The notes below the pieces were generated by a model, which was given only the letters and a program-made list of their open reading frames with translations, ran no database searches and was not told where the DNA came from. This document shows, piece by piece, positions 1 to 60,172 of a DNA stretch of 60,172 nucleotides. The DNA lies in contig JANMKN010000308.1 of assembly GCA_031372065.1 (NCBI GenBank), forward strand, positions 1-60,172. Direction: 5' to 3'. The first letter of the stretch is position 1, and each line of letters opens with the position of its first letter. This DNA is from Abditibacteriaceae bacterium. GTDB taxonomy: Bacteria; Armatimonadota; Abditibacteriia; Abditibacteriales; Abditibacteriaceae. The translations under genes were made by a program, and so were the position numbers.

Positions 1-113
1 CCCGGCCTCTCCCCCATGGGGAGAGGAGAGTGTAGTTAATACGCTTCTTCTCGCTTGAAACGGGAGGAAACGTATGGGGGAGGTTCTCCTCTCCCCATGG
101 GGGAGAGGCCGGG
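1..113. repeat. REP/MITE-like inverted repeat, truncated by window start
   Basis: 1-29 (cccggcctctcccccatggggagaggaga) is the exact reverse complement of 85-113; each arm is itself palindromic. Confidence 0.85.
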
Positions 114-252
114 TGAGGGGAGCGAGCGACAAAGTCGCTCTTTCCAGTGCCTACCATAAGCGCACTGCGTAACGTGACTGCAATAATTAGCAAGTCGCAA
201 GCCTTGCTGCGTCGCGCCACATTTTCCTTTTGTTGTTTAAACTGTGTTTTCC

Positions 253-2466
253 ATGCGCCAACTTTTCTTTTTTACACTGTTTATCTGTGTTGTCGTTCAC
301 GCCGCGCCCTTGCAAATGCAAGTTTTAAACGGCGCGCCGCGCGTGTGGAATCGCAGCGATTTTGCGGTTTCAGGCGTGCCGGACGCACAAAACCCGTTTG
401 ATCCCGACGAAATCACCGTGGACGCTACATTTACGGCGCCCGATGGCAAAAGCGTCACGCTGCCGGCCTTTTGGTTTCAGAATTTCGCGCGCCAATTGCA
501 AGGCGACAAGGAAATTCTCACGCCCGTTGGCGCTGCCGGTTGGCGTGTGCGCTGGACGCCTGTGGCAACAGGCGCGCATCGTTGGAAGTTAGTTGTCACA
601 ACGGGCGGCAAAACCACCAGTGGCGCAGGCCAAATTGTCGTGGGCGCGAAGCCCGAAAATGCGCGCGGTTTTGCCCGCGTGGAGCCAAAAGAAAAACGTT
701 ATTTCCAAACTGACGATGGCGCGCCGTTGCCGCTTTCGGGCGAAAATGTCTGCTGGTTTCATCAGCGCGGCACCTTCGATTATGACGATTGGTTTGGCGG
801 TTACAGCGGCGCCAGCATGAATTACACCCGCCTGTGGATGCACAGCGATCTCGGCATCGAATTTTTCACCAACGAGCGCACCAATTACAATTTGCAGCAC
901 GCGTGGCAACTGGATTACATCTTGGATTTAGCCGGACAAAGCGGCATTTATGCGATGCTGTGCCTTGATTATCACGGCGTTTTTCAAGACAAGCCCGATA
1001 TGTGGGGCGGCAATGATTGGTGGCCCAAACATCCTTACAACAAACTCAACGGCGGGCCGTGCGCGACGCAAAACGATTGGTTCACCAATGCCGAGGCCGA
1101 AAAACTTTATCGCAAACGCCTGCGTTATTTAGTCGGGCGCTACGCCAGTTTTCCATCACTGTTTTCGTGGCAGTTTTTCAACGAAATAAACAACGTTTAC
1201 GACAAATTAAAGCCCGCTGATGTGGTTTCGTGGCATGACCGCCAAGCGCAATGGATCAAAGCGCATGACCCTTATCGGCATTTGGTGACAACGAGTTTCG
1301 GTTCGGCAGGCGACCAGCCGGAAATGTGGAAATTATCCTCGCTCGATTACGCCAATTATCACTGGTATGGCAACTGGGGCGGGGCTTATAGCTCGGTTTT
1401 GCAAATGACAAGTGGCGTCGCAGAGGATTTTCGGAAGCGTTATGGCAAGCCGGTTGTCATCGCCGAATTCGGCACCGATGGCGGTGGCGGCGATAAAAAC
1501 CGCGCCGCCGACCCGCAAAAACGCGGTCTGGTGCAAGCCATTTGGGGCGGCGTTTTTTCCGGCACGGCAGGCACAACTTCGCCGTGGTGGTGGGAGCAAA
1601 ATCACCAAGAAAACAACTACGAAATCTGGGGCGCGCTCAATCAATTTTTAGAAGGCACAGGTTTCGGCAGCGCCGCATGGAAACCCATCGAAGCCAGCGG
1701 GCCGAAGATGAGCGCCGAACTCGGCGAAGCCCTCCCCGGCGCGGCGCCTTTTGAAATTAAAATCAACACCATAGCCAGTTGGAGCGGCAAAAACAAAGGC
1801 ATCGGCGTTGTGCGCGCGGCCAGCGACACCGAAACTGTTGTGCCTAATTCTTACCTGCACGGCAATGACAAAAAAGATTTAATCAACCCCTTCGTGTTAC
1901 AAGCACACTTAGCCTCCGGCGCGAAATTGGTGATTCACGTTAATTCGGTTTCTAACGGTGCAGTTTTGGCCGTCAAAGCCAACGTACAAGAGATTTTCCG
2001 TCGCGCTTTGCCCAACAAAGACGGAAAATGGGAAATCAACAACGAATACAATGAAGATTTTGAAGTCGCTTTGCCCACAGGCAAGACCGACATCGAAATT
2101 TTCAATCCCGGCGGCGATTGGATTTATGTGGATTCCGTCAAGCTGACTGGCGTTTTGCCTTCGCGGGCGCCACAAAAAGACGGCGCGCCGCTGGATGCGT
2201 GGGCGCTCTCCAATGGCAAAATGGCGCTGGTTTACTGTGTTGACCCGCGCTTTAATTGGCCGCGCGGACGCGATGCAACCTCACAAAAACTTTTTGGCGC
2301 TGTCGCGACCATTCGTGGCTTGCCCGACGGCAATTACACCGCGCAATGGTTCAACACGCGCAACGCGCAAAGCCTTGGTGTTACAAAACCACAAAGTCAA
2401 AACGGCATCCTAAAATTAGCTGTGCCGCCTTTTGAAACCGACATCGCCGCGAAGATTATTCGTTGA
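253..2466 (+). CDS. Secreted clan GH-A glycoside hydrolase (DUF5060 N-terminal domain + GH5-like barrel)
   Basis: Signal peptide, NPFDPDEI..F.APDG DUF5060-like motif, WQFFNE acid/base and IAEFG nucleophile motifs; ATG at 253 preferred. Confidence 0.8.
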   Translation: MRQLFFFTLFICVVVHAAPLQMQVLNGAPRVWNRSDFAVSGVPDAQNPFDPDEITVDATFTAPDGKSVTLPAFWFQNFARQLQGDKEILTPVGAAGWRVRWTPVATGAHRWKLVVTTGGKTTSGAGQIVVGAKPENARGFARVEPKEKRYFQTDDGAPLPLSGENVCWFHQRGTFDYDDWFGGYSGASMNYTRLWMHSDLGIEFFTNERTNYNLQHAWQLDYILDLAGQSGIYAMLCLDYHGVFQDKPDMWGGNDWWPKHPYNKLNGGPCATQNDWFTNAEAEKLYRKRLRYLVGRYASFPSLFSWQFFNEINNVYDKLKPADVVSWHDRQAQWIKAHDPYRHLVTTSFGSAGDQPEMWKLSSLDYANYHWYGNWGGAYSSVLQMTSGVAEDFRKRYGKPVVIAEFGTDGGGGDKNRAADPQKRGLVQAIWGGVFSGTAGTTSPWWWEQNHQENNYEIWGALNQFLEGTGFGSAAWKPIEASGPKMSAELGEALPGAAPFEIKINTIASWSGKNKGIGVVRAASDTETVVPNSYLHGNDKKDLINPFVLQAHLASGAKLVIHVNSVSNGAVLAVKANVQEIFRRALPNKDGKWEINNEYNEDFEVALPTGKTDIEIFNPGGDWIYVDSVKLTGVLPSRAPQKDGAPLDAWALSNGKMALVYCVDPRFNWPRGRDATSQKLFGAVATIRGLPDGNYTAQWFNTRNAQSLGVTKPQSQNGILKLAVPPFETDIAAKIIR

Positions 2467-2551
2467 AAAAATCATGCGGCCCCTGTGCAGCGCCCTTGGT
2501 TTGATGTAACAATTTTAGCAGCGAGAATTCCGAGAGAGTTTGAGGTTTTTC

Positions 2552-3190
2552 ATGGCAACACACGTTCCTTTTACGGACAATTACGACGATTTATCAACAG
2601 ATCGCGGCTTTCAATTTCGTTTCAATTGCGAGCGCTGCGGCAATGGTCATTTGTCGTCATTTCAGGCCAGCGCTGTTGGCATGGCAGGCGGCGCGTTGCG
2701 CGCGGCCAGCAGCCTTTTTGGCGGCGTTTTAGGCCGCGCGGCAGATTCGGCTTACGATATTCAGCGCATGGTCGGTGGCCCGGCGCATGATAACGCCTTG
2801 CGCAACGCTGTTGAAGAAATTTCGCCACTGTTCGTGCAATGCCGTCGCTGCGGGAACTGGGTGTGCCGCGAAGTGTGCTGGAACGAATCGCGCGGTCAAT
2901 GCGTGAATTGCGCGCCACACATGGACGAAGAAATCAAAGCTATCGAAAGTGATGCCACGATTCAATCTATCCGAGATAAAGCCTATAATGCCAACCTCGG
3001 CGCGAACGTTGAAGTTCAAAGTGCCGCCGCGCCTATAATGTGTCCTTCGTGCGGCGCCGAAAACGCGCCCGGCCAGAAATTTTGCGGTGACTGCGGCACC
3101 AATATGCTGGCGGCGCCCAAATGCCCGTCCTGTGGCGCGCAAGGCGAAGCCGGTCAAAAATTCTGCGGCGAATGCGGAACAAGGTTTTAG
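2552..3190 (+). CDS. Multi zinc-ribbon (double zinc ribbon) protein
   Basis: Many CxxC pairs, C-terminal CPSCG..KFCGDCG and CPSCG..KFCGECG; GAGG before ATG 2552. Confidence 0.8.
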   Translation: MATHVPFTDNYDDLSTDRGFQFRFNCERCGNGHLSSFQASAVGMAGGALRAASSLFGGVLGRAADSAYDIQRMVGGPAHDNALRNAVEEISPLFVQCRRCGNWVCREVCWNESRGQCVNCAPHMDEEIKAIESDATIQSIRDKAYNANLGANVEVQSAAAPIMCPSCGAENAPGQKFCGDCGTNMLAAPKCPSCGAQGEAGQKFCGECGTRF

Positions 3191-3223
3191 GAAGCTTTGA
3201 GCGGTTTGCAGGCAACGAGCAAC

Positions 3224-3261
3224 AAAAAAAGCGCCAGTGAAAATTCACTGGCGCTTTTTTT
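3224..3261. terminator. Bidirectional intrinsic terminator
   Basis: aaaaaaagcgccagtgaa/ttcactggcgcttttttt between convergent genes. Confidence 0.85.
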
Positions 3262-3304
3262 ATGCTGTCGGCTCAAAGCCAATCGCTTACTCAAAGCTAA
3301 TCGC

Positions 3305-3958
3305 TTACTTATTCAGCACCGCTAAAACGTCTTTGGTAATGTCAACGGCGTCGTCGCTCCACACCAAGGCGCGTTTGCGAACAACGAGTTTAATGCCTTT
3401 TTTCTTGGCGACCTCGGCGATAACATTGTTGGCCTGATCGGTATATTTCTTTTCGGTGGCTTCTTGTTCGGTTTTGATGGCGCCAAAAACCTTGTTTGAC
3501 AAAGCACGCAAATCGGCATCGTTGCCTTGAGAATAGCCCAGAAACGTCTTGATTTTGGCTTCTTCGTCAGCATTGCGATTGCTTTTGGCGATCAAAGCCA
3601 GATATTCCGCGCGGCGGTCAGCGCCGGTTTTCACCAAGGCGTTCAAAGCGGCATCATCGGGTGCCGAGCGAGGCGTTTGAACGATTAAAGCATCGAATTT
3701 CTTGCCTTCGTCCGTGCTGAGTAATTCGCGCGCTTCGAGTTTGCTATCAATGCTTTTGGCGCGGGCTTCGATTTCGTCCAGCGCGGTTTTGTAAACCTTA
3801 TAATCGTCGGCTAATTTGTCTTCGTCCAACGTGCCAACCGTGACAGCTTGAGCTTGCACTGGCGGCGCGCTGACCAAAGCAGCGCTACCAATCGTGCCCA
3901 GCATCAAGGCGCCCAACAATTTCCCTGTCAAATTCCACTTCTGCGTGTGCAGTTTCAT
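3305..3958 (-). CDS. OmpH/Skp family outer membrane chaperone
   Basis: Signal peptide, coiled coil, C-terminal VAKKKGIKLV...VDITKDVL motif. Confidence 0.75.
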   Translation of the reverse strand: MKLHTQKWNLTGKLLGALMLGTIGSAALVSAPPVQAQAVTVGTLDEDKLADDYKVYKTALDEIEARAKSIDSKLEARELLSTDEGKKFDALIVQTPRSAPDDAALNALVKTGADRRAEYLALIAKSNRNADEEAKIKTFLGYSQGNDADLRALSNKVFGAIKTEQEATEKKYTDQANNVIAEVAKKKGIKLVVRKRALVWSDDAVDITKDVLAVLNK

Positions 3959-4029
3959 TCAGTCTCCTCAAAAATCCATTTTCACAAAGTCGAACCCTGA
4001 CGCCATAAAGGTATCAGGGTTCGTTGCTC

Positions 4030-5181
4030 TTAATAACGTGGCATATCAGTGTCAACTTGCGAGGCCCAAGCGTCAATGCCGCCAGCCAAGTTTTTCAGCT
4101 TCGAAAAGCCCATTTTCTGCAAAAAGCCAATTGCCCGCGCCGAACGCATTCCGTGATGGCAATAAACCACCATATCGTCAGCGGTATCCAATTCATTCAT
4201 ACGCGAAGGCAAATCGTTGAGAGGAATCAGCTTCGCGTTGGGAATTGTGGCAATACCCCATTCCTGCGGCTTGCGCACGTCCAAAAGCGTGAGTTTGCGG
4301 CCCGAAGCCAGCGCTTCTTGCAATTGTTTGACGTTGATAACTTCCATCGGGCCTTCGCTTTCGTCTTCGGCGTCATTGCCGCGTCCGTAGCCGCAGAAAA
4401 AGTCGTAATCCTGCAATTCGTGAATTGTCGGATTGCTGCCGCAAACCGGGCATTCCGGGTCTTTGCGAATTTTCAACTCGCGGAATTTCATTTCCAGCGC
4501 GTCATAAAGCATCAAGCGCCCGACGAGTGAACGGCCTTTGCCGATAATCAATTTAATCGCTTCGGTTGCTTGCACCACGCCAACGACGCCGGGCAAAATG
4601 CCAAGGACTCCGCCTTCGGCGCAACTGGGCACCATACCGGGCGGCGGCGCTTCGGGATACAAGCAGCGATAGCAAGGGCCATCCGGGTCGCAAAAGACGG
4701 TGCTTTGACCGTCGAACCGGAAAATCGAGCCATAAACGTTGAGTTTCTTTTCAAAAACACAGGCATCGTTCACCATGTAGCGCGTTTGAAAATTGTCGGT
4801 GCCATCCACCACTAAAGTGTGTTCGCGCACCAATTCGCGCACGTTTTCATTGGTCAGTTGGTCTTGAATGGCATTGACTTTGACGTGCGGATTAATCTCG
4901 GCAATGCGTCGCTTGGCCGACTCGACTTTAGGCACACCAACCGACGAGGTATCGTGCAAAATCTGGCGTTGCAGATTGGAAACGTCTACCACATCGGGAT
5001 CAATGATCGTCATTTCGCCGATGCCGCTGGCCGCCAAATAAACAGCCGAAGGCGAACCCAAACCGCCCGCGCCGACCATCAAAATCTTCGCGGCTTTGAG
5101 TTTTTCCTGCCCTTCGACGCCCATTTCGGGCATGATGAGGTGCCGCCCGTAACGCAGCACTTCCTGATTCGTGAGTTTCAT
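4030..5181 (-). CDS. moeB: Molybdopterin-synthase adenylyltransferase MoeB/MoeZ with rhodanese domain
   Basis: RYGRH, GAGGLG, SNLQRQ, CYRC, SCAEGGVLG, C-terminal rhodanese YCHHGMRS. Confidence 0.93.
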   Translation of the reverse strand: MKLTNQEVLRYGRHLIMPEMGVEGQEKLKAAKILMVGAGGLGSPSAVYLAASGIGEMTIIDPDVVDVSNLQRQILHDTSSVGVPKVESAKRRIAEINPHVKVNAIQDQLTNENVRELVREHTLVVDGTDNFQTRYMVNDACVFEKKLNVYGSIFRFDGQSTVFCDPDGPCYRCLYPEAPPPGMVPSCAEGGVLGILPGVVGVVQATEAIKLIIGKGRSLVGRLMLYDALEMKFRELKIRKDPECPVCGSNPTIHELQDYDFFCGYGRGNDAEDESEGPMEVINVKQLQEALASGRKLTLLDVRKPQEWGIATIPNAKLIPLNDLPSRMNELDTADDMVVYCHHGMRSARAIGFLQKMGFSKLKNLAGGIDAWASQVDTDMPRY

Positions 5182-5390
5182 AAATTTCCTTGCTTACGGC
5201 TTGGTTTCAAAGGCTTTCCAATACGTTTTGGCGCGTCGGGAGCCTTTGATTTGTGCCTCTAACGCGCCAAAACGCTGGGGCGTTTCCTAAAATCTCTTCT
5301 AATTCCTACCCGCGAGGGGTGCCTTTATTTTAGCGAGCTATTTTCGACTTGCAAACCAGCATTTGTGTAAAGCAGCGTTAAACTGAAGGT

Positions 5391-6311
5391 ATGAATTATA
5401 AAATTTGCGTGACAAGTCGTTATGTTGACGAACTTGAGGAGGAGTTAGAATCTTGCGGTCATCAATTTACCTTCGACAAAGTCGATTTGCCGTCGTGCGA
5501 CATCGCTTTTGGCCAGCCGGATAAGCAAATCGTCATCGAATCGCCCCATTTGCGCTGGATTCATCTGACCAGCGCCGGTTACACCAATTACGACAACGAA
5601 ATCGTGCGCGAGGCTTTGCAAAAACGCGGCGCGGTTTTGACCAACAGTTCAGGTGTTTACGACGAACCGTGCGCCCAGCACGCCTTGGCAATGATGCTCG
5701 CTTTTGCGCGGCAGTTGCCGCAGATTGAGCGCGAAAGCGGCCAGTGGAACAGTGGCGCGCATCGCGCCAACAGTTTTTTACTGAACGAACAAACCGTTTT
5801 GTTTCTCGGTTTTGGCGCCATCGCGCAACGCTTGGCCGAGTTGCTTGCCCCATTCGATTGCGCTCTTTTCGCGTTTCGTCGCCGCAAACGCGGTGACGAA
5901 ACAGTAAAAATAATTGAACGTAGCGAGTTGGAAAAGATTTTGAGGCAAGCCGATCATGTTGTGAATTTGTTGCCCGAAAACGATTCGACACGCGGTTTTA
6001 TGAACGCCGAACGCTTCGCGCAAATGGCGCCCGGCGCGCATTATTACAACATCGGGCGCGGCGCGACAACCGACCAAGAGGCTCTTTTAGAAGTCCTAAA
6101 TTCCCGTTATTTGGCGGGCGCTTATTTGGATGTGACTTCGCCCGAACCATTGCCGCCGGAGCATCCGTTGTGGAGCGCGCCGAATTGTTTTATTACGCCG
6201 CATTCGGCGGGCGGCCACGAAAACGAAGATTGGCGTTTAGTGATGCATTTCCTCCAAAACCTGCAACGTTTTGAAAACGGCGAAGCATTGAACGATGTGG
6301 TTTTCGGATGA
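5391..6311 (+). CDS. D-2-hydroxyacid dehydrogenase
   Basis: GFGAIA Rossmann motif, NIGRG, LDVTSPEPLP, TPHSAG. Confidence 0.9.
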   Translation: MNYKICVTSRYVDELEEELESCGHQFTFDKVDLPSCDIAFGQPDKQIVIESPHLRWIHLTSAGYTNYDNEIVREALQKRGAVLTNSSGVYDEPCAQHALAMMLAFARQLPQIERESGQWNSGAHRANSFLLNEQTVLFLGFGAIAQRLAELLAPFDCALFAFRRRKRGDETVKIIERSELEKILRQADHVVNLLPENDSTRGFMNAERFAQMAPGAHYYNIGRGATTDQEALLEVLNSRYLAGAYLDVTSPEPLPPEHPLWSAPNCFITPHSAGGHENEDWRLVMHFLQNLQRFENGEALNDVVFG

Positions 6312-7231
6312 CCAAAATTCTCATTTTAGTCGGCCCAACAGGAACCGGCAAAACCGCGATAGGCATTGAACTTTGCCAGCTTTTGAATGGCGAGATCATC
6401 TCTGCCGATTCGATGCAAATTTACAAAGGCTGCGACGTTGTCACAGCCAAAGCCACGCCGCAAGAACGCGCCCATGCGCCACATCATTTAATTGATATTT
6501 GCGACCCGCGCGAAACCTATTCCGCCGCGCGCTGGGCGCAGGACGCGCAAAATGCGATTGACGACATAGAATCGCGCGGCAAAGTGCCAATTATCGTCGG
6601 CGGCACCGGCTTTTATATCAACGCGCTTTTGCATCCTGAAAAGTTAGCCGCCGCGCCGCCAAATGCGCAGTTGCGTGCTGAGTTAGAAAATGAAGCACAA
6701 AATAACGGCGCGCAATGGCTGCATGACAAATTAAAAACACTCGACCAAAACGCTGCCGCGCGCCTGCATCCCAACGATACAAAACGCATTCTGCGCGCCA
6801 TTGAAGTAGCTGTCAGTGATCAGGGGTCGGTGGTCGGCAGTCAGCCTCCAGCTTCCAGCTTCCAGCCTGTGATTTTCGGCCTGAATTTATCGCGTGAAAA
6901 ACTTTATGAGCGGCTGAACAATCGCGTGGATAAAATGCTGACGGACGGCGCTTTGGACGAATTGAAAACTCTGTTGGCTTGCGGCGTGCCGCGTGAGGCG
7001 CCCGCCTTGCAAGGCGTCGGCTACCGGCAGCTTTTGCCAGTTTTGGATGACCAAACGCGCTTGCCCGAAGCTATCGAATTGTGGAAGCGCGACACGCGCC
7101 GTTATGCCAAGCGACAAATGACGTGGTTTCGCCATCAATTGCCCTTACAGTGGCTTGAAATCAACGAAACCAGCGCACCCGAAGAAGTTGCGCGGCGGAT
7201 TATCGAATTGCAGAATAATCTTGGTTGCTGA
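6308..7231 (+). CDS. miaA: tRNA dimethylallyltransferase
   Basis: GPTGTGKT, ISADSMQIY, VGGTGFY, TRRYAKRQMTWF. Confidence 0.96.
   Translation: MTKILILVGPTGTGKTAIGIELCQLLNGEIISADSMQIYKGCDVVTAKATPQERAHAPHHLIDICDPRETYSAARWAQDAQNAIDDIESRGKVPIIVGGTGFYINALLHPEKLAAAPPNAQLRAELENEAQNNGAQWLHDKLKTLDQNAAARLHPNDTKRILRAIEVAVSDQGSVVGSQPPASSFQPVIFGLNLSREKLYERLNNRVDKMLTDGALDELKTLLACGVPREAPALQGVGYRQLLPVLDDQTRLPEAIELWKRDTRRYAKRQMTWFRHQLPLQWLEINETSAPEEVARRIIELQNNLGC
6810..6865 (+). repeat. Eight degenerate heptamers inside miaA
   Basis: ctgtcag tgatcag gggtcgg tggtcgg cagtcag cctccag cttccag cttccag. Confidence 0.6.
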
Positions 7232-7306
7232 CAAATCACCTTCCAGCAGATAGGTAGCAATGCGGCCTATTTTACGCTAATTTTTCACGGTTTTGTTCAA
7301 AGCCGC

Positions 7307-7489
7307 GCCCCAAATGCCAAGTTCGGCCCCGAACTTGGCATTTGGGGCCACGAACTTGGCATTTGGGGCGCGGAACATGAGAAGTTCGGTCTGGAAAACA
7401 ACGACTGCGGCCTCGAACTTGTCATGTTCGGCCTCCCAATTCCCCTTTGGGGTGCCGAACTTGCCGTTGGGGAGGCCCCATTTGGCAGG
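7307..7489. repeat. 21-bp period palindromic array A (about 8-9 units)
   Basis: Units at 7309,7330,7351,7372,7393,7414,7435,7456,7477 with CGAAC/CCCAA..GTTCG/TTGGG arms; first two units form a perfect 20-bp inverted repeat. Confidence 0.8.
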
Positions 7490-7519
7490 CGTGAGTTGTG
7501 GGCGCGAGCGGCGCGATGT

Positions 7520-8362
7520 TCAATCGCGCCCATGCTCTTCAAGCCACGCGCGCAGAGGCACATCTTGCGGGGCGCGGTCGGGCAAATAAAAGCTGAGTTC
7601 GTGCGTCGAATGGCCCAAAAGCTGGCGCTGAATCGGGTTGGCTTTTTCGATAAGTTCGGGCGACTGCATGATGAAATCAATGGCTTTTAGATACCGATGA
7701 CAGTAGCCGATATAAATGTTTTTGCGCGGATAATCGGCGTAATTCGGGCCGACGGCGTGCCATGTGCGCTGCTCGAAAAAAACCGCGTCGCCGGGCCGCG
7801 TCAAAACTTGAATCGCACCTTCGGGTTCGCCGGTTGCTGGATCGGTTTCCGGCTTTTGCGCCCGCAAATGCGAACCGGGAACAACGCGCAAATTTCCCTT
7901 GTCCGGCTCGGATAAATCACTTAAAAAGTAGCCGATTTTGGCATACATTCGCGGGCGCACGCCGTTAATTTCAGGAAACTGCGGGTTTGGCCCGTCGGCG
8001 TGCCATCCGGCGGCTTTAAAAGAACTTTCGGCTTGCGGCGTGGGCATCCGCACGAAAATGTGCGAAGTCGTCAGTTGAATGTTCCAACCCATAATTTGCG
8101 CCATGAGCGGAAACGTCGCGGGCCAATCGAGCAGCGGCAAAAGTTCGTCGCTGCGCGCGATGGAGTTGCGAATTTCCACGCAGGAATCGGGCGCGACTTT
8201 ACGTTTTGCGCGGTCATCAGCGGCTAATTTATCAACAATGCGCGTAAAATGCGCAATTTCGTCGGCGTTTAGCACACTCGGCACGATGAGATAGCCGTTG
8301 GCTTCAAAAAAATCGTGTTGTTCCTCGCTCAGTCGCGCGGGCATTTGCAAAGTGGCATTCAT
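7520..8362 (-). CDS. Phytanoyl-CoA dioxygenase (PhyH) family Fe(II)/2OG dioxygenase
   Basis: FFEANGYL, WHAD, GNLRVVPGSH, GDAVFF..RTWH. Confidence 0.88.
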   Translation of the reverse strand: MNATLQMPARLSEEQHDFFEANGYLIVPSVLNADEIAHFTRIVDKLAADDRAKRKVAPDSCVEIRNSIARSDELLPLLDWPATFPLMAQIMGWNIQLTTSHIFVRMPTPQAESSFKAAGWHADGPNPQFPEINGVRPRMYAKIGYFLSDLSEPDKGNLRVVPGSHLRAQKPETDPATGEPEGAIQVLTRPGDAVFFEQRTWHAVGPNYADYPRKNIYIGYCHRYLKAIDFIMQSPELIEKANPIQRQLLGHSTHELSFYLPDRAPQDVPLRAWLEEHGRD

Positions 8363-8444
8363 AGGATTGATTTTAAAACGGCGAGTGGAATAAGCAGCCT
8401 CTAACGCCGCTCAAATTCCCAACGTTTTCGCTCAGGCGTGATGC

Positions 8445-9263
8445 TCAGGCCTGATGTTTCGCTGCTTCGCGCGTGTTCTTGCGATAAGTGGCGGGTGTCA
8501 TGCCTGCAAACTGGCGAAAGGCGCGCGTAAAAGGCGAAGCGCCCGAAAAGCCGGTTTGCCTTGCCACAGCTTCAATCGAAAGCCCAGTATTTTCCAGCAG
8601 GCGCCGCGCACGCTCCAAACGCTCGCGCTGCAAAAATTCGTGCGGCGACATTCCCGCCCATTCGTGAAACACACGGCGAAACTGCGCCAGCGAAAAATGC
8701 GCTTCGCGCGCTAAATCGGCCACGCTCACGCCCGGTTTTTCGCGCACGCAACGCAAAACCGCCGCTAACCAAAACGGCGCGCCGCCGCGCGAATCGCCGA
8801 AATTATGAATGCCGTGTCCCTGCAAAACCAGACCAACCAAGACGCGCGCCAAGCCTTCCACCATCAAATTCGCCGTGCCGCACGCCGGAAAACAATCCAC
8901 TAATTCGCTCATGTAAAAACGCTGACGTTCTCGCTGCTGCTCGTCGGGGTTCCACTTAACAGGCGGCCCAATATCAAGCAACAAATCGCGGCCCATCAAA
9001 GGCGCTTCAAGCCCCACAGTGAGCCATTCGGCACGTTGCGGAATGACGATTTTGCGCATCACGCGGCAATCGCTCAAAAACGCTTCGCCACGACTTACTT
9101 CAAATGTGAGATTCTGCGTGGTCACCCGCGCGCTGCCTTCTAACAGCAGCCAAAGCGCACAAGCGGGCACTGTGCTGCCCCACTCGTGTTCGGGCGGCAA
9201 AGCATGATGATGCATCGCCCAACGCACACGCGTTTCGACCAGAGCGGTTAAATCGGAGGCCAT
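8445..9263 (-). CDS. AraC family transcriptional regulator
   Basis: C-terminal double HTH, VARQTGFSGASPFTRAFRQFAGMTPATYR. Confidence 0.92.
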   Translation of the reverse strand: MASDLTALVETRVRWAMHHHALPPEHEWGSTVPACALWLLLEGSARVTTQNLTFEVSRGEAFLSDCRVMRKIVIPQRAEWLTVGLEAPLMGRDLLLDIGPPVKWNPDEQQRERQRFYMSELVDCFPACGTANLMVEGLARVLVGLVLQGHGIHNFGDSRGGAPFWLAAVLRCVREKPGVSVADLAREAHFSLAQFRRVFHEWAGMSPHEFLQRERLERARRLLENTGLSIEAVARQTGFSGASPFTRAFRQFAGMTPATYRKNTREAAKHQA

Positions 9264-9307
9264 AACATTATTTCAAGAATAACGGCGATAACTCACCATG
9301 AATAACA

Positions 9308-10321
9308 TCAAGGAGCGACGGGTTCGATCACAATTGGCTCATCTCCGGGCAACGCCTCGAACATTAATGTGCCGTTTTGGGCAACAATTTGCGCTGTTTT
9401 CGCGCCTTGCGTAACGCGGCACGTTTTCCATGTGGCGGGCACTTGCGTAACAAGTGTCAAGGGATAATCGTAAAACTGCGCCTCGGCATTGCTTTTCATT
9501 TCAAGCACGATGCGCTCCGCATTGGATTTGAGAGTTTTCACTGCGGCACTGCGGCGTTCGGTTTCGTATTTGTGTTGCGAAATATGATCGGTTATCCATA
9601 AATCGCCCTTGTCGCGCCGCTCGGCGAGGCCATCGAGAAGCGGCAGAAAAATGTCTTGCTTGAGCGCCCAGAAATCCTGATATTTCCAATCGGGCACGAT
9701 GCGTTCGACGCCGTGAATTACCAGATATTCCACGCCGCCTTTGGCAATGGCTTTATCGGCCAAGGCCAGCATTTCTTCGGTCGTTTTGAGGTGATAAACC
9801 GCGCCGTGATCACGAAAATCGCCGCGTTCGATGAGATTATTCTTGGAAATCAGTTCTTTTTCCTGCTCCGGCGTGATTTTCCAATCCGTGACGCCCGGTT
9901 TGGCATAGGAAATCAAGCGAGGCTCTTTGGTTTTTGTCACTTCGCCGATGAGTTCGCTCAGGTAACGCGTGCAATCGGTGAATTCATGTTCAGCATCTTC
10001 GAGACTTTGCAAACCATCGTGTGTGAGCGTGTGATTGCCCAGCGCCATGCCCTGCTGCAAAAACTGTTCACGCCACGTTTTCTCGAACTTCTTGAACTCG
10101 CCTTTAGCGGGCACAATGTAAAAGGTCGCCGTCATCTGACGCTTGAGCAATTCGGGCAACGCGACTTGCCAATGGCTCGGCCAGCCGTCGTCGAACATCA
10201 GCAAAAAAGCCGCTTTTTTGTCGTCTTTCCACTGCGCAATGCGCGCCACGCCGGGTTGCGCCTGCGCGCAAACTTGCGTGATTAGTAAAACGCCCAGGGC
10301 GAGAATTTTTCGCTTGAACAT
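9308..10321 (-). CDS. Secreted polysaccharide deacetylase family protein
   Basis: FDDG, ATFY, GNHTLTH NodB-like motifs; signal peptide from ATG 10321. Confidence 0.8.
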   Translation of the reverse strand: MFKRKILALGVLLITQVCAQAQPGVARIAQWKDDKKAAFLLMFDDGWPSHWQVALPELLKRQMTATFYIVPAKGEFKKFEKTWREQFLQQGMALGNHTLTHDGLQSLEDAEHEFTDCTRYLSELIGEVTKTKEPRLISYAKPGVTDWKITPEQEKELISKNNLIERGDFRDHGAVYHLKTTEEMLALADKAIAKGGVEYLVIHGVERIVPDWKYQDFWALKQDIFLPLLDGLAERRDKGDLWITDHISQHKYETERRSAAVKTLKSNAERIVLEMKSNAEAQFYDYPLTLVTQVPATWKTCRVTQGAKTAQIVAQNGTLMFEALPGDEPIVIEPVAP

Positions 10322-10332
10322 GTTTTTCAGTC

Positions 10333-12978
10333 CTACTGTTTCAGCTTGTTCAACGACACAAAGCCGCACCACAATTCGTTGGTAGCCGGGTTGAAACGCA
10401 AAATTTGTGGCTTAACATAGGGCAAATTGCCGGTAATATCTTGCCATGTCGCGCCGCCATCAATCGTTTTATAAACCGCGCCGTTGTTGCTGCCATCCCA
10501 TGTCGTCGTGGAAATCCACAGCGTTTTCGGGTCGCGCGGATCAGTTTCGAGGCCGACGATGGCGCGGCCATTGTTGAACTTCGTCAGTTGCTGCCATGTC
10601 GCGCCATGATCGGTGCTGCGCCACAAATTCTGGCCCGGACAGTAAACGGTGCCGTCTTTGGCGACCATCACGTTGAAAATCCATTGTTCGTTGGCGAAAA
10701 CCTGTTTCCACGTTTGTCCGCCGTCTTCGCTGCGATGCAGGCCACCATTAGTGCCGCACGCGCCCCAATAAAGGCGCTTGGAATCGGTCGGATCAACCGC
10801 CAAACCGTAATAAATGCGACGGCTGGCGGGCTGATTGGGCAATTGCTTCCACGTCGCGCCGCCGTCTTCCGATTTGAAAATACCGCCGCCGCTTTTGCCC
10901 GCCGCCGCGTCGCCGTCCATGCCCAAATAAACCACGTTCGCATTGTTTGGGTCAACCGCCAAAGCGCGCGCATAGCCACTGCCCCACATGGTGTTATCGC
11001 GCACGATGTAATCGGGCAAACCCGCAGTGGTCGCTTTAAAGGTTTTGCCGCCGTCGCTACTAATACTCACACGATTGGCATGATTTTGCTCCCACGGACT
11101 GACTGTCGAAATAATGCGATCTACGCCGTTGATTTCATTAACCGCCACGCGCCAGTTATGGCCGCTGAAATCGGGCTGCCATTTCAAAGGCCACAGTTGG
11201 CGCCAACTTTTGCCGTTGTCTTCACTGACGAGCGTGCCTTCGTCCATCGCCGTGACATAAGTGCGCCCTTTGGAAAAACGAATATCCGTAATGCACGAAA
11301 TATCGGCGCCGCGACAGCGTTCGTTCCACGTCAGGCCGCCGTCTTCACTGAGACACGGACGCCAGTTGGCGCTGAGAAACAATTCTTTGGGATTAAGTGG
11401 GTTGATAGCGACGTTGGTCGGCGTGCTAAGTGGCGCTTTAACCGATTCCGCCGGAAGCGTTGGGTTGCCAATCGAATCGGCATTCAAAGTCGAAGACGAT
11501 TTCCACGTCACGCCGCCGTCATTGGACAGGTAAAAACCGCCGTTCCAACCAACAGAACCGATAGCATAAACATCAAGCGCGTTGACCGGACTAACGGCCA
11601 CTTCCTGAACCGAAAAATCCTTCGGCAAGCCGCCGGATAGATTGGCCCACGTTTTCCCTTTATCGGACGATTTCCAAATGCCATCGCCGAAAAACGAGCC
11701 ATAAATAATATTGGAATCGGACGCTGAAACCGCCGCGCTGGAGGCTTTTTTCGGTGTGTTCAACGCGCGCCAGTTTTGCCCGGCATCTTCACTGAGCAAG
11801 AGGCCCGAATCGGCGGTAGCCGCCAACACCAGCGAAGAGTCCTTGGGCGCAACTGCCACGCTGTAAACCGTGCCCGACGCCGAATCGCCGAGGCGAATAT
11901 TGCCGTAACTTTGAACGGATTTATCTTTGGCAAAATCGCGCACTGTCACCAAAATTGGTTTGTCAGCAGTGCCCGTCTGACCTTCGGGCGAACGTGTGAC
12001 GGCGAAGAAAAACTTGCCGATGCGCGCCACTGTCGCTGTGGTTGGCAGCGGGCCGGAAGACGCAAAATCTAAGCGATTAACCGTCGCCCAATCGGGCGTG
12101 GCTGGCGCGGGTTTATCGAGGTTTTTCTTGGCGTAATCGGGGTCAACGGCGAAATCGCCCGCCTTAAATATCACATCCCGCAGCGTGTCATCCTGAAATA
12201 ATCCGCGTAGATTTTTGCTGCGATACGAAATTCCGGTGCTGGTTTTCAGCGTTAGGAAGCAATCCTGCGGCAGCGATTTATCGCCCTTGAAAGATATGCC
12301 AAAACCGAGGCAATCTTCCGATTTGAGGCCTGTCGGAAACGCGAAATTCGTCCAAATTCCGCCGAAATAATCGGCGTTGACCTTGCCGAATTGCACGCGC
12401 AAAAGTCCGGCGCTGGTCGCTTCATTTTGCTTTTCATAAGCGATTTTCCATGTTTGCCCACTGTCGCTGCTTTTATAAACCTTGCCGCCCGGACTGGCCG
12501 CGTAAACAACATTGCCGTTATCGGGGGCGACAGCAATCGCGCGGATGCTACGGCCTTTTTCGCCAGTAATTCGCAAATTCTTGTGCTCGGTTTGTGGCAA
12601 AAGTTGCCAATGCTCGCCGCCATCGGCGCTTTTGCATAAACCGCCTTCAGTCGCCGCGTAAACCGTCTCTGGATTGGTTTTGTCAACCGCCAAAGAAAAG
12701 ACGCCGTAATCCACTAACCCGTTGTTAATAAGGCGCCAATTGCGGCCATGATCTTCGCTTTTGTAAACACCGGCCACATCGCCGCCCATGTAAATCACGC
12801 CGTCGCGCGCCGGATGAAAAGCCGCCGCGTAATAAAAGCCGCCGCCGCCCCAGCCTGCGGGTTCCCATTGCGGCGCCGGGTTCGCGATTTTGATAGGCGC
12901 ATCGGCGGCCAAAGTTAGTGGCGCAGTAACTAAATTCAAACCGAGCAGTCCACTAAAAATCCAACGCGAAATAATCAT
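10333..12978 (-). CDS. Secreted BNR/Asp-box beta-propeller protein (GH74/VPS10-like) with inserted domain
   Basis: Many SxDxGxTW repeats; signal peptide from ATG 12978. Confidence 0.8.
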   Translation of the reverse strand: MIISRWIFSGLLGLNLVTAPLTLAADAPIKIANPAPQWEPAGWGGGGFYYAAAFHPARDGVIYMGGDVAGVYKSEDHGRNWRLINNGLVDYGVFSLAVDKTNPETVYAATEGGLCKSADGGEHWQLLPQTEHKNLRITGEKGRSIRAIAVAPDNGNVVYAASPGGKVYKSSDSGQTWKIAYEKQNEATSAGLLRVQFGKVNADYFGGIWTNFAFPTGLKSEDCLGFGISFKGDKSLPQDCFLTLKTSTGISYRSKNLRGLFQDDTLRDVIFKAGDFAVDPDYAKKNLDKPAPATPDWATVNRLDFASSGPLPTTATVARIGKFFFAVTRSPEGQTGTADKPILVTVRDFAKDKSVQSYGNIRLGDSASGTVYSVAVAPKDSSLVLAATADSGLLLSEDAGQNWRALNTPKKASSAAVSASDSNIIYGSFFGDGIWKSSDKGKTWANLSGGLPKDFSVQEVAVSPVNALDVYAIGSVGWNGGFYLSNDGGVTWKSSSTLNADSIGNPTLPAESVKAPLSTPTNVAINPLNPKELFLSANWRPCLSEDGGLTWNERCRGADISCITDIRFSKGRTYVTAMDEGTLVSEDNGKSWRQLWPLKWQPDFSGHNWRVAVNEINGVDRIISTVSPWEQNHANRVSISSDGGKTFKATTAGLPDYIVRDNTMWGSGYARALAVDPNNANVVYLGMDGDAAAGKSGGGIFKSEDGGATWKQLPNQPASRRIYYGLAVDPTDSKRLYWGACGTNGGLHRSEDGGQTWKQVFANEQWIFNVMVAKDGTVYCPGQNLWRSTDHGATWQQLTKFNNGRAIVGLETDPRDPKTLWISTTTWDGSNNGAVYKTIDGGATWQDITGNLPYVKPQILRFNPATNELWCGFVSLNKLKQ

Positions 12979-13071
12979 AAAAATCCTTTGAGCCGGGAAA
13001 CATTGCACAGTTTGTTTCCTTGTCAATAGCACAAGTAAGACAGGAACCAGTAAAATTAAGTTACGTTTGAC

Positions 13072-13899
13072 GTGAATCTTATGCCCCCGAAAACCTCGCC
13101 GCTGTTCAGGAGGCGCCGTGCCTTTCGCGTTGGAGTGGCACAGCGTGCTTTCACCTTGATCGAACTCTTGGTCGTCATAGCGATAATCTCGCTTCTCGCG
13201 GCGATTTTGTTTCCGGTTTTTGCAAGGGCGCGCGAAAATGCACGGCGCACCAGTTGCCTCAGCAATATGAAGCAAATCGGACTGGGGTTGCTGGCCTACA
13301 CGCAGGATTACGACGAAACCTTAGTCGCCGATTGGTTCGGCCCGGATACGGGCACAACTGACCCCGAAGGCACCGGACAACGACGTTATAAATGGATGGA
13401 CGCCATTTATCCTTATATCAAAAACGAGCAGGTTTTCAACTGTCCAAGCCAGACTTTTACGGGTAACTACGGGCCGTATCGCTATTTTGGTCATCTGACC
13501 GCGCCAACCACTAATTACGGCAGTTACGTTATCAATCATTCTTATCGAGGCTGCGCCAGCGGGTCGGCCATTTGTGGAGCAGGCGGGCCGTGGACGCCGC
13601 CAGTCAGCCATCCGATTTCAACCGTCAACGAGATCGTTTCGCAGTCCGATGTAGTGGTATCGGCGACTACGGTCTGGGTGATAGATGGCAATGGAGATTT
13701 CTTTTTTGGCCCGGCCATGGGTGTTATTGGCCCTTCAGCCAGCGATCCGCGCACTATGCAAAACGCCGTTGAGCGCCATTTGAGAACGGTCAACACATTA
13801 TTTGTGGACGGCCACGTCAAAGCCCTGAGCCTTGATAAGCTGGCTAAAACCAATACCTCTGGCACCGTTTTGCCCTACTTCACTATTCAAGACGATTGA
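13072..13899 (+). CDS. DUF1559 prepilin-type N-terminal cleavage / H-X9-DG protein
   Basis: [40 protein letters not shown] and [16 protein letters not shown]. Confidence 0.92.
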
Positions 13900-13923
13900 C
13901 CCCTAACAATTGACGCCCGTGGA

Positions 13924-14517
13924 TTACGATACGGAAAAAACAATGTCGTTGAAGTTCTTGCAGGCCGGACAAACGTGACGATGGCGTGCTAAGGGATTGC
14001 TCACTTCAAACTTGGAGCGCGGCCCCAAATAACCGCAACTTTGACACTTTCCCCAGTTGCGCGGCAGGTTTTGCGGAATATCAGCGGGTGTTTCGGAGAT
14101 CATCAACTGCTTGGCGTGATAGGCGTTTTTGACCAAGCCGGCAGCTCGTTCTAAAATCGTTTGGGCAGGCGAACTTTTCGCTAAAAAGCTGCTGTCGTCG
14201 GTGCTGACGGCACGCCAGAGCGCAATATTAGAATGCTGATGCGTTAGCACTAAAACCGGCGCTACGCTGATCTTGCGCAAATAAAGTCCCACCTTCAGCG
14301 CAATGTCGGTTCCTGCCATGTCACTCAGCACAATGACGTGCGGATGCGTATCGCGCACAGCCTCAAGACCCGGACGGCCCATCGGCGCATAGCGCGCATC
14401 CATTCCAGCTTCGGTGCAACGCGATAAAATCGGATGCGCCACAGCAAAATCGTCCTCGATTACAAGCACGCGAATTTGCCCTGTTAATTCAGGCAATTCA
14501 GGAGACGCAGTCAACAT
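13924..14517 (-). CDS. Atypical receiver-domain protein with C-terminal zinc ribbon
   Basis: VLVIEDD, PVLVLT receiver features; CQSC...CPAC at C-terminus. Confidence 0.65.
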   Translation of the reverse strand: MLTASPELPELTGQIRVLVIEDDFAVAHPILSRCTEAGMDARYAPMGRPGLEAVRDTHPHVIVLSDMAGTDIALKVGLYLRKISVAPVLVLTHQHSNIALWRAVSTDDSSFLAKSSPAQTILERAAGLVKNAYHAKQLMISETPADIPQNLPRNWGKCQSCGYLGPRSKFEVSNPLARHRHVCPACKNFNDIVFSVS

Positions 14518-14615
14518 TTGCCACCTCCAAGGGGATGCTTTTATCTTGCCCTAATTCGGCAAAAATTTCAACTCACCACCGGCATCTGATGCGTTCTATT
14601 CGTGTCCAACCTACC

Positions 14616-16544
14616 ATGATAAAACCCTGTTTCCCTGCTTTGCTGCTTGGTGCGACCCTTTGTTTTTCCACTGCGAGCCATGCTGCACCTGAACCGGCGG
14701 CGTCCGCCGATGATTTTGTAAATCGCATCGGCTTCGCCACGCATTGGGGCTACACCGACACGCCGTATGGTTATGAATACGAGAAAGTCAGCAAATTATT
14801 GGCGGATTTGCGTGTGCGCCATGTGCGCGATGGCTTTCATCCGCGCGAGCGCGAATTGTGGGAAAAATACGGCATTCAAACCACGATGATCGTCGGACCG
14901 CAAGAACTGCTCGAAAAAACGTTGCAAACCCTGCGCGACAATCGCGATTTGATTTCGATGGTCGAAGGCCCCAACGAAGTAGATATTTTTGCGACCTCGG
15001 CCAATTACCAAGGCCAAGGTTTTCCGGGCGGGCCAAAAGCCTTTCAAAACGATTTGCAAAACGCCTTAAAAGCCGATCCGCTTTTGAAAGACTTGGAAAT
15101 CATCGCGCCTTCGACAGCGCGCAGCGATTCCAATCTGAAACTCGCGCCGATGACAGGCTTCGATTATCTGGTGATGCACTCTTATGCAGGCGGCGAAATG
15201 CCGTCATCGAGTTTGACGGGCAACGTCATCAACAATATGCTGAATGCCACGCGGCTTTTGGGCGGCGGGCAAATTATGAAGCCGATTGTCGTCACCGAAA
15301 GCGGTTATCACACCGCGCTCGGCGCCAATCAAGTGATTGCGGGCGTGCAACCCGGCATTAGCGAAGGCACGCAAGCGAAATATCTGCCGCGCCATTTCGC
15401 CGAATATTTCAACGTGGGCATAAAACGCACCATTAGCTACGAATTTGTTAACGAGTTCAAAGACGAAGACAGCAACGCCGAAGCCAGTTTCGGCATCGTG
15501 CGCCGCGATTTAACGCCCAAACCGGCTTATTTTGCGCTAAAAAATCTGCTTTCCATGCTCGGCGAGGCCAAATGGAACGCTGAGAAAAAAATCTGGGATA
15601 AGCCGCCCGTGAAATTGCGCGCTCTGGATTTTGATTTGAATGCGCCGCCTTCGGTGCATCACACGCTTTTGCAAAAGAGCGACGGCGATTTTTATTTGCT
15701 GCTGTGGAACGAAGTTTCGAGTTTCGACACAAAGGCAAAAAAGAAAATCAACAGTCCGCTGTTAAACGCAAATTTGAAGTTTAAAACCCCTTTCGAGGGC
15801 GCGGAATTGTGGACGTTAGAAGACAACGTCGTTAAGCAGCATTGGCAACCTACGCAATCGCTTACAGTGCCCGTTCCCGATGAGATTATCGTGTTGCACA
15901 TCAAGCCAACTATTTCTCGCTCTGGCAAATCATTTCTTCTTCCCGCGCCGCAAAAGTTGCAAAGCGCAACGGGTGGCAACGAAGCAACGCTCAATTGGCA
16001 ACCTGTTAGGGGCGCGCAAGGTTATTTTGTGTGGCGCGTCGGGCGTTATCTGGGTTTCACCGCAAAACCGCAATTTGAAGACAAAAATTTGCAGCCGAAC
16101 ACTGGTTATCCCTACGAAGTGCGCGCTTTCGATGCGCAAGGATTTTTAGGCGAAGCCGCGCAAATTATCGCGACGACGAAAAATGAATTTCCCGATTTGG
16201 TAGTCACCGAAATTTCGTGGACAACCCCCAAAATCGGCGACGAAATCACACTCAGCGCAACCCTCAAAAATCAAGGTTTGGCCGCTTCGCCAATGGGTTC
16301 AACGCATGGCGTGGCGTTTTTTGTGGACGATCAATTTGTCAGTTGGTCGGATACTTTCAATAAATCGCTGGCGCCGGGCGAAACGATTACCGTTATATGC
16401 AACAACGGCCCCAAGGGGAAGAAAACTTTCACCGCCGTGGCAGGCACTCATAAAATCCGCGCCGTCGTTGACGATGTTAATCGCATCAACGAAAGCGACG
16501 AAACCAACAATCAATTGGAAAAAACGCTGACGGTTGCGCCTTGA
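14616..16544 (+). CDS. Secreted clan GH-A glycoside hydrolase with FN3 and CARDB domains
   Basis: GPNE, VTESGY, FGIVRRDLTPKPAY; FN3-like segment; PDLVVT...VDDVNRINESDETNN. Confidence 0.78.
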   Translation: MIKPCFPALLLGATLCFSTASHAAPEPAASADDFVNRIGFATHWGYTDTPYGYEYEKVSKLLADLRVRHVRDGFHPRERELWEKYGIQTTMIVGPQELLEKTLQTLRDNRDLISMVEGPNEVDIFATSANYQGQGFPGGPKAFQNDLQNALKADPLLKDLEIIAPSTARSDSNLKLAPMTGFDYLVMHSYAGGEMPSSSLTGNVINNMLNATRLLGGGQIMKPIVVTESGYHTALGANQVIAGVQPGISEGTQAKYLPRHFAEYFNVGIKRTISYEFVNEFKDEDSNAEASFGIVRRDLTPKPAYFALKNLLSMLGEAKWNAEKKIWDKPPVKLRALDFDLNAPPSVHHTLLQKSDGDFYLLLWNEVSSFDTKAKKKINSPLLNANLKFKTPFEGAELWTLEDNVVKQHWQPTQSLTVPVPDEIIVLHIKPTISRSGKSFLLPAPQKLQSATGGNEATLNWQPVRGAQGYFVWRVGRYLGFTAKPQFEDKNLQPNTGYPYEVRAFDAQGFLGEAAQIIATTKNEFPDLVVTEISWTTPKIGDEITLSATLKNQGLAASPMGSTHGVAFFVDDQFVSWSDTFNKSLAPGETITVICNNGPKGKKTFTAVAGTHKIRAVVDDVNRINESDETNNQLEKTLTVAP

Positions 16545-16582
16545 AAGCCCTGCAAAGATGCCCCGCGCGCATGCAAAGACGA

Positions 16583-16775
16583 TTCGTGCGAGCAAAAGAT
16601 GGTTCGTGCGCGTGCAAAACTGTTTCGTGCGTGCAAAAGATGGTTCGTGCGGCACATAATCTACTTCGCGCACAGGCAAAGACGTTTCGTGCGCGTGAAA
16701 TATGGTTCGTGCGGATAAAATTCGTTTCGTGCGGCTACAAAAGTGGTTCGTGCGAAGTCATAATCTATCTGCGCG
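16583..16775. repeat. 20/21-bp period direct-repeat array B (TTCGTGCG core, 9-10 units)
   Basis: Core at 16583,16603,16624,16644,16665,16686,16706,16726,16747 and degenerate at 16768. Confidence 0.85.
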
Positions 16776-16864
16776 CTGGAGTTTGAACTCATACCGAATA
16801 CTAATTCAAAGGAACACCGTTTCTGAAGCGCTACCGAAAATGTGAAGTCGTTTCATTTTGGTCG

Positions 16865-17434
16865 TTATGGAATCGGGATTGGAGGTAATTTGGCACGATT
16901 CTGCTGCCAATAATTGATACCAGCATCAAAAAAATGTTGAGAGGACTCTGCATCCGCAAAGGCTCGCTTGGGAATTACAAAATGTTTTCCATCTGTCAAC
17001 CGGCCCAAGATGTGAGTGTTATCTTGCTCCCACTTTGATAATTGAGGCCACGCATAAACACTTTCACCCAAATAGAGGTAGTCAGCGTTCAAAATAACGC
17101 GAGATACATCCTGCATAACGGGCTTGAAAACAATTCTGTAACAAGCCCACAAAAGAGGACGGAAAACAAATAGCCAAAAACACAGGAAAACAGAAGCAGG
17201 AATAAGCAGTGAGAGGTAAGTGAAAAATTGCCCCAGTAGAAAACCTGATTTTTGCGGCAGAGTCCACCACTGCTGCCAAGTAGGAAGCGAGCTTTCATCA
17301 CCCTGAAATTGCTGTGTTATCAGCCACGCAAACAACAATAGCGCAACAGCCTTGATTTCCATAGAGGAGGCACGCTGTTGCCACCGTTTAAGGTGATTGA
17401 AATCTTCTGTTGTCAGTTCAAAACAAACTTCCAT
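16865..17434 (-). CDS. YcxB-like membrane protein
   Basis: FELTTEDF start, two TM segments, C-terminal W..L......FVIPKRAF motif; AT-richer than flanks. Confidence 0.65.
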   Translation of the reverse strand: MEVCFELTTEDFNHLKRWQQRASSMEIKAVALLLFAWLITQQFQGDESSLPTWQQWWTLPQKSGFLLGQFFTYLSLLIPASVFLCFWLFVFRPLLWACYRIVFKPVMQDVSRVILNADYLYLGESVYAWPQLSKWEQDNTHILGRLTDGKHFVIPKRAFADAESSQHFFDAGINYWQQNRAKLPPIPIP

Positions 17435-17447
17435 TTTTGCTGTTAAA

Positions 17448-19352
17448 TCACCAATCCGATAGCGCTTTTTCTTCGGGCGCGGCGGGAGTTTCGGGGCCGG
17501 AAAGTGGCGTCAGCAAAACGCGCAGGCGCGTGGTTGTGACATCGTTTAATTCAATCGTCAAACGCGAGATGCCTTTGTTTTCATGCTGGCCTGTGGGATT
17601 GGGGGAAGTCGGCAACGGTTTGGCATCGAGAACCGAAAATTTCGCGTTCGCGGGCGCTAAAAGGCGCGCCAACATTTTTTTGTCGCCTATCGAAAGCGTG
17701 GCGCTTTGACCGTTTTCGGCGACTTCGATTTTCGCGGGCGTGTGCAAAAACCAAAACAATTTCGACGGCGCTTTTGCCGTGATTTCGTCCTGCACCAAAA
17801 CTTGATTGCCATCCAACAAACCGATGCCGCGTTTCACGCTTTGCGCGTCTTTGGCGTAGGCGTTGGTGAGGTCGGCGACGGCCAAAGTGCAGCAGTCTTT
17901 GAGGTCGAATTTTGTGACTTGCGTGGCCGCTTTCGGGTCTTGGTCGGGGCCGTCGTTGGGATTAAAAACTAAGGTGTTATGACTTTCGGCGCGCAAGCGA
18001 TAATATGTCCAGCGCTTGTTGCCAAAATAGGCGGGCAAGTTGTAATCGTCCGAACCCAAATCGCTTACCCAGCGCGTGCCGAGCGCATCCATCACGAACG
18101 AGCCGAGGTCGAGATGCGAATGATTCGCCTTGTTATCGCCCGCTTTGAAGCCGACGAAAATCTGATTTTTATCATCCCAATCGGAGCGCATCGACACCAC
18201 TTCGGCGGCACGAAAATAACGACCCAGCGGCAACGCGGCCAACTTCGGCGCTACTTTGGCGCTGCCATCGGCGTTGGCGAACCAACGCGCGCCCCAAATG
18301 TAATCGAAGGTGCTGCCGGAGCCGTTTTCAATCCAGTTCGCTTGCCACGCGGCCCAGCCTTCGTTGTTGAATTTATTGGCGAACCAGAACATTTGCGACT
18401 CGCCGCCCGCTTTGTCGCCAGCATCGGCGTAGTTGAAGGTTTTCCCAACAGGGCCAGTAAAAAATGGAGGGAAATCGCCGGTCTGCGGGAAGCCGGGAAT
18501 CTGAGACAAACCATAATCGCTGCCAAGCGCCGAATCGAACGCGGCTAAAATGAAAACATTATATTTGGTCGCGTAGCCCCAATAACCCGGCCCTTCGTTC
18601 CATGCGCCGTCCGGCCCGAAATGTTGCATGGCGCGTGGCAAACTTTCGATGGCATCATGCAAAATCTCGCCGCACAGTGCCGGTTCTTCATCGCCGATTG
18701 CCAGTGCGCCCATGCCAATGCCGCCGTTGCACACTTGATTCCAGTTGTGCGTTGCAACAGCCCACCACGTTTGCTTGCGATAAATTTCCAGCGCCGGTTT
18801 GAGGCCCATTTCGACGATGGCCGTTTTCAAAGTTGCGCGCTGCTGCGGCGTCCACGAATCATAAAGCCAATCGTAGCCAATGGCAAACGCGGCAGTCATT
18901 TCGGCGGTATCGAGAAAGTGCTTGGCCGAATTCCAATCTTTGAAATGCGCCGCCGCGTCCAATTCGGCCCACGCGCGATCAAGCCATTTTTTGTCGCCTT
19001 CGATGCGATAAAGCAGCGCCAAACGCCCCACGCGATCCAACACGCGCCGACTGGTTGCCAAGAGGCGCAAGCCATCGGGAATTTCGTATTTGCTCGGCTC
19101 TTGCGTGAGGATTTTGTCGCCCGCCTCGCGAAATTTTGCCCAGTTCGACTTCAGGCGCGCATTGGTTTGCACTTGCGTTTTCAACACGGCAAATTCGGCA
19201 TCTGTGGCGAACAAACGCGGATGCCCCTTTTGCAAGCGCGCCAGAATCGCGTCCGGCGTGGGCAAGGCAATTTCGACTTTATCAGCGGCCAAAAGCGGAG
19301 TTGTCATCAAAGCCAATAGGCCAGCAAAGGCCACACGAAACGGGGTTTTCAT
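17448..19352 (-). CDS. Heparinase II/III-like polysaccharide lyase
   Basis: HPRLF, HNWNQV, EGPGYWGY, HSHLDLGSF, ESHNTL motifs; signal peptide. Confidence 0.85.
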   Translation of the reverse strand: MKTPFRVAFAGLLALMTTPLLAADKVEIALPTPDAILARLQKGHPRLFATDAEFAVLKTQVQTNARLKSNWAKFREAGDKILTQEPSKYEIPDGLRLLATSRRVLDRVGRLALLYRIEGDKKWLDRAWAELDAAAHFKDWNSAKHFLDTAEMTAAFAIGYDWLYDSWTPQQRATLKTAIVEMGLKPALEIYRKQTWWAVATHNWNQVCNGGIGMGALAIGDEEPALCGEILHDAIESLPRAMQHFGPDGAWNEGPGYWGYATKYNVFILAAFDSALGSDYGLSQIPGFPQTGDFPPFFTGPVGKTFNYADAGDKAGGESQMFWFANKFNNEGWAAWQANWIENGSGSTFDYIWGARWFANADGSAKVAPKLAALPLGRYFRAAEVVSMRSDWDDKNQIFVGFKAGDNKANHSHLDLGSFVMDALGTRWVSDLGSDDYNLPAYFGNKRWTYYRLRAESHNTLVFNPNDGPDQDPKAATQVTKFDLKDCCTLAVADLTNAYAKDAQSVKRGIGLLDGNQVLVQDEITAKAPSKLFWFLHTPAKIEVAENGQSATLSIGDKKMLARLLAPANAKFSVLDAKPLPTSPNPTGQHENKGISRLTIELNDVTTTRLRVLLTPLSGPETPAAPEEKALSDW

Positions 19353-19406
19353 GTCCTTTTTCGACGCTTTCGCGCTGCTTTTGTCGCGCGATCATCACTT
19401 TCATCA

Positions 19407-21536
19407 TCACTTGGCCCAGATGGATTTTAATTCGTGCGCGTCCAGTTGCGAAAACGTCGCAGCGCCGCCTTCAACAGCGACAGCGACACCTAAATCTTCG
19501 GCCTTGGGAATAACGGGTAGCGGCATATAAGTCAGGCCATCAGAGGCAAAAACTTCAAACGCGGTGCGATCTGTGTAGATAATCAGCGTTTGTTTGCCGT
19601 CGCGCAATGGCGCCGGGGCAACATGGCCGCTAACGGAAATTTCCTGCTTCGTCGCGTCGTAAATAATCGGCACGCCGCGCACATTGAAGCGCACGATTTT
19701 GGCGTCGCCGGGTTTGAAGGTGGCGCGAATTTCGAGCAGTTCGTTTTTGACTTGCGATAGCGGATTTTGCGCGCCCGGCGCCAGCGAAATCGGGCCGACT
19801 TTATACGATTTTTGGCGCAGCGTTTCCAATTCGCGCGCCGGTTGATAACGCAAACGTGGGCCATCAAGTGTAGAAACTAAAGTCAATTCCAACGGCAGCG
19901 ACATCGCTTGATTAAACGCCATATTTGGTGAGGGCGCTTGCAGCCAACCGATTTGAAGGCGCCGTCCATCGGGCGCGTCGCTGAAGGTTTGCGCCGCGTA
20001 AAAACCGCGTCCGCGTTGGCCGGACAGTTTTGCAATTTCCGGCGTGAAAGTGGCGCCGTCAAAAGTGCCGATAGCGTATTCAGAGTTAGCTGCGGTGAGA
20101 ATCCATTTCTTATTGTTGGCATTGCCATCAACAGGCAATTCGAAAAAATCGGGGCATTCAAACAGGTAATTAGTGCCTTTGAGGCCTTCGGCGACGCTGA
20201 CTTTTTTCCACTCGCGTAAATTCGGCGAGGTAAAAAAATGAACGGTATGCGCGCCGTCTTTTTCGACGTAAAGCGTCATCACCCATTGCTTTGTTGGCTC
20301 GTGCCAAATAACTTTCGGGTCGCGGTTGCCGCCGGTGATATTTGGCACGACGGGATTGCCTTCGTGTTTTGCAAACGTGCGCCCATCGTTGCTATAAGCC
20401 ACGCCTTGCGTGAACGGATTGCCCGCTGCGGTGTAAAACAAAACGAGCGGCGCTTTGCCGCCTTTGCCAAAACCGCTGCTGTTTTTCCAATCTACGACGG
20501 CGCTGCCACTAAACATGGTGCCGGAATCATCGGGATAAAGCGCCTCGCCGTGTTCGGTCCAATGCAACAAATCGGGGCTGGTGGCGTGGCCCCAGTGCAT
20601 ATTGCCCCAGTTCCAGCCGTAGGGGTTATGCTGAAAAAACAAGTGCCATTCGCCGTTGTAAAACGACAGGCCATTCGGGTCGTTGAGCCAGCCGCGTCGC
20701 GCCGAAAAATGCAGTTGCGGGCGCAGTTTTTCATCGTAAGTCGTGATGAATTCGTCGCTTTGATTTATCAATTCCAACGCGCGCGAATTGGCGGGCAATT
20801 TATCAGTTTGAACGATGATTTTTTGCCCTTGCCACGCGCTAATGTCGAGCGGCGCCAGCCAATCGGCAGTTTCATCGGCCAATTCAATATCGAACTCTCG
20901 CACGGCTTTGCCATCCCTGAAAATCGTCACCTTGCGTTTGTCGCCACCGTTTTTGACGGGCAACTGCAAAAAGCGATTTTTCGCTTCGATTTCGCGTTTC
21001 GCATTGAGCGTTGGCAACGCCGGTTTGTCGTCGGTAAAAACAATTTCATCCACGTTGATATGTCCCCATCCGCCGGTTGCAGTGTCCACAATCTCCAGAT
21101 GCGCGGTTTTGCCCGCCAAATCCTTTACATCCCAAAAAGAGAATTCTAATTTTTCGCTGCCGCCCGCAGCGGTATTCGGGCCTGTCGCGGTGCGCACCGT
21201 TTTGCCGTCAACAATTAAATTCAGACAGGTTTGATTGGCATAGCCGCCACCGCCGATGAGAAACGAAATGTTATTTCGCTGGATTTTAAAATCGGGCGAA
21301 ATCAGCTTGCCGGTGGGTGCGTCGCCGCCGTTAAAACTGTTGACCAAACCGCGCCCTTGAAAGCCGTCAACGTGCATTTGCCCCGCTAAAGTGCCGCGTG
21401 CGGGCGCTTTGCCAAAAGCGGTGCCTTCGCTTTTCCACGCGCCATAATCATCGCCCTCAAAATCGGCAAAGCGAATATCATTGGGCGCCGCAAAAGCCGC
21501 GCTGCTCACGAGCAAAAGGGGAATCAAAAGGCGCAT
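19407..21536 (-). CDS. GH32 levanase/beta-fructosidase with N-terminal extra domain
   Basis: WLNDPNG, WGHATS, FSGSAV, RDPKV, ECPDF. Confidence 0.92.
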   Translation of the reverse strand: MRLLIPLLLVSSAAFAAPNDIRFADFEGDDYGAWKSEGTAFGKAPARGTLAGQMHVDGFQGRGLVNSFNGGDAPTGKLISPDFKIQRNNISFLIGGGGYANQTCLNLIVDGKTVRTATGPNTAAGGSEKLEFSFWDVKDLAGKTAHLEIVDTATGGWGHINVDEIVFTDDKPALPTLNAKREIEAKNRFLQLPVKNGGDKRKVTIFRDGKAVREFDIELADETADWLAPLDISAWQGQKIIVQTDKLPANSRALELINQSDEFITTYDEKLRPQLHFSARRGWLNDPNGLSFYNGEWHLFFQHNPYGWNWGNMHWGHATSPDLLHWTEHGEALYPDDSGTMFSGSAVVDWKNSSGFGKGGKAPLVLFYTAAGNPFTQGVAYSNDGRTFAKHEGNPVVPNITGGNRDPKVIWHEPTKQWVMTLYVEKDGAHTVHFFTSPNLREWKKVSVAEGLKGTNYLFECPDFFELPVDGNANNKKWILTAANSEYAIGTFDGATFTPEIAKLSGQRGRGFYAAQTFSDAPDGRRLQIGWLQAPSPNMAFNQAMSLPLELTLVSTLDGPRLRYQPARELETLRQKSYKVGPISLAPGAQNPLSQVKNELLEIRATFKPGDAKIVRFNVRGVPIIYDATKQEISVSGHVAPAPLRDGKQTLIIYTDRTAFEVFASDGLTYMPLPVIPKAEDLGVAVAVEGGAATFSQLDAHELKSIWAK

Positions 21537-21669
21537 AAAACTCCTTGGTAAGTTAAGGGCACAGTATGCCCGCAAAATCAAAGGTGAACCATAAATTAGT
21601 CATCTTGCAACATCATTTCCGGCTTTTTACATCCCCAAAAGAGTGTGATTTGTTGGCCTTATGAGCCTG

Positions 21670-21837
21670 CGAGATACGATCTCAGCATCTCAAGATCGTA
21701 TCTTGACCTTCCGAGATCGCATCTTGAGGTAGCGAAATGCTAATTTGCCACTCCGAGATATGATCTTGAGGTGTCGAGATGCTATCTTGAGGTGCCGAGA
21801 TACGATCTTGAGGCATCGAGATGCTATCTTGAGCCTC
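21670..21837. repeat. 21-bp period palindromic array C (8 units, C[G/A]AGAT-N3-ATCTTG-N6)
   Basis: Units at exactly 21670,21691,21712,21733,21754,21775,21796,21817. Confidence 0.92.
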
Positions 21838-21847
21838 ATTTTGTCCC

Positions 21848-21876
21848 TTGACGGCAGGAAAAGTTGGATTCAAAAT
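21848..21876 (+). promoter_or_regulatory. Putative sigma70 promoter of the 21937 gene
   Basis: TTGACG-17 bp-CAAAAT; followed by aagaggcgcc direct repeat at 21881 and 21901. Confidence 0.5.
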
Positions 21877-21936
21877 AAAAAAGAGGCGCCTTGAAAGACG
21901 AAGAGGCGCCCACTTTACGCAAGGAGAGAAATTGTT

Positions 21937-22302
21937 ATGACACCGGATGAAAGCAAGCCATTGGCGCCGTCTGTGGTGAAGCGGGACTTGGACACAGTGA
22001 CCGCGTTAGCCACCATTACGGACTACGACCCCGGCGATGAAACCGAAGTCTCGCTCGCTGCGATGCAGCAAACAGCCACCCAACTTACGCAGGACGAGGC
22101 CGACGAATTGCGTAAATTCAAAGCATGGCAAGCGGCCCGCGATAAAACAGTCGCGACGCAATGGAAACTGCACAAAGGCTCCTTGCGCGTCAAGGAAAAG
22201 GTCATAGGGCAGTTCGGCGGAAGCTCCGACGAGGCGCAAACCATCGGCCTCAAAAAGAAGTCCGAGCGCAAAAAGCCCGGCCCCAAAAAGCCGACTCCCT
22301 AA
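21937..22302 (+). CDS. Hypothetical helical protein with basic C-terminal tail
   Basis: AAGGAG RBS, own terminator, ends GQFGGSSDEAQTIGLKKKSERKKPGPKKPTP. Confidence 0.8.
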   Translation: MTPDESKPLAPSVVKRDLDTVTALATITDYDPGDETEVSLAAMQQTATQLTQDEADELRKFKAWQAARDKTVATQWKLHKGSLRVKEKVIGQFGGSSDEAQTIGLKKKSERKKPGPKKPTP

Positions 22303-22336
22303 ATCGCGCCCCGCAACACAAAAGCCGTTCCAAAAA

Positions 22337-22358
22337 GCCCCGTTCGCGGGGCTTTTTG
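22337..22358. terminator. Bidirectional intrinsic terminator
   Basis: aaaaagccccg-ttcg-cggggcttttt hairpin (spans about 22332-22357) between convergent genes. Confidence 0.75.
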
Positions 22359-22398
22359 TTATGTCTGGGGCGCTTACTACTTCATGGCCCACTATTTG

Positions 22399-22719
22399 TC
22401 ACTTTTGAATGTCAGTAATGGGACGTAGCCTAACAAGAAAGAGTAAGAAAAGAGCGTGTAGGAGTATAAAAGAAAGGGCCAATAATTCGCCTCCAACCAA
22501 GCCATACTTGTTCATAACAGAACCTAATGTCCATCCATAGATTGTCGCCATAGTTACACTGAAGCACCCATAATCCTCCTTCGCGATTGATGAAAGTTCA
22601 CCACAACGCCGACAAAGGTAAGCCGCCCTTTTTTTCTGGTCGCCTTTTTTGCGAAAGAAGAAACCCGTGATGTTGCAATTAGCCCCACAGTGGGGGCATT
22701 TATTTATCAATCCGCTCAC
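22399..22719 (-). CDS. Hypothetical zinc-ribbon membrane protein (cassette 3)
   Basis: CPHC...CRRC then two hydrophobic segments; AT-rich. Confidence 0.55.
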   Translation of the reverse strand: MSGLINKCPHCGANCNITGFFFRKKGDQKKRAAYLCRRCGELSSIAKEDYGCFSVTMATIYGWTLGSVMNKYGLVGGELLALSFILLHALFLLFLVRLRPITDIQK

Positions 22720-22762
22720 CTCTCATGCTACTTTGTAATTTAACGCTAAGACTCTGGCGCGT

Positions 22763-22829
22763 CCATTTGTCGGCGGTTTCTTCGATGATTTTGGCGGTGG
22801 GTTTGCCTGCGCCGTGGCCCGCTTTAGTT
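22763..22829 (-). repeat. Copy 3 of the prolyl oligopeptidase 3' region
   Basis: Matches 24322-24388 with 2 mismatches in 67 bp; encodes TKAGHGAGKPTAKIIEETADKW. Confidence 0.95.
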
Positions 22830-22835
22830 ATGAAC

Positions 22836-23168
22836 TTATCCCAGCAGCGTGATGGCTTTAGCCAAGACTTGCGCGGTAATTTCATCGGGTAATTTGCATA
22901 TAAAAGCGGCATCTCTGGCTTGCCAATCCAAACTCTTGATTTGGTCTGAAAGAATCGTGCCTGTGACCGCCAAGCCGTCAGGAATATTAACCTCAAACGG
23001 ATAACCTTTGACTTTGTTGGTGACAGGACAAAGTAACGCTAAGCCCACTTTTCGATTATAAGATGCCGGGGAAAGCACAAAGGCTGGACGTTTGCCCGCT
23101 TGTTCGTGTCCGGCTTGGGGATTAAAGTTGAGCCATATGACATCGCCGCGATCAGGAACATAGGCCAT
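22836..23168 (-). CDS. mazF: MazF/PemK endoribonuclease toxin
   Basis: YVPDRGDVIWLNFNPQAGHEQAGKRPA, CPVT, DQIKSLDW. Confidence 0.95.
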   Translation of the reverse strand: MAYVPDRGDVIWLNFNPQAGHEQAGKRPAFVLSPASYNRKVGLALLCPVTNKVKGYPFEVNIPDGLAVTGTILSDQIKSLDWQARDAAFICKLPDEITAQVLAKAITLLG

Positions 23169-23172
23169 AAAA

Positions 23173-23415
23173 CTACCACGCTTCCTTGCCGGTTGATATT
23201 CCGGTTTCTGTTTCGCTGTGCAGATTTTCAGAAGTAACGCCTTCGAGCAACTGAGCTAAAGTCATTTCGGGCTGTGGCACGGCAAACAAAATGATTTTGC
23301 CATCCTCAACCGACATTTCGACAACGGAGTTTTGCCCTAACTGCGATTGAGTAGCCAATGATTTTGGAATGCGGATGGCCAGACTGTTACCCCATTTTTG
23401 AACGCGAGCTTGCAT
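23173..23415 (-). CDS. mazE: MazE/AbrB antitoxin
   Basis: VQKWGNSLAIRIPK, TLAQLL..VT.ENLH.E...G.EAW; RBS before ATG 23415, TATAAT at 23444-23449. Confidence 0.93.
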   Translation of the reverse strand: MQARVQKWGNSLAIRIPKSLATQSQLGQNSVVEMSVEDGKIILFAVPQPEMTLAQLLEGVTSENLHSETETGISTGKEAW

Positions 23416-23472
23416 AAAGCCTTTCCTTTTGTTTCTACTTTGATTATACAAAGCCGTTAAACATTTTAGCCT

Positions 23473-23552
23473 TTATTTCCCCCCAAATTCCACGCTCAAA
23501 TTCGCCATGACAAAGGCCCATTTATGGGCGGTTTCTTCGATGATTTTAGCGG
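23473..23552 (-). repeat. Copy 2 of the prolyl oligopeptidase 3' end, with its own stop codon
   Basis: 23484-23552 matches 24288-24356 with 4 mismatches in 69 bp; reads AKIIEETAHKWAFVMANLSVEFGGK-stop. Confidence 0.95.
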
Positions 23553-23564
23553 ACGCGCGGCGGT

Positions 23565-23753
23565 TCAGGCCGCTTTGCGTTGCGGGCGCGGTTTGGTGTG
23601 TTGGTTTTGGTCTGCGGGTTTGTTGTTGTCGGTGGCTGGGCGATCCAACGCGCCGGAGGTAATCAATTCCTCGATTTTTTCGGCGTTTTCACGCTGGAAT
23701 CTTTCTATCGCCTCTGGGGTATGAGCGTTGCCAAAAACCATTTTGGTTTTCAT
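23565..23753 (-). CDS. Small hypothetical protein (cassette 1, second gene)
   Basis: ATGA overlap with upstream gene, AGGAGG RBS. Confidence 0.6.
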   Translation of the reverse strand: MKTKMVFGNAHTPEAIERFQRENAEKIEELITSGALDRPATDNNKPADQNQHTKPRPQRKAA

Positions 23754-24280
23754 GTTAATTCCTCCTGACGTGCGTCCACGCCGTAGTAACGAGCCATCTG
23801 CGCGTTAGTTTCGCTCAATAGCGTATTCTGTGCGCTTTCGGAGAGGTGCTGGAAACCTTGAGTGTGGCCGACAGCGCGGCGTGCTCGCTCAAGCATTGCC
23901 TGAAATCGTAAAAACGTTAGCTTCGGCGCCTCGCCGGAAGGCAAATTCCAGCCCGCCGGTTTTTCGATGCGATGCTCGTGCCGGGGAGTCACGACTATCA
24001 TTTCCTGCAAAGCAGGTTGATGAAGGAAGTTTTGCCAATCATCCGCGCCGGGTGGCATATCGTTGCGATGGTTGTGCAAAACAGCTACATTGGTCGATTC
24101 TGCCAAATCTACCTCAAATGTAATCTCGTCCGGGGCACTTGGAGGTGCTTCCTGATAATCCAACTGTTCGCCTGTGTCTCTGTCAAGCAAAAAGCCCACT
24201 TCAATCTGGCCCGCAAGGGCGGTTTCCTTCAAATGCCGAATTGCCTTGGTCTGGGCAGGGAAGTAGCTTTTGATATTCAT
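23750..24280 (-). CDS. Hypothetical protein with JAB/MPN-like motif (cassette 1, first gene)
   Basis: ATG 24280 overlaps POP stop (ATGA); IEVGFLLD...LHNHRNDMPPGADD resembles E...HxH-x7-S-x2-D. Confidence 0.6.
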   Translation of the reverse strand: MNIKSYFPAQTKAIRHLKETALAGQIEVGFLLDRDTGEQLDYQEAPPSAPDEITFEVDLAESTNVAVLHNHRNDMPPGADDWQNFLHQPALQEMIVVTPRHEHRIEKPAGWNLPSGEAPKLTFLRFQAMLERARRAVGHTQGFQHLSESAQNTLLSETNAQMARYYGVDARQEELT

Positions 24281-26406
24281 CGCGCCGCAAATTCCACGCT
24301 CAAATTCGCCATGACGAAGGCCCATTTGTCGGCGGTTTCTTCGATGATTTTGGCGGTGGGTTTGCCCGCGCCGTGGCCCGCTTTGGTTTCGATGCGAATG
24401 AGAACGGGCGCGGGGCCGCTTTGCGCGGTTTGCAGCGCGGCGGCGTATTTGAAGGAATGCGCAGGCACCACGCGGTCATCGTGGTCGCCGGTGGTAACAA
24501 GCGTGGCGGGATATTTGGCGCCGGTTTTGATATTGTGCAGCGGCGAATACGCGTAGAGCGATTTGAACTGCGCCGCGTCGTCGCTGGAGCCATAATCGTA
24601 AACCCACGCCGAGCCGATGGTGAATTTGTGAAAACGCAGCATATCCATCACGCCGACAGCGGGCAACGCGACGGCGAAAAGGTCGGGGCGCTGATTGGTA
24701 ACGGCACCGATGAGCAGACCACCATTGGAACCGCCCGCGATGGCTAATTTTTGCGGCGAGGTATATTTTTCGCGGATGAGAAATTCCGCCGCGCCGATGA
24801 AATCGTCGAAGACGTTTTGCTTGTTTTCCTTTGTCCCGGCTTTGTGCCACGCTTCGCCGAATTCTCCGCCGCCGCGCAGATTCGGCACGGCTAAAACGCC
24901 GCCCGCTTCGAGCCACGGCACCATCGTAATCGAAAACGCGGGCGTCAGCGAAATGTTAAAACCGCCGTAGCCGGTCAGATAAACCGGATTTTTGCCGTCG
25001 CGTTTTAGGTCTTTGCGGTGTGTGAGAAACATCGGCACGCGCGTGCCATCTTTACTGGTAAACCACACTTGCTCGGAGGTGTAAGGCGAATTATCGAATT
25101 GAATTTCCGAGCGCCGAAAAAGGCTGTTCTCGCCGCTTTTCACAGCATAGCGAAAAGTCAGCGACGGCTCCAAATACGAAGTAAAGGTGTAGAAAAATTC
25201 GCTGTCATAGCGATTGCCGCCCACGCCGCCGACACTGCCTAAACCGGGCAGCGGCAGTTCTTTGATAAATTGGCCCTGCAAATCGTAGAAATGCACTACG
25301 CTGTGCGCGTTATGCAAATACGTCGCGATGAATTGATTGCCGGCCAACGACACGCTTTGCAAGGTGTCTTCGCTTTCGGGAATGAGGGTTTTCCAATTTT
25401 CGCGCGCCGGTTTTTTGGTATCAATGGCAATGACGCGCCCTCGCGGCGCGGCGGCATCGGTCTTCACATAAAACGTCGCGGCGTCGTTACCGATAACACC
25501 GTAATCGGCTTCAAATTCGTCAATCAGTTTCACAACTGGCGCGCTAAAATCGGGCTGCGTTGCGTCGCGTAAATCCATGTAATACAAGCGGTTTTTCGGG
25601 CCGCTTTTGCTCAGATAAATCAAAGCGTAGCGGCCATCTTCGGTGACATGAGCGCTCATGAGCCATTCGGGTTCGTCGGGGCGCTCATAGATTAATCTGT
25701 CTTCGTTTTGTTTCGTGCCAGTGCGATGATAGAAAATGCGATGGTTCAAATTAGCGGCTTGCAAAGCGGTGCCTTCAACGGGCGCATCATAGCGCGAATA
25801 AAAGAATCCGCGATTGTCTTTTGTCCACGATAGGTCGGAAAACTTAACCCAATTCAACACATCTGGGGCATCTTGCGCATTCTCTACCGAGCGCAAATGA
25901 ATTTCCTGCCAGTCCGAGCCGCCACGCGAAATGCCATAAGCCAATTGCTTGCCGTCATCCGAAATCGCAAGGCCACTGAGTGCCACGGTGCCATCTGTCG
26001 AAAGCGCGTTCGGGTCAAGCAGCACACGCGCCGGAGCCGTTAAATTATCCTGCACCATCAATACCGATTGGTTTTGTAAGCCGCTGTTTTGATAATGAAA
26101 ATAGCGCCCGCCTTCTTTGAAGGGCGCGCCGAATTTCGGGTAATCCCAAATTTTCGTGAGCCGTTCAATCAGCGGCGCACGTTGCGGCAAGGCGCGCAAG
26201 TAATCGAAGGTGACGGCATTTTCGGCCTCAATCCACGCCGCCGTTGCGGGCGAATTGGCATCTTCGAGCCAGCGATATGGATCGGCGACTTGGACGCCAT
26301 GATAATCATCGGTTTGCGCGCCTTGCGCAGTTTTGGGATACGAAATCGGCGCTGAAAAAGCTGAATTTGTCATAAGAAGCAGGGAAATAACGGGAAGCAT
26401 CCGCAT
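24277..26406 (-). CDS. Prolyl oligopeptidase (S9A)
   Basis: DPYRWLED, NLRGGGEFG, GGSNGGLL, DHDDRV, AGHG; start uncertain (26406-26487). Confidence 0.95.
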   Translation of the reverse strand: MRMLPVISLLLMTNSAFSAPISYPKTAQGAQTDDYHGVQVADPYRWLEDANSPATAAWIEAENAVTFDYLRALPQRAPLIERLTKIWDYPKFGAPFKEGGRYFHYQNSGLQNQSVLMVQDNLTAPARVLLDPNALSTDGTVALSGLAISDDGKQLAYGISRGGSDWQEIHLRSVENAQDAPDVLNWVKFSDLSWTKDNRGFFYSRYDAPVEGTALQAANLNHRIFYHRTGTKQNEDRLIYERPDEPEWLMSAHVTEDGRYALIYLSKSGPKNRLYYMDLRDATQPDFSAPVVKLIDEFEADYGVIGNDAATFYVKTDAAAPRGRVIAIDTKKPARENWKTLIPESEDTLQSVSLAGNQFIATYLHNAHSVVHFYDLQGQFIKELPLPGLGSVGGVGGNRYDSEFFYTFTSYLEPSLTFRYAVKSGENSLFRRSEIQFDNSPYTSEQVWFTSKDGTRVPMFLTHRKDLKRDGKNPVYLTGYGGFNISLTPAFSITMVPWLEAGGVLAVPNLRGGGEFGEAWHKAGTKENKQNVFDDFIGAAEFLIREKYTSPQKLAIAGGSNGGLLIGAVTNQRPDLFAVALPAVGVMDMLRFHKFTIGSAWVYDYGSSDDAAQFKSLYAYSPLHNIKTGAKYPATLVTTGDHDDRVVPAHSFKYAAALQTAQSGPAPVLIRIETKAGHGAGKPTAKIIEETADKWAFVMANLSVEFAAR

Positions 26407-26489
26407 TACGCGAAGTTTAGCAGTCGGCGCGTCGAATCGCGTTCTGAGAAGTCGAAAGATTCGCTCAGACGAACTTACAAGGGACAAAA

Positions 26490-27188
26490 ATGAAACGACG
26501 ATTACTTCTGCTAATGTTGGCCGCCTCCGTGAGCCACTATGCGCTGGCGCAAGAACCCGGCGCAGCCAAAGCCACGCCCAAAGCCGACCCGATGAAACCT
26601 ATCGAAGATGTGCCCGGCTTGCCGCGCGTGCTGCTTATCGGCGATTCGATTTCCATTGGCTACACCCTGCCCGTGCGCGCCTTATTGAAAGACAAAGCCA
26701 ATGTGCATCGCATTCTCACCAACGGCGCGGCGACCAAAGACGGCCTTGCCAAACTGAAAACATGGCTCGGCGAATCGAAGTGGGATGTGATTCATTTCAA
26801 CTGGGGCCTGCACGACATTAAATTCGTGAAAGACCAGCAAAATGTGCCGCTCGCCGATTATGAAAAGAACCTGCGCGAACTGGTGGCGCAGCTCAAAGCT
26901 ACCAATGCAAAACTGATCTGGTGCAGCACTACGCCGGTGCCCGACGCCAAGCAAAACCCGATGCGCAAAACTGCGGATGTCATTGAATACAACGCTGTCG
27001 CCAAGAAAATTATGGACGAAAACGGCGTGGCGATTGATGATCTTTACGCTTTTGCCCTGCCGCAAATTGAAAAAATTCAATTGAAAGCCAATGTGCATTA
27101 CACGCCGAAGGGCTACGACGAATTGGCAAAGCAGGTCGCCCAAAGCATCGAAGCGACTTTGCCAGCGAAAAGACTGGCTAACAATTAG
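26490..27188 (+). CDS. SGNH/GDSL hydrolase
   Basis: IGDSIS, FNWGLHD, NVHY; signal peptide. Confidence 0.88.
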   Translation: MKRRLLLLMLAASVSHYALAQEPGAAKATPKADPMKPIEDVPGLPRVLLIGDSISIGYTLPVRALLKDKANVHRILTNGAATKDGLAKLKTWLGESKWDVIHFNWGLHDIKFVKDQQNVPLADYEKNLRELVAQLKATNAKLIWCSTTPVPDAKQNPMRKTADVIEYNAVAKKIMDENGVAIDDLYAFALPQIEKIQLKANVHYTPKGYDELAKQVAQSIEATLPAKRLANN

Positions 27189-27305
27189 CCGCTATGCCTT
27201 CGGCAACGCGAAAAAATGAGAAAACGACGCAATTTTTAATAAAATTGCGTCGTCGGGTGCCCTTTGGGCAGGGCGAAATGAAATTTGCGGCTTTTAGCGG
27301 CTATT

Positions 27306-29399
27306 TCAGGGCTTATTCACCTCAATAATCACGCTTTCGATAGTGCCGCCGAATTTGTTGCCTTCGCCATACGAGCCAACCAAACCACCGCTGTCGTTGC
27401 CGACCTGCAAGCCGTCAACGGGCATAACCGCGAGCGGGCCGGGCGCTTTGGCTGTGGCGACGAGAGTGCCCTCCAGATTAATCGTCATGGTGCCGTCAGC
27501 GGCCAATTTCGCCACAGCGTTATGCGCGCCGGTTGCGGTTTGCGACGTGGCGACTTTGAACAATTCGTTGTTCCGGCGCAAGGCAAAAACTAATTTGCCA
27601 CCTTCAAAATAGAGGCTGTAGCCCTGCGCCACGCCGCCTTGTGCGACGATGACGCCATCGCCTTGTTTTGCGTCGAATTTCGTGGTGATGGTAAAACTGC
27701 GCCCGCTCACGGCAGGTGCTTGCAAACGCTCCAACGCATCGCCGTTTTTCAATTCAAAGCGCGTTTTATCGCTGAACTTATCCTGATTTTTGCCGCCTTT
27801 TTTCGCGGATTTGTTGTCTTGGCGCCAGCCGCCGAGCGGCAAAACTTGCGAACGCGCCGCCCACGCTTCCCATTGCGCGGTCATGGCTTTGACACGCTCA
27901 GGCTGCGCTGCGGCCAAGTCTTTTTGCTCGGTGCGATCCACTTTTAAATCGTAAAGCCGCCACGGTTGCTTTGCGAGGGCGACGAGTTTCCAAGTGCCAT
28001 CGCGCACGGCGCGGTTTTCTTCGTGTTCCCAAAAAATCGGCTGCGCGCGATTGATATTTTGTCCCGCAAACGCCGGGCGCAAACTGACGCCTTGCAATGG
28101 CGTAATCGGTTTGCCTTTAAATTCTTGCGGATAAGTCGCGCCCGTCACATCAACGCAAGTTGCCATGATGTCAATGACGTGTCCCGGCTGCGTTTCGAGT
28201 TTGCCCTTGCGCGATTTGGCGATGCCTTGGGGCCAATGAGCAATCAGCGGCGTGGCGATGCCGCCTTCATCGGTGTAATGCTTGTAACGCACAAAAGGCG
28301 TGTTATTCAAAGTCGCCCAGCATTGGCCGACATAAACATCGGACAGCGCATCGCCGGGATGGTCACCTTCCAATTTGCCACGCACACCGCTTTCGGCGTT
28401 GCCACCATTGTCGCTCATGAACAAAATTAAAGTGTTGTCGAGTTCGCCGCGCTGTTTGAGGCCATTTACCAAGTCGCCGATGGCTTTGTCCATGTGTTCA
28501 ACGACGGCAGCGTAAATCGCCATGATGTTGTCGTAGCGCTCTTGCTGTTGTGGAGTGAGCGAATCCCACGCGGGCACTTCGGGCAGGCGCGGTGAAAGCG
28601 GCCAACGCTTATCAATCAGGCCCATTTTGATTTGACGCTGATAACGTGCCGCGCGCAATTTGTCCCAGCCCGCTTTGAATTTGCCGCGCCAGCGCGCGAT
28701 GTCAGCTTCGGGTGCCTGCAATGGAAAATGCGGCGCGTTGTGCGCCAAATAAAGGAAGAAAGGCTGCTTTTTGGCACGGGCCTCGTCTATAAATTGCAGA
28801 CCATATTGTGTCCACAAATCCGTCGAATACCACTCTTTAGGCAGAGGCGCATCAGCGGAATTTAAATCTTTGCCATTGAGAAATACTTTGGCGCGCGGCG
28901 AATCGGGAAAGTAAAAACCACCAGCGGCGGCATTAAGCGTGCGGTCAAAACCGCGTTCCCACGGCACTGTGCCCAGATTCTGCCCGACGTGCCATTTGCC
29001 GGTCATGGCCGTGAAATAACCGGCGCTTTTCAGGACTTCGCCCATCGTCACGCATTTGTCGTTGAGATGGCCGCTATAACCGGGCCAGCCGTGATCTTCC
29101 GTCATGTGTCCAACGCCCGCTTGGTGCGAATATAAGCCCGTCAAAAGCGCCGCGCGCGTCGGGCAACAACGCGCTGTGTTGTAGAAATTCGTGAAACGCA
29201 CGCCGTTTTTCGCTAAATTGTCCAAATTCGGCGTGGAAATTTCGCCACCGAAGCAGCCAAGATCAGAAAAGCCCATATCGTCCACCAAAATGACGACGAT
29301 ATTCGGCTTTTGCGCCGCGCGACCACAGAAACTCAGCAAGCACAGCGCCAGAACAGCCATCAACAAAGTGCTGCGCTTTAAAACTTGAAGCAAAGCCAC
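27306..29399 (-). CDS. Arylsulfatase (Cys-type) with C-terminal LamG-like domain
   Basis: PNIVVILVDDMG, CCPTRA, GKWH, SDNG; GAGGAG RBS before GTG 29399. Confidence 0.92.
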   Translation of the reverse strand: MALLQVLKRSTLLMAVLALCLLSFCGRAAQKPNIVVILVDDMGFSDLGCFGGEISTPNLDNLAKNGVRFTNFYNTARCCPTRAALLTGLYSHQAGVGHMTEDHGWPGYSGHLNDKCVTMGEVLKSAGYFTAMTGKWHVGQNLGTVPWERGFDRTLNAAAGGFYFPDSPRAKVFLNGKDLNSADAPLPKEWYSTDLWTQYGLQFIDEARAKKQPFFLYLAHNAPHFPLQAPEADIARWRGKFKAGWDKLRAARYQRQIKMGLIDKRWPLSPRLPEVPAWDSLTPQQQERYDNIMAIYAAVVEHMDKAIGDLVNGLKQRGELDNTLILFMSDNGGNAESGVRGKLEGDHPGDALSDVYVGQCWATLNNTPFVRYKHYTDEGGIATPLIAHWPQGIAKSRKGKLETQPGHVIDIMATCVDVTGATYPQEFKGKPITPLQGVSLRPAFAGQNINRAQPIFWEHEENRAVRDGTWKLVALAKQPWRLYDLKVDRTEQKDLAAAQPERVKAMTAQWEAWAARSQVLPLGGWRQDNKSAKKGGKNQDKFSDKTRFELKNGDALERLQAPAVSGRSFTITTKFDAKQGDGVIVAQGGVAQGYSLYFEGGKLVFALRRNNELFKVATSQTATGAHNAVAKLAADGTMTINLEGTLVATAKAPGPLAVMPVDGLQVGNDSGGLVGSYGEGNKFGGTIESVIIEVNKP

Positions 29400-29601
29400 A
29401 AATTCTCCTCGAAAAATGATTTGCACAAAGTATAGAAAGGCCCAAGGCTTTCCTGTCGCTGAATAAGCCGAACGTAACGTAAATTCTTTGTCAGGATTAA
29501 TCAGGCTTTGTTTTTGCATTCTTTAATCGCCGCGATAAAAACGTTGTCAGCCATATTTTTGGAATAGACAGCGTTTTTCGCACTGCCAAAGGAAACTAAT
29601 T

Positions 29602-30660
29602 ATGCACCGCACAAAGTTTGCCGCCCTCATCGTAGGCGCGGCTCTGACCTCTCAGGCTGCCTTTGCAGCCCCTATGTCCAAAAACATGGACTGGAAATCC
29701 AAGCTTGACCCGCAGATGAAAGCTGTTTTAGACGCATGGATGACAGCGAAACCCAAACCCATCGAAAAATTGAGTCCCACTGCTGCGCGAAAGCAGCCCT
29801 TGCCCGGCGTTGGTGTTGTAAAAGTGCTGCAAATGCAAGGCAAAAGCACAGCGCCCGAAGCGGTTGGCAGTGTGGAAATGAAATCCATTCCCGGCCCCAA
29901 AGGTGCGATTCCCGTTCGCGTTTATAAACCGACCAAGGCGCCTGACGGCCCTTTACCCGTATTGGTGTATATTCACGGCGGCGGTTGGGTTATTGCCTCA
30001 ATACAGGCTTACGATTCATCGGCCCGCGCTTTGTGCAACGCGGCGAAATGTATGGTCATTTCTGTGGGTTATCATTACGCGCCCGAAAATAAATTTCCCA
30101 GCGCTCATGAAGAAAGCTACGCGGCGACGCAGTGGGTCATGAAAAATATCAGCGGCTGGGGCGGCGATCCGAAAAAAGTTGCCATTGGCGGCGAAAGCGC
30201 TGGCGGGAATATGGCTACCGCAGTTTGTCTGATGGCGCGTGATCGCGGTGGCATGATGCCGATTCACCAGATGCTGGTCTATCCCGTTGCACAAATTGGC
30301 ATGACAACGCCTTCTTATAGAGAGAACAGGAATGCCAAGCCGCTAAATGTGCCGATGTTGAAATGGTTCGGTAAATACGAATTGAAAAACATGGCGCAAG
30401 GCAAAAATAAATACATGACGGTATTGAAGGCGAACCTCAAAGGCTTGCCGCCCGCCACTATTATTTTGGCCGAAATTGACCCGCTCCGCTCTGAAGGCGA
30501 AATGTATGCCACCCAATTGAAAAAGGCCGGTGTGCCTGTCACGTTGATGCTTTATAAAGGCGTCACACATGAATTCTTCGGCATGGGCGCCGTGGTGGAT
30601 AAAGCCAAAAACGCCGTCAACTTTGCTGCGGCCCAATTGACAGAGGCTTTTTCAAAATAA
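29602..30660 (+). CDS. Secreted HSL-family esterase/lipase
   Basis: HGGGW, GESAGG, DPLR, HEF. Confidence 0.9.
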   Translation: MHRTKFAALIVGAALTSQAAFAAPMSKNMDWKSKLDPQMKAVLDAWMTAKPKPIEKLSPTAARKQPLPGVGVVKVLQMQGKSTAPEAVGSVEMKSIPGPKGAIPVRVYKPTKAPDGPLPVLVYIHGGGWVIASIQAYDSSARALCNAAKCMVISVGYHYAPENKFPSAHEESYAATQWVMKNISGWGGDPKKVAIGGESAGGNMATAVCLMARDRGGMMPIHQMLVYPVAQIGMTTPSYRENRNAKPLNVPMLKWFGKYELKNMAQGKNKYMTVLKANLKGLPPATIILAEIDPLRSEGEMYATQLKKAGVPVTLMLYKGVTHEFFGMGAVVDKAKNAVNFAAAQLTEAFSK

Positions 30661-30696
30661 AGAGCCTCCACAGCAAAAATAATCACACAAAACCAC

Positions 30697-30732
30697 AAAA
30701 AGCGCGAAGAGAAATTCTCTTCGCGCTTTTTT
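30697..30732. terminator. Bidirectional intrinsic terminator
   Basis: aaaaagcgcgaagagaa/ttctcttcgcgctttttt. Confidence 0.85.
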
Positions 30733-30747
30733 ATTCAGTAGCAAAAG

Positions 30748-31107
30748 TTACGCAGCCAAAGTGGATTTGGCGACATCGGCAAATTGCTTGAAAGCGGTTT
30801 CGTCGTGAATCGCAATTTCACTGAGCATTTTGCGGTCAACTTGCACACCGGCTTTATTGAGGCCGTTAATCAGTTGCGAATACGAAATGCCGTTGATGCG
30901 CGCGGCAGCGTTGATGCGCACGATCCATAAACTGCGCATATCGCGCTTACGATTGCGGCGGTCACGATACGCATACTGACCGGCGTGCATCACCGCTTCG
31001 TTCGCGGTGCGAAACCAGCGATGCTTGGCGCCGTAATAGCCTTTGGCTAAATCCCGAATTTTCTTGTGCTTGGCCGAAGCCGTCACTCCCCGTTTTACGC
31101 GGGCCAT
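30748..31107 (-). CDS. rplT: 50S ribosomal protein L20
   Basis: [25 protein letters not shown]. Confidence 0.98.
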
Positions 31108-31127
31108 AATTTACTCCCTTTGGTCGT

Positions 31128-31203
31128 GGTGGTTTAGGTTGTTGGGTGGTTAGATTGTTGAGAGTTCTTGCGAATAATTAACTACCCAACCACCTAACTA
31201 CCT
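31128..31203. repeat. Octamer short tandem repeats in inverted arrangement
   Basis: ggtggttt/aggttgtt/gggtggtt... and aactaccc/aaccacct/aactacct between rpmI and rplT. Confidence 0.55.
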
Positions 31204-31400
31204 CACAACCCCAATAACTGCTTCATGTTTTGCTCGTCGCCCTTGGCGATTGTCATCGAGCCATTGTTGTTGCGCATCTGCGTGCGGCTGCTGCGCTTGG
31301 CTTGCAAGTGGGTCAGGCCCACTTTGCGACGGCGCAGTTTACCACTGCCCGTTACGGTTACGCGCTTGGCGGTGGCCTTGTGCGTTTTCATTTTTCCCAT
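31203..31400 (-). CDS. rpmI: 50S ribosomal protein L35
   Basis: MGKMKTHKATAKR..TGSGK; synteny. Confidence 0.95.
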   Translation of the reverse strand: MGKMKTHKATAKRVTVTGSGKLRRRKVGLTHLQAKRSSRTQMRNNNGSMTIAKGDEQNMKQLLGL

Positions 31401-31461
31401 GATTCATTCACTCCAGAAAGTCAATTCCAAAATTCAACAAATTGAGAACTCAATTTGAAAT

Positions 31462-32283
31462 TTATTCATTCGAGGCCGCGTTGCTGGGTTCGCTGCTCAC
31501 TTCGTCGTCAACATCGGCTTCTTCGTCAACATCGGCCTCTTCGTCAACATCGGCTTCTTCATCAATGTCGACTTCGTCGTCATCGCCGGCTTCTTCGGCT
31601 TCTTTAGCCAAACGGGCCTGCATTGCTTCAAACTCTTCGTCAATCTCGTCGAGTGCCTCGTCCTCCGGCTCGCCGTCATAAGGTTTGAGTTTGCCGTCAT
31701 CTTTAACCAACTTGGGCAGCGGTTTGACGCCCGGTTTCGGCGACAGATTCATCGTCATGTCTCGGCCTTGTTTGATGATGCTGCCATCAATGGTGGCAAT
31801 TTCGGCTAAGGCAGCGGCAACGGTTTCCAATTGCTTGCGCCCGATTTCGGGATAAGCGTTTTCGCGGCCTTTGAATTGGCAAACCACGCGCACTTTGTGG
31901 CCGTGACGCAAAAACTTTTCGCTATGACGAATCACAACATCGCGGTCATGCTGACTGGTTGCCGGATGCAAGCGCACCGATTTCATTTCGTTGGCGGCGC
32001 TTTTCTTTTGCGCCGTCTTTTCGCGCTTGCTTTTTTCGTATTTGAATTTGCCGTAGTCCATGATGCGGCAGACTGGCGGCTGTGCGTTCTCCGCGACTAA
32101 AATTAAATCGAATCCCCGGTCGCGCGCCAAATCTATGGCTTCGCGCGTTGGCAAAATACCAAGTTGCGCGTTCTGATCATCAATGACACGCACTTGCGGA
32201 AAACGAATCCGCTCGTTGATCATCGTCATGTCGCGCCGAAAATTGCGCTGCTGTGGCCGCGGGCCACGCGGACGTCTTGCGAT
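31462..32283 (-). CDS. infC: Translation initiation factor IF-3 with acidic C-terminal extension
   Basis: INERIR, PPVCRIMDYGKFKYE, GHKV....FKGRE; probable ATC start at 32283 after GAGGTG. Confidence 0.95.
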   Translation of the reverse strand: MARRPRGPRPQQRNFRRDMTMINERIRFPQVRVIDDQNAQLGILPTREAIDLARDRGFDLILVAENAQPPVCRIMDYGKFKYEKSKREKTAQKKSAANEMKSVRLHPATSQHDRDVVIRHSEKFLRHGHKVRVVCQFKGRENAYPEIGRKQLETVAAALAEIATIDGSIIKQGRDMTMNLSPKPGVKPLPKLVKDDGKLKPYDGEPEDEALDEIDEEFEAMQARLAKEAEEAGDDDEVDIDEEADVDEEADVDEEADVDDEVSSEPSNAASNE

Positions 32284-32565
32284 ACTTAATCACCTCTACG
32301 AAATGGGCGCCGGCCTTGAAATTTCCCTTCCAAAAGCCTCAAAAGGGCCTTCAAAATGGTATCCGGTCACCAAACCTATACAATTATGCCTGAATCGGCA
32401 AAAAATTACAAAGATGCTGGAAGTTTGAAACAGAAAAGGCAAGCCAAGAATGGTGCAACGGGCGGTCTGTCTGCGAAAACTTTAATGATTCGCTTTGGCA
32501 TTTCGAAATCAATTGCTAAAAAAGATTTCTTGCCAAGATAGTGCCTTGTGGAGCTGATTGTTGGT

Positions 32566-32905
32566 TCACTTGCGCTTGTAATCTTCGAGCGTTTGACCCT
32601 CACACGCCGTTGGATGAACGCATTTCAAATATCGCCATTCGTTCAGGCTTTGGTCATCCAATAATACATTTGGCTTGGGCAAGAAGCCACTGAAGCAATG
32701 TGCAATGCCAAACTCTTCCGCGCTTTGTTCGGCGTATTCTGCTCCACCTGAACTCCAGCAATCAAAGAATCGCGCCTTGTTCTTTCAGCTCCCGAATGTG
32801 CTGAATCATGGTTGGCATTGGCATACGCTTTGTCCCGGCACTCCGCACAAATGTGTCATCAACATCTACATAAATATAGAATGGTCTTTCGACATTTGTT
32901 TCCAT
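32566..32905 (-). pseudogene. Small HAD-superfamily hydrolase, frameshifted
   Basis: Manual translation: YVDVDDTF...GAIL-stop(32762-64), continuing in another frame CWSSGGAEYA...FLPKPNVLLDDQ...HP. Confidence 0.75.
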
Positions 32906-33318
32906 TTTTAACATTTGGAATTGGTAAAGGGCGCTCAGTTGAGCGGCTCTGTCCCTCTCTTTGCAGACAGATCAAGCACGGTAGAGCTTCCGTATTGCCC
33001 GGTGTCAGCCGCATCAAGTATATCTATGTTCGTTCTGCCATTCCGAAGTTGGCTTCCCGAAACGCCGCTTGCAAGCCGCCCAACTCCTATTTTAACCGCA
33101 GTTTTGTAGTGCCAATTGGGGTAATGAACGGCAAAAGCCGCCGAGGGAAAAACCTATAGACAACTTTGTCGTTACTTTACGCGCTAACAAGCGCACACGT
33201 TGGGGCGTGTGATTCACACCAATATTTTTGCCGAAAAAGCAGGCACTTCGACTTCCAAAAGTGCTTTACGACAGGTTAAAAGAGGCTTTGAACGCCCGGC
33301 GCCGTCATTTTTCGCTTT

Positions 33319-33458
33319 CGGACTATAACCCGAAGGGCAAACCGGAATCAGTTAGAGTTGTGGGCTATAGCCCGCAGACCAAAACAGAAAGTTTTCAGCC
33401 TTCGGGCTATAGCCCGCAGACCAAACCGAAATCGGTTGGAGGCTATACCTATAGGGGA
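33319..33458. repeat. Array D: two palindromes alternating every 21 bp (42-bp period)
   Basis: CGGGCTATAGCCCG-like at 33319,33361,33403,(33445); AACCGAAATCGGTT-like at 33340,33382,33424. Confidence 0.85.
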
Positions 33459-33518
33459 GAGCGCCAAAAGTAGGGGCTTTCTGCCATTTTTTATCGTTTT
33501 TCTATCCCGCGACGAGCG

Positions 33519-33576
33519 ATTTCGCCTTTTACGAGCGCAATTTCGCCTTTTACGACGACAATAATGCGCTCTACGC
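33519..33576. repeat. Array E: short 21-bp period repeat
   Basis: atttcgccttttacga at 33519 and 33540, degenerate at 33561. Confidence 0.6.
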
Positions 33577-33609
33577 GTGCGGCAGCGAACTTTAGGGTCT
33601 AAAGAAAGC

Positions 33610-33647
33610 AAAAAGTCACTTGAGAAGTTTTCTCAAGTGACTTTTTT
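33610..33647 (-). terminator. Terminator of tmRNA
   Basis: aaaaagtcacttgagaa/ttctcaagtgactttttt. Confidence 0.85.
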
Positions 33648-33649
33648 AG

Positions 33650-34046
33650 TGGAGGCGAGGAGAATTGAACTCCTGTCCACCGAGTGAAGGACAATGGTTT
33701 CTACAGGCTTAGTCGCGTATTAATTTAAGGGCGCGTCTCCGACACGACGACGAAATACGAGCACCGAGTTCGCATTTTGCTTCCGTCTTGCGACTTTGCA
33801 GTCTTGGGACTTCGGCTGCCAGTAAATCGAAAGGGGCGAGCTAACCCAGCGATTTACTATCCGTCTAAGTGATGCTTTTTAATGTCCGACGGACAAAACT
33901 TTAAAAAGCATAGCGGCGATTAAGCAGCTAAAGCCAGCGGTTGCTGGTAAGTGTTGGCAATTAAGTTTTTTACCCCGTTTAACGAGTCTGAGTAACTCGG
34001 CCTGCCACCGTTGCGTTCAGTCCCAATGTCGAAACCTGGCGCCCCC
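33650..34046 (-). ncRNA. ssrA: tmRNA, tag (A)ANTYQQPLALAA
   Basis: 5' GGGGGCGCCAGGTTTCGAC, 3' T-arm GTTCAATTC and CGCCTCCA; tag ORF 33958-33920. Confidence 0.95.
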
Positions 34047-34137
34047 GTTAAGCATTTTACCAACGCGAATTCTCTGCGTTAGTTCCTCTATTTTACTACG
34101 TCCAACCCAATAGTCAAATTCACTAAACTATCGCTCC

Positions 34138-34602
34138 ATGAACATCTCTATTTCGCCCGAACGCGCTGACGGCGTGGATGCGATGCAACTTATCGCGGAA
34201 TTGGATGCCCTTCTCACATCGCATTATGCCATCGAAAGCTGTCACGGCTACAGCGTCGAGAAATTGATTCAGCAGGGCGTGGCTTTTTTCGTGGTGCGCG
34301 TGGACGGAGTGCCCGCCGGTTGCGGTGGGATTCAATTATTCGGCAAAGAATATGGCGAGTTGAAACGCATTTATGTGCGCCCCGAATTTCGCGAACGGGG
34401 CTTGGCGAAACGCTTAATCGAACGCCTTTCGGCTTACGCTTTGGCGCATGGCGTGACGCTTTTACGTCTTGAAACGGGCGTTTATCAAACCGCTTCCATC
34501 GCGCTTTACGAGAAGTTGGGCTTCAAACGCATTTCGCCATTTGGCGATTACACCGATGACCCGGTGAGTTTGTGCTACGAAAAATCGCTGGTGACAGAAT
34601 AA
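34138..34602 (+). CDS. GNAT acetyltransferase
   Basis: GCGG, ELKRIYVRPEFRERG, LETG, LYEKLGF. Confidence 0.9.
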   Translation: MNISISPERADGVDAMQLIAELDALLTSHYAIESCHGYSVEKLIQQGVAFFVVRVDGVPAGCGGIQLFGKEYGELKRIYVRPEFRERGLAKRLIERLSAYALAHGVTLLRLETGVYQTASIALYEKLGFKRISPFGDYTDDPVSLCYEKSLVTE

Positions 34603-34609
34603 CACACCT

Positions 34610-35632
34610 TCAGGCTTTGACTTCGCGCCAGCCGTAATTTTTCTGATAATACGCTTGGTAATCGGCGCCTTCTTTGATCGGACGCCACCAGTTCTCGTGT
34701 TTGCGATACCATGCCAGCGTGATGCGAAAGGCGTCGTCAAAAGTCATTTGAGGATACCAACCCAGAGCGCGGATTTTTTCGCAACTGACCGAATAACGAC
34801 GATCATGGCCGGGACGGTCTTCGACGTGTTGAATCAGCGATTTGTCTTTGTGCAGCAATTCCAAAATCAAATGCGTAATCTCACGATTGGTATGCTCATT
34901 ACCGCCGCCGATGTTGTAGGCCTCGCCCGCTTTGCCGTGTTCGGCGCACAGCAATATGCCGCGACAATGGTCATCGGCAAAGATGAAATCGCGCTTTTGC
35001 ATTCCGTCGCCGTAAAGCGGCAAAGGCTTGTCATCAATGGCGTTGGTGATGAAAAGTGGAATGAGTTTTTCGGGAAATTGATACGGCCCGAAATTATTCG
35101 AACCGCGCGTGATGACAACCGGCACGCCATGCGAGACAAAATACGAACGCGCGATAAGTTCGCCGCCCGCTTTGGACGCGGCGTAAGGCGAACGCGGCAA
35201 AAGATTATCATCTTCGCGGCTGTGTCCGTGCCGCACATCGCCGTAAACCTCGTCGGTGGAAACGTGCAGAAACTTTTCGATGCCGCGTTTTTTGGCTTCT
35301 TCAAGCAAAACATACACGCCGTAAGTGTTGGTTTGAATAAACGAACCAGCGTGCGCCGCGCCTTCAAGGAGCGAACGGTCCACATGAGTTTCCGCCGCGA
35401 AATTAAAGACCAACTGGCAGCCATCCATCGCCTTGGCGACGATATTTGGGTCACAAATATCGCCTTGGAAAAATTCGATGTCGGCGTCAATGTCTTCGAG
35501 ATTCTCGGCGCGTCCGGCGTAGGTCAGTTTGTCCAGCACCACAATCTGCCAATCCGGGCGTTCGCGGGCAATGAGTCGCACAAAATTGCTGCCGATAAAT
35601 CCGGCGCCGCCGGTGACGAGAATTTGTTTCAT
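34610..35632 (-). CDS. rfbB: dTDP-glucose 4,6-dehydratase
   Basis: TGGAGFIG, AAETHVDRS, STDEVYG, YAASK, DRPGHDRRY. Confidence 0.96.
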   Translation of the reverse strand: MKQILVTGGAGFIGSNFVRLIARERPDWQIVVLDKLTYAGRAENLEDIDADIEFFQGDICDPNIVAKAMDGCQLVFNFAAETHVDRSLLEGAAHAGSFIQTNTYGVYVLLEEAKKRGIEKFLHVSTDEVYGDVRHGHSREDDNLLPRSPYAASKAGGELIARSYFVSHGVPVVITRGSNNFGPYQFPEKLIPLFITNAIDDKPLPLYGDGMQKRDFIFADDHCRGILLCAEHGKAGEAYNIGGGNEHTNREITHLILELLHKDKSLIQHVEDRPGHDRRYSVSCEKIRALGWYPQMTFDDAFRITLAWYRKHENWWRPIKEGADYQAYYQKNYGWREVKA

Positions 35633-35640
35633 GATAGGCT

Positions 35641-36484
35641 TTAGGTTTTTGGTTTTTGGTTTTTGGTGAGCAAAGCGACGGCTTCGCGCACGTTGTTATC
35701 GGTTTGGGAAAGCGCGTTTTCGGCAGATTGCGAATCCGCATCGGCCATCATCATCACCAAACGCCGCGCGCGGTCTTCGAGTTTGCCGCATAAAGCGCGC
35801 ATATCGGCCATCAGATTGCCTTCGACGCGGCCCAAACGCAGCATAACGCCCGTCGAAATCATGTTCAGCACCAGTTTTTGTGCGGTGCCCGATTTCAAGC
35901 GCGTCGAGCCGGTGATAACTTCCGGGCCGACGGCGGGCGCCATTAAAACATCGCACAAACTCGCCATCGCCGCTTGCGGATTGGTGGTCACACCTGCGGT
36001 GAAAACGCCGTTGTCGCGCGCGAATTGCAAGGCGCCCATCACATACGGCGTGCGGCCCGATGCCGTGATGCCGACCACGGAATCATCGGCAGCTAAACCG
36101 GCTTCTTGCAAGACTTTGGCGCCGTTTTCGACGACATCTTCGGCACCTTCTTGCGAGCGAAACATTGCTTCGCGCCCGCCTGCGATGAAACCTTGCACCC
36201 ATTCGGGGCGGCGTGCCGAAAGTCGGCGGGCATTCGCTGGCATCCACGACGCCCAAACGCCCGGACGTGCCCGCGCCAACATAAAACAAGCGTCCGCCAC
36301 GTTTCATGCGCTCGGCGACGGCGTCCACCACTTGCGCCACTTCGTCCAAAACCAGAGAAACGGCAATTGCCACCTTTTGGTCTTCGGAGTTGATGAGTTC
36401 CAGCGCCTCGCGCGTTGGCAAACGCGATAAATTTGCCGTGCGCGGATTGACGGCTTCGGTTGGGAGATGTGATAAATCGGACAT
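35641..36484 (-). pseudogene. murQ: N-acetylmuramic acid 6-phosphate etherase, +1 frameshift near 36205-36208
   Basis: N-half TEAVNP..GAGTSGRLG..ECPPTFG and C-half GITASGRTPYV..GSTRLKSGTAQK lie in different frames. Confidence 0.9.
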
Positions 36485-36510
36485 AAAATCAGAAATTACG
36501 ATGCTGCACT

Positions 36511-36630
36511 GGCTCTGGTGACTGTCACCAGAAGCCTTGCAGCATGTGTGAGGCTTCTGGTGGCGCCCACCAGAAGGCTTGCAGCACGTGTGAAGCTTCT
36601 GGTGGGCGTCACCAGAGGCTCTGAAGCACA
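36511..36630. repeat. Array F: 42-bp period with nested palindromes
   Basis: TCTGGTG-N5-CACCAGA at 36514,36556,36598 separated by AGC(C/T)T-flanked TTGCAGCAyGTGTGA. Confidence 0.88.
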
Positions 36631-36673
36631 TTTAACGGCTCAAAACGGGCAAAATTGGGCATTCTCATGATTT

Positions 36674-37549
36674 TTAGCTCCAGCCATGCTCCAACATTTG
36701 CCTCAAATAGCTGGCGTATTCGGTTTTTCCGAGCCGCTCAATTTGTTTTTCCACGCCGGCGGCGTCAATGTAACCCATTTGGAAAGCAATTTCTTCGAGA
36801 CAGGCGACTTTTAAACCCTGACGTTTTTCGATGGTTTGAATGAAATTTCCGGCTTCGAGCAGCGATTCATGCGTGCCGGTATCAAGCCACGCCGCGCCGC
36901 GTCCGAGTTTTTCCACCTCAAGCTGCTGCTTTTCCAAGTAAACGCGATTGACATCGGTAATTTCCAACTCGCCGCGACGCGACGGCTTAATTTGCGCCGC
37001 AATGTCGGTAATTTGCGCATCGTAGAAATACAAGCCGACGACCGCATAATTCGACTGTGGCTCTGCCGGTTTTTCTTCGATGGAAGAAACGTTTCCGACC
37101 TCATCGAAGCCCAAAACGCCGTAGCGCTGCGGGTCGCGCACCCAATAACCGAAAACGCGGGCGCCCTTTTGCAATTGCGCGGCGTTTTGCAGCTTGGCGC
37201 TGAGGCCCTGACCGTAAAAAATATTATCGCCCAAAACCAAACACGCCGGGCCACCGTTGATAAATTCTTTGCCGATAATAAAGGCTTGCGCCAAACCTTC
37301 GGGGCGCGGTTGCGGCGCGAATTGGATATTTAAGCCAAACTGACTTCCATCGCCCAACAAGCGCTCGAACAAGGGCAAATCATGCGGCGTGGAAATCAAA
37401 AGCACATCGCGAATTCCCGCCAGCATCAAAACCGATAGTGGATAATAAATCAGCGGCTTGTCATAAACGGGAAGCAGTTGTTTAGAAACCGCCTGCGTTA
37501 GAGGATACAAGCGCGTGCCGCTACCGCCCGCTAAAATGATACCTTTCAT
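36674..37549 (-). CDS. rfbA: Glucose-1-phosphate thymidylyltransferase
   Basis: [38 protein letters not shown]. Confidence 0.97.
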
Positions 37550-37687
37550 TGTTGCCTTTCAGGATTGTCTATGTCGGAAAGTCTTTTGCTCTGTAAAGTC
37601 TTTTGCTCGGTGTAGTGTTGCCCTCAACTTGCAGCACCGCAATAAACTTTTCGTCAAGGAAACACTTTCAAAGAGGATAGATCACTT

Positions 37688-37966
37688 ATGCCCAAGAATT
37701 CTATGCGAACCAACGCAAATCGCGCGGATGACAAGGCCGGTATGGTGATTATGTTCGCCGCCATCGTGCTGATTGGCATCGCTGCCTTGCTTCTGGTGAA
37801 TGGTAACCGCACCGAAGTCGCGGAGGCTCCCACCACAGTCAACGTGCCCGTTAAGGCGTCCGTGCCACCAGTTCAACCGTCTAACGGGCAAAATACGGCG
37901 CCTGCCGCCAACGCGGGCAGCGGCAGCACTTTGCCATCCCAGAGCGAAACCGACACCGGAAGCTAA
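37688..37966 (+). CDS. Small single-TM protein with Pro/Thr-rich tail
   Basis: One hydrophobic segment then NRTEV; resembles next two genes. Confidence 0.6.
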   Translation: MPKNSMRTNANRADDKAGMVIMFAAIVLIGIAALLLVNGNRTEVAEAPTTVNVPVKASVPPVQPSNGQNTAPAANAGSGSTLPSQSETDTGS

Positions 37967-38130
37967 ACACTCTCTACCCTCTTCTACCTTCCTCCTTTAA
38001 AAGCGGTTGCAACTTGCGCGCACCACTTGGCATGGATTCTGCTTTACCAGTTTCAATCGTCTGATTCCAAAACTTGGCATCAATTCTGCAAAAGCACTGG
38101 ACAGACGTTAATTTCATGGAGGAAAGAAAA

Positions 38131-38427
38131 ATGGCTGTAGATTCTGAAGCTCGTTCCAGTGGCAATTCTGCCATCATCATTGCCTTGGTCGCATTAGTTC
38201 TGATTGTGGGAGGCGCCTTTGCCTTCTTCAATAGCAATCGCACCACGGAAGTCGTCGGTGTGCCAACCAGCGGTAGCACCACCGTAGTCAACAACCCGGC
38301 ACCGGCTCCTGCGCCCGATGTGCATATTGATGTTCCGGCTTCGCCCCCCGTTGTCGTTAGTGGCGGTGCGCCCAGTTCGTCCACCACGACCACCAAGACC
38401 GAAACCAAGACAAGTGACAGCAATTAA
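38131..38427 (+). CDS. Small single-TM protein with Pro/Thr-rich tail
   Basis: GGAGG RBS; MAVDSEARSSGNSAIIIALVALVLIVGGA. Confidence 0.7.
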   Translation: MAVDSEARSSGNSAIIIALVALVLIVGGAFAFFNSNRTTEVVGVPTSGSTTVVNNPAPAPAPDVHIDVPASPPVVVSGGAPSSSTTTTKTETKTSDSN

Positions 38428-38473
38428 CATTGCCCCAGTGCGGTATTGAGCCGCGCCCCAAGGAGAAATCACA

Positions 38474-38920
38474 ATGGCTTACGATCCCGAAGCCCGTTCA
38501 CAAAGCAATTCAGCCATGATTATTGGCGTTGTGGCCTTAATTCTTATCGTAGGAGGCGCGCTGGCCTATCTTTCGTCCAGCAAGACAACGCCCGATACGG
38601 TTGCCATCACCCCGGCGCCCGCTGACAGAACTGTGGTTGTCAATCAACCCGCACCAAATCCAGCAGCGCCCGTGGTAATCGAAAAAACCTCGCCTGTGAT
38701 CGTGACGCCCCCGGTGACAAAAACGATAGAATCGCACACTACCGTCACTCGTGACCGCGCTGTGGCACCTCCGGCTGCCTCACCGAATACGAAAACCGAA
38801 ACCAACGTCACGGTGAATATGCCAAAGGCCGATTCGCCCACCGAACCGAACAAGACGACTTTGCAAGCCCAATCGGGCACCAACGCCAGCGAACCAGAAC
38901 CCACCGTGGTGAAACCGTAA
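38474..38920 (+). CDS. Small single-TM protein with Pro/Thr-rich tail
   Basis: AAGGAG RBS; MAYDPEARSQSNSAMIIGVVALILIVGGA. Confidence 0.75.
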   Translation: MAYDPEARSQSNSAMIIGVVALILIVGGALAYLSSSKTTPDTVAITPAPADRTVVVNQPAPNPAAPVVIEKTSPVIVTPPVTKTIESHTTVTRDRAVAPPAASPNTKTETNVTVNMPKADSPTEPNKTTLQAQSGTNASEPEPTVVKP

Positions 38921-38935
38921 GACCTTCGCAAAACA

Positions 38936-38970
38936 AAAAGCCGCACCAATAAACATTGGTGTGGCTTTTT
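38936..38970. terminator. Bidirectional terminator
   Basis: aaaagccgcaccaat/attggtgtggcttttt. Confidence 0.75.
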
Positions 38971-38977
38971 GTTTCTA

Positions 38978-39062
38978 CGGAGAGAGAGGGATTCGAACCC
39001 CCGGAGACTTGCGCCTCAACGGTTTTCAAGACCGTCGCATTCGACCGCTCTGCCATCTCTCC
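38978..39062 (-). tRNA. tRNA-Ser(TGA)
   Basis: GGAGAGATGGCAGAGCGGTCG..CTTGAAA..long variable arm..GGTTCGAATCC; CCA not encoded. Confidence 0.96.
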
Positions 39063-39113
39063 TTGAACTTTTGAATTCTCAATTTTTAATTTTACATTTA
39101 AAAGTCAATTTTC

Positions 39114-39563
39114 TCAACGTCCGCCTGTGGAACCAAAACCACCTTCGCCGCGCGCCGTTTCATCTAATTCGCCCACTATTTTGATAATGGGTCGCTCCAC
39201 TTTCGCGATGACCATTTGCGCGATGCGATCCCCTTTTGCGACTTTAAAAGGTTCGCGGCCCAGATTCGTCAGAATCACACGAACTTCGCCGCGAAAATCG
39301 TGATCAATTGTGCCCGGCGAATTCATCAAAGTGATGCTATGTTTAATCGCCAGCCCTGAACGCGGCCTAAGTTGCGCTTCGTAGCCCTCACTGAGCGACA
39401 TCGAAAATCCAGTCGCTACCAAACGAGTTTCGGCGGGAGCAAGCACAGCGTCTTCGGCGGAACAAACATCCATGCCTGCTGCACCCGCCGTTTGATACTC
39501 TGGCAGTTTGATGTCTGCGTAACCGGGTTCAATCTTGAAACATAAAACAGGTTTAGCTTCCAT
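39114..39563 (-). CDS. dut: dUTP diphosphatase
   Basis: [36 protein letters not shown]. Confidence 0.96.
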
Positions 39564-39574
39564 AAATTTCAAAG

Positions 39575-40150
39575 CTACTCGTCATCTTCCACGAATTTCT
39601 TTTCGATGCGACGCCGGCGGCGGGCGCGGCGCGCTTCCTGTTCGATGCCTTCTGTAGCCGCCGGGTGGTCTTCCAAGGCGATTTTCAAGGCATTTTTCTC
39701 TTCGCCGGAAAGCGGCTGTTGGGTTTTGCCGCCCAACACGGCCTTTCCAAAACAACGGCTTTCCTGACGCCCGAAAAGCGCCGTGATAATGGCGCCATTC
39801 AAGTCGCCATCAAGCATCGTGAGAGAAAACGATTGCTGCCCTGAGACATCATGGAACGCATCAAAGCGCACCATGCCAATGTGCTGCAAGCAACCTTGTG
39901 TTTTGTCGGTCAATTGCGCGAGGCGCACTTCGATGGCATCGCAACGCTGTTCAGCGCGGCGGCCTTCGACAATAGTGTTTTGCAACAAGGCTTCAAGGTC
40001 TTCGCCCGTCGCGCCAGTCATTAGGTGCCGCAATTGCTTCGACAAACTTTGCACACGCGTATTAAGCGACCAAAGCGTGAAAAGCTGAAACAAAACCAGC
40101 GCCGCCAAAGCAAGCACGATTTCACTCAGATGGCTGCGCAGAAACTCCAT
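39575..40150 (-). CDS. DUF4446-like membrane-anchored protein
   Basis: N-terminal TM, VRFDAF.DVSG.QSFSL..LD...NG, R.FGKAV..G....LS.EE. Confidence 0.75.
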
Positions 40151-40186
40151 TGGATGCGAAAAACCGACGGCGAACGATTAAATTAA

Positions 40187-41329
40187 TTAAAAACGACGGC
40201 GCCCTTTGCCGCTCGAAGAAGGTCGCGGCGGAGTGCCTGCCGCCGATGCTCCGCTCGCAGGCGTTTCCGGCTTCACTACCGCTGTCGAGGCGGCATTAGA
40301 GGCCGAAGCGCCCGCCAATTTGGGGGCTGTTTCACGCGCCGGACGAGGCGCAGGTTTGGCCGCGCCTTTCTTGGACAAGTCCAAATTGTGCCACGCCACC
40401 AACACCATCGAAGCATTGAAAATCGAAGAATACAAGCCCGACGCGATGCCAATCAGCATAGCCAAGACGAAGTTATAAATGCTGTGCCCACCAAACATCA
40501 GCATGACGAACAGCATAATTAACACCGTCAAACCAGTGTTAATGGAGCGGCTCATGGTTTCGAGCAGTGAATCGTTCACAACGGTGTTGAATTCTTCGCG
40601 GCGGCGCAAGCGCAAATTTTCGCGGATACGGTCAAAAATAACCACGCTGTCGTTGATGGAATAACCCACAACTGTCAAAAGTGCCGCGATAAATGTGCCG
40701 TCTATTTCAACGCTTGGCCAAAAATGACCGATGAGCGCGAATAAGCCAATCAAAACGAAAACGTCATGCACCAGAGCGATAATGCCCGCGACGGCGTAGC
40801 GCAAGCCGCCACCGGCGAAGTTATAACGCAGATAAATCCAGCACGCGATGAGCAACACGCCCAAAACCACGCCATTGATGGCGTTGCGTCGCAATTCTTC
40901 GCCGACGACGGGGCCAACCAACTCGCGGCTGAGAGGCGTTAAATAAGACGCGTTTTCGGGCTTCTCTGCGGTTTTGGTAACCTCGACGATGGATTTTTTC
41001 ACCACGCGCTCATGGGCACGCAGTTCGGCATCGGTGCGCGCCAGCGTTTGAATGATGAAAGTGTTGCCGCTTGCAATTTGCACCTTGACTTTTCCAAGGC
41101 CATTTTTCTTGACAGCCTCTTCCAATTGCGAAACCATCGCTACCGAATCGGTGCTTTGCGCCGCCGGAGCGATGCGATATTGCAACTGGCCGCCGCCCTC
41201 GAAATCAATGCCAAGGTTTAGGTCAAACACTCGCCACGACACGAGTCCAATGACAATTACCGCCAGCGACAAGCCAAACCAAAGCCGTATTTTGCCAACA
41301 AGATCAATATTTTTTGCGCGAAAGTCCAT
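40187..41329 (-). CDS. secF: Protein translocase subunit SecF
   Basis: LGIDFEGG, VGPVVGEEL, GYSINDSVVIFDRIRE. Confidence 0.96.
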   Translation of the reverse strand: MDFRAKNIDLVGKIRLWFGLSLAVIVIGLVSWRVFDLNLGIDFEGGGQLQYRIAPAAQSTDSVAMVSQLEEAVKKNGLGKVKVQIASGNTFIIQTLARTDAELRAHERVVKKSIVEVTKTAEKPENASYLTPLSRELVGPVVGEELRRNAINGVVLGVLLIACWIYLRYNFAGGGLRYAVAGIIALVHDVFVLIGLFALIGHFWPSVEIDGTFIAALLTVVGYSINDSVVIFDRIRENLRLRRREEFNTVVNDSLLETMSRSINTGLTVLIMLFVMLMFGGHSIYNFVLAMLIGIASGLYSSIFNASMVLVAWHNLDLSKKGAAKPAPRPARETAPKLAGASASNAASTAVVKPETPASGASAAGTPPRPSSSGKGRRRF

Positions 41330-41343
41330 ATAATCACTTCGTA

Positions 41344-41409
41344 AATTTTGAATTCTTAATTTTGAATGAAAGGTTTTAATTCAAAATTCAAAATTCAAAA
41401 TTTAAAATT
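41344..41409. repeat. AT-rich heptamer tandem repeats in inverted arrangement
   Basis: (aattttg)-like units then (aattcaa)x3 between secD and secF; similar tracts near 31420 and 39065. Confidence 0.7.
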
Positions 41410-41413
41410 GTTG

Positions 41414-43450
41414 TTACTGTTTCTGCGACGCCATCGTTGCTTTGGTCGGCACGGAGGCGGCGAACAGGCCGCGATTTTTCTCGCCGGTGTTGACAATCGT
41501 CCACATAAACAAGCGCGTCACGCTGATGGCCGAGAACAAACTCAGCAAAACGCCAACTGCCAGAGTCAGCGCGAAGCCTTTGACCGGGCCGGTGCCCAAA
41601 TAAAACAAAACTGAGGCCGCGATGAGCGTGGTGACGTGCGAGTCGAGAATTGCCGTCCATGCCCGCGAAAACGCAGCGCGCAGAGCAGCGGCAAAGGTGG
41701 GCTGAATCGCCATTTCTTCTTTAAGGCGCTCAAACACCAAAATGTTGGTGTCCAGCGACATCGCCAGCGCCAGCAAAAAGCCCGCGATGCCCGGCAACGT
41801 CAGCGTCGCGCCCATTGTGATAAACGCGGCAAGGTTCAAAATACAATAAATAATCAACGCGCCGTTCGCCAGTAAACCGGGCAAGCGATAAAACGCGATC
41901 ATAAAGACCATCACGGCCAAAATGCCAATCAAGCCCGCAAAAAGGCTTTGATTCAGCGAATCGGCGCCCAGTGTTGCCGAAACAGTGCGGTTTTCGACCA
42001 CATCCAAGGGCGCAGGCAAAGCGCCCGAATTGAGCAGGTTCGCTAAATCTTGCGCTTCTTTGAGATCGGCGAAACCGCCCGAAATCTGTCCGCTGCCACC
42101 GGTAATCGCCGAGCGAATCGCCGGCGCGGAAATGCAGCGTTCATCCAAGAAAATCGGCATATAACGCCCGACATTTTGCGCGGTCAACACACCAAAACGC
42201 TGCGCGGCTTTGGATTGCAAATCGAAGAAAATCGCGGGCGTGCGGTCACGCTCATAGCCGGCAGAGGTGGTCGGCTTGAGATCGTCGCCTTTGATAATCG
42301 GCGTTGAATAGGGACGGTCATCGCGCGCCACTTCACTGGCTTTGATTTGGTTGCCCTTGTCGTCAAAAAACAAGGTGTTGTTGGGATCGTTGGGGTCTTG
42401 GTCGTGCGTAACGTTTTGCGCCAAGAGGCGAATTTGCAATTGCGCGGTGCGTCCGACTTGCTCAACTGCTTTTTGCGGGTCATTCACGCCGGGCAGTTGC
42501 ACAATGATGCGATCTGGCGGCTGCGCTTGAATGACCGGCTCGCTCACGCCCAATTTATCGACGCGGGCACGCACAATTTCCACAGTTTGTGCCAGAATGC
42601 TGGTTTGCGAAGTTTGGCTGCTGCCATCTTTCTTATCGCCGCGCGGGTCGAAGAATTGCGGGTCGCCGGAAGGCGCGAATTTAAAACTGCCCACGCTTTT
42701 GATCGCGTCATCAATGGCTTTCTTTTGCTGGCTGAATTCGCTGCGGTCTTTGGCCTGCGTGCGCACTTCGATGATGTTATCCGAACCGGGCCGGATAACG
42801 ACATCGGCGCGCTTCAAATCGGTGCTTTCAACCTTCGCCAGTGCATCACGAATGTCGGTGACCAGCTTATCGCGGTCTTCAACACGGTTAGGCAATGGCT
42901 TTTCCGCTTCGTAAGCATATAAAGCGCGCCGAATCTGCAAAACCAGATTCACGCCACCTTGCAAGTCGAGGCCGAGTTTAATGGCCGGAACCGGGCCTTT
43001 TGCGCCCTGATGCACCGGAAATATGGCATAGCGCCCGATAGTAAAGAGCGGTTTCACCGGAAATCCGTCGAATCCTTTCTCGGTTTGCTGTCCCATCGTC
43101 ACGCCTTTGAAGGGCTTACCTAACGCTTGGACAACGCGCTGCGCGCGGTCACGGGCTTCCTCGCGCGTGGTGGCGAAGTCTTGAATTGTCGCGCTTTTGG
43201 TGTCATCAGACGCAACAGCCAAAGCGCCGGGCAAACGCTCGGTCTTGAATTGCTCGTTGAGCGCCTTGTCGGCGGCGTCTACAGGCTTGGTTTTCTTGTC
43301 CACCAAGTCAGAAAAGGGTTTGGGAGCAGTGAGGTAAACAGTGTAGGCTTGTTCCTTGGGCGTGGAGCCGACCGGGAAGAAAATCACCAGCAGGCTGACA
43401 GCGACCAACAAAAACAATCCTAAATATTGAACAGGCCGGCTACGAAACAT
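41414..43450 (-). CDS. secD: Protein translocase subunit SecD
   Basis: LGLDLQGG, RVDKLGVSEP, LNSGALP, TLTLPGIAG, GPVKGFA. Confidence 0.96.
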   Translation of the reverse strand: MFRSRPVQYLGLFLLVAVSLLVIFFPVGSTPKEQAYTVYLTAPKPFSDLVDKKTKPVDAADKALNEQFKTERLPGALAVASDDTKSATIQDFATTREEARDRAQRVVQALGKPFKGVTMGQQTEKGFDGFPVKPLFTIGRYAIFPVHQGAKGPVPAIKLGLDLQGGVNLVLQIRRALYAYEAEKPLPNRVEDRDKLVTDIRDALAKVESTDLKRADVVIRPGSDNIIEVRTQAKDRSEFSQQKKAIDDAIKSVGSFKFAPSGDPQFFDPRGDKKDGSSQTSQTSILAQTVEIVRARVDKLGVSEPVIQAQPPDRIIVQLPGVNDPQKAVEQVGRTAQLQIRLLAQNVTHDQDPNDPNNTLFFDDKGNQIKASEVARDDRPYSTPIIKGDDLKPTTSAGYERDRTPAIFFDLQSKAAQRFGVLTAQNVGRYMPIFLDERCISAPAIRSAITGGSGQISGGFADLKEAQDLANLLNSGALPAPLDVVENRTVSATLGADSLNQSLFAGLIGILAVMVFMIAFYRLPGLLANGALIIYCILNLAAFITMGATLTLPGIAGFLLALAMSLDTNILVFERLKEEMAIQPTFAAALRAAFSRAWTAILDSHVTTLIAASVLFYLGTGPVKGFALTLAVGVLLSLFSAISVTRLFMWTIVNTGEKNRGLFAASVPTKATMASQKQ

Positions 43451-43575
43451 GGATGAATTGAAAAATTACCTTTCATGAGGCGTCCTTCCGCAAACCTTCC
43501 CGAAAAGAGCGCTATTAAAACATACCATTATGGTTCAAGACGGTCAACGCGCAGGAAATGCGTGGTAGAACGCCC

Positions 43576-44106
43576 TCAACCCGCCTGCATCAAACAAAAG
43601 TAGCCCGCCACGCACAATGCCAAAACCGCGCCGCCTAATAAATAAACGCGCGACGACGCTTCGCGCAAAGCCCACATATACGGCACGAAAACGATTTTAT
43701 GACCGCGCGAACCAACGCAATCCCAAAATAAATGACTGCCCACGCCCACGCAAATCCCCGTCGCCACACTGGTAAACGGCGCGTGCAGTAACAAAGGAAA
43801 CTTCTGCGCCAAACCGAAAAGAATCAGCGGGAAAAGCGCCGAATGACTCAGCCAATGCCGATGCGAGGCCGGGCCAAGCAATAAAACATCCCAATCGGGC
43901 AAGGGATAATGCAGAAATTTCAGCGGCCCTTTCTTCGCCCATTTGTCGGGCACAAAAAACAGCGCGCACGAAAATAAAATTAACGGAAGCAGATATTCTG
44001 GGCGTCGCAGCCAAAAATCCAATTCGCGGCCCGCCAATAGTCCCAACGTAGCCGAAAACGCCATCGCCGCCGCAAAATGCCACAATCCGGCTGTGAAATA
44101 GGTCAT
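43576..44106 (-). CDS. Membrane protein, possible metal-binding hydrolase
   Basis: LPDWD..HRHWLSHS..SHLFWD with several TM segments; ATG 44106. Confidence 0.6.
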   Translation of the reverse strand: MTYFTAGLWHFAAAMAFSATLGLLAGRELDFWLRRPEYLLPLILFSCALFFVPDKWAKKGPLKFLHYPLPDWDVLLLGPASHRHWLSHSALFPLILFGLAQKFPLLLHAPFTSVATGICVGVGSHLFWDCVGSRGHKIVFVPYMWALREASSRVYLLGGAVLALCVAGYFCLMQAG

Positions 44107-44156
44107 TTCTGCCCCCTTGCGCGTGAAAATAGGCTCAACGACACGAATTTCAAGTA

Positions 44157-44330
44157 TTACCCACGCCAAAGGTAGCTCTGCCAACGCTAATGGTAGCTCT
44201 GCCAACGCCAATGGTAATTCCGCCAACGGCGTTGGTAGCTCTACCTACGGAAAAGGTAAGACTACCAACGCCAAAGGTAGGACTACCAACGACAATGGTG
44301 GCGCTACCTTTTCCGTAGGTAGCGCCACCA
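44157..44330. repeat. 21-bp period palindromic array G (8 units, CT[A/G]CC-N9-GGTAG-N2)
   Basis: GGTA(G/A)/GGTGG at 44171,44192,44213,44234,44255,44276,44297,44318. Confidence 0.9.
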
Positions 44331-44360
44331 TTCTTGTTTGCAGTAGCCAAAAAGCGGCTT

Positions 44361-44777
44361 TTAGTGCCGTTTTTTGGAATAACGATGCGATTTGCGACTC
44401 TTGCTCTTGGTGCGATAACTGCCGTGGCGCGAAGACAAAGCCATGCCGCCCCCGCCGCTACCGCGCGAAATGACTTCATACGTCACCGGGCCAACCCCGC
44501 GCCCCAAACCGCCATAAAGCGCGCTAAAGGCACCAGTTGACAAATCGAGAATCCGATTGCCGTTAAACGGCCCCCAATCGTTGACGGTAACGACTATCGA
44601 GCGTCCCGTTTGCGGATTTGTCACCTTCAAAACCGAACCGCGCGGCTCATAACGCGCCGCAGTCACCATGTCGCTGCGGTGTTCGTTATACGCCGCTTGT
44701 CCGCTGCGTGCGTGGGCCACCGAACCAATAGTCAAGGTCACACCAAGCATCATTTTCCAACTTTTGTTGAATCGCAA
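44361..44777 (-). CDS. RlpA-like double-psi beta-barrel protein
   Basis: TAA..P.GS.LKVTN..GRSIVVTVNDWGPF..RILDLS..AF; AAAGGAGA before TTG 44777. Confidence 0.8.
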   Translation of the reverse strand: MRFNKSWKMMLGVTLTIGSVAHARSGQAAYNEHRSDMVTAARYEPRGSVLKVTNPQTGRSIVVTVNDWGPFNGNRILDLSTGAFSALYGGLGRGVGPVTYEVISRGSGGGGMALSSRHGSYRTKSKSRKSHRYSKKRH

Positions 44778-44879
44778 ATGAATCTCCTTTCGCGCCGCAG
44801 ATACCAAAATCGGGCGCGCTCACTGCTCAACATCTCTTAAACTTTAGCAATTCCCATCGCATAGCTCAAGGAATCATAA

Positions 44880-45854
44880 ATGGCGACAGCAATTATTTTT
44901 GGCGAATTATTGGTGGATATGGTCAGTCCGCCCGGCGCTTCTTTGGGCGAGGCGACGACCATTTTGAAGGCTCCGGGCGGCGCTCCGGCCAACGTCGCCG
45001 TCGGTTTGCAAAAACTCGGCGTGGAAACCGCGTTTATCGGCATGGTCGGCGACGACCCTTTTGGCACCCAACTACGCGACGTTGTGAAAATGGAAGGCGT
45101 AGATGTTTCGCATCTGCTTTCGCATTCCACGGCGCGCACCACAATCGCGTTTGTCGCCACGCGGCACGATGGCAAAAAAGATATTTGCTTTTATCGAAAC
45201 CCTGGCGCCGATGCCCAATTGCGGCCCGAAGACATCAATCCTGCGGTGTTCGACGGCGCGCGCTTGTTTCATTGCGGCAGCGTGTCACTTTCGCTGTCGC
45301 CATGCCGCGAAGCGCAATTCCACGCCGCGCAAACGGCACGCGAACGCGGTTTATTGATTTCCTACGACCCTAATTGGCGCCCGTCGCTGTGGCAAAACCA
45401 CGACGAAGCGCGCGAAATACTCTGGCAAATGGTGCCGCTGTCGGACATCGTTAAAGTCGCCGACGAGGAATGGGAATTTTTCACCGGCACGCCCGATTTA
45501 GCCGCAGGCGCCGCCAAAATCCGCGCGCAAGGCCCCAAACTCGTTGTCGTCACGCTCGGCGCGGATGGCGCATATTTCAACTGCGCAGGCGCCAACGGCG
45601 AAGTCGCAGGCTTTGCCGCGCGCGCCATTGACACTCTTGGCGCCGGTGATGCCTTCGTCGCCGGCCTTCTCAGCCGCCTGTTGCAGCATAAAACACTGAA
45701 CGAAGCCCTCAACGAGGCCACTTTGCGCGATATTTTGCGTTTCGCCAACGCCTGCGGTGCCATCGCCACGCAAACGCCCGGCGCCATTCCCGCCTTGCTC
45801 AAAGAGAAAGGGGTTGAAGAGTTTTTGAATACAAAGGCAGAGGACACGCTGTAG
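44880..45854 (+). CDS. PfkB family carbohydrate kinase (fructokinase-like)
   Basis: GGAPANVA, VGDDPFG, YDPNWR, DTLGAGDAF. Confidence 0.92.
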   Translation: MATAIIFGELLVDMVSPPGASLGEATTILKAPGGAPANVAVGLQKLGVETAFIGMVGDDPFGTQLRDVVKMEGVDVSHLLSHSTARTTIAFVATRHDGKKDICFYRNPGADAQLRPEDINPAVFDGARLFHCGSVSLSLSPCREAQFHAAQTARERGLLISYDPNWRPSLWQNHDEAREILWQMVPLSDIVKVADEEWEFFTGTPDLAAGAAKIRAQGPKLVVVTLGADGAYFNCAGANGEVAGFAARAIDTLGAGDAFVAGLLSRLLQHKTLNEALNEATLRDILRFANACGAIATQTPGAIPALLKEKGVEEFLNTKAEDTL

Positions 45855-46018
45855 CATATCCCGCCCAGCATTTTCGTGAAATTACCCGACAAAACGAAAC
45901 GGCTGCGCAAAATGCGCAGCCGTTAAGTCAACACGCGGTTCATCCCGCCATCGTGTTCAAGGGAAAATTGCCTGTCAAAACCAGCACTCGTTGGCTTGAA
46001 GGCTATAAATTGACGCGT

Positions 46019-46915
46019 TCACCGACCGTTGGGAGCAAGACCAGCCATATTACGCAAGCGGTCTATCGCTGCGGAGGCTTCGCTTTTGGTCAATTGTTCG
46101 ACGCGTTTGCCCAGCATTTTTTGCAACTCACTGTCCGTGTCCTGACTGAAGACGCGTCGTGCATAGCCGAGTATGGCGTTTTGCTGGGCCTCCGTCAAGG
46201 CGTTAGCCCCGCCGCCACCTGCAAACGCAGGGTTCGCTTCGCTTTGCGCCCGCGCTTCACGCGCTGGAATAAAGCCGCCCCGCTCTTCGCGCACCTCGCG
46301 ATTTGGCTCACGATTGGCATCGCGGCGTGGCGCGTTGCGGTCGTCCATGTCCATGTCTTCCAAATCCTGCGTAAACATCCCCGAAGCGCGCGTGGCGGAC
46401 AATGTAGCGTCCACCAAAGCGCGTTTCTTGGACATTTTCAGGATTGTATTGGCAACATTCGCCGCGTCTTGATTTTTGTAGCGCCGCTCGCGCGAATTAC
46501 AACAGCCGATGCCTTCGGCTTCGACTTGCCCGTTGCGCTTGTTAAGCAACGTTACTTTGACCTCGTAAGACACAAAGCCTTTGTCCCAATCTTCGACGCG
46601 GTTGATCACTTCGACAACCGGCGCGAGGCCAAAAATCGCGTTCAACTTTTCGGCGCCCGCTTTGAACAGTGTCGGCTTGCCATTCGTGCCCGGCACGATG
46701 CCATAATCCTCGCCTTCGACCATGTGACCGCGCACGAAGTCGGCTAACATCCGCACACGGCGGTTTGCCTCCTCCAAGCTCACAGCGAAATCGGGAAAAA
46801 CGTCCACGGAAGGTGCCATATTCGATGCCTCTGCCATTGAAATCACTCCAGTTTCCACCACTCGATTTTCCGGTGCCACCACGCTGTTGCTGACGCTTGT
46901 CGTTCCGTTTTTCAT
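46019..46915 (-). CDS. Phage-like putative DNA annealing/recombination protein
   Basis: DYG.VPG..KPTLFKAGAEKL, NTILKMSKKRALVDA, FTQDLED, C-terminal LTEAQ...LTKSEASAAI. Confidence 0.55.
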   Translation of the reverse strand: MKNGTTSVSNSVVAPENRVVETGVISMAEASNMAPSVDVFPDFAVSLEEANRRVRMLADFVRGHMVEGEDYGIVPGTNGKPTLFKAGAEKLNAIFGLAPVVEVINRVEDWDKGFVSYEVKVTLLNKRNGQVEAEGIGCCNSRERRYKNQDAANVANTILKMSKKRALVDATLSATRASGMFTQDLEDMDMDDRNAPRRDANREPNREVREERGGFIPAREARAQSEANPAFAGGGGANALTEAQQNAILGYARRVFSQDTDSELQKMLGKRVEQLTKSEASAAIDRLRNMAGLAPNGR

Positions 46916-46948
46916 CACGAACTCCTTTGCTCACTAAATTCAAAACAT

Positions 46949-46977
46949 AGTGTAACAAAGCGACGAAATGTTTTCAA
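46949..46977 (-). promoter_or_regulatory. Putative sigma70 promoter
   Basis: TTGAAA-17 bp-TACACT with extended -10 TG; overlapped by AAAACAT...ATGTTTT inverted repeat. Confidence 0.55.
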
Positions 46978-46991
46978 CAAAATGAATGAAA

Positions 46992-48368
46992 TCATTTTTT
47001 CCGACTATTTGGCGCCCATTTTTGGCCGCGCCGTAACGGGCGCGGGCCAGCGTGATCGTGGGCGGTGGTGTGCGCGGGGCGCGTCGTCATGGCGCCCACA
47101 GACGGCGCAGACGAAGCAGCGTTTCCTGTTCTGGCGTTGCGATCTTGCGCACGGCGTCCCTGCCCTTGTTCATTGCGTTGCGGCGCGGAACGGCGATGAC
47201 GTGAGCCTTGTGAAGGCACTGAATGCGGCAAAGGTTGCGGCGAATCAGGCGAAAGCGGCAGTTCGGAGCGCAGCAGTTTTTCGATTTGACGCACATCGGC
47301 GGCCTGATCGGGCGCGGCCAACGAAATCGCGTGACCGCTTTTGCCGGCGCGACCTGTGCGTCCGATGCGGTGAATATAATCTTCGGCGCAATCGGGCAAA
47401 TCATAGTTGAGGACGAGTTGAATATCCGACACGTCAATGCCGCGCGCGGCGATGTCCGTTGCCACCAAAACACGATAAGTGCCGTCTTTGAAGCCGTCCA
47501 ACGCGGCGCGGCGCTGCGTTAAGGTGCGGTCGGCATGAATTTCCGCCGATTTATGGCCCAAGTTGCGAATATGACGCGCCACGCGGCGCGCACGCGACCT
47601 TGTGCGGGCAAAAACCAGAACAGTGCCGTGATATTTATACAAAAGGTCTTGCAAAATATCGTTTTTGCCTTCTTGCGAGACGACGAAAAGTTCTTGCGTC
47701 ACTTGGTCGGCAGCGGTTCCGGCGCGGGCAACTTCGACGCGCACCGGTTCATACATATAATCTTGCGCGATTTGGGAGATGGCTTCGGGCATCGTCGCCG
47801 AAAAAAGCATGGTTTGGCGCTCATCGGGCACGCCGCGCAGAATTTGTTTAATCTGCGGCAAAAAGCCCATGTCGAGCATACGGTCGGCTTCGTCCAAGAC
47901 GAGCGTATCAACGGCGCGCAAATCAACGAAGCGATTCTGCAAATGGTCAATCAGGCGGCCCGGCGTGGCAACGATGATGTCCGGGTCGGCGCGCAATTGC
48001 GTCTGCTGCGGCCTCATCGGGGCACCACCGATAAGAACAGCGGTGCGCAATTTGAAAGGGGCGCCGATTTTTTGCAGCGTTTCTTCAACTTGCAAGGCCA
48101 ATTCGCGGGTCGGCAGCAAAATCAGGCCGCGTCCGCGATTTTTTACTGTTAAAAAGCGTTGCAGCATCGGAATACCAAACGCCAGCGTTTTGCCGGTGCC
48201 GGTTTGGGCGATGCCAATGATGTCACGGACTTCGAGGCCAAGCGGAATGGCTTCTTGTTGAATCGGGGTGGGAACCGTATAGTTCAAACGGTCAAGGTGG
48301 GTAAGTATCTGCGGCACGATGCCGAGATGATGAAACGAGGGTGTGTCTGAATCAATTTTGTTCTGCAT
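46992..48368 (-). CDS. DEAD-box RNA helicase (RhlE-like)
   Basis: AQTGTGKT, PTRELA, DEAD, SAT, HRIGRTGR. Confidence 0.95.
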   Translation of the reverse strand: MQNKIDSDTPSFHHLGIVPQILTHLDRLNYTVPTPIQQEAIPLGLEVRDIIGIAQTGTGKTLAFGIPMLQRFLTVKNRGRGLILLPTRELALQVEETLQKIGAPFKLRTAVLIGGAPMRPQQTQLRADPDIIVATPGRLIDHLQNRFVDLRAVDTLVLDEADRMLDMGFLPQIKQILRGVPDERQTMLFSATMPEAISQIAQDYMYEPVRVEVARAGTAADQVTQELFVVSQEGKNDILQDLLYKYHGTVLVFARTRSRARRVARHIRNLGHKSAEIHADRTLTQRRAALDGFKDGTYRVLVATDIAARGIDVSDIQLVLNYDLPDCAEDYIHRIGRTGRAGKSGHAISLAAPDQAADVRQIEKLLRSELPLSPDSPQPLPHSVPSQGSRHRRSAPQRNEQGQGRRAQDRNARTGNAASSAPSVGAMTTRPAHTTAHDHAGPRPLRRGQKWAPNSRKK

Positions 48369-48664
48369 AAATCCAATGACCCGAAGCGATCACAGGTCAG
48401 TGGATGAGTTTTGTCCAAAGCGTAAGTTCGAGTCCTTCGCCCTTTAAAAATCGAATGGGCGGATAATTGTGGTCTTTATTAGCGAATTTATGTGCTGATA
48501 AAGAAATTGTCAGCCTTCGCTGACACGAAATCGCAGCGTAGCGCTGCAAGTTGTCGGCGCGGGCCGACATTTTTTCTGACGGCGATTTCAATTGCCGTTT
48601 ACAGCAACAAAGCACAGCCCCTCACGAAATTTCATTCCTTGTGAGAGGCTGTGCAGAGAAGCAA

Positions 48665-48737
48665 TAGCGAGGGAGGGATTTGAACCCCCGACACATGGCT
48701 TATGAAGCCATTGCTCTAACCCCTGAGCTACCCCGCC
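48665..48737 (-). tRNA. tRNA-CAT, probably elongator Met
   Basis: GGCGGGGTAGCTCAG..GGCTTCATAAGCC..GGTTCAAATCC; lacks initiator GGG/CCC anticodon stem; Ile2 not excluded. Confidence 0.9.
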
Positions 48738-48806
48738 CTTTCGAGTGACGATTGCGGATTGACGAGTGTGGAGTTGATGATTCGTCATTCGTCAATCGTC
48801 ACTGGT

Positions 48807-48989
48807 TCAATCGTCTTGCGACTGGCGGCGCTTGCGTTTTTTGCGTTTCTGCTTTTTCATTTTGCGCTCTTCGATTTTACGGCGGCGATCAGAGTGTTCG
48901 CGGCGCAGCGCATCGTTCATTTCGCCGTCGAGCGAAACCAGCGGCGCGGTATCGTAAGCAGTCAATCTTGGCAAATCAATATTCGGCAT
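48807..48989 (-). CDS. Small basic hypothetical protein
   Basis: GAGGTG upstream; Lys/Arg-rich C-terminus. Confidence 0.45.
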   Translation of the reverse strand: MPNIDLPRLTAYDTAPLVSLDGEMNDALRREHSDRRRKIEERKMKKQKRKKRKRRQSQDD

Positions 48990-49141
48990 GAGTGGGGTTT
49001 TTCACCTCTCGTTCACTTTTATTACGAGTTTCGTCTTGCGACCCCTTTTCAAGGGCCTGTAGAATTATAGCGGCCCCCTTGAAGGCTGTCAACGAAAACC
49101 CACTTCCCTTACTGAGGTGGAGACGTAAAAGGAAATAAATT

Positions 49142-50125
49142 ATGAAACAACCCGTAAGAGTCGCCGTAACGGGCGCCGCCGGTCAAATCGGATATGCGCT
49201 TTTGCCTCGCATTGCGTCAGGCCAAATGTTCGGGCCAGACACGCCGGTCATTTTGCATCTCATCGAAATTCCACAAGGAGAAGCCGCTTTGCAAGGCGTA
49301 GTCATGGAATTGGAAGACTGCGCGTTTCCGCTTCTCAAAGGCATCGTGCCGACAACTGACCTCAACGAAGGGTTCAAAGGCGTCAACTGGGCGCTTTTGA
49401 TTGGCAGCGTGCCGCGCAAGGAAGGCATGGAGCGCAAAGATTTGCTGGGCATCAACGGCAAAATTTTCATCGGACAAGGCCAAGCTATCGCACGCAATGG
49501 CGCTTCCGATGTGCGTATTGTCGTTGTTGGCAATCCGTGCAACACCAATTGCTTAATCGCCATGAACAACGCGCGCGATGTGCCGCGTGACCGCTGGTTC
49601 GCCATGACGCGCCTCGATGAAAACCGCGCCGTCGCGCAACTCGCGCAAAAAGCCAATGTGGACATCACTGCCGTTGATCGTATGGCGATTTGGGGCAATC
49701 ATTCAGCGACACAGTATCCCGATTTCACCAACGCGCGCATCAACGGGAAACCCGTTACGCAAAGCATTTCGCATCGTGCATGGCTCGAAAGCGATTTCAT
49801 CAAAACGGTGCAGCAACGCGGCGCGGCCATTATCAAGGCGCGCGGCTTGTCTTCGGCGGCGTCGGCAGCCAATGCCGTTGTCGGCAGCGTAACTTCGATT
49901 ATCAACCCGACGCAAGGCGATAACTGGCATAGCTTGGCGCTTTGCTCCGATGGCAGTTATGGCATCGAAGCGGGCCTGATTTGCTCGTTTCCGACGCGCA
50001 CTGACGGAAAAACCGTCGAAATTGTGCAAAATGTGCCTTTGGACGACTTTAGCAAGGCCAAAATCGGCGCTTCCGTGACCGAATTGCAAGAAGAAAAGGC
50101 AATGGTCGCTGAATTACTGCCGTAA
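49142..50125 (+). CDS. mdh: Malate dehydrogenase (type 2)
   Basis: [40 protein letters not shown]. Confidence 0.97.
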
Positions 50126-50137
50126 ACCATTAAAAAC

Positions 50138-50168
50138 AAAAAGCCCCTCCAATTTGGAGGGGCTTTTT
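50138..50168. terminator. Bidirectional terminator
   Basis: aaaaagcccctccaa/ttggaggggcttttt. Confidence 0.85.
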
Positions 50169-50184
50169 GTTTTTGTAAGTCAGG

Positions 50185-50328
50185 TTACTTGGCAGGCGAC
50201 GGGCTTGCAGTTGCGTTGCCTCCGTCGGCGGCAGGTTCTTCGGGGCTACCACAACCAACAACCAGAGCGCTGGCGATCAAACCACCCAACACGGCCAACA
50301 GGGCGAAACGGCTCATCCATTTTTGCAT
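50185..50328 (-). CDS. Small lipoprotein (47 aa)
   Basis: AGGAGG RBS, lipobox VVGC. Confidence 0.7.
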   Translation of the reverse strand: MQKWMSRFALLAVLGGLIASALVVGCGSPEEPAADGGNATASPSPAK

Positions 50329-50469
50329 TGCTATCCTCCTTAACATTTTCCAGTTCACGGGCAGTATAAATGTTGGCATTTGCTTGTGCAACGGCAAAAA
50401 GGTGAAAATCCTTGCCAACTTTTATTACTGCGCTCTTGTTTTTCACATTTTGCAGCCTACAAACAGTCC

Positions 50470-52911
50470 TTAAAAGGCGCGGGCTATTTCCAAACTGAGC
50501 AAATTCTGTTGCGTGCGCGGCTCGCCAATGATGAAGTTAGGACGCGAGGTGTTGACTCTCATGGCTCGCGCTGTGAGAGTCAGACGACGGCTCAAATCAT
50601 AACTGACACGAAAGCGCGCGATTTGTTGACGTGACAAAGAGAAACCGGGTGCTGGCACAGTCGGAGGCGTCAGCAAAACCTCCGAGTTGAGATCGGCGAA
50701 TTCAATACCACTGTAAAAGCGCAGTTTGGGCAAAGCGCGCCAATAGCCTTCAACCCGCAGACTTTCCGCGCCGCCAATGCCTTTGCCAGCGCCAAAGTTA
50801 CCGAAGGGCGGCGCCACAGGGTAGCCCAAAGGCACGCCACGATAATAATAGTTGTAATCGGGATCACCGCTTACAAGGTCAAGGTAGGTGCTGCCTTGCA
50901 AAGTAGCATATTCACCGTAAATACCAAATTTGGTTGGGTCTTTCGGGGTGAAAATATGAGCGCCAAGCAGCGTGCCAAAACGATTGCGCACAGTGTTATT
51001 GTTGTTCACTCCAATGTCATCCACCAAAAACTCGCCGTAAGCCCGCACACCGCGAGCTATGCTGCTTTCAATGTAGGCTTCTACATTGTAGTTGGTGTTG
51101 TCTTTACTGTTGGTAATACGATCAGCAAAAAACAATGGTATCGGGGTGAATGTTGACAGGAAAAGGCTCGGTTTCAGGCTATCTTTCGGGTCAAGCACGT
51201 TTTCTATGACACCGATTCTCGCCTGCGAGCCGATATTGAGGTAAGTGTTTTTGGTGTAAAGCGAGCGATCTTTGCCGCCCGGCCCTTTGCCCAGCGGCGC
51301 ATAAATGCTTTCCGCCGTCCACGAACCACGTTTGAGCGTGGCTTTCACCATATTGAGCGGCCCGGCAGTGTCGCCCAAGCCCAAAGTGCCGAAATGCCCC
51401 GGTCCCAGCCACAATTCATCGCGTCCAGCTTCGATTTTCAAGCCACGCAGATGTTTTTCGGCGTTATACGACAGCAAAGCGCGTCGCACCGAAAAGCTGC
51501 GCGAATTCAGGCCGCGAATCGGATCGGTGCCCGAATCAACTGAGCCGAGAAAACTCAAATCACCCGCACGCGCCCACAAATTAGTGCGCGTGTCGAAGCC
51601 GCTTTTGGTGCGCGATCCGCCCTGCGCCTCGCTAAAGGGGAAGCGAAAACCGGCTACATCATCGCCGCCGGTCAAAGTCAAACGTTGCTGGCCGGAGACG
51701 CCGAACTCGAAGCCTTTGCTTTTTGCGAAGGGCGCCATACTTTCGTCCGAAACACCCAATTGCCGCAGTTCTTTGCCATATTCGTTGACCAAAGCGCCCA
51801 AAGCCACACGCGTTTTTTCGCGCGCGATTCCGGCTCTTGGACTGGCCAAGGCTTCTTTGACAAAACCGGCGATTTGCGCCCGCGTAAAGGTGTAATCTTC
51901 CGCCGTGCGATGGCGACGCGAGCCTTCATCATTGAAAACGTGCGCCGGTTGGCTGGTAATCAAGCCTTGGGCGGCCAAGCCTGCCAAATACAGATAATCG
52001 CTGTCAGCGTTTGGCACGCCGATGTTGGAAGCGCCGGTTTCAAAAGCCACAGGCGCCACCGAAACGCCCGGTTTTATCTCAGCCATCATCGGCTTTCCGC
52101 CGCCACCTGTGGTGCCTGTCGCACCGGTTGGGCCACTCACCATACCCACGAGATCGCCCGTTTTGGGCGCAGCCACCGCTTCGTCGCGCCAGATAATGTT
52201 GCCCGTTGAATCTTCGGGATTGACAGTCTGCACGCGCACCAAAGCCACTACGTTGCCGTCGCGCATAAGAGGCAAAGTCGTTCCGACCTTCACGCCACGC
52301 GTCGCGCCAACATTGAGTTTGGCTATGGCCGAATCCGCCGCCGTTACCACCGCAGGCCAAGCTACATTGTTGCTCACCATAACTGGCTTCATCGGTTTAG
52401 GCGGGGCGGGCGTTTTCACAGGCAGCGGCTTTGGCGGAGCCAGCGGTTTGCTTGGCTGCGTAACCACAGACGAGGGCATCGGGGTTGATTTGGGCACTGT
52501 GACTGGCGTGGAAGGCGCGGGGGTTGGCACGACGACAACATCCGGCGCCAGCGGCGCGATTTCTAAAAAGTTCACCGTGTTACCAACGGGCAACACAAAA
52601 CCTTCTTCGATGGACAACATACGCGCGGCGCTTTGCGTGCGGCGCGTGCTGATAATTTGCAGGCGGGCGCGTTCGCGCCCCTCGCTGCGCGCGACATAAA
52701 CGGCACCGGGACGGGCGCCATCATCGCTGCCGACACTCAGCGTCAATTCTTTGCCGCGAGAGGCTGTGATTGTTGCTTCGCGCGGGCCACCGACCTGTGC
52801 TAAAACGGGACGGGCGATCAACATCGGCGGTGCGGCAGCAGCCAGCACAATTAAGGCGGGCAATGTGCCTCGTGCGATGTGGAATTTGCGCCGTTTGGGG
52901 GATAAAGACAT
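50470..52911 (-). CDS. Outer membrane protein with C-terminal Wzi-like barrel
   Basis: GRDELWLGPG, YGEFLVDD, PLGY, terminal Phe; N-terminal repeated LxVG..GxxxG beta domains and Pro-rich linker. Confidence 0.6.
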   Translation of the reverse strand: MSLSPKRRKFHIARGTLPALIVLAAAAPPMLIARPVLAQVGGPREATITASRGKELTLSVGSDDGARPGAVYVARSEGRERARLQIISTRRTQSAARMLSIEEGFVLPVGNTVNFLEIAPLAPDVVVVPTPAPSTPVTVPKSTPMPSSVVTQPSKPLAPPKPLPVKTPAPPKPMKPVMVSNNVAWPAVVTAADSAIAKLNVGATRGVKVGTTLPLMRDGNVVALVRVQTVNPEDSTGNIIWRDEAVAAPKTGDLVGMVSGPTGATGTTGGGGKPMMAEIKPGVSVAPVAFETGASNIGVPNADSDYLYLAGLAAQGLITSQPAHVFNDEGSRRHRTAEDYTFTRAQIAGFVKEALASPRAGIAREKTRVALGALVNEYGKELRQLGVSDESMAPFAKSKGFEFGVSGQQRLTLTGGDDVAGFRFPFSEAQGGSRTKSGFDTRTNLWARAGDLSFLGSVDSGTDPIRGLNSRSFSVRRALLSYNAEKHLRGLKIEAGRDELWLGPGHFGTLGLGDTAGPLNMVKATLKRGSWTAESIYAPLGKGPGGKDRSLYTKNTYLNIGSQARIGVIENVLDPKDSLKPSLFLSTFTPIPLFFADRITNSKDNTNYNVEAYIESSIARGVRAYGEFLVDDIGVNNNNTVRNRFGTLLGAHIFTPKDPTKFGIYGEYATLQGSTYLDLVSGDPDYNYYYRGVPLGYPVAPPFGNFGAGKGIGGAESLRVEGYWRALPKLRFYSGIEFADLNSEVLLTPPTVPAPGFSLSRQQIARFRVSYDLSRRLTLTARAMRVNTSRPNFIIGEPRTQQNLLSLEIARAF

Positions 52912-52994
52912 TGCTACGATTCTCCTTTTTCGGATGCGGCAATTGTGGTGAAATGACCTTTACGGCGGGTTTTAAGAAATTCTACAATAATCGC

Positions 52995-54170
52995 TTAATC
53001 GTAGCGAAAATACGCGCAGCAACGCGCGCAAACCGGATACGGGCCATCATTTGCCAATCTCATGCGATGTTCGCGCATTTTGGGGCCGTTCCAAATTTCC
53101 ATGAATGGCGTTTCGCGGATGTTGCCCACGACGTGATTAAAGCACGGCGAGACATCCCCGTTGGGGAAAATCGCCGTTTGCAGCCACGCGCAACCCGGCG
53201 GGCGCGGACGGATAAATGTTTCGGGGTCGTTGTAATAAGTATCCATTTCCTGACGGTTCAATTCGGGATAAAACACCGTCGGAATCGGCGAAACGCGTTC
53301 GGCTTCCTGCATTACTTCAAATAATTCGTCGGCGTCTATGCCATGCGTTTCGGTGGTGCCGAGGTCGTCAATGTCCATCGGCATACAATCGCCCCACTGA
53401 TGGTTATGATTGTCGGCCATCGGGCGCGTCATGAACCAAAAGTGCTGAAAATTGATGATCGTGGCGCCCAGTTCCGCCGCGACTTTGGTCATGGCGGGCA
53501 TATTGCGGTAGTTGGTGCCGGTAATCACCGAGTTGACAACCACAACCGGCAGCGCGGACTTCTTTTGCTTTTTGAGTTCGAGCAGTTTTTGCAGGCCGCG
53601 TTGGGCTTTATCGAAAGTGCCGTCCACCATGCGCAATTCGTCGTGCGTGTCGCGCGGGCCGTCAATCGAAACTTGCAGCGAAGCGGGCGGCGCTTCCATG
53701 ATTTCTTCGGCTTTGCGCTCCAAAAGCGTGGCATTGGTCACCATCGCGGCGTGCATTCCGTGATGTTTGATGCGCCCCAGCAATTCGCCGATGCGCGGAT
53801 AAAGCAAAGGTTCGCCGCCAGTAATGGAGAAATACGGCTTATAAGGCGCGACTTGGTCCACTAAATTCATCCACTCATCGTCGAGAAAGTAATCGGCCTT
53901 GCCGAAGACCTGTCCATTAGCCACGAAGCGACAAAAGCCACAGCGCAGATTGCAACGGAACGTTGGTTTGATGGTGATGAAGCGCGGATTTTGCGAGCCG
54001 CCATTGGCGCGGCCCCACACTTGTTGTTCCCACGGCAAAATTAGGGCGCGCACGCGGTTTTGCATATACCACGGCACAAAAGTGCTGGCTAAAGCGCGGG
54101 CTTCGTCGGGGTTTTCGCGCATCATGCGCAGGCCAATGCCCTTGATCATCTTTACGGCGTGACTACTCAT
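52995..54170 (-). CDS. Radical SAM protein with SPASM/Twitch domain
   Basis: CNLRCGFC, TGGEPLL, SIDG, C..I.PNGDVSPC..GNI..C..C. Confidence 0.93.
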   Translation of the reverse strand: MSSHAVKMIKGIGLRMMRENPDEARALASTFVPWYMQNRVRALILPWEQQVWGRANGGSQNPRFITIKPTFRCNLRCGFCRFVANGQVFGKADYFLDDEWMNLVDQVAPYKPYFSITGGEPLLYPRIGELLGRIKHHGMHAAMVTNATLLERKAEEIMEAPPASLQVSIDGPRDTHDELRMVDGTFDKAQRGLQKLLELKKQKKSALPVVVVNSVITGTNYRNMPAMTKVAAELGATIINFQHFWFMTRPMADNHNHQWGDCMPMDIDDLGTTETHGIDADELFEVMQEAERVSPIPTVFYPELNRQEMDTYYNDPETFIRPRPPGCAWLQTAIFPNGDVSPCFNHVVGNIRETPFMEIWNGPKMREHRMRLANDGPYPVCARCCAYFRYD

Positions 54171-54206
54171 AAGAATTCAACTTTGCAACAACCAACGGGC
54201 GCTGTT

Positions 54207-54821
54207 TTAATCATCCACCTGCACATAGTAAATGGCGTGCTTGAGCAGGCCACAAGACAAAGAACGGCGCGATAAGCGATAACGCGCACCTTGCATTGAC
54301 AATCCCAATCGCGCAAAGGTCGCCTTCCATTGCGCATCACTGCGATTACTATGCGGATGCCCGCGCCATTCCCAGTTCAGCAAGCTATCGAAGAAAAACG
54401 TCACTTGCCGATGCACAGGGCCACGATAAATGTCCTCGATAACAATCAGGCGCCGCGCCACGCGAGAGGCTTCTTCCAGAATCGCGTCGGGGTTTTCCGT
54501 GTGATGTAACATGAAAACCAGTAGCGCGACATCGAAACTCTTGTCTTCAAAAGGAATGCGCTGGCCATCGTAAAGAACTGGCGCAAGCTGCGGCACGAAG
54601 CTCAAGTTTCGCAAATCCAGCGGCGTTGTGCGAAAACCAGCTTCGCCCAACACTTCGGCCACGTTGCACGACCCGGCGCCGATGTCCAAAATGCAGTCAC
54701 CGGGCCGCAAATAGCGCCGGAACCAGCCGACCACACCCTCGGCGCGAAAGCGGCACACCTTATAAAGCAGTTCACCAGTGCGCGGATGGTCGCGCAGAAC
54801 ATCAACAAAAGTGCGGGCCAC
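54207..54821 (-). CDS. Class I SAM-dependent methyltransferase
   Basis: LDIGAG, IPFEDKSFD, LHH. Confidence 0.85.
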   Translation of the reverse strand: MARTFVDVLRDHPRTGELLYKVCRFRAEGVVGWFRRYLRPGDCILDIGAGSCNVAEVLGEAGFRTTPLDLRNLSFVPQLAPVLYDGQRIPFEDKSFDVALLVFMLHHTENPDAILEEASRVARRLIVIEDIYRGPVHRQVTFFFDSLLNWEWRGHPHSNRSDAQWKATFARLGLSMQGARYRLSRRSLSCGLLKHAIYYVQVDD

Positions 54822-54842
54822 AGTTAATTTTGTTCGCTTCTA

Positions 54843-55080
54843 TTATGGAGCGCGGGCTTCCAGCCCGCTTGTGGAAAATTCGCATCCTATGCGGGCAAGA
54901 TGCCCGCGCTCCATAACTTAACCCAAGTTGCTACTTATAGCCCCACCCGTAAACGAGTGGGCTGAACCTGCAAAAGCCTCGTAAACGAGGCTAAACACTG
55001 GGAGTCCAGCCTCGTTTACGAGGCTTTTGCAGGTTCAGCCCATTGCTTTAGCAATGGGTAAGGAGAGGTAGCGCGCTCCA
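54843..55080. repeat. Composite of two REP-like inverted-repeat elements
   Basis: 15-bp arms 54843-57/54902-16 with inner GCGGGC hairpins; perfect 35-bp arms 54958-92/55008-42. Confidence 0.88.
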
Positions 55081-55087
55081 TATTTCC

Positions 55088-55411
55088 TTACGTCGCTGCG
55101 GGCGTGGTTTTATCGCTGGCAGTGCCCGAATCGCTTTTGGTTTCGGTTTTGGCCTCGCTTTTGGCCTCGGTTTTGACTTCCGGCGCGCTTTCGCTGCTGG
55201 TTTCGACGGGTTTGCTGGCGGTTTTCGACTTCTTTTCGGCGGCTAAATCGGTCACATAAAAACCGCTGCCTTTAAAATGTAACTTCGGCGCGTGCAGCAC
55301 TTTTTTCACTTCGGCCCCGCATTCGGGACACGGCGGCGCCGCTTCGCCCACGGCTTGCCAGATTTCAAAACGATGCTCGCACGACTTGCATTTATACTCG
55401 TAATTCGGCAC
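55088..55411 (-). CDS. FmdB family zinc-ribbon protein
   Basis: MPNYEYKCKSC..FE..CPECG..FKGSGFYVTD; GTG start with GAGGAG. Confidence 0.9.
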   Translation of the reverse strand: MPNYEYKCKSCEHRFEIWQAVGEAAPPCPECGAEVKKVLHAPKLHFKGSGFYVTDLAAEKKSKTASKPVETSSESAPEVKTEAKSEAKTETKSDSGTASDKTTPAAT

Positions 55412-55577
55412 GAAACTTCTCCTCAAACCTTCAAAAACTTGATGAATCCGCGTTGAATTCACCCTTGCGATTATACCGATTTCGCGCCCTTATGCCTATA
55501 ACAGAGAGTTATCTTCATATCCACATCTTCTATCAGGCGCACTCGCAAGTTGGTATCCTCAAATTTAGTTTTTCTCC

Positions 55578-56960
55578 ATGCAGCCGCCTTCTTCCAATAT
55601 ACTTCGCCGTTCTCGTCCCGCGTTCCATCAGGCACCCGGCCCTAAGCGGCCTTTTGCCGGCAATCTGCGCGCCGCCGCACGCGATTCCATCGCGTTTTAT
55701 GAGGACGCCACACGCGAATTTGGCGGCATTGTGCGCTTTTCTTACTCAAAAAACCGCGCGTGGCACCTTATCAGCGACCCGGCGATGATCGAATGGGTTT
55801 TGCAGACCAATTTCAAGAACTATCCTAAGGGATTTTTCTTTTCCAAGCGCCTGCGACTGCTGACCGGCGACGGTTTGATTTCCAGCGAAGGCGAGCTTTG
55901 GCTGCGACAAAGGCGTCTGGCGCAACCGGCGTTTCATCGTCAGCGCCTCGCGCAACTGACCGACTTAATGCGAGACGCCGCACGCGAAATGTTGAATCGC
56001 TGGGATAAATCGCCCGCCGCTAAACCGCTCAATATCTCCGACGAAACGATGCGCCTGACCTTGCAAGTCGTCGGCAGGGCGCTCTTTCGCACCGAATTAG
56101 CGCATCACGCCGATGCCACCTACGATGCGCTCACGCAGATTCTCGCCTACATTGACTTTCGCATGAAACATCCCTTTGCCGCGTCGGAAAAAGTGCCGAC
56201 GCGCCGCAATAAATCGTTTCTGCGCGCCAAAAACGCCTTGGATACAATCGCCCTCGACATCATCCAAGCCCGCCATCGCAGCGGCAAAGACGAAGGCGAT
56301 TTGCTTTCGATGCTTATGCAAGTGCGCGACGAAGACAGCGGCGAAGGCATGAGCGACACGCAATTGCTGGACGAAGTGCGCACCATCATGTTGGCCGGTC
56401 ACGAAACCACCGCGATGGCGCTGGCATGGACATGGAATCTGCTGTCGGAAAATCCGCACATTCAAAGGCGTCTGGAAAACGAAGTGGACACCGTTTTAGG
56501 CGGGCGCGAGCCGAAATTCGACGACTTAGAGAAGCTGCGTTACACGCGCCAAGTCTTCGAGGAAGCGCTGCGTTTATATCCATCCTTCTGGCTGCTGGCG
56601 CGTCAAGCCAAAGAAGCCGATACAATCGGCGGCTACGACATCCGCGCCGGTTCAACCATCGCGCTGTCGCCGTATATCACGCAGCGTCTGCCGCAATTCT
56701 GGCCCGAACCGGAAAAATTCGACCCCGACAGATTCGTGCCCGACGCGGTGCGCCCGAAATTTTCTTATTTCCCCTTCGGCGGCGGCCCGCGCCTGTGCAT
56801 AGGCCAAAATTTCGCCCTGATGGAAGCGCAAATCATCTTAGCCATGACCGCGCAGCGCTTCCGCCTCACGACCGTGCCCGGCCAAAATCTCGAACTGGCG
56901 CAAACCCTCACCCTGCGCCCGCGCGACGACTTGAAAATGACTTTGGAGAAAAGAGAATAA
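55578..56960 (+). CDS. Cytochrome P450
   Basis: AGHETT, EALRLYP, FDPDRF, FGGGPRLCIG. Confidence 0.96.
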   Translation: MQPPSSNILRRSRPAFHQAPGPKRPFAGNLRAAARDSIAFYEDATREFGGIVRFSYSKNRAWHLISDPAMIEWVLQTNFKNYPKGFFFSKRLRLLTGDGLISSEGELWLRQRRLAQPAFHRQRLAQLTDLMRDAAREMLNRWDKSPAAKPLNISDETMRLTLQVVGRALFRTELAHHADATYDALTQILAYIDFRMKHPFAASEKVPTRRNKSFLRAKNALDTIALDIIQARHRSGKDEGDLLSMLMQVRDEDSGEGMSDTQLLDEVRTIMLAGHETTAMALAWTWNLLSENPHIQRRLENEVDTVLGGREPKFDDLEKLRYTRQVFEEALRLYPSFWLLARQAKEADTIGGYDIRAGSTIALSPYITQRLPQFWPEPEKFDPDRFVPDAVRPKFSYFPFGGGPRLCIGQNFALMEAQIILAMTAQRFRLTTVPGQNLELAQTLTLRPRDDLKMTLEKRE

Positions 56961-57067
56961 ACACAAAGGCGCAAAGACACAAAGAGAAGACACCAAGATG
57001 AAAATGCAGATAGCCTTCTTAAAATCTTCTTTCCCATCTTCTTTGTGTCTTTGCGCCTTTGTGTTTA
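56958..57067. repeat. Inverted repeat built from 9-mer units
   Basis: 28-bp perfect arms 56958-85/57040-67 (acacaaagg cgcaaagac acaaag). Confidence 0.85.
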
Positions 57068-57074
57068 ATACACC

Positions 57075-58355
57075 ATGAACCCGCGCCGCGTCGTCTTTGC
57101 CACCTTTGGTTCGCTGGGCGACCTGCATCCGTATTTGGCCGTCGCGCGCGAGTTAAAAAAGCGCGGCCACGCGCCGCTTATCGCCACAGCGGAGTATCAT
57201 CGCGCGACAATTGAAAACGCCGGTCTTGAATTTTTCGCCGCACGCCCCGATTTGCCGCGCGAAAATCTCAGCGCGCACTTCGCCCGCGTGATGGAGCCGC
57301 GCGGCGGCACCAAATACTTGTTTCAAAAGCTGATTTTGCCGTCACTGCGCGAAAGTTACGACGATTTATCGCGCGCTATGGCAGGCGCTGACCTGTTAAT
57401 CACGCATTCGCTGGCTCCAGCGGGCGTTTTGGTGGCACAAAAGCAAAAACTGCCGTGGATTTCGGGCGTGGTATCGCCGATTTTCTTCTACTCGCGCCAC
57501 GACCCGCCGCTAATGCCCATCTTTCCAGCGCTGGCAAAGCTGCCCATTTTCGGCCCGTTGTGGACAAAATTCTTGATGAAAACTGTAGTGCGCCGCTTCG
57601 AGCCGATTTTCGCGCCGCTGTATGAATTGCGCGCCGAACTGGGCCTGCCGCGCGGCCCTTTGCCGTTATTCGCGGGCCAACATTCGCCGCATAAAGTTCT
57701 CGCGCTCTTTTCGCGTGCCTTGGCCGTGCCGCAAGCCGATTGGCCGCCGCACACCGTTGTCACCGGCTTTTGCTCACTCGAAGAACAACGCGAACTTTCG
57801 CCCGCCGCCCATCGCTTTTTGCAAGACGGCGCGGCGCCTTTGGTTTTCACCTTGGGCGCTTCGTCCACACACGACCCCGGCGATTTCTGGGAACAAAGCG
57901 CCCGCGCCGCAAGGTTGTTGAATCGCCGCGCCCTCTTTCTCACAGGCCGGGACGATGTGCAAACGCCACGCGGCGTGACGGCGTTTTCCTACGAACCACT
58001 CGCCGAAATCCTGCCGCACGCCGCCGCATTGGTGCATCATGGCGGCGCCGGAACGATTGCTTTGGCCTTGCGCGCCGGTGTGCCACAACTCATCATGCCG
58101 CACGCCAACGATCAATTTGATAACGCCGCGCGCCTTGCCCGTCACGGCACCGCGCGCCTCATTTTGCGTTCGCAATACAAAGCGCTGCGTGTGGCAAACG
58201 CGCTCAAAACCTTAACGGAGAATCAAGAAGTAAAACAACGCTGCGATGTATGGCGAAAAATCATCGCCGGAGAACACGGCGCGCAAACCGCCGCCGATGA
58301 AATCGAGAAGTTTCTATTTCACCACAGCGACACAGAGGCGCAGAGAGGAATTTAA
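57075..58355 (+). CDS. GT1 glycosyltransferase
   Basis: GSLGDLHP, VHHGGAGT, P.ANDQFDNA. Confidence 0.92.
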   Translation: MNPRRVVFATFGSLGDLHPYLAVARELKKRGHAPLIATAEYHRATIENAGLEFFAARPDLPRENLSAHFARVMEPRGGTKYLFQKLILPSLRESYDDLSRAMAGADLLITHSLAPAGVLVAQKQKLPWISGVVSPIFFYSRHDPPLMPIFPALAKLPIFGPLWTKFLMKTVVRRFEPIFAPLYELRAELGLPRGPLPLFAGQHSPHKVLALFSRALAVPQADWPPHTVVTGFCSLEEQRELSPAAHRFLQDGAAPLVFTLGASSTHDPGDFWEQSARAARLLNRRALFLTGRDDVQTPRGVTAFSYEPLAEILPHAAALVHHGGAGTIALALRAGVPQLIMPHANDQFDNAARLARHGTARLILRSQYKALRVANALKTLTENQEVKQRCDVWRKIIAGEHGAQTAADEIEKFLFHHSDTEAQRGI

Positions 58356-58389
58356 TTTCTTCTCTGCGCCTCTGTGTCTCTGCGGTGAA
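58318..58389. repeat. Inverted repeat of 9-mer type overlapping two convergent gene ends
   Basis: Arms 58318-46/58361-89. Confidence 0.8.
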
Positions 58390-58969
58390 TAGTCGCTAAG
58401 TCGCGCACTGCCGCTTCTATATTCGCCGCGTCCCACGCCGCGCCGATGACGGCGATGCCGTAAGCGCCCGCCGCAAAACATGAGTCCGCGTTTTGTGCCG
58501 TGATGCCGCCGATAGCGAAAACCGGCACGTCAACGGCGGCGCAGACTGCGCGCAATTTTGCGAGGCCCGCCGGAAGCGAATCGGGATGCGATAGCGTCTG
58601 AAAAACCGAACCAAACACCAAATAATCGGCGCCATGCTCTGCCGCGCGGCGCGCACTTTCGAGCGAATGCACCGACGCACCGCAGAATTTAAATTCTGTC
58701 GGCAACGGCGCGCCTTCGGGCAAGTGCAAACCGAGATTTAAAGCTCGCGCCATTTCCGGCGCGCCGTTGATGAGCAGCGTCGCGCCGTAGTTTTCGCACA
58801 AATCTTTGGCGTTTTGGGCCAACGACAGCAATTCGTCAGGCGGCAAATCTTTTTCGCGCAGTTGAATCAGCCGCGCGCCGCCACGCAGCGCCGCTTCCAG
58901 TGCCGAAGCGAAGTCTGGTTTCATGCGGGCGCGCTGTGTAACGAGCATCAAGCGAGGCAAATTTTTCAT
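58352..58969 (-). CDS. Thiamine phosphate synthase / TenI family
   Basis: QLREK, GASVHS, ADYLVFG, PVFAIGGI. Confidence 0.85.
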   Translation of the reverse strand: MKNLPRLMLVTQRARMKPDFASALEAALRGGARLIQLREKDLPPDELLSLAQNAKDLCENYGATLLINGAPEMARALNLGLHLPEGAPLPTEFKFCGASVHSLESARRAAEHGADYLVFGSVFQTLSHPDSLPAGLAKLRAVCAAVDVPVFAIGGITAQNADSCFAAGAYGIAVIGAAWDAANIEAAVRDLATIHRRDTEAQRRN

Positions 58970-60172
58970 TGCAACTCCGCCGGAATATATTGATTTTTAT
59001 CGGCGCGCAAAGCAGCGTAAACGGGCGATCTTCGCACCCACATCACGGCGTTTTCATCGAAGAAAACCAGTTCCCAATCGGGCGATTTTTGCAGTGCATC
59101 TTTGAGTGGCGAAAATAAGCGTGGGTCGCGAGGATTATGCAAAATCACATAGCCAATAGCGCGTTCTTTCAACAACTCAAGGCCGCGCGGCGTGGCGTTG
59201 ATAATATCCTGATAATCATCAATTAAAGCGTCGGGATGCGCTTGCAGATGATCAATAAATAAGTCCCGCCGATTGCCACAGCGCCATGTTAAATAAGCTG
59301 CGTTGATAAAGCCATTAAACATCCGGCCCGGCGGATGGTATTTGTCTAAAACAGCGCACAAGGCGACCGGCAAATCGCTTCGCGCGCGCGTCACGTTGAG
59401 CAACGGCCCGGCGAAGAAATGAACCGTCAGCAAAACCAAAATCGCGGCTTGTGTTTGATTTGACGAAAAGCGCAAAGCCTTTTTCAAACGATCTAAACTT
59501 ACGCTGTTCGACGCCAAAATCACCAGACAAACAATCGCTAAAAGCCATACATGACGGCGCGCGCTGCCAAACGAATAAACCCAAAACATCAGCCACAAAA
59601 TCTGCGCGTAGCGTCGCTGCGCATTGAGCAGCCACGCGCCCATCGCGGCCACGCACAACAAGCCAATGGGCAGCAGAACTTCTAAGCCTAAAGCAGGGCT
59701 TGCCAACGGCGGTTTCCATTCGTTGAGAAATGCAAAAGCATGAGAATTGATTTGTCGCAAAGCGCGCCACAAATCGAAGCCGTAAGGATTGATTAGGGTT
59801 ATCAAAACGCACGGAACGAGTAGCAAAAGCAAAACGCGCGAACGTTTATCGAAGCGATCTTGCACGCCATCGCCAAGAAAAGTCAGCGCCAAAGTGACAA
59901 GCCCAATGACAAACGCGCCGTGCAGGTTTGCCCACAACAGAAACAGCAAAACCAAACCGATTTCTGTTTTGCCAAACGTAGGTTTTTCTATGCTGCGGCG
60001 CCGCACAAGATACGAAAGCAATAACGAAAAAAACAGCGCGCTAAATAATTCGGGCCGCACATCATAGCGACTGCGCGCGGCGTAAATGGCGCCCGCAAAA
60101 AACAGCGCCGCGAGAGGCAATAATTTTTCATCGCGCGGCCACAAGCGCCATAAAACAAAATACGTCGCTGTC
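58966..60172 (-). CDS. Multi-pass membrane protein (GT-C-like), 5' end outside window
   Basis: RPELFS, LWANLHGAF, INPYG, EWKPP. Confidence 0.7.
   Translation of the reverse strand, partial: TATYFVLWRLWPRDEKLLPLAALFFAGAIYAARSRYDVRPELFSALFFSLLLSYLVRRRSIEKPTFGKTEIGLVLLFLLWANLHGAFVIGLVTLALTFLGDGVQDRFDKRSRVLLLLLVPCVLITLINPYGFDLWRALRQINSHAFAFLNEWKPPLASPALGLEVLLPIGLLCVAAMGAWLLNAQRRYAQILWLMFWVYSFGSARRHVWLLAIVCLVILASNSVSLDRLKKALRFSSNQTQAAILVLLTVHFFAGPLLNVTRARSDLPVALCAVLDKYHPPGRMFNGFINAAYLTWRCGNRRDLFIDHLQAHPDALIDDYQDIINATPRGLELLKERAIGYVILHNPRDPRLFSPLKDALQKSPDWELVFFDENAVMWVRRSPVYAALRADKNQYIPAELQ

What the first reader, a model, noticed from the sequence alone, without database searches (positions are those of the whole stretch)
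22399..24388. Cassette array built on repeated copies of the prolyl oligopeptidase 3' end
Seen: on the minus strand the order is POP gene, [JAB-like + 62-aa gene], POP-end copy (69 bp, 4 mismatches, own stop at the same codon position), [mazE-mazF], POP-end copy (67 bp, 2 mismatches, includes the catalytic His motif GHG), [Zn-ribbon membrane gene], terminator. All cassettes are co-oriented and the first is translationally coupled to POP. Four of the six mismatches are synonymous, as expected if the copies came from coding alleles. No integrase or transposase is nearby. Established: elements that integrate into gene ends restore the gene and displace the old end; Rhs/CDI loci carry orphan C-terminal modules. 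Inference: an integrase-free, integron-like hotspot where cassettes enter or leave by recombination at a peptidase 3' end, collecting toxin/defence modules and swapping POP C-termini.
Basis: partly seen in the sequence, partly recalled or inferred. Interest (0 to 1): 0.82.

Follow-up and report, generated by a model that had tools for sequence, protein, structure and literature searches.

The report
Stacked gene-end scars behind a peptidase
Two leftover copies of the end of a peptidase gene separate small blocks of accessory genes, including a toxin-antitoxin pair; about thirty unrelated genes in this genome carry the same scar, which was likely left when incoming DNA from relatives recombined into gene ends, not by a peptidase-specific cassette system.

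Summary
The two copies are staggered, though (they share 35 nt), and copy 2 lacks the gene's last 45 nt. POP is not special. In this genome 34 of 3,710 genes have an orphan copy of their own 3' end downstream (controls 0-2), behind varied cargo, and one gene has three. None of 78 other POP locus records had a convincing end copy. Best reading: insertion with long target duplication, probably by one crossover of circularised DNA from a relative carrying [gene end + downstream genes]. At copy 1 a same-genus genome sides with the working gene 5' of the perfect run and mostly with the dead copy 3' of it, as one crossover predicts. The C-terminal swap is three residues, so the Rhs/CDI analogy fails, and the locus has no attC. 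Two things remain unexplained. Junctions hug the last cargo stop codon (9 of 20 within 12 nt). The closest mazEF relative is an attC-bounded integron cassette, and our junction falls where its attC would begin. The scan had already noted such scars in this genome and others.

The parts
24277..26400 (-). Prolyl oligopeptidase (S9A) gene, host of the insertions; present end …ANLSVEFAAR*
   Evidence: Pfam PF02897 E=4e-129 and PF00326 E=2e-62; single copy in the genome
24285..24388 (-). Duplicated target segment of POP (24285-24356 = copy 1; 24322-24388 = copy 2)
23750..24280 (-). Cargo 1a: 176-aa JAB/MPN-fold protein (E27, H69-x-H71, D80/D81 invariant in 4 sequences), ATGA-coupled to POP
   Evidence: 3 homologues at 45-66%; model and fold search; no Pfam hit
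23565..23753 (-). Cargo 1b: 62-aa ORF, ATGA-coupled to the JAB gene; a distant JAB paralogue on C129 also has a small ORF behind it
   Evidence: function not tested
23473..23552 (-). Displaced POP end, copy 1 (starts 12 nt after the 62-aa stop; own TAA at 23473-23475; terminal codons and next 4 nt resemble same-genus G002)
23173..23415 (-). Cargo 2a: mazE antitoxin
   Evidence: PF04014 E=2.6e-12
22836..23168 (-). Cargo 2b: mazF toxin; the module is 81% identical (nt) to an attC-bounded cassette in family member G017
   Evidence: PF02452 E=1.3e-25
22763..22829 (-). Displaced POP segment, copy 2 (starts 6 nt after the mazF stop; includes the GHG motif; truncated 45 nt before the stop; 45-nt perfect run)
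22399..22719 (-). 106-aa CxxC…CxxC membrane ORF, low GC (0.44); doubtful gene, outside the repeats
22331..22358 (.). Terminator-like hairpin with A/T tracts on both sides, shared with the convergent 121-aa gene

Best explanation
The locus holds two stacked scars of a genome-wide kind of insertion that likely needs no integrase: a DNA fragment from a related bacterium, running from inside the last ~30-150 bases of a gene through that relative's downstream genes, likely closes into a circle and likely integrates by one host-driven crossover in the shared gene end, leaving a working gene, the cargo and a dead copy of the end. Shown: the repeats, their coding-allele pattern, about 30 other genes with the same scar, an empty site and a donor-like site in relatives. 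Inferred: circularisation, a RecA-type single crossover, uptake by transformation, and the order (mazEF first, displacing copy 2, which later lost its last 45 nt; the JAB pair second, displacing copy 1). The 3' bias is inferred to be selection: only a gene end restores the host gene and gives the cargo read-through transcription. Toxin-antitoxin cargo would resist loss between the repeats (inferred).
For: Genome scan: 34 of 3,710 genes have an orphan 3'-end copy downstream (38 copies). Controls were 3' end upstream 1, gene middle downstream 2, middle upstream 0, and 5' end upstream 11; a stricter rerun gave 26 of 3,587 with 0 in all three of its orphan controls. Mismatches fall at codon positions 3/1/2 = 123/53/34, with 104 synonymous vs 73 non-synonymous codons in the ungapped pairs. 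Hosts and cargo are unrelated: Fic, RelE+HTH, DUF433+DUF5615, MazF-like, Imm5, tyrosinase, a Y1 transposase, and 15 of 24 scanned cargo ORFs with no family. The C67 gene carries three displaced ends. Empty sites: at the C90 locus G002 has one gene end followed directly by the gene that follows G000's copy, and G005 lacks the C118 insert. At the C257 site G000 has cargo + copy, G002 has a different two-gene cargo + its own 87-nt copy, G003 has G000's cargo directly behind the gene with no copy, and G001 showed neither within 1.5 kb. Crossover signature: 5' of the longest perfect run relatives side with the working gene (G002 21:11, G003 23:6, G001 16:10), and 3' of it they lean to the copy (48:36, 30:25, 23:22). 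At POP, G002 sides 6 of 6 with the gene on the 5' side and 6 of 9 with copy 1 on the 3' side. Perfect runs exceed the codon-shuffled median in 18 of 26 pairs (p=0.04). ComEC is present in 27 of 27 family genomes. Precedent: in E. coli 56 of 60 such recombinants were duplications from trimmed, recircularised DNA and one crossover, 109-950 bp in the 14 sequenced (PMC3240628, passages).
Against: Repeats of 28-70 nt are short for RecA and shorter than the 109-950 bp seen experimentally. Unsplit, relatives side equally with gene and copy (G002 62:61). The split is clear only in G002 and G003 (Fisher p 0.04 and 0.005; G001 0.33); the sites are not independent, and decay of the dead copy also makes the 5' part gene-like. 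At C161 (G002 7:3, G001 8:2) and C90 (G002 6:1) the 3' part sides with the gene. At POP itself the perfect runs are not longer than chance (mid-p 0.84 and 0.54). Random trimming does not predict junctions hugging the cargo stop codon. No Ku was found in 27 genomes, so the ligation step has no named enzyme. No empty POP site was found: G002 has unrelated genes behind POP. ComEC also rang in 10 of 14 control genomes, so it is weak evidence.
Confidence: 0.55

Rival explanations
1. Homology-facilitated illegitimate recombination or template switching with a long anchor: linear incoming DNA pairs over much of the gene body, and its foreign tail is joined by microhomology to a point inside the gene end, so the whole old end is displaced.
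For: It removes the short-homology problem and explains the variable copy starts (-31 to -172). ComEC is present. Copy 1's terminal codons and the next 4 nt resemble G002.
Against: It predicts a recipient-type copy throughout, but the 5' parts side with the working gene. In the 35-nt overlap POP equals copy 2 while copy 1 differs at 3 sites. HFIR is defined by deletion rather than duplication in PMC3240628 (4 of 60 clones; passages).
Confidence: 0.22
2. The integron integrase helps: it cuts at an attC hairpin and an AAC/GWT site inside the gene end to release the [gene end + cassette] circle, or the hairpin sets the fragment end.
For: G000 has an intact IntI (C351:2964-3899, 419 bits vs cut-off 265) and 18 attC-like sites at E<0.001. 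The closest mazEF relative is attC-bounded, and our junction (…TAA GTTCAT AAC|) falls at the start of the leader, about 10 nt before its attC, on an AAC shared with POP. IntI excision at nearby genomic sites is reported (bioRxiv 10.1101/2022.09.11.507474, passages).
Against: No attC-profile hit lies within 4 kb of any scar host gene. By eye only 3-4 of 38 copies begin at or next to AAC, near chance. Other mazEF relatives show no attC-like flanks by eye. In the donor-like G003 site the hairpin starts about 40 nt after the stop, not at it.
Confidence: 0.1
3. A POP-specific integron-like hotspot that shuffles cassettes and swaps functional C-termini.
For: Two stacked cassettes, co-oriented, one a TA pair; a 372-nt contig in run X3 joins POP to the far side of copy 2.
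Against: About 30 other host genes carry the scar; no convincing end copy in 78 POP locus records; the copies are staggered and the swap is three residues. The X3 join crosses a 45-nt identical core at 3.8x depth, in a run that also holds both cassettes.
Confidence: 0.05
4. An undescribed dedicated system captures whole genes and inserts them at gene ends, setting the right boundary at a stop codon (for example through an RNA or hairpin-defined intermediate).
For: 9 of 20 co-oriented cargo blocks end within 12 nt of the junction, against nulls of 4.8% and 16.5% (p=1.5e-7 and 0.003). G002's independent scar is 2 nt behind a stop. G000 has more scars than other DNA scanned: 26/3,587 vs 2/1,422 (p=0.01).
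Against: No shared junction motif by eye and no candidate enzyme. Cargo is often inverted (28 of 43 genes co-oriented). Later deletion and selection against polar terminators could tighten junctions. The copies look like alleles from other cells, which implies DNA transfer.
Confidence: 0.08

Closest known systems
Insertion with long target duplication (Furuta, Abe, Kobayashi 2010, PMC2853133; passages and Discussion read)
   Same: Short insert (<20 kb) between direct repeats over 30 bp of variable length, no mobility gene, addiction-type cargo, mostly in naturally competent species
   Different: Described for restriction-modification genes and attributed to DNA breakage by them. Here the cargo is varied, the repeat is the host gene's 3' end with its stop, the copies are diverged coding alleles (77-100%), and events stack. 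'stop codon' does not occur in that paper's main text; its supplements were not read.
Single-crossover insertion-duplication of trimmed, recircularised incoming DNA (PMC3240628; passages)
   Same: The homology is a gene's 3' part; the product is gene, foreign DNA and a partial copy; recA-dependent
   Different: A laboratory plasmid in E. coli conjugation, with duplications of 109-950 bp; here natural, 28-146 nt, with junctions tight to cargo stop codons
Integron cassette arrays, CALIN/SALIN and attG insertion (bioRxiv 10.1101/2022.09.11.507474; passages)
   Same: Small co-oriented gene blocks between repeats, TA cargo; the mazEF module has an attC-bounded relative, and the genome has IntI
   Different: The repeats are gene ends, not attC hairpins; there is no fixed crossover; 'duplication' does not occur in that paper's main text
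Orphan rhs-CT/cdiA-CT modules (search listing only; features recalled)
   Same: Displaced 3' gene fragments in tandem behind a full gene
   Different: There the displaced part is a whole toxin domain with its immunity gene; here it is about 22-26 codons, and a swap alters three residues
Integrative elements that target protein-gene 3' ends with a tyrosine or serine integrase (recalled)
   Same: Gene restored, old end displaced, tandem accretion
   Different: No integrase in the cargo or window, many unrelated targets, and crossover segments that differ even at one gene

Membership tests
Insertion with long target duplication | Direct repeats longer than 30 bp around an insert under 20 kb | tested here: met
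   72 and 67 nt around 0.73 and 1.49 kb
Insertion with long target duplication | No other mobile-element gene in the insert | tested here: met
   No integrase or transposase family in the cargo or among 52 window proteins scanned; one other scar in the genome does hold a Y1 transposase
Insertion with long target duplication | Empty site with one copy of the repeat in a related genome | tested here: inconclusive
   Met at the C90 and C118 loci. At POP, relatives have one end but unrelated downstream genes, and the X3 join is ambiguous
Insertion with long target duplication | Insert carries restriction and modification genes (the paper's own search criterion) | tested here: not met
   Cargo is a JAB pair and mazEF; the membership claimed is for the insertion mode, not for the RM class
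Integron / CALIN | attC hairpin closing each cassette | tested here: not met
   A profile built from 8 G000 attC sites found 18 sites at E<0.001 and none within 4 kb of a scar host gene
Integron / CALIN | IntI available in the genome | tested here: met
   TIGR02249 over cut-off at C351:2964-3899, on another contig
Integron / CALIN | Fixed crossover triplet (AAC/GTT, GWT) | tested here: inconclusive
   AAC at the copy 2 junction but not at copy 1; 3-4 of 38 genome-wide by eye
Orphan rhs/cdi C-terminal modules | Displaced fragment encodes an alternative effector domain plus immunity gene | tested here: not met
   Copies encode 22-26 residues of conserved peptidase end; feature recalled
Integrase-encoded element at a gene 3' end | Own recombinase and one att core | tested here: not met
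Single-crossover insertion-duplication | Chimeric repeats, switching allegiance at a perfect run | tested here: inconclusive
   Trend as predicted at POP copy 1 and in the G002 and G003 sums, absent in G001 and reversed at C90 and C161
Single-crossover insertion-duplication | recA dependence and a circular intermediate | not testable with these tools
   needs experiment
JAB/MPN+ metalloprotease fold (cargo 1a) | MPN fold with E…HxH…D metal site | tested here: met
   Best structural matches Cap3, PfJAMM1, RadC (Z 6.0-6.7, rmsd 3.6-3.9 over 102-110 residues; moderate); E27, H69, H71, D80/81 invariant in 4 sequences; Gly where the recalled motif has Ser

The most novel reading that the evidence does not exclude
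Gene-precise capture: the incoming unit is cut at the stop codon of its last gene (at the foot of an attC or other hairpin, or via an RNA end), so whole genes, including integron cassettes stripped of attC, are delivered to gene ends across the chromosome by a specific, undescribed processing step. This would give integron cargo a one-way route into the core genome and explain 'long target duplication'.
Probability: 0.15. Interest if true: 0.78.

Novelty: new variant of a known kind. Interest (0 to 1): 0.45.

Why it matters
The enzymology of 'insertion with long target duplication' was left open in the paper I read (PMC2853133). This genome offers about 30 natural cases with diverged repeats, an empty site, a donor-like site and an independent second use of the same site in a sister genome, so the mechanism can be tested from sequence. 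It shows how toxin-antitoxin and other small genes can be fixed behind ordinary genes, including single-copy ones, without any mobility gene. The POP locus alone is one clear example, not a new system.

Tried and rejected
POP-specific hotspot: 78 POP locus records with at least 1.5 kb downstream (three pairs overlap) gave only one weak 25-nt hit 5.1 kb away, treated as chance. A degenerate pattern for the POP end found 0 metagenome matches. Excision: the X3 contig skipping 1,559 nt is not counted as evidence, because the core is 45 identical nt (longer than the recalled assembly word of 31), depth is 3.8x, and X3 also holds mazF joined to copy 2 and the JAB block. No RNA holder was listed. Unsplit polarity counts were uninformative. 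No common junction motif was seen by eye. Weak hits of the copy 1 flank on C366 and C319 looked like chance coding matches. Prevalence in relatives is only suggestive: G002 1 of 488 genes in 800 kb of about 5.3 Mb (its POP is frameshifted, so gene-end calls are less sensitive), G012 0 of 226 in 400 kb of about 7.5 Mb, other taxa 1 of 708 (G000 vs these alone p=0.11). Short-read assembly may hide long near-identical duplications in all of these. For the junction test I dropped 6 doubtful loci (C3, C44, C122, C172, C197, C286), pairs closer than 300 nt, blocks without a predicted gene and 6 inverted blocks, leaving 20 of 38 copies. For the perfect-run test 5 further gapped loci were dropped, leaving 26. 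The 106-aa ORF had no homologue. The 62-aa ORF was not searched beyond Pfam and the own genome. Paper searches listed no paper on genome-wide gene-3'-end displacement scars; the library lacks most subscription journals, and supplements were not read.


Full report
Observation. On the minus strand the order is POP (24277-26400), a 176-aa ORF, a 62-aa ORF, copy 1, mazE, mazF, copy 2, a 106-aa ORF and a hairpin terminator. Copy 1 (23481-23552) repeats POP 24285-24356 with 5 mismatches in 72 nt and carries its own TAA at the same codon. Copy 2 (22763-22829) repeats POP 24322-24388 with 2 mismatches in 67 nt. No comparable match exists elsewhere in the 6.1-Mb genome. The copies are staggered, however, and copy 2 breaks off 45 nt before the stop. 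Independent contigs of runs X1 and X2 reproduce the array; in X1 a 63-nt collapsed repeat has twice the depth of its flanks (15.6 vs 7.5-8.3). The two best hits that name a family are Abditibacteriaceae (70-71% identity), so the host probably belongs to that family (inference).

Cargo. MazE and MazF are clear Pfam members. The 176-aa protein has only three homologues in the protein database. Its confident model matches JAB/MPN proteins at moderate scores (Cap3 Z 6.7, PfJAMM1 Z 6.6, RadC Z 6.0), and it keeps E27, H69, H71 and D80/81. The 106-aa ORF is doubtful and lies outside the repeats. No integrase or transposase family was found in the window.

POP is not special. I probed the last, middle and first 150 nt of 3,710 genes against their surroundings. 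34 genes have a non-coding copy of their own 3' end downstream, against 1, 2 and 0 in the position controls and 11 for 5' ends upstream, several of which are paralogue arrays. A stricter rerun gave 26 of 3,587 with empty controls. Most copies keep a stop at or near the same codon, and mismatches concentrate at third positions (123 of 210), so they were once working alleles. Hosts are unrelated (DUF1501, DUF1552, a sigma-54 regulator and GH26 by Pfam; gatA-, rluA- and ackA-like by my recall of the sequences). Cargo includes Fic, RelE+HTH, DUF433+DUF5615, MazF-like, Imm5, tyrosinase, a Y1 transposase and many unknowns. One gene on C67 has three displaced ends. Among 78 other POP locus records none had a convincing end copy.

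Relatives. At the C90 site G002 has a single gene end followed by the gene that in G000 follows the copy, a clean empty site. At C118, G005 has the flanking genes adjacent. At C257 four states exist: G000 cargo + copy; G002 a different two-gene cargo (HigBA-like by my reading, not scanned) with its own 87-nt copy starting 2 nt after the last stop; G003 the G000-type cargo directly behind the gene without a copy, which is what a donor should look like; and G001 neither within the 1.5 kb seen. Behind POP, G002 carries unrelated genes, so the empty POP site was not seen. A contig of run X3 that skips both cassettes is ambiguous (see Tried and rejected).

Mechanism. One crossover between a circle [gene end + cargo] and the chromosome makes both repeats chimeric: the dead copy is donor-type before the crossover and resident-type after it. 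At POP, G002 agrees with the working gene at all 6 mismatches 5' of the perfect runs, and with copy 1 at 6 of 9 sites 3' of the run, including the stop and the following 4 nt. POP equals copy 2 across the overlap while copy 1 differs. Summed over loci the same switch appears for G002 (21:11 vs 36:48) and G003 (23:6 vs 25:30) but not clearly for G001. It is reversed at C90 and C161, and decay of dead copies can mimic the 5' half. Perfect runs are somewhat longer than shuffled in 18 of 26 pairs, though not at POP. The same product, a duplication of part of a gene's 3' end around foreign DNA, was the main outcome in an E. coli experiment (56 of 60 clones; PMC3240628, passages); an earlier scan note (e1-9803265) led me to that paper. 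ComEC is present and Ku was not found in the family. I give this route 0.55, a long-anchor illegitimate join 0.22, integrase help 0.10, a dedicated unknown system 0.08 and the POP hotspot 0.05.

What does not fit. Junctions hug the last cargo stop codon: 12 and 6 nt here, and within 12 nt in 9 of 20 co-oriented blocks, against 4.8% for random positions and 16.5% for non-coding ones. The first C67 block, missed by my gene caller, adds another at about 5 nt. Several of the least diverged pairs are short (28-67 nt at 96-98%), so erosion would have to be fast, although long near-identical repeats may be invisible in a short-read assembly. The closest relative of this mazEF module (81% nt, G017) lies between two attC-like sites of the same type as G000's own arrays, and our junction falls about 10 nt before where that attC begins, on an AAC shared with POP. 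G000 has an intact IntI. Yet no attC lies near any scar, AAC is not visibly enriched at junctions, and other mazEF relatives show no attC-like flanks. So the cargo may come from the integron pool, but the insertion mode is not integron recombination as described (bioRxiv 10.1101/2022.09.11.507474, passages).

Comparison and novelty. It works like 'insertion with long target duplication' (PMC2853133; passages and Discussion) and meets its structural criteria, except that the cargo is not RM and the POP empty site is unseen. It is not an integron, not an integrase-encoded island, and not an Rhs/CDI-type effector swap. The gene-end bias, the stacking, the allele chimerism and the stop-tight junctions were not found in six paper searches, which cover open-access text only. 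The scan's own notes report similar scars in this genome and several others; they are unchecked and were not used as support. Verdict: real, one instance of a genome-wide habit, a variant of a known kind; interest 0.45.

Noticed in passing
G000:C67:14031-16881 (L039): A DUF1552 gene followed by three cargo blocks and three displaced copies of its own end; a longer version of the POP array. At a 4-nt diagnostic site the working end matches G003 while all three copies match G002.
   Followed up: partly
L259:2154-2983 (reverse strand; G002) and L260 (G003): The GH26 gene end is used independently in G002 (different two-gene cargo, 87-nt copy, junction 2 nt after the stop), and G003 shows the donor-like arrangement.
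   Followed up: partly
L158:1325-2225 (G017:C63): mazEF as an attC-bounded integron-type cassette next to an IS-like transposase, away from that genome's IntI contig.
   Followed up: partly
G000:C351:2964-3899; attC sites on C351, C109, C2, C365: Intact integron integrase and 18 attC-like sites at E<0.001; IntI is over cut-off in 13 of 27 family genomes.
   Followed up: partly
window 21667-21831: Degenerate 21-nt tandem array with palindromic units between the GH32 gene and the 121-aa gene; no similar sequence elsewhere in the genome. It may be a repeat ORF or a promoter-region array.
   Followed up: partly
G000:C129:8160-8624: Distant JAB paralogue (32% over 85 aa), also followed by an overlapping small ORF, suggesting a JAB + small protein two-gene module.
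   Followed up: partly
window 24355-24384: Run X1's contigs collapse the repeat over 63 nt and show one difference in the POP contig, hinting that POP position 24367 carries copy 2's base in that run (polymorphism, conversion or assembly effect).
   Followed up: no
L043:1024-1160 (G000:C118): A palindromic repeat beside a Y1 transposase inside a scar, with dozens of related copies in G002 and G005; REP/RAYT-like by recall.
   Followed up: no
L038:1-5100 (G009:C3): Long array with a period of about 65 nt upstream of that genome's POP, CRISPR-like.
   Followed up: no
G000:C225:14294-18022, C305:10010-12463, C158:2853-5992: Orphan copies of gene 5' ends upstream (141, 69 and 73 nt), a possible mirror-image class of the same scar.
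   Followed up: no
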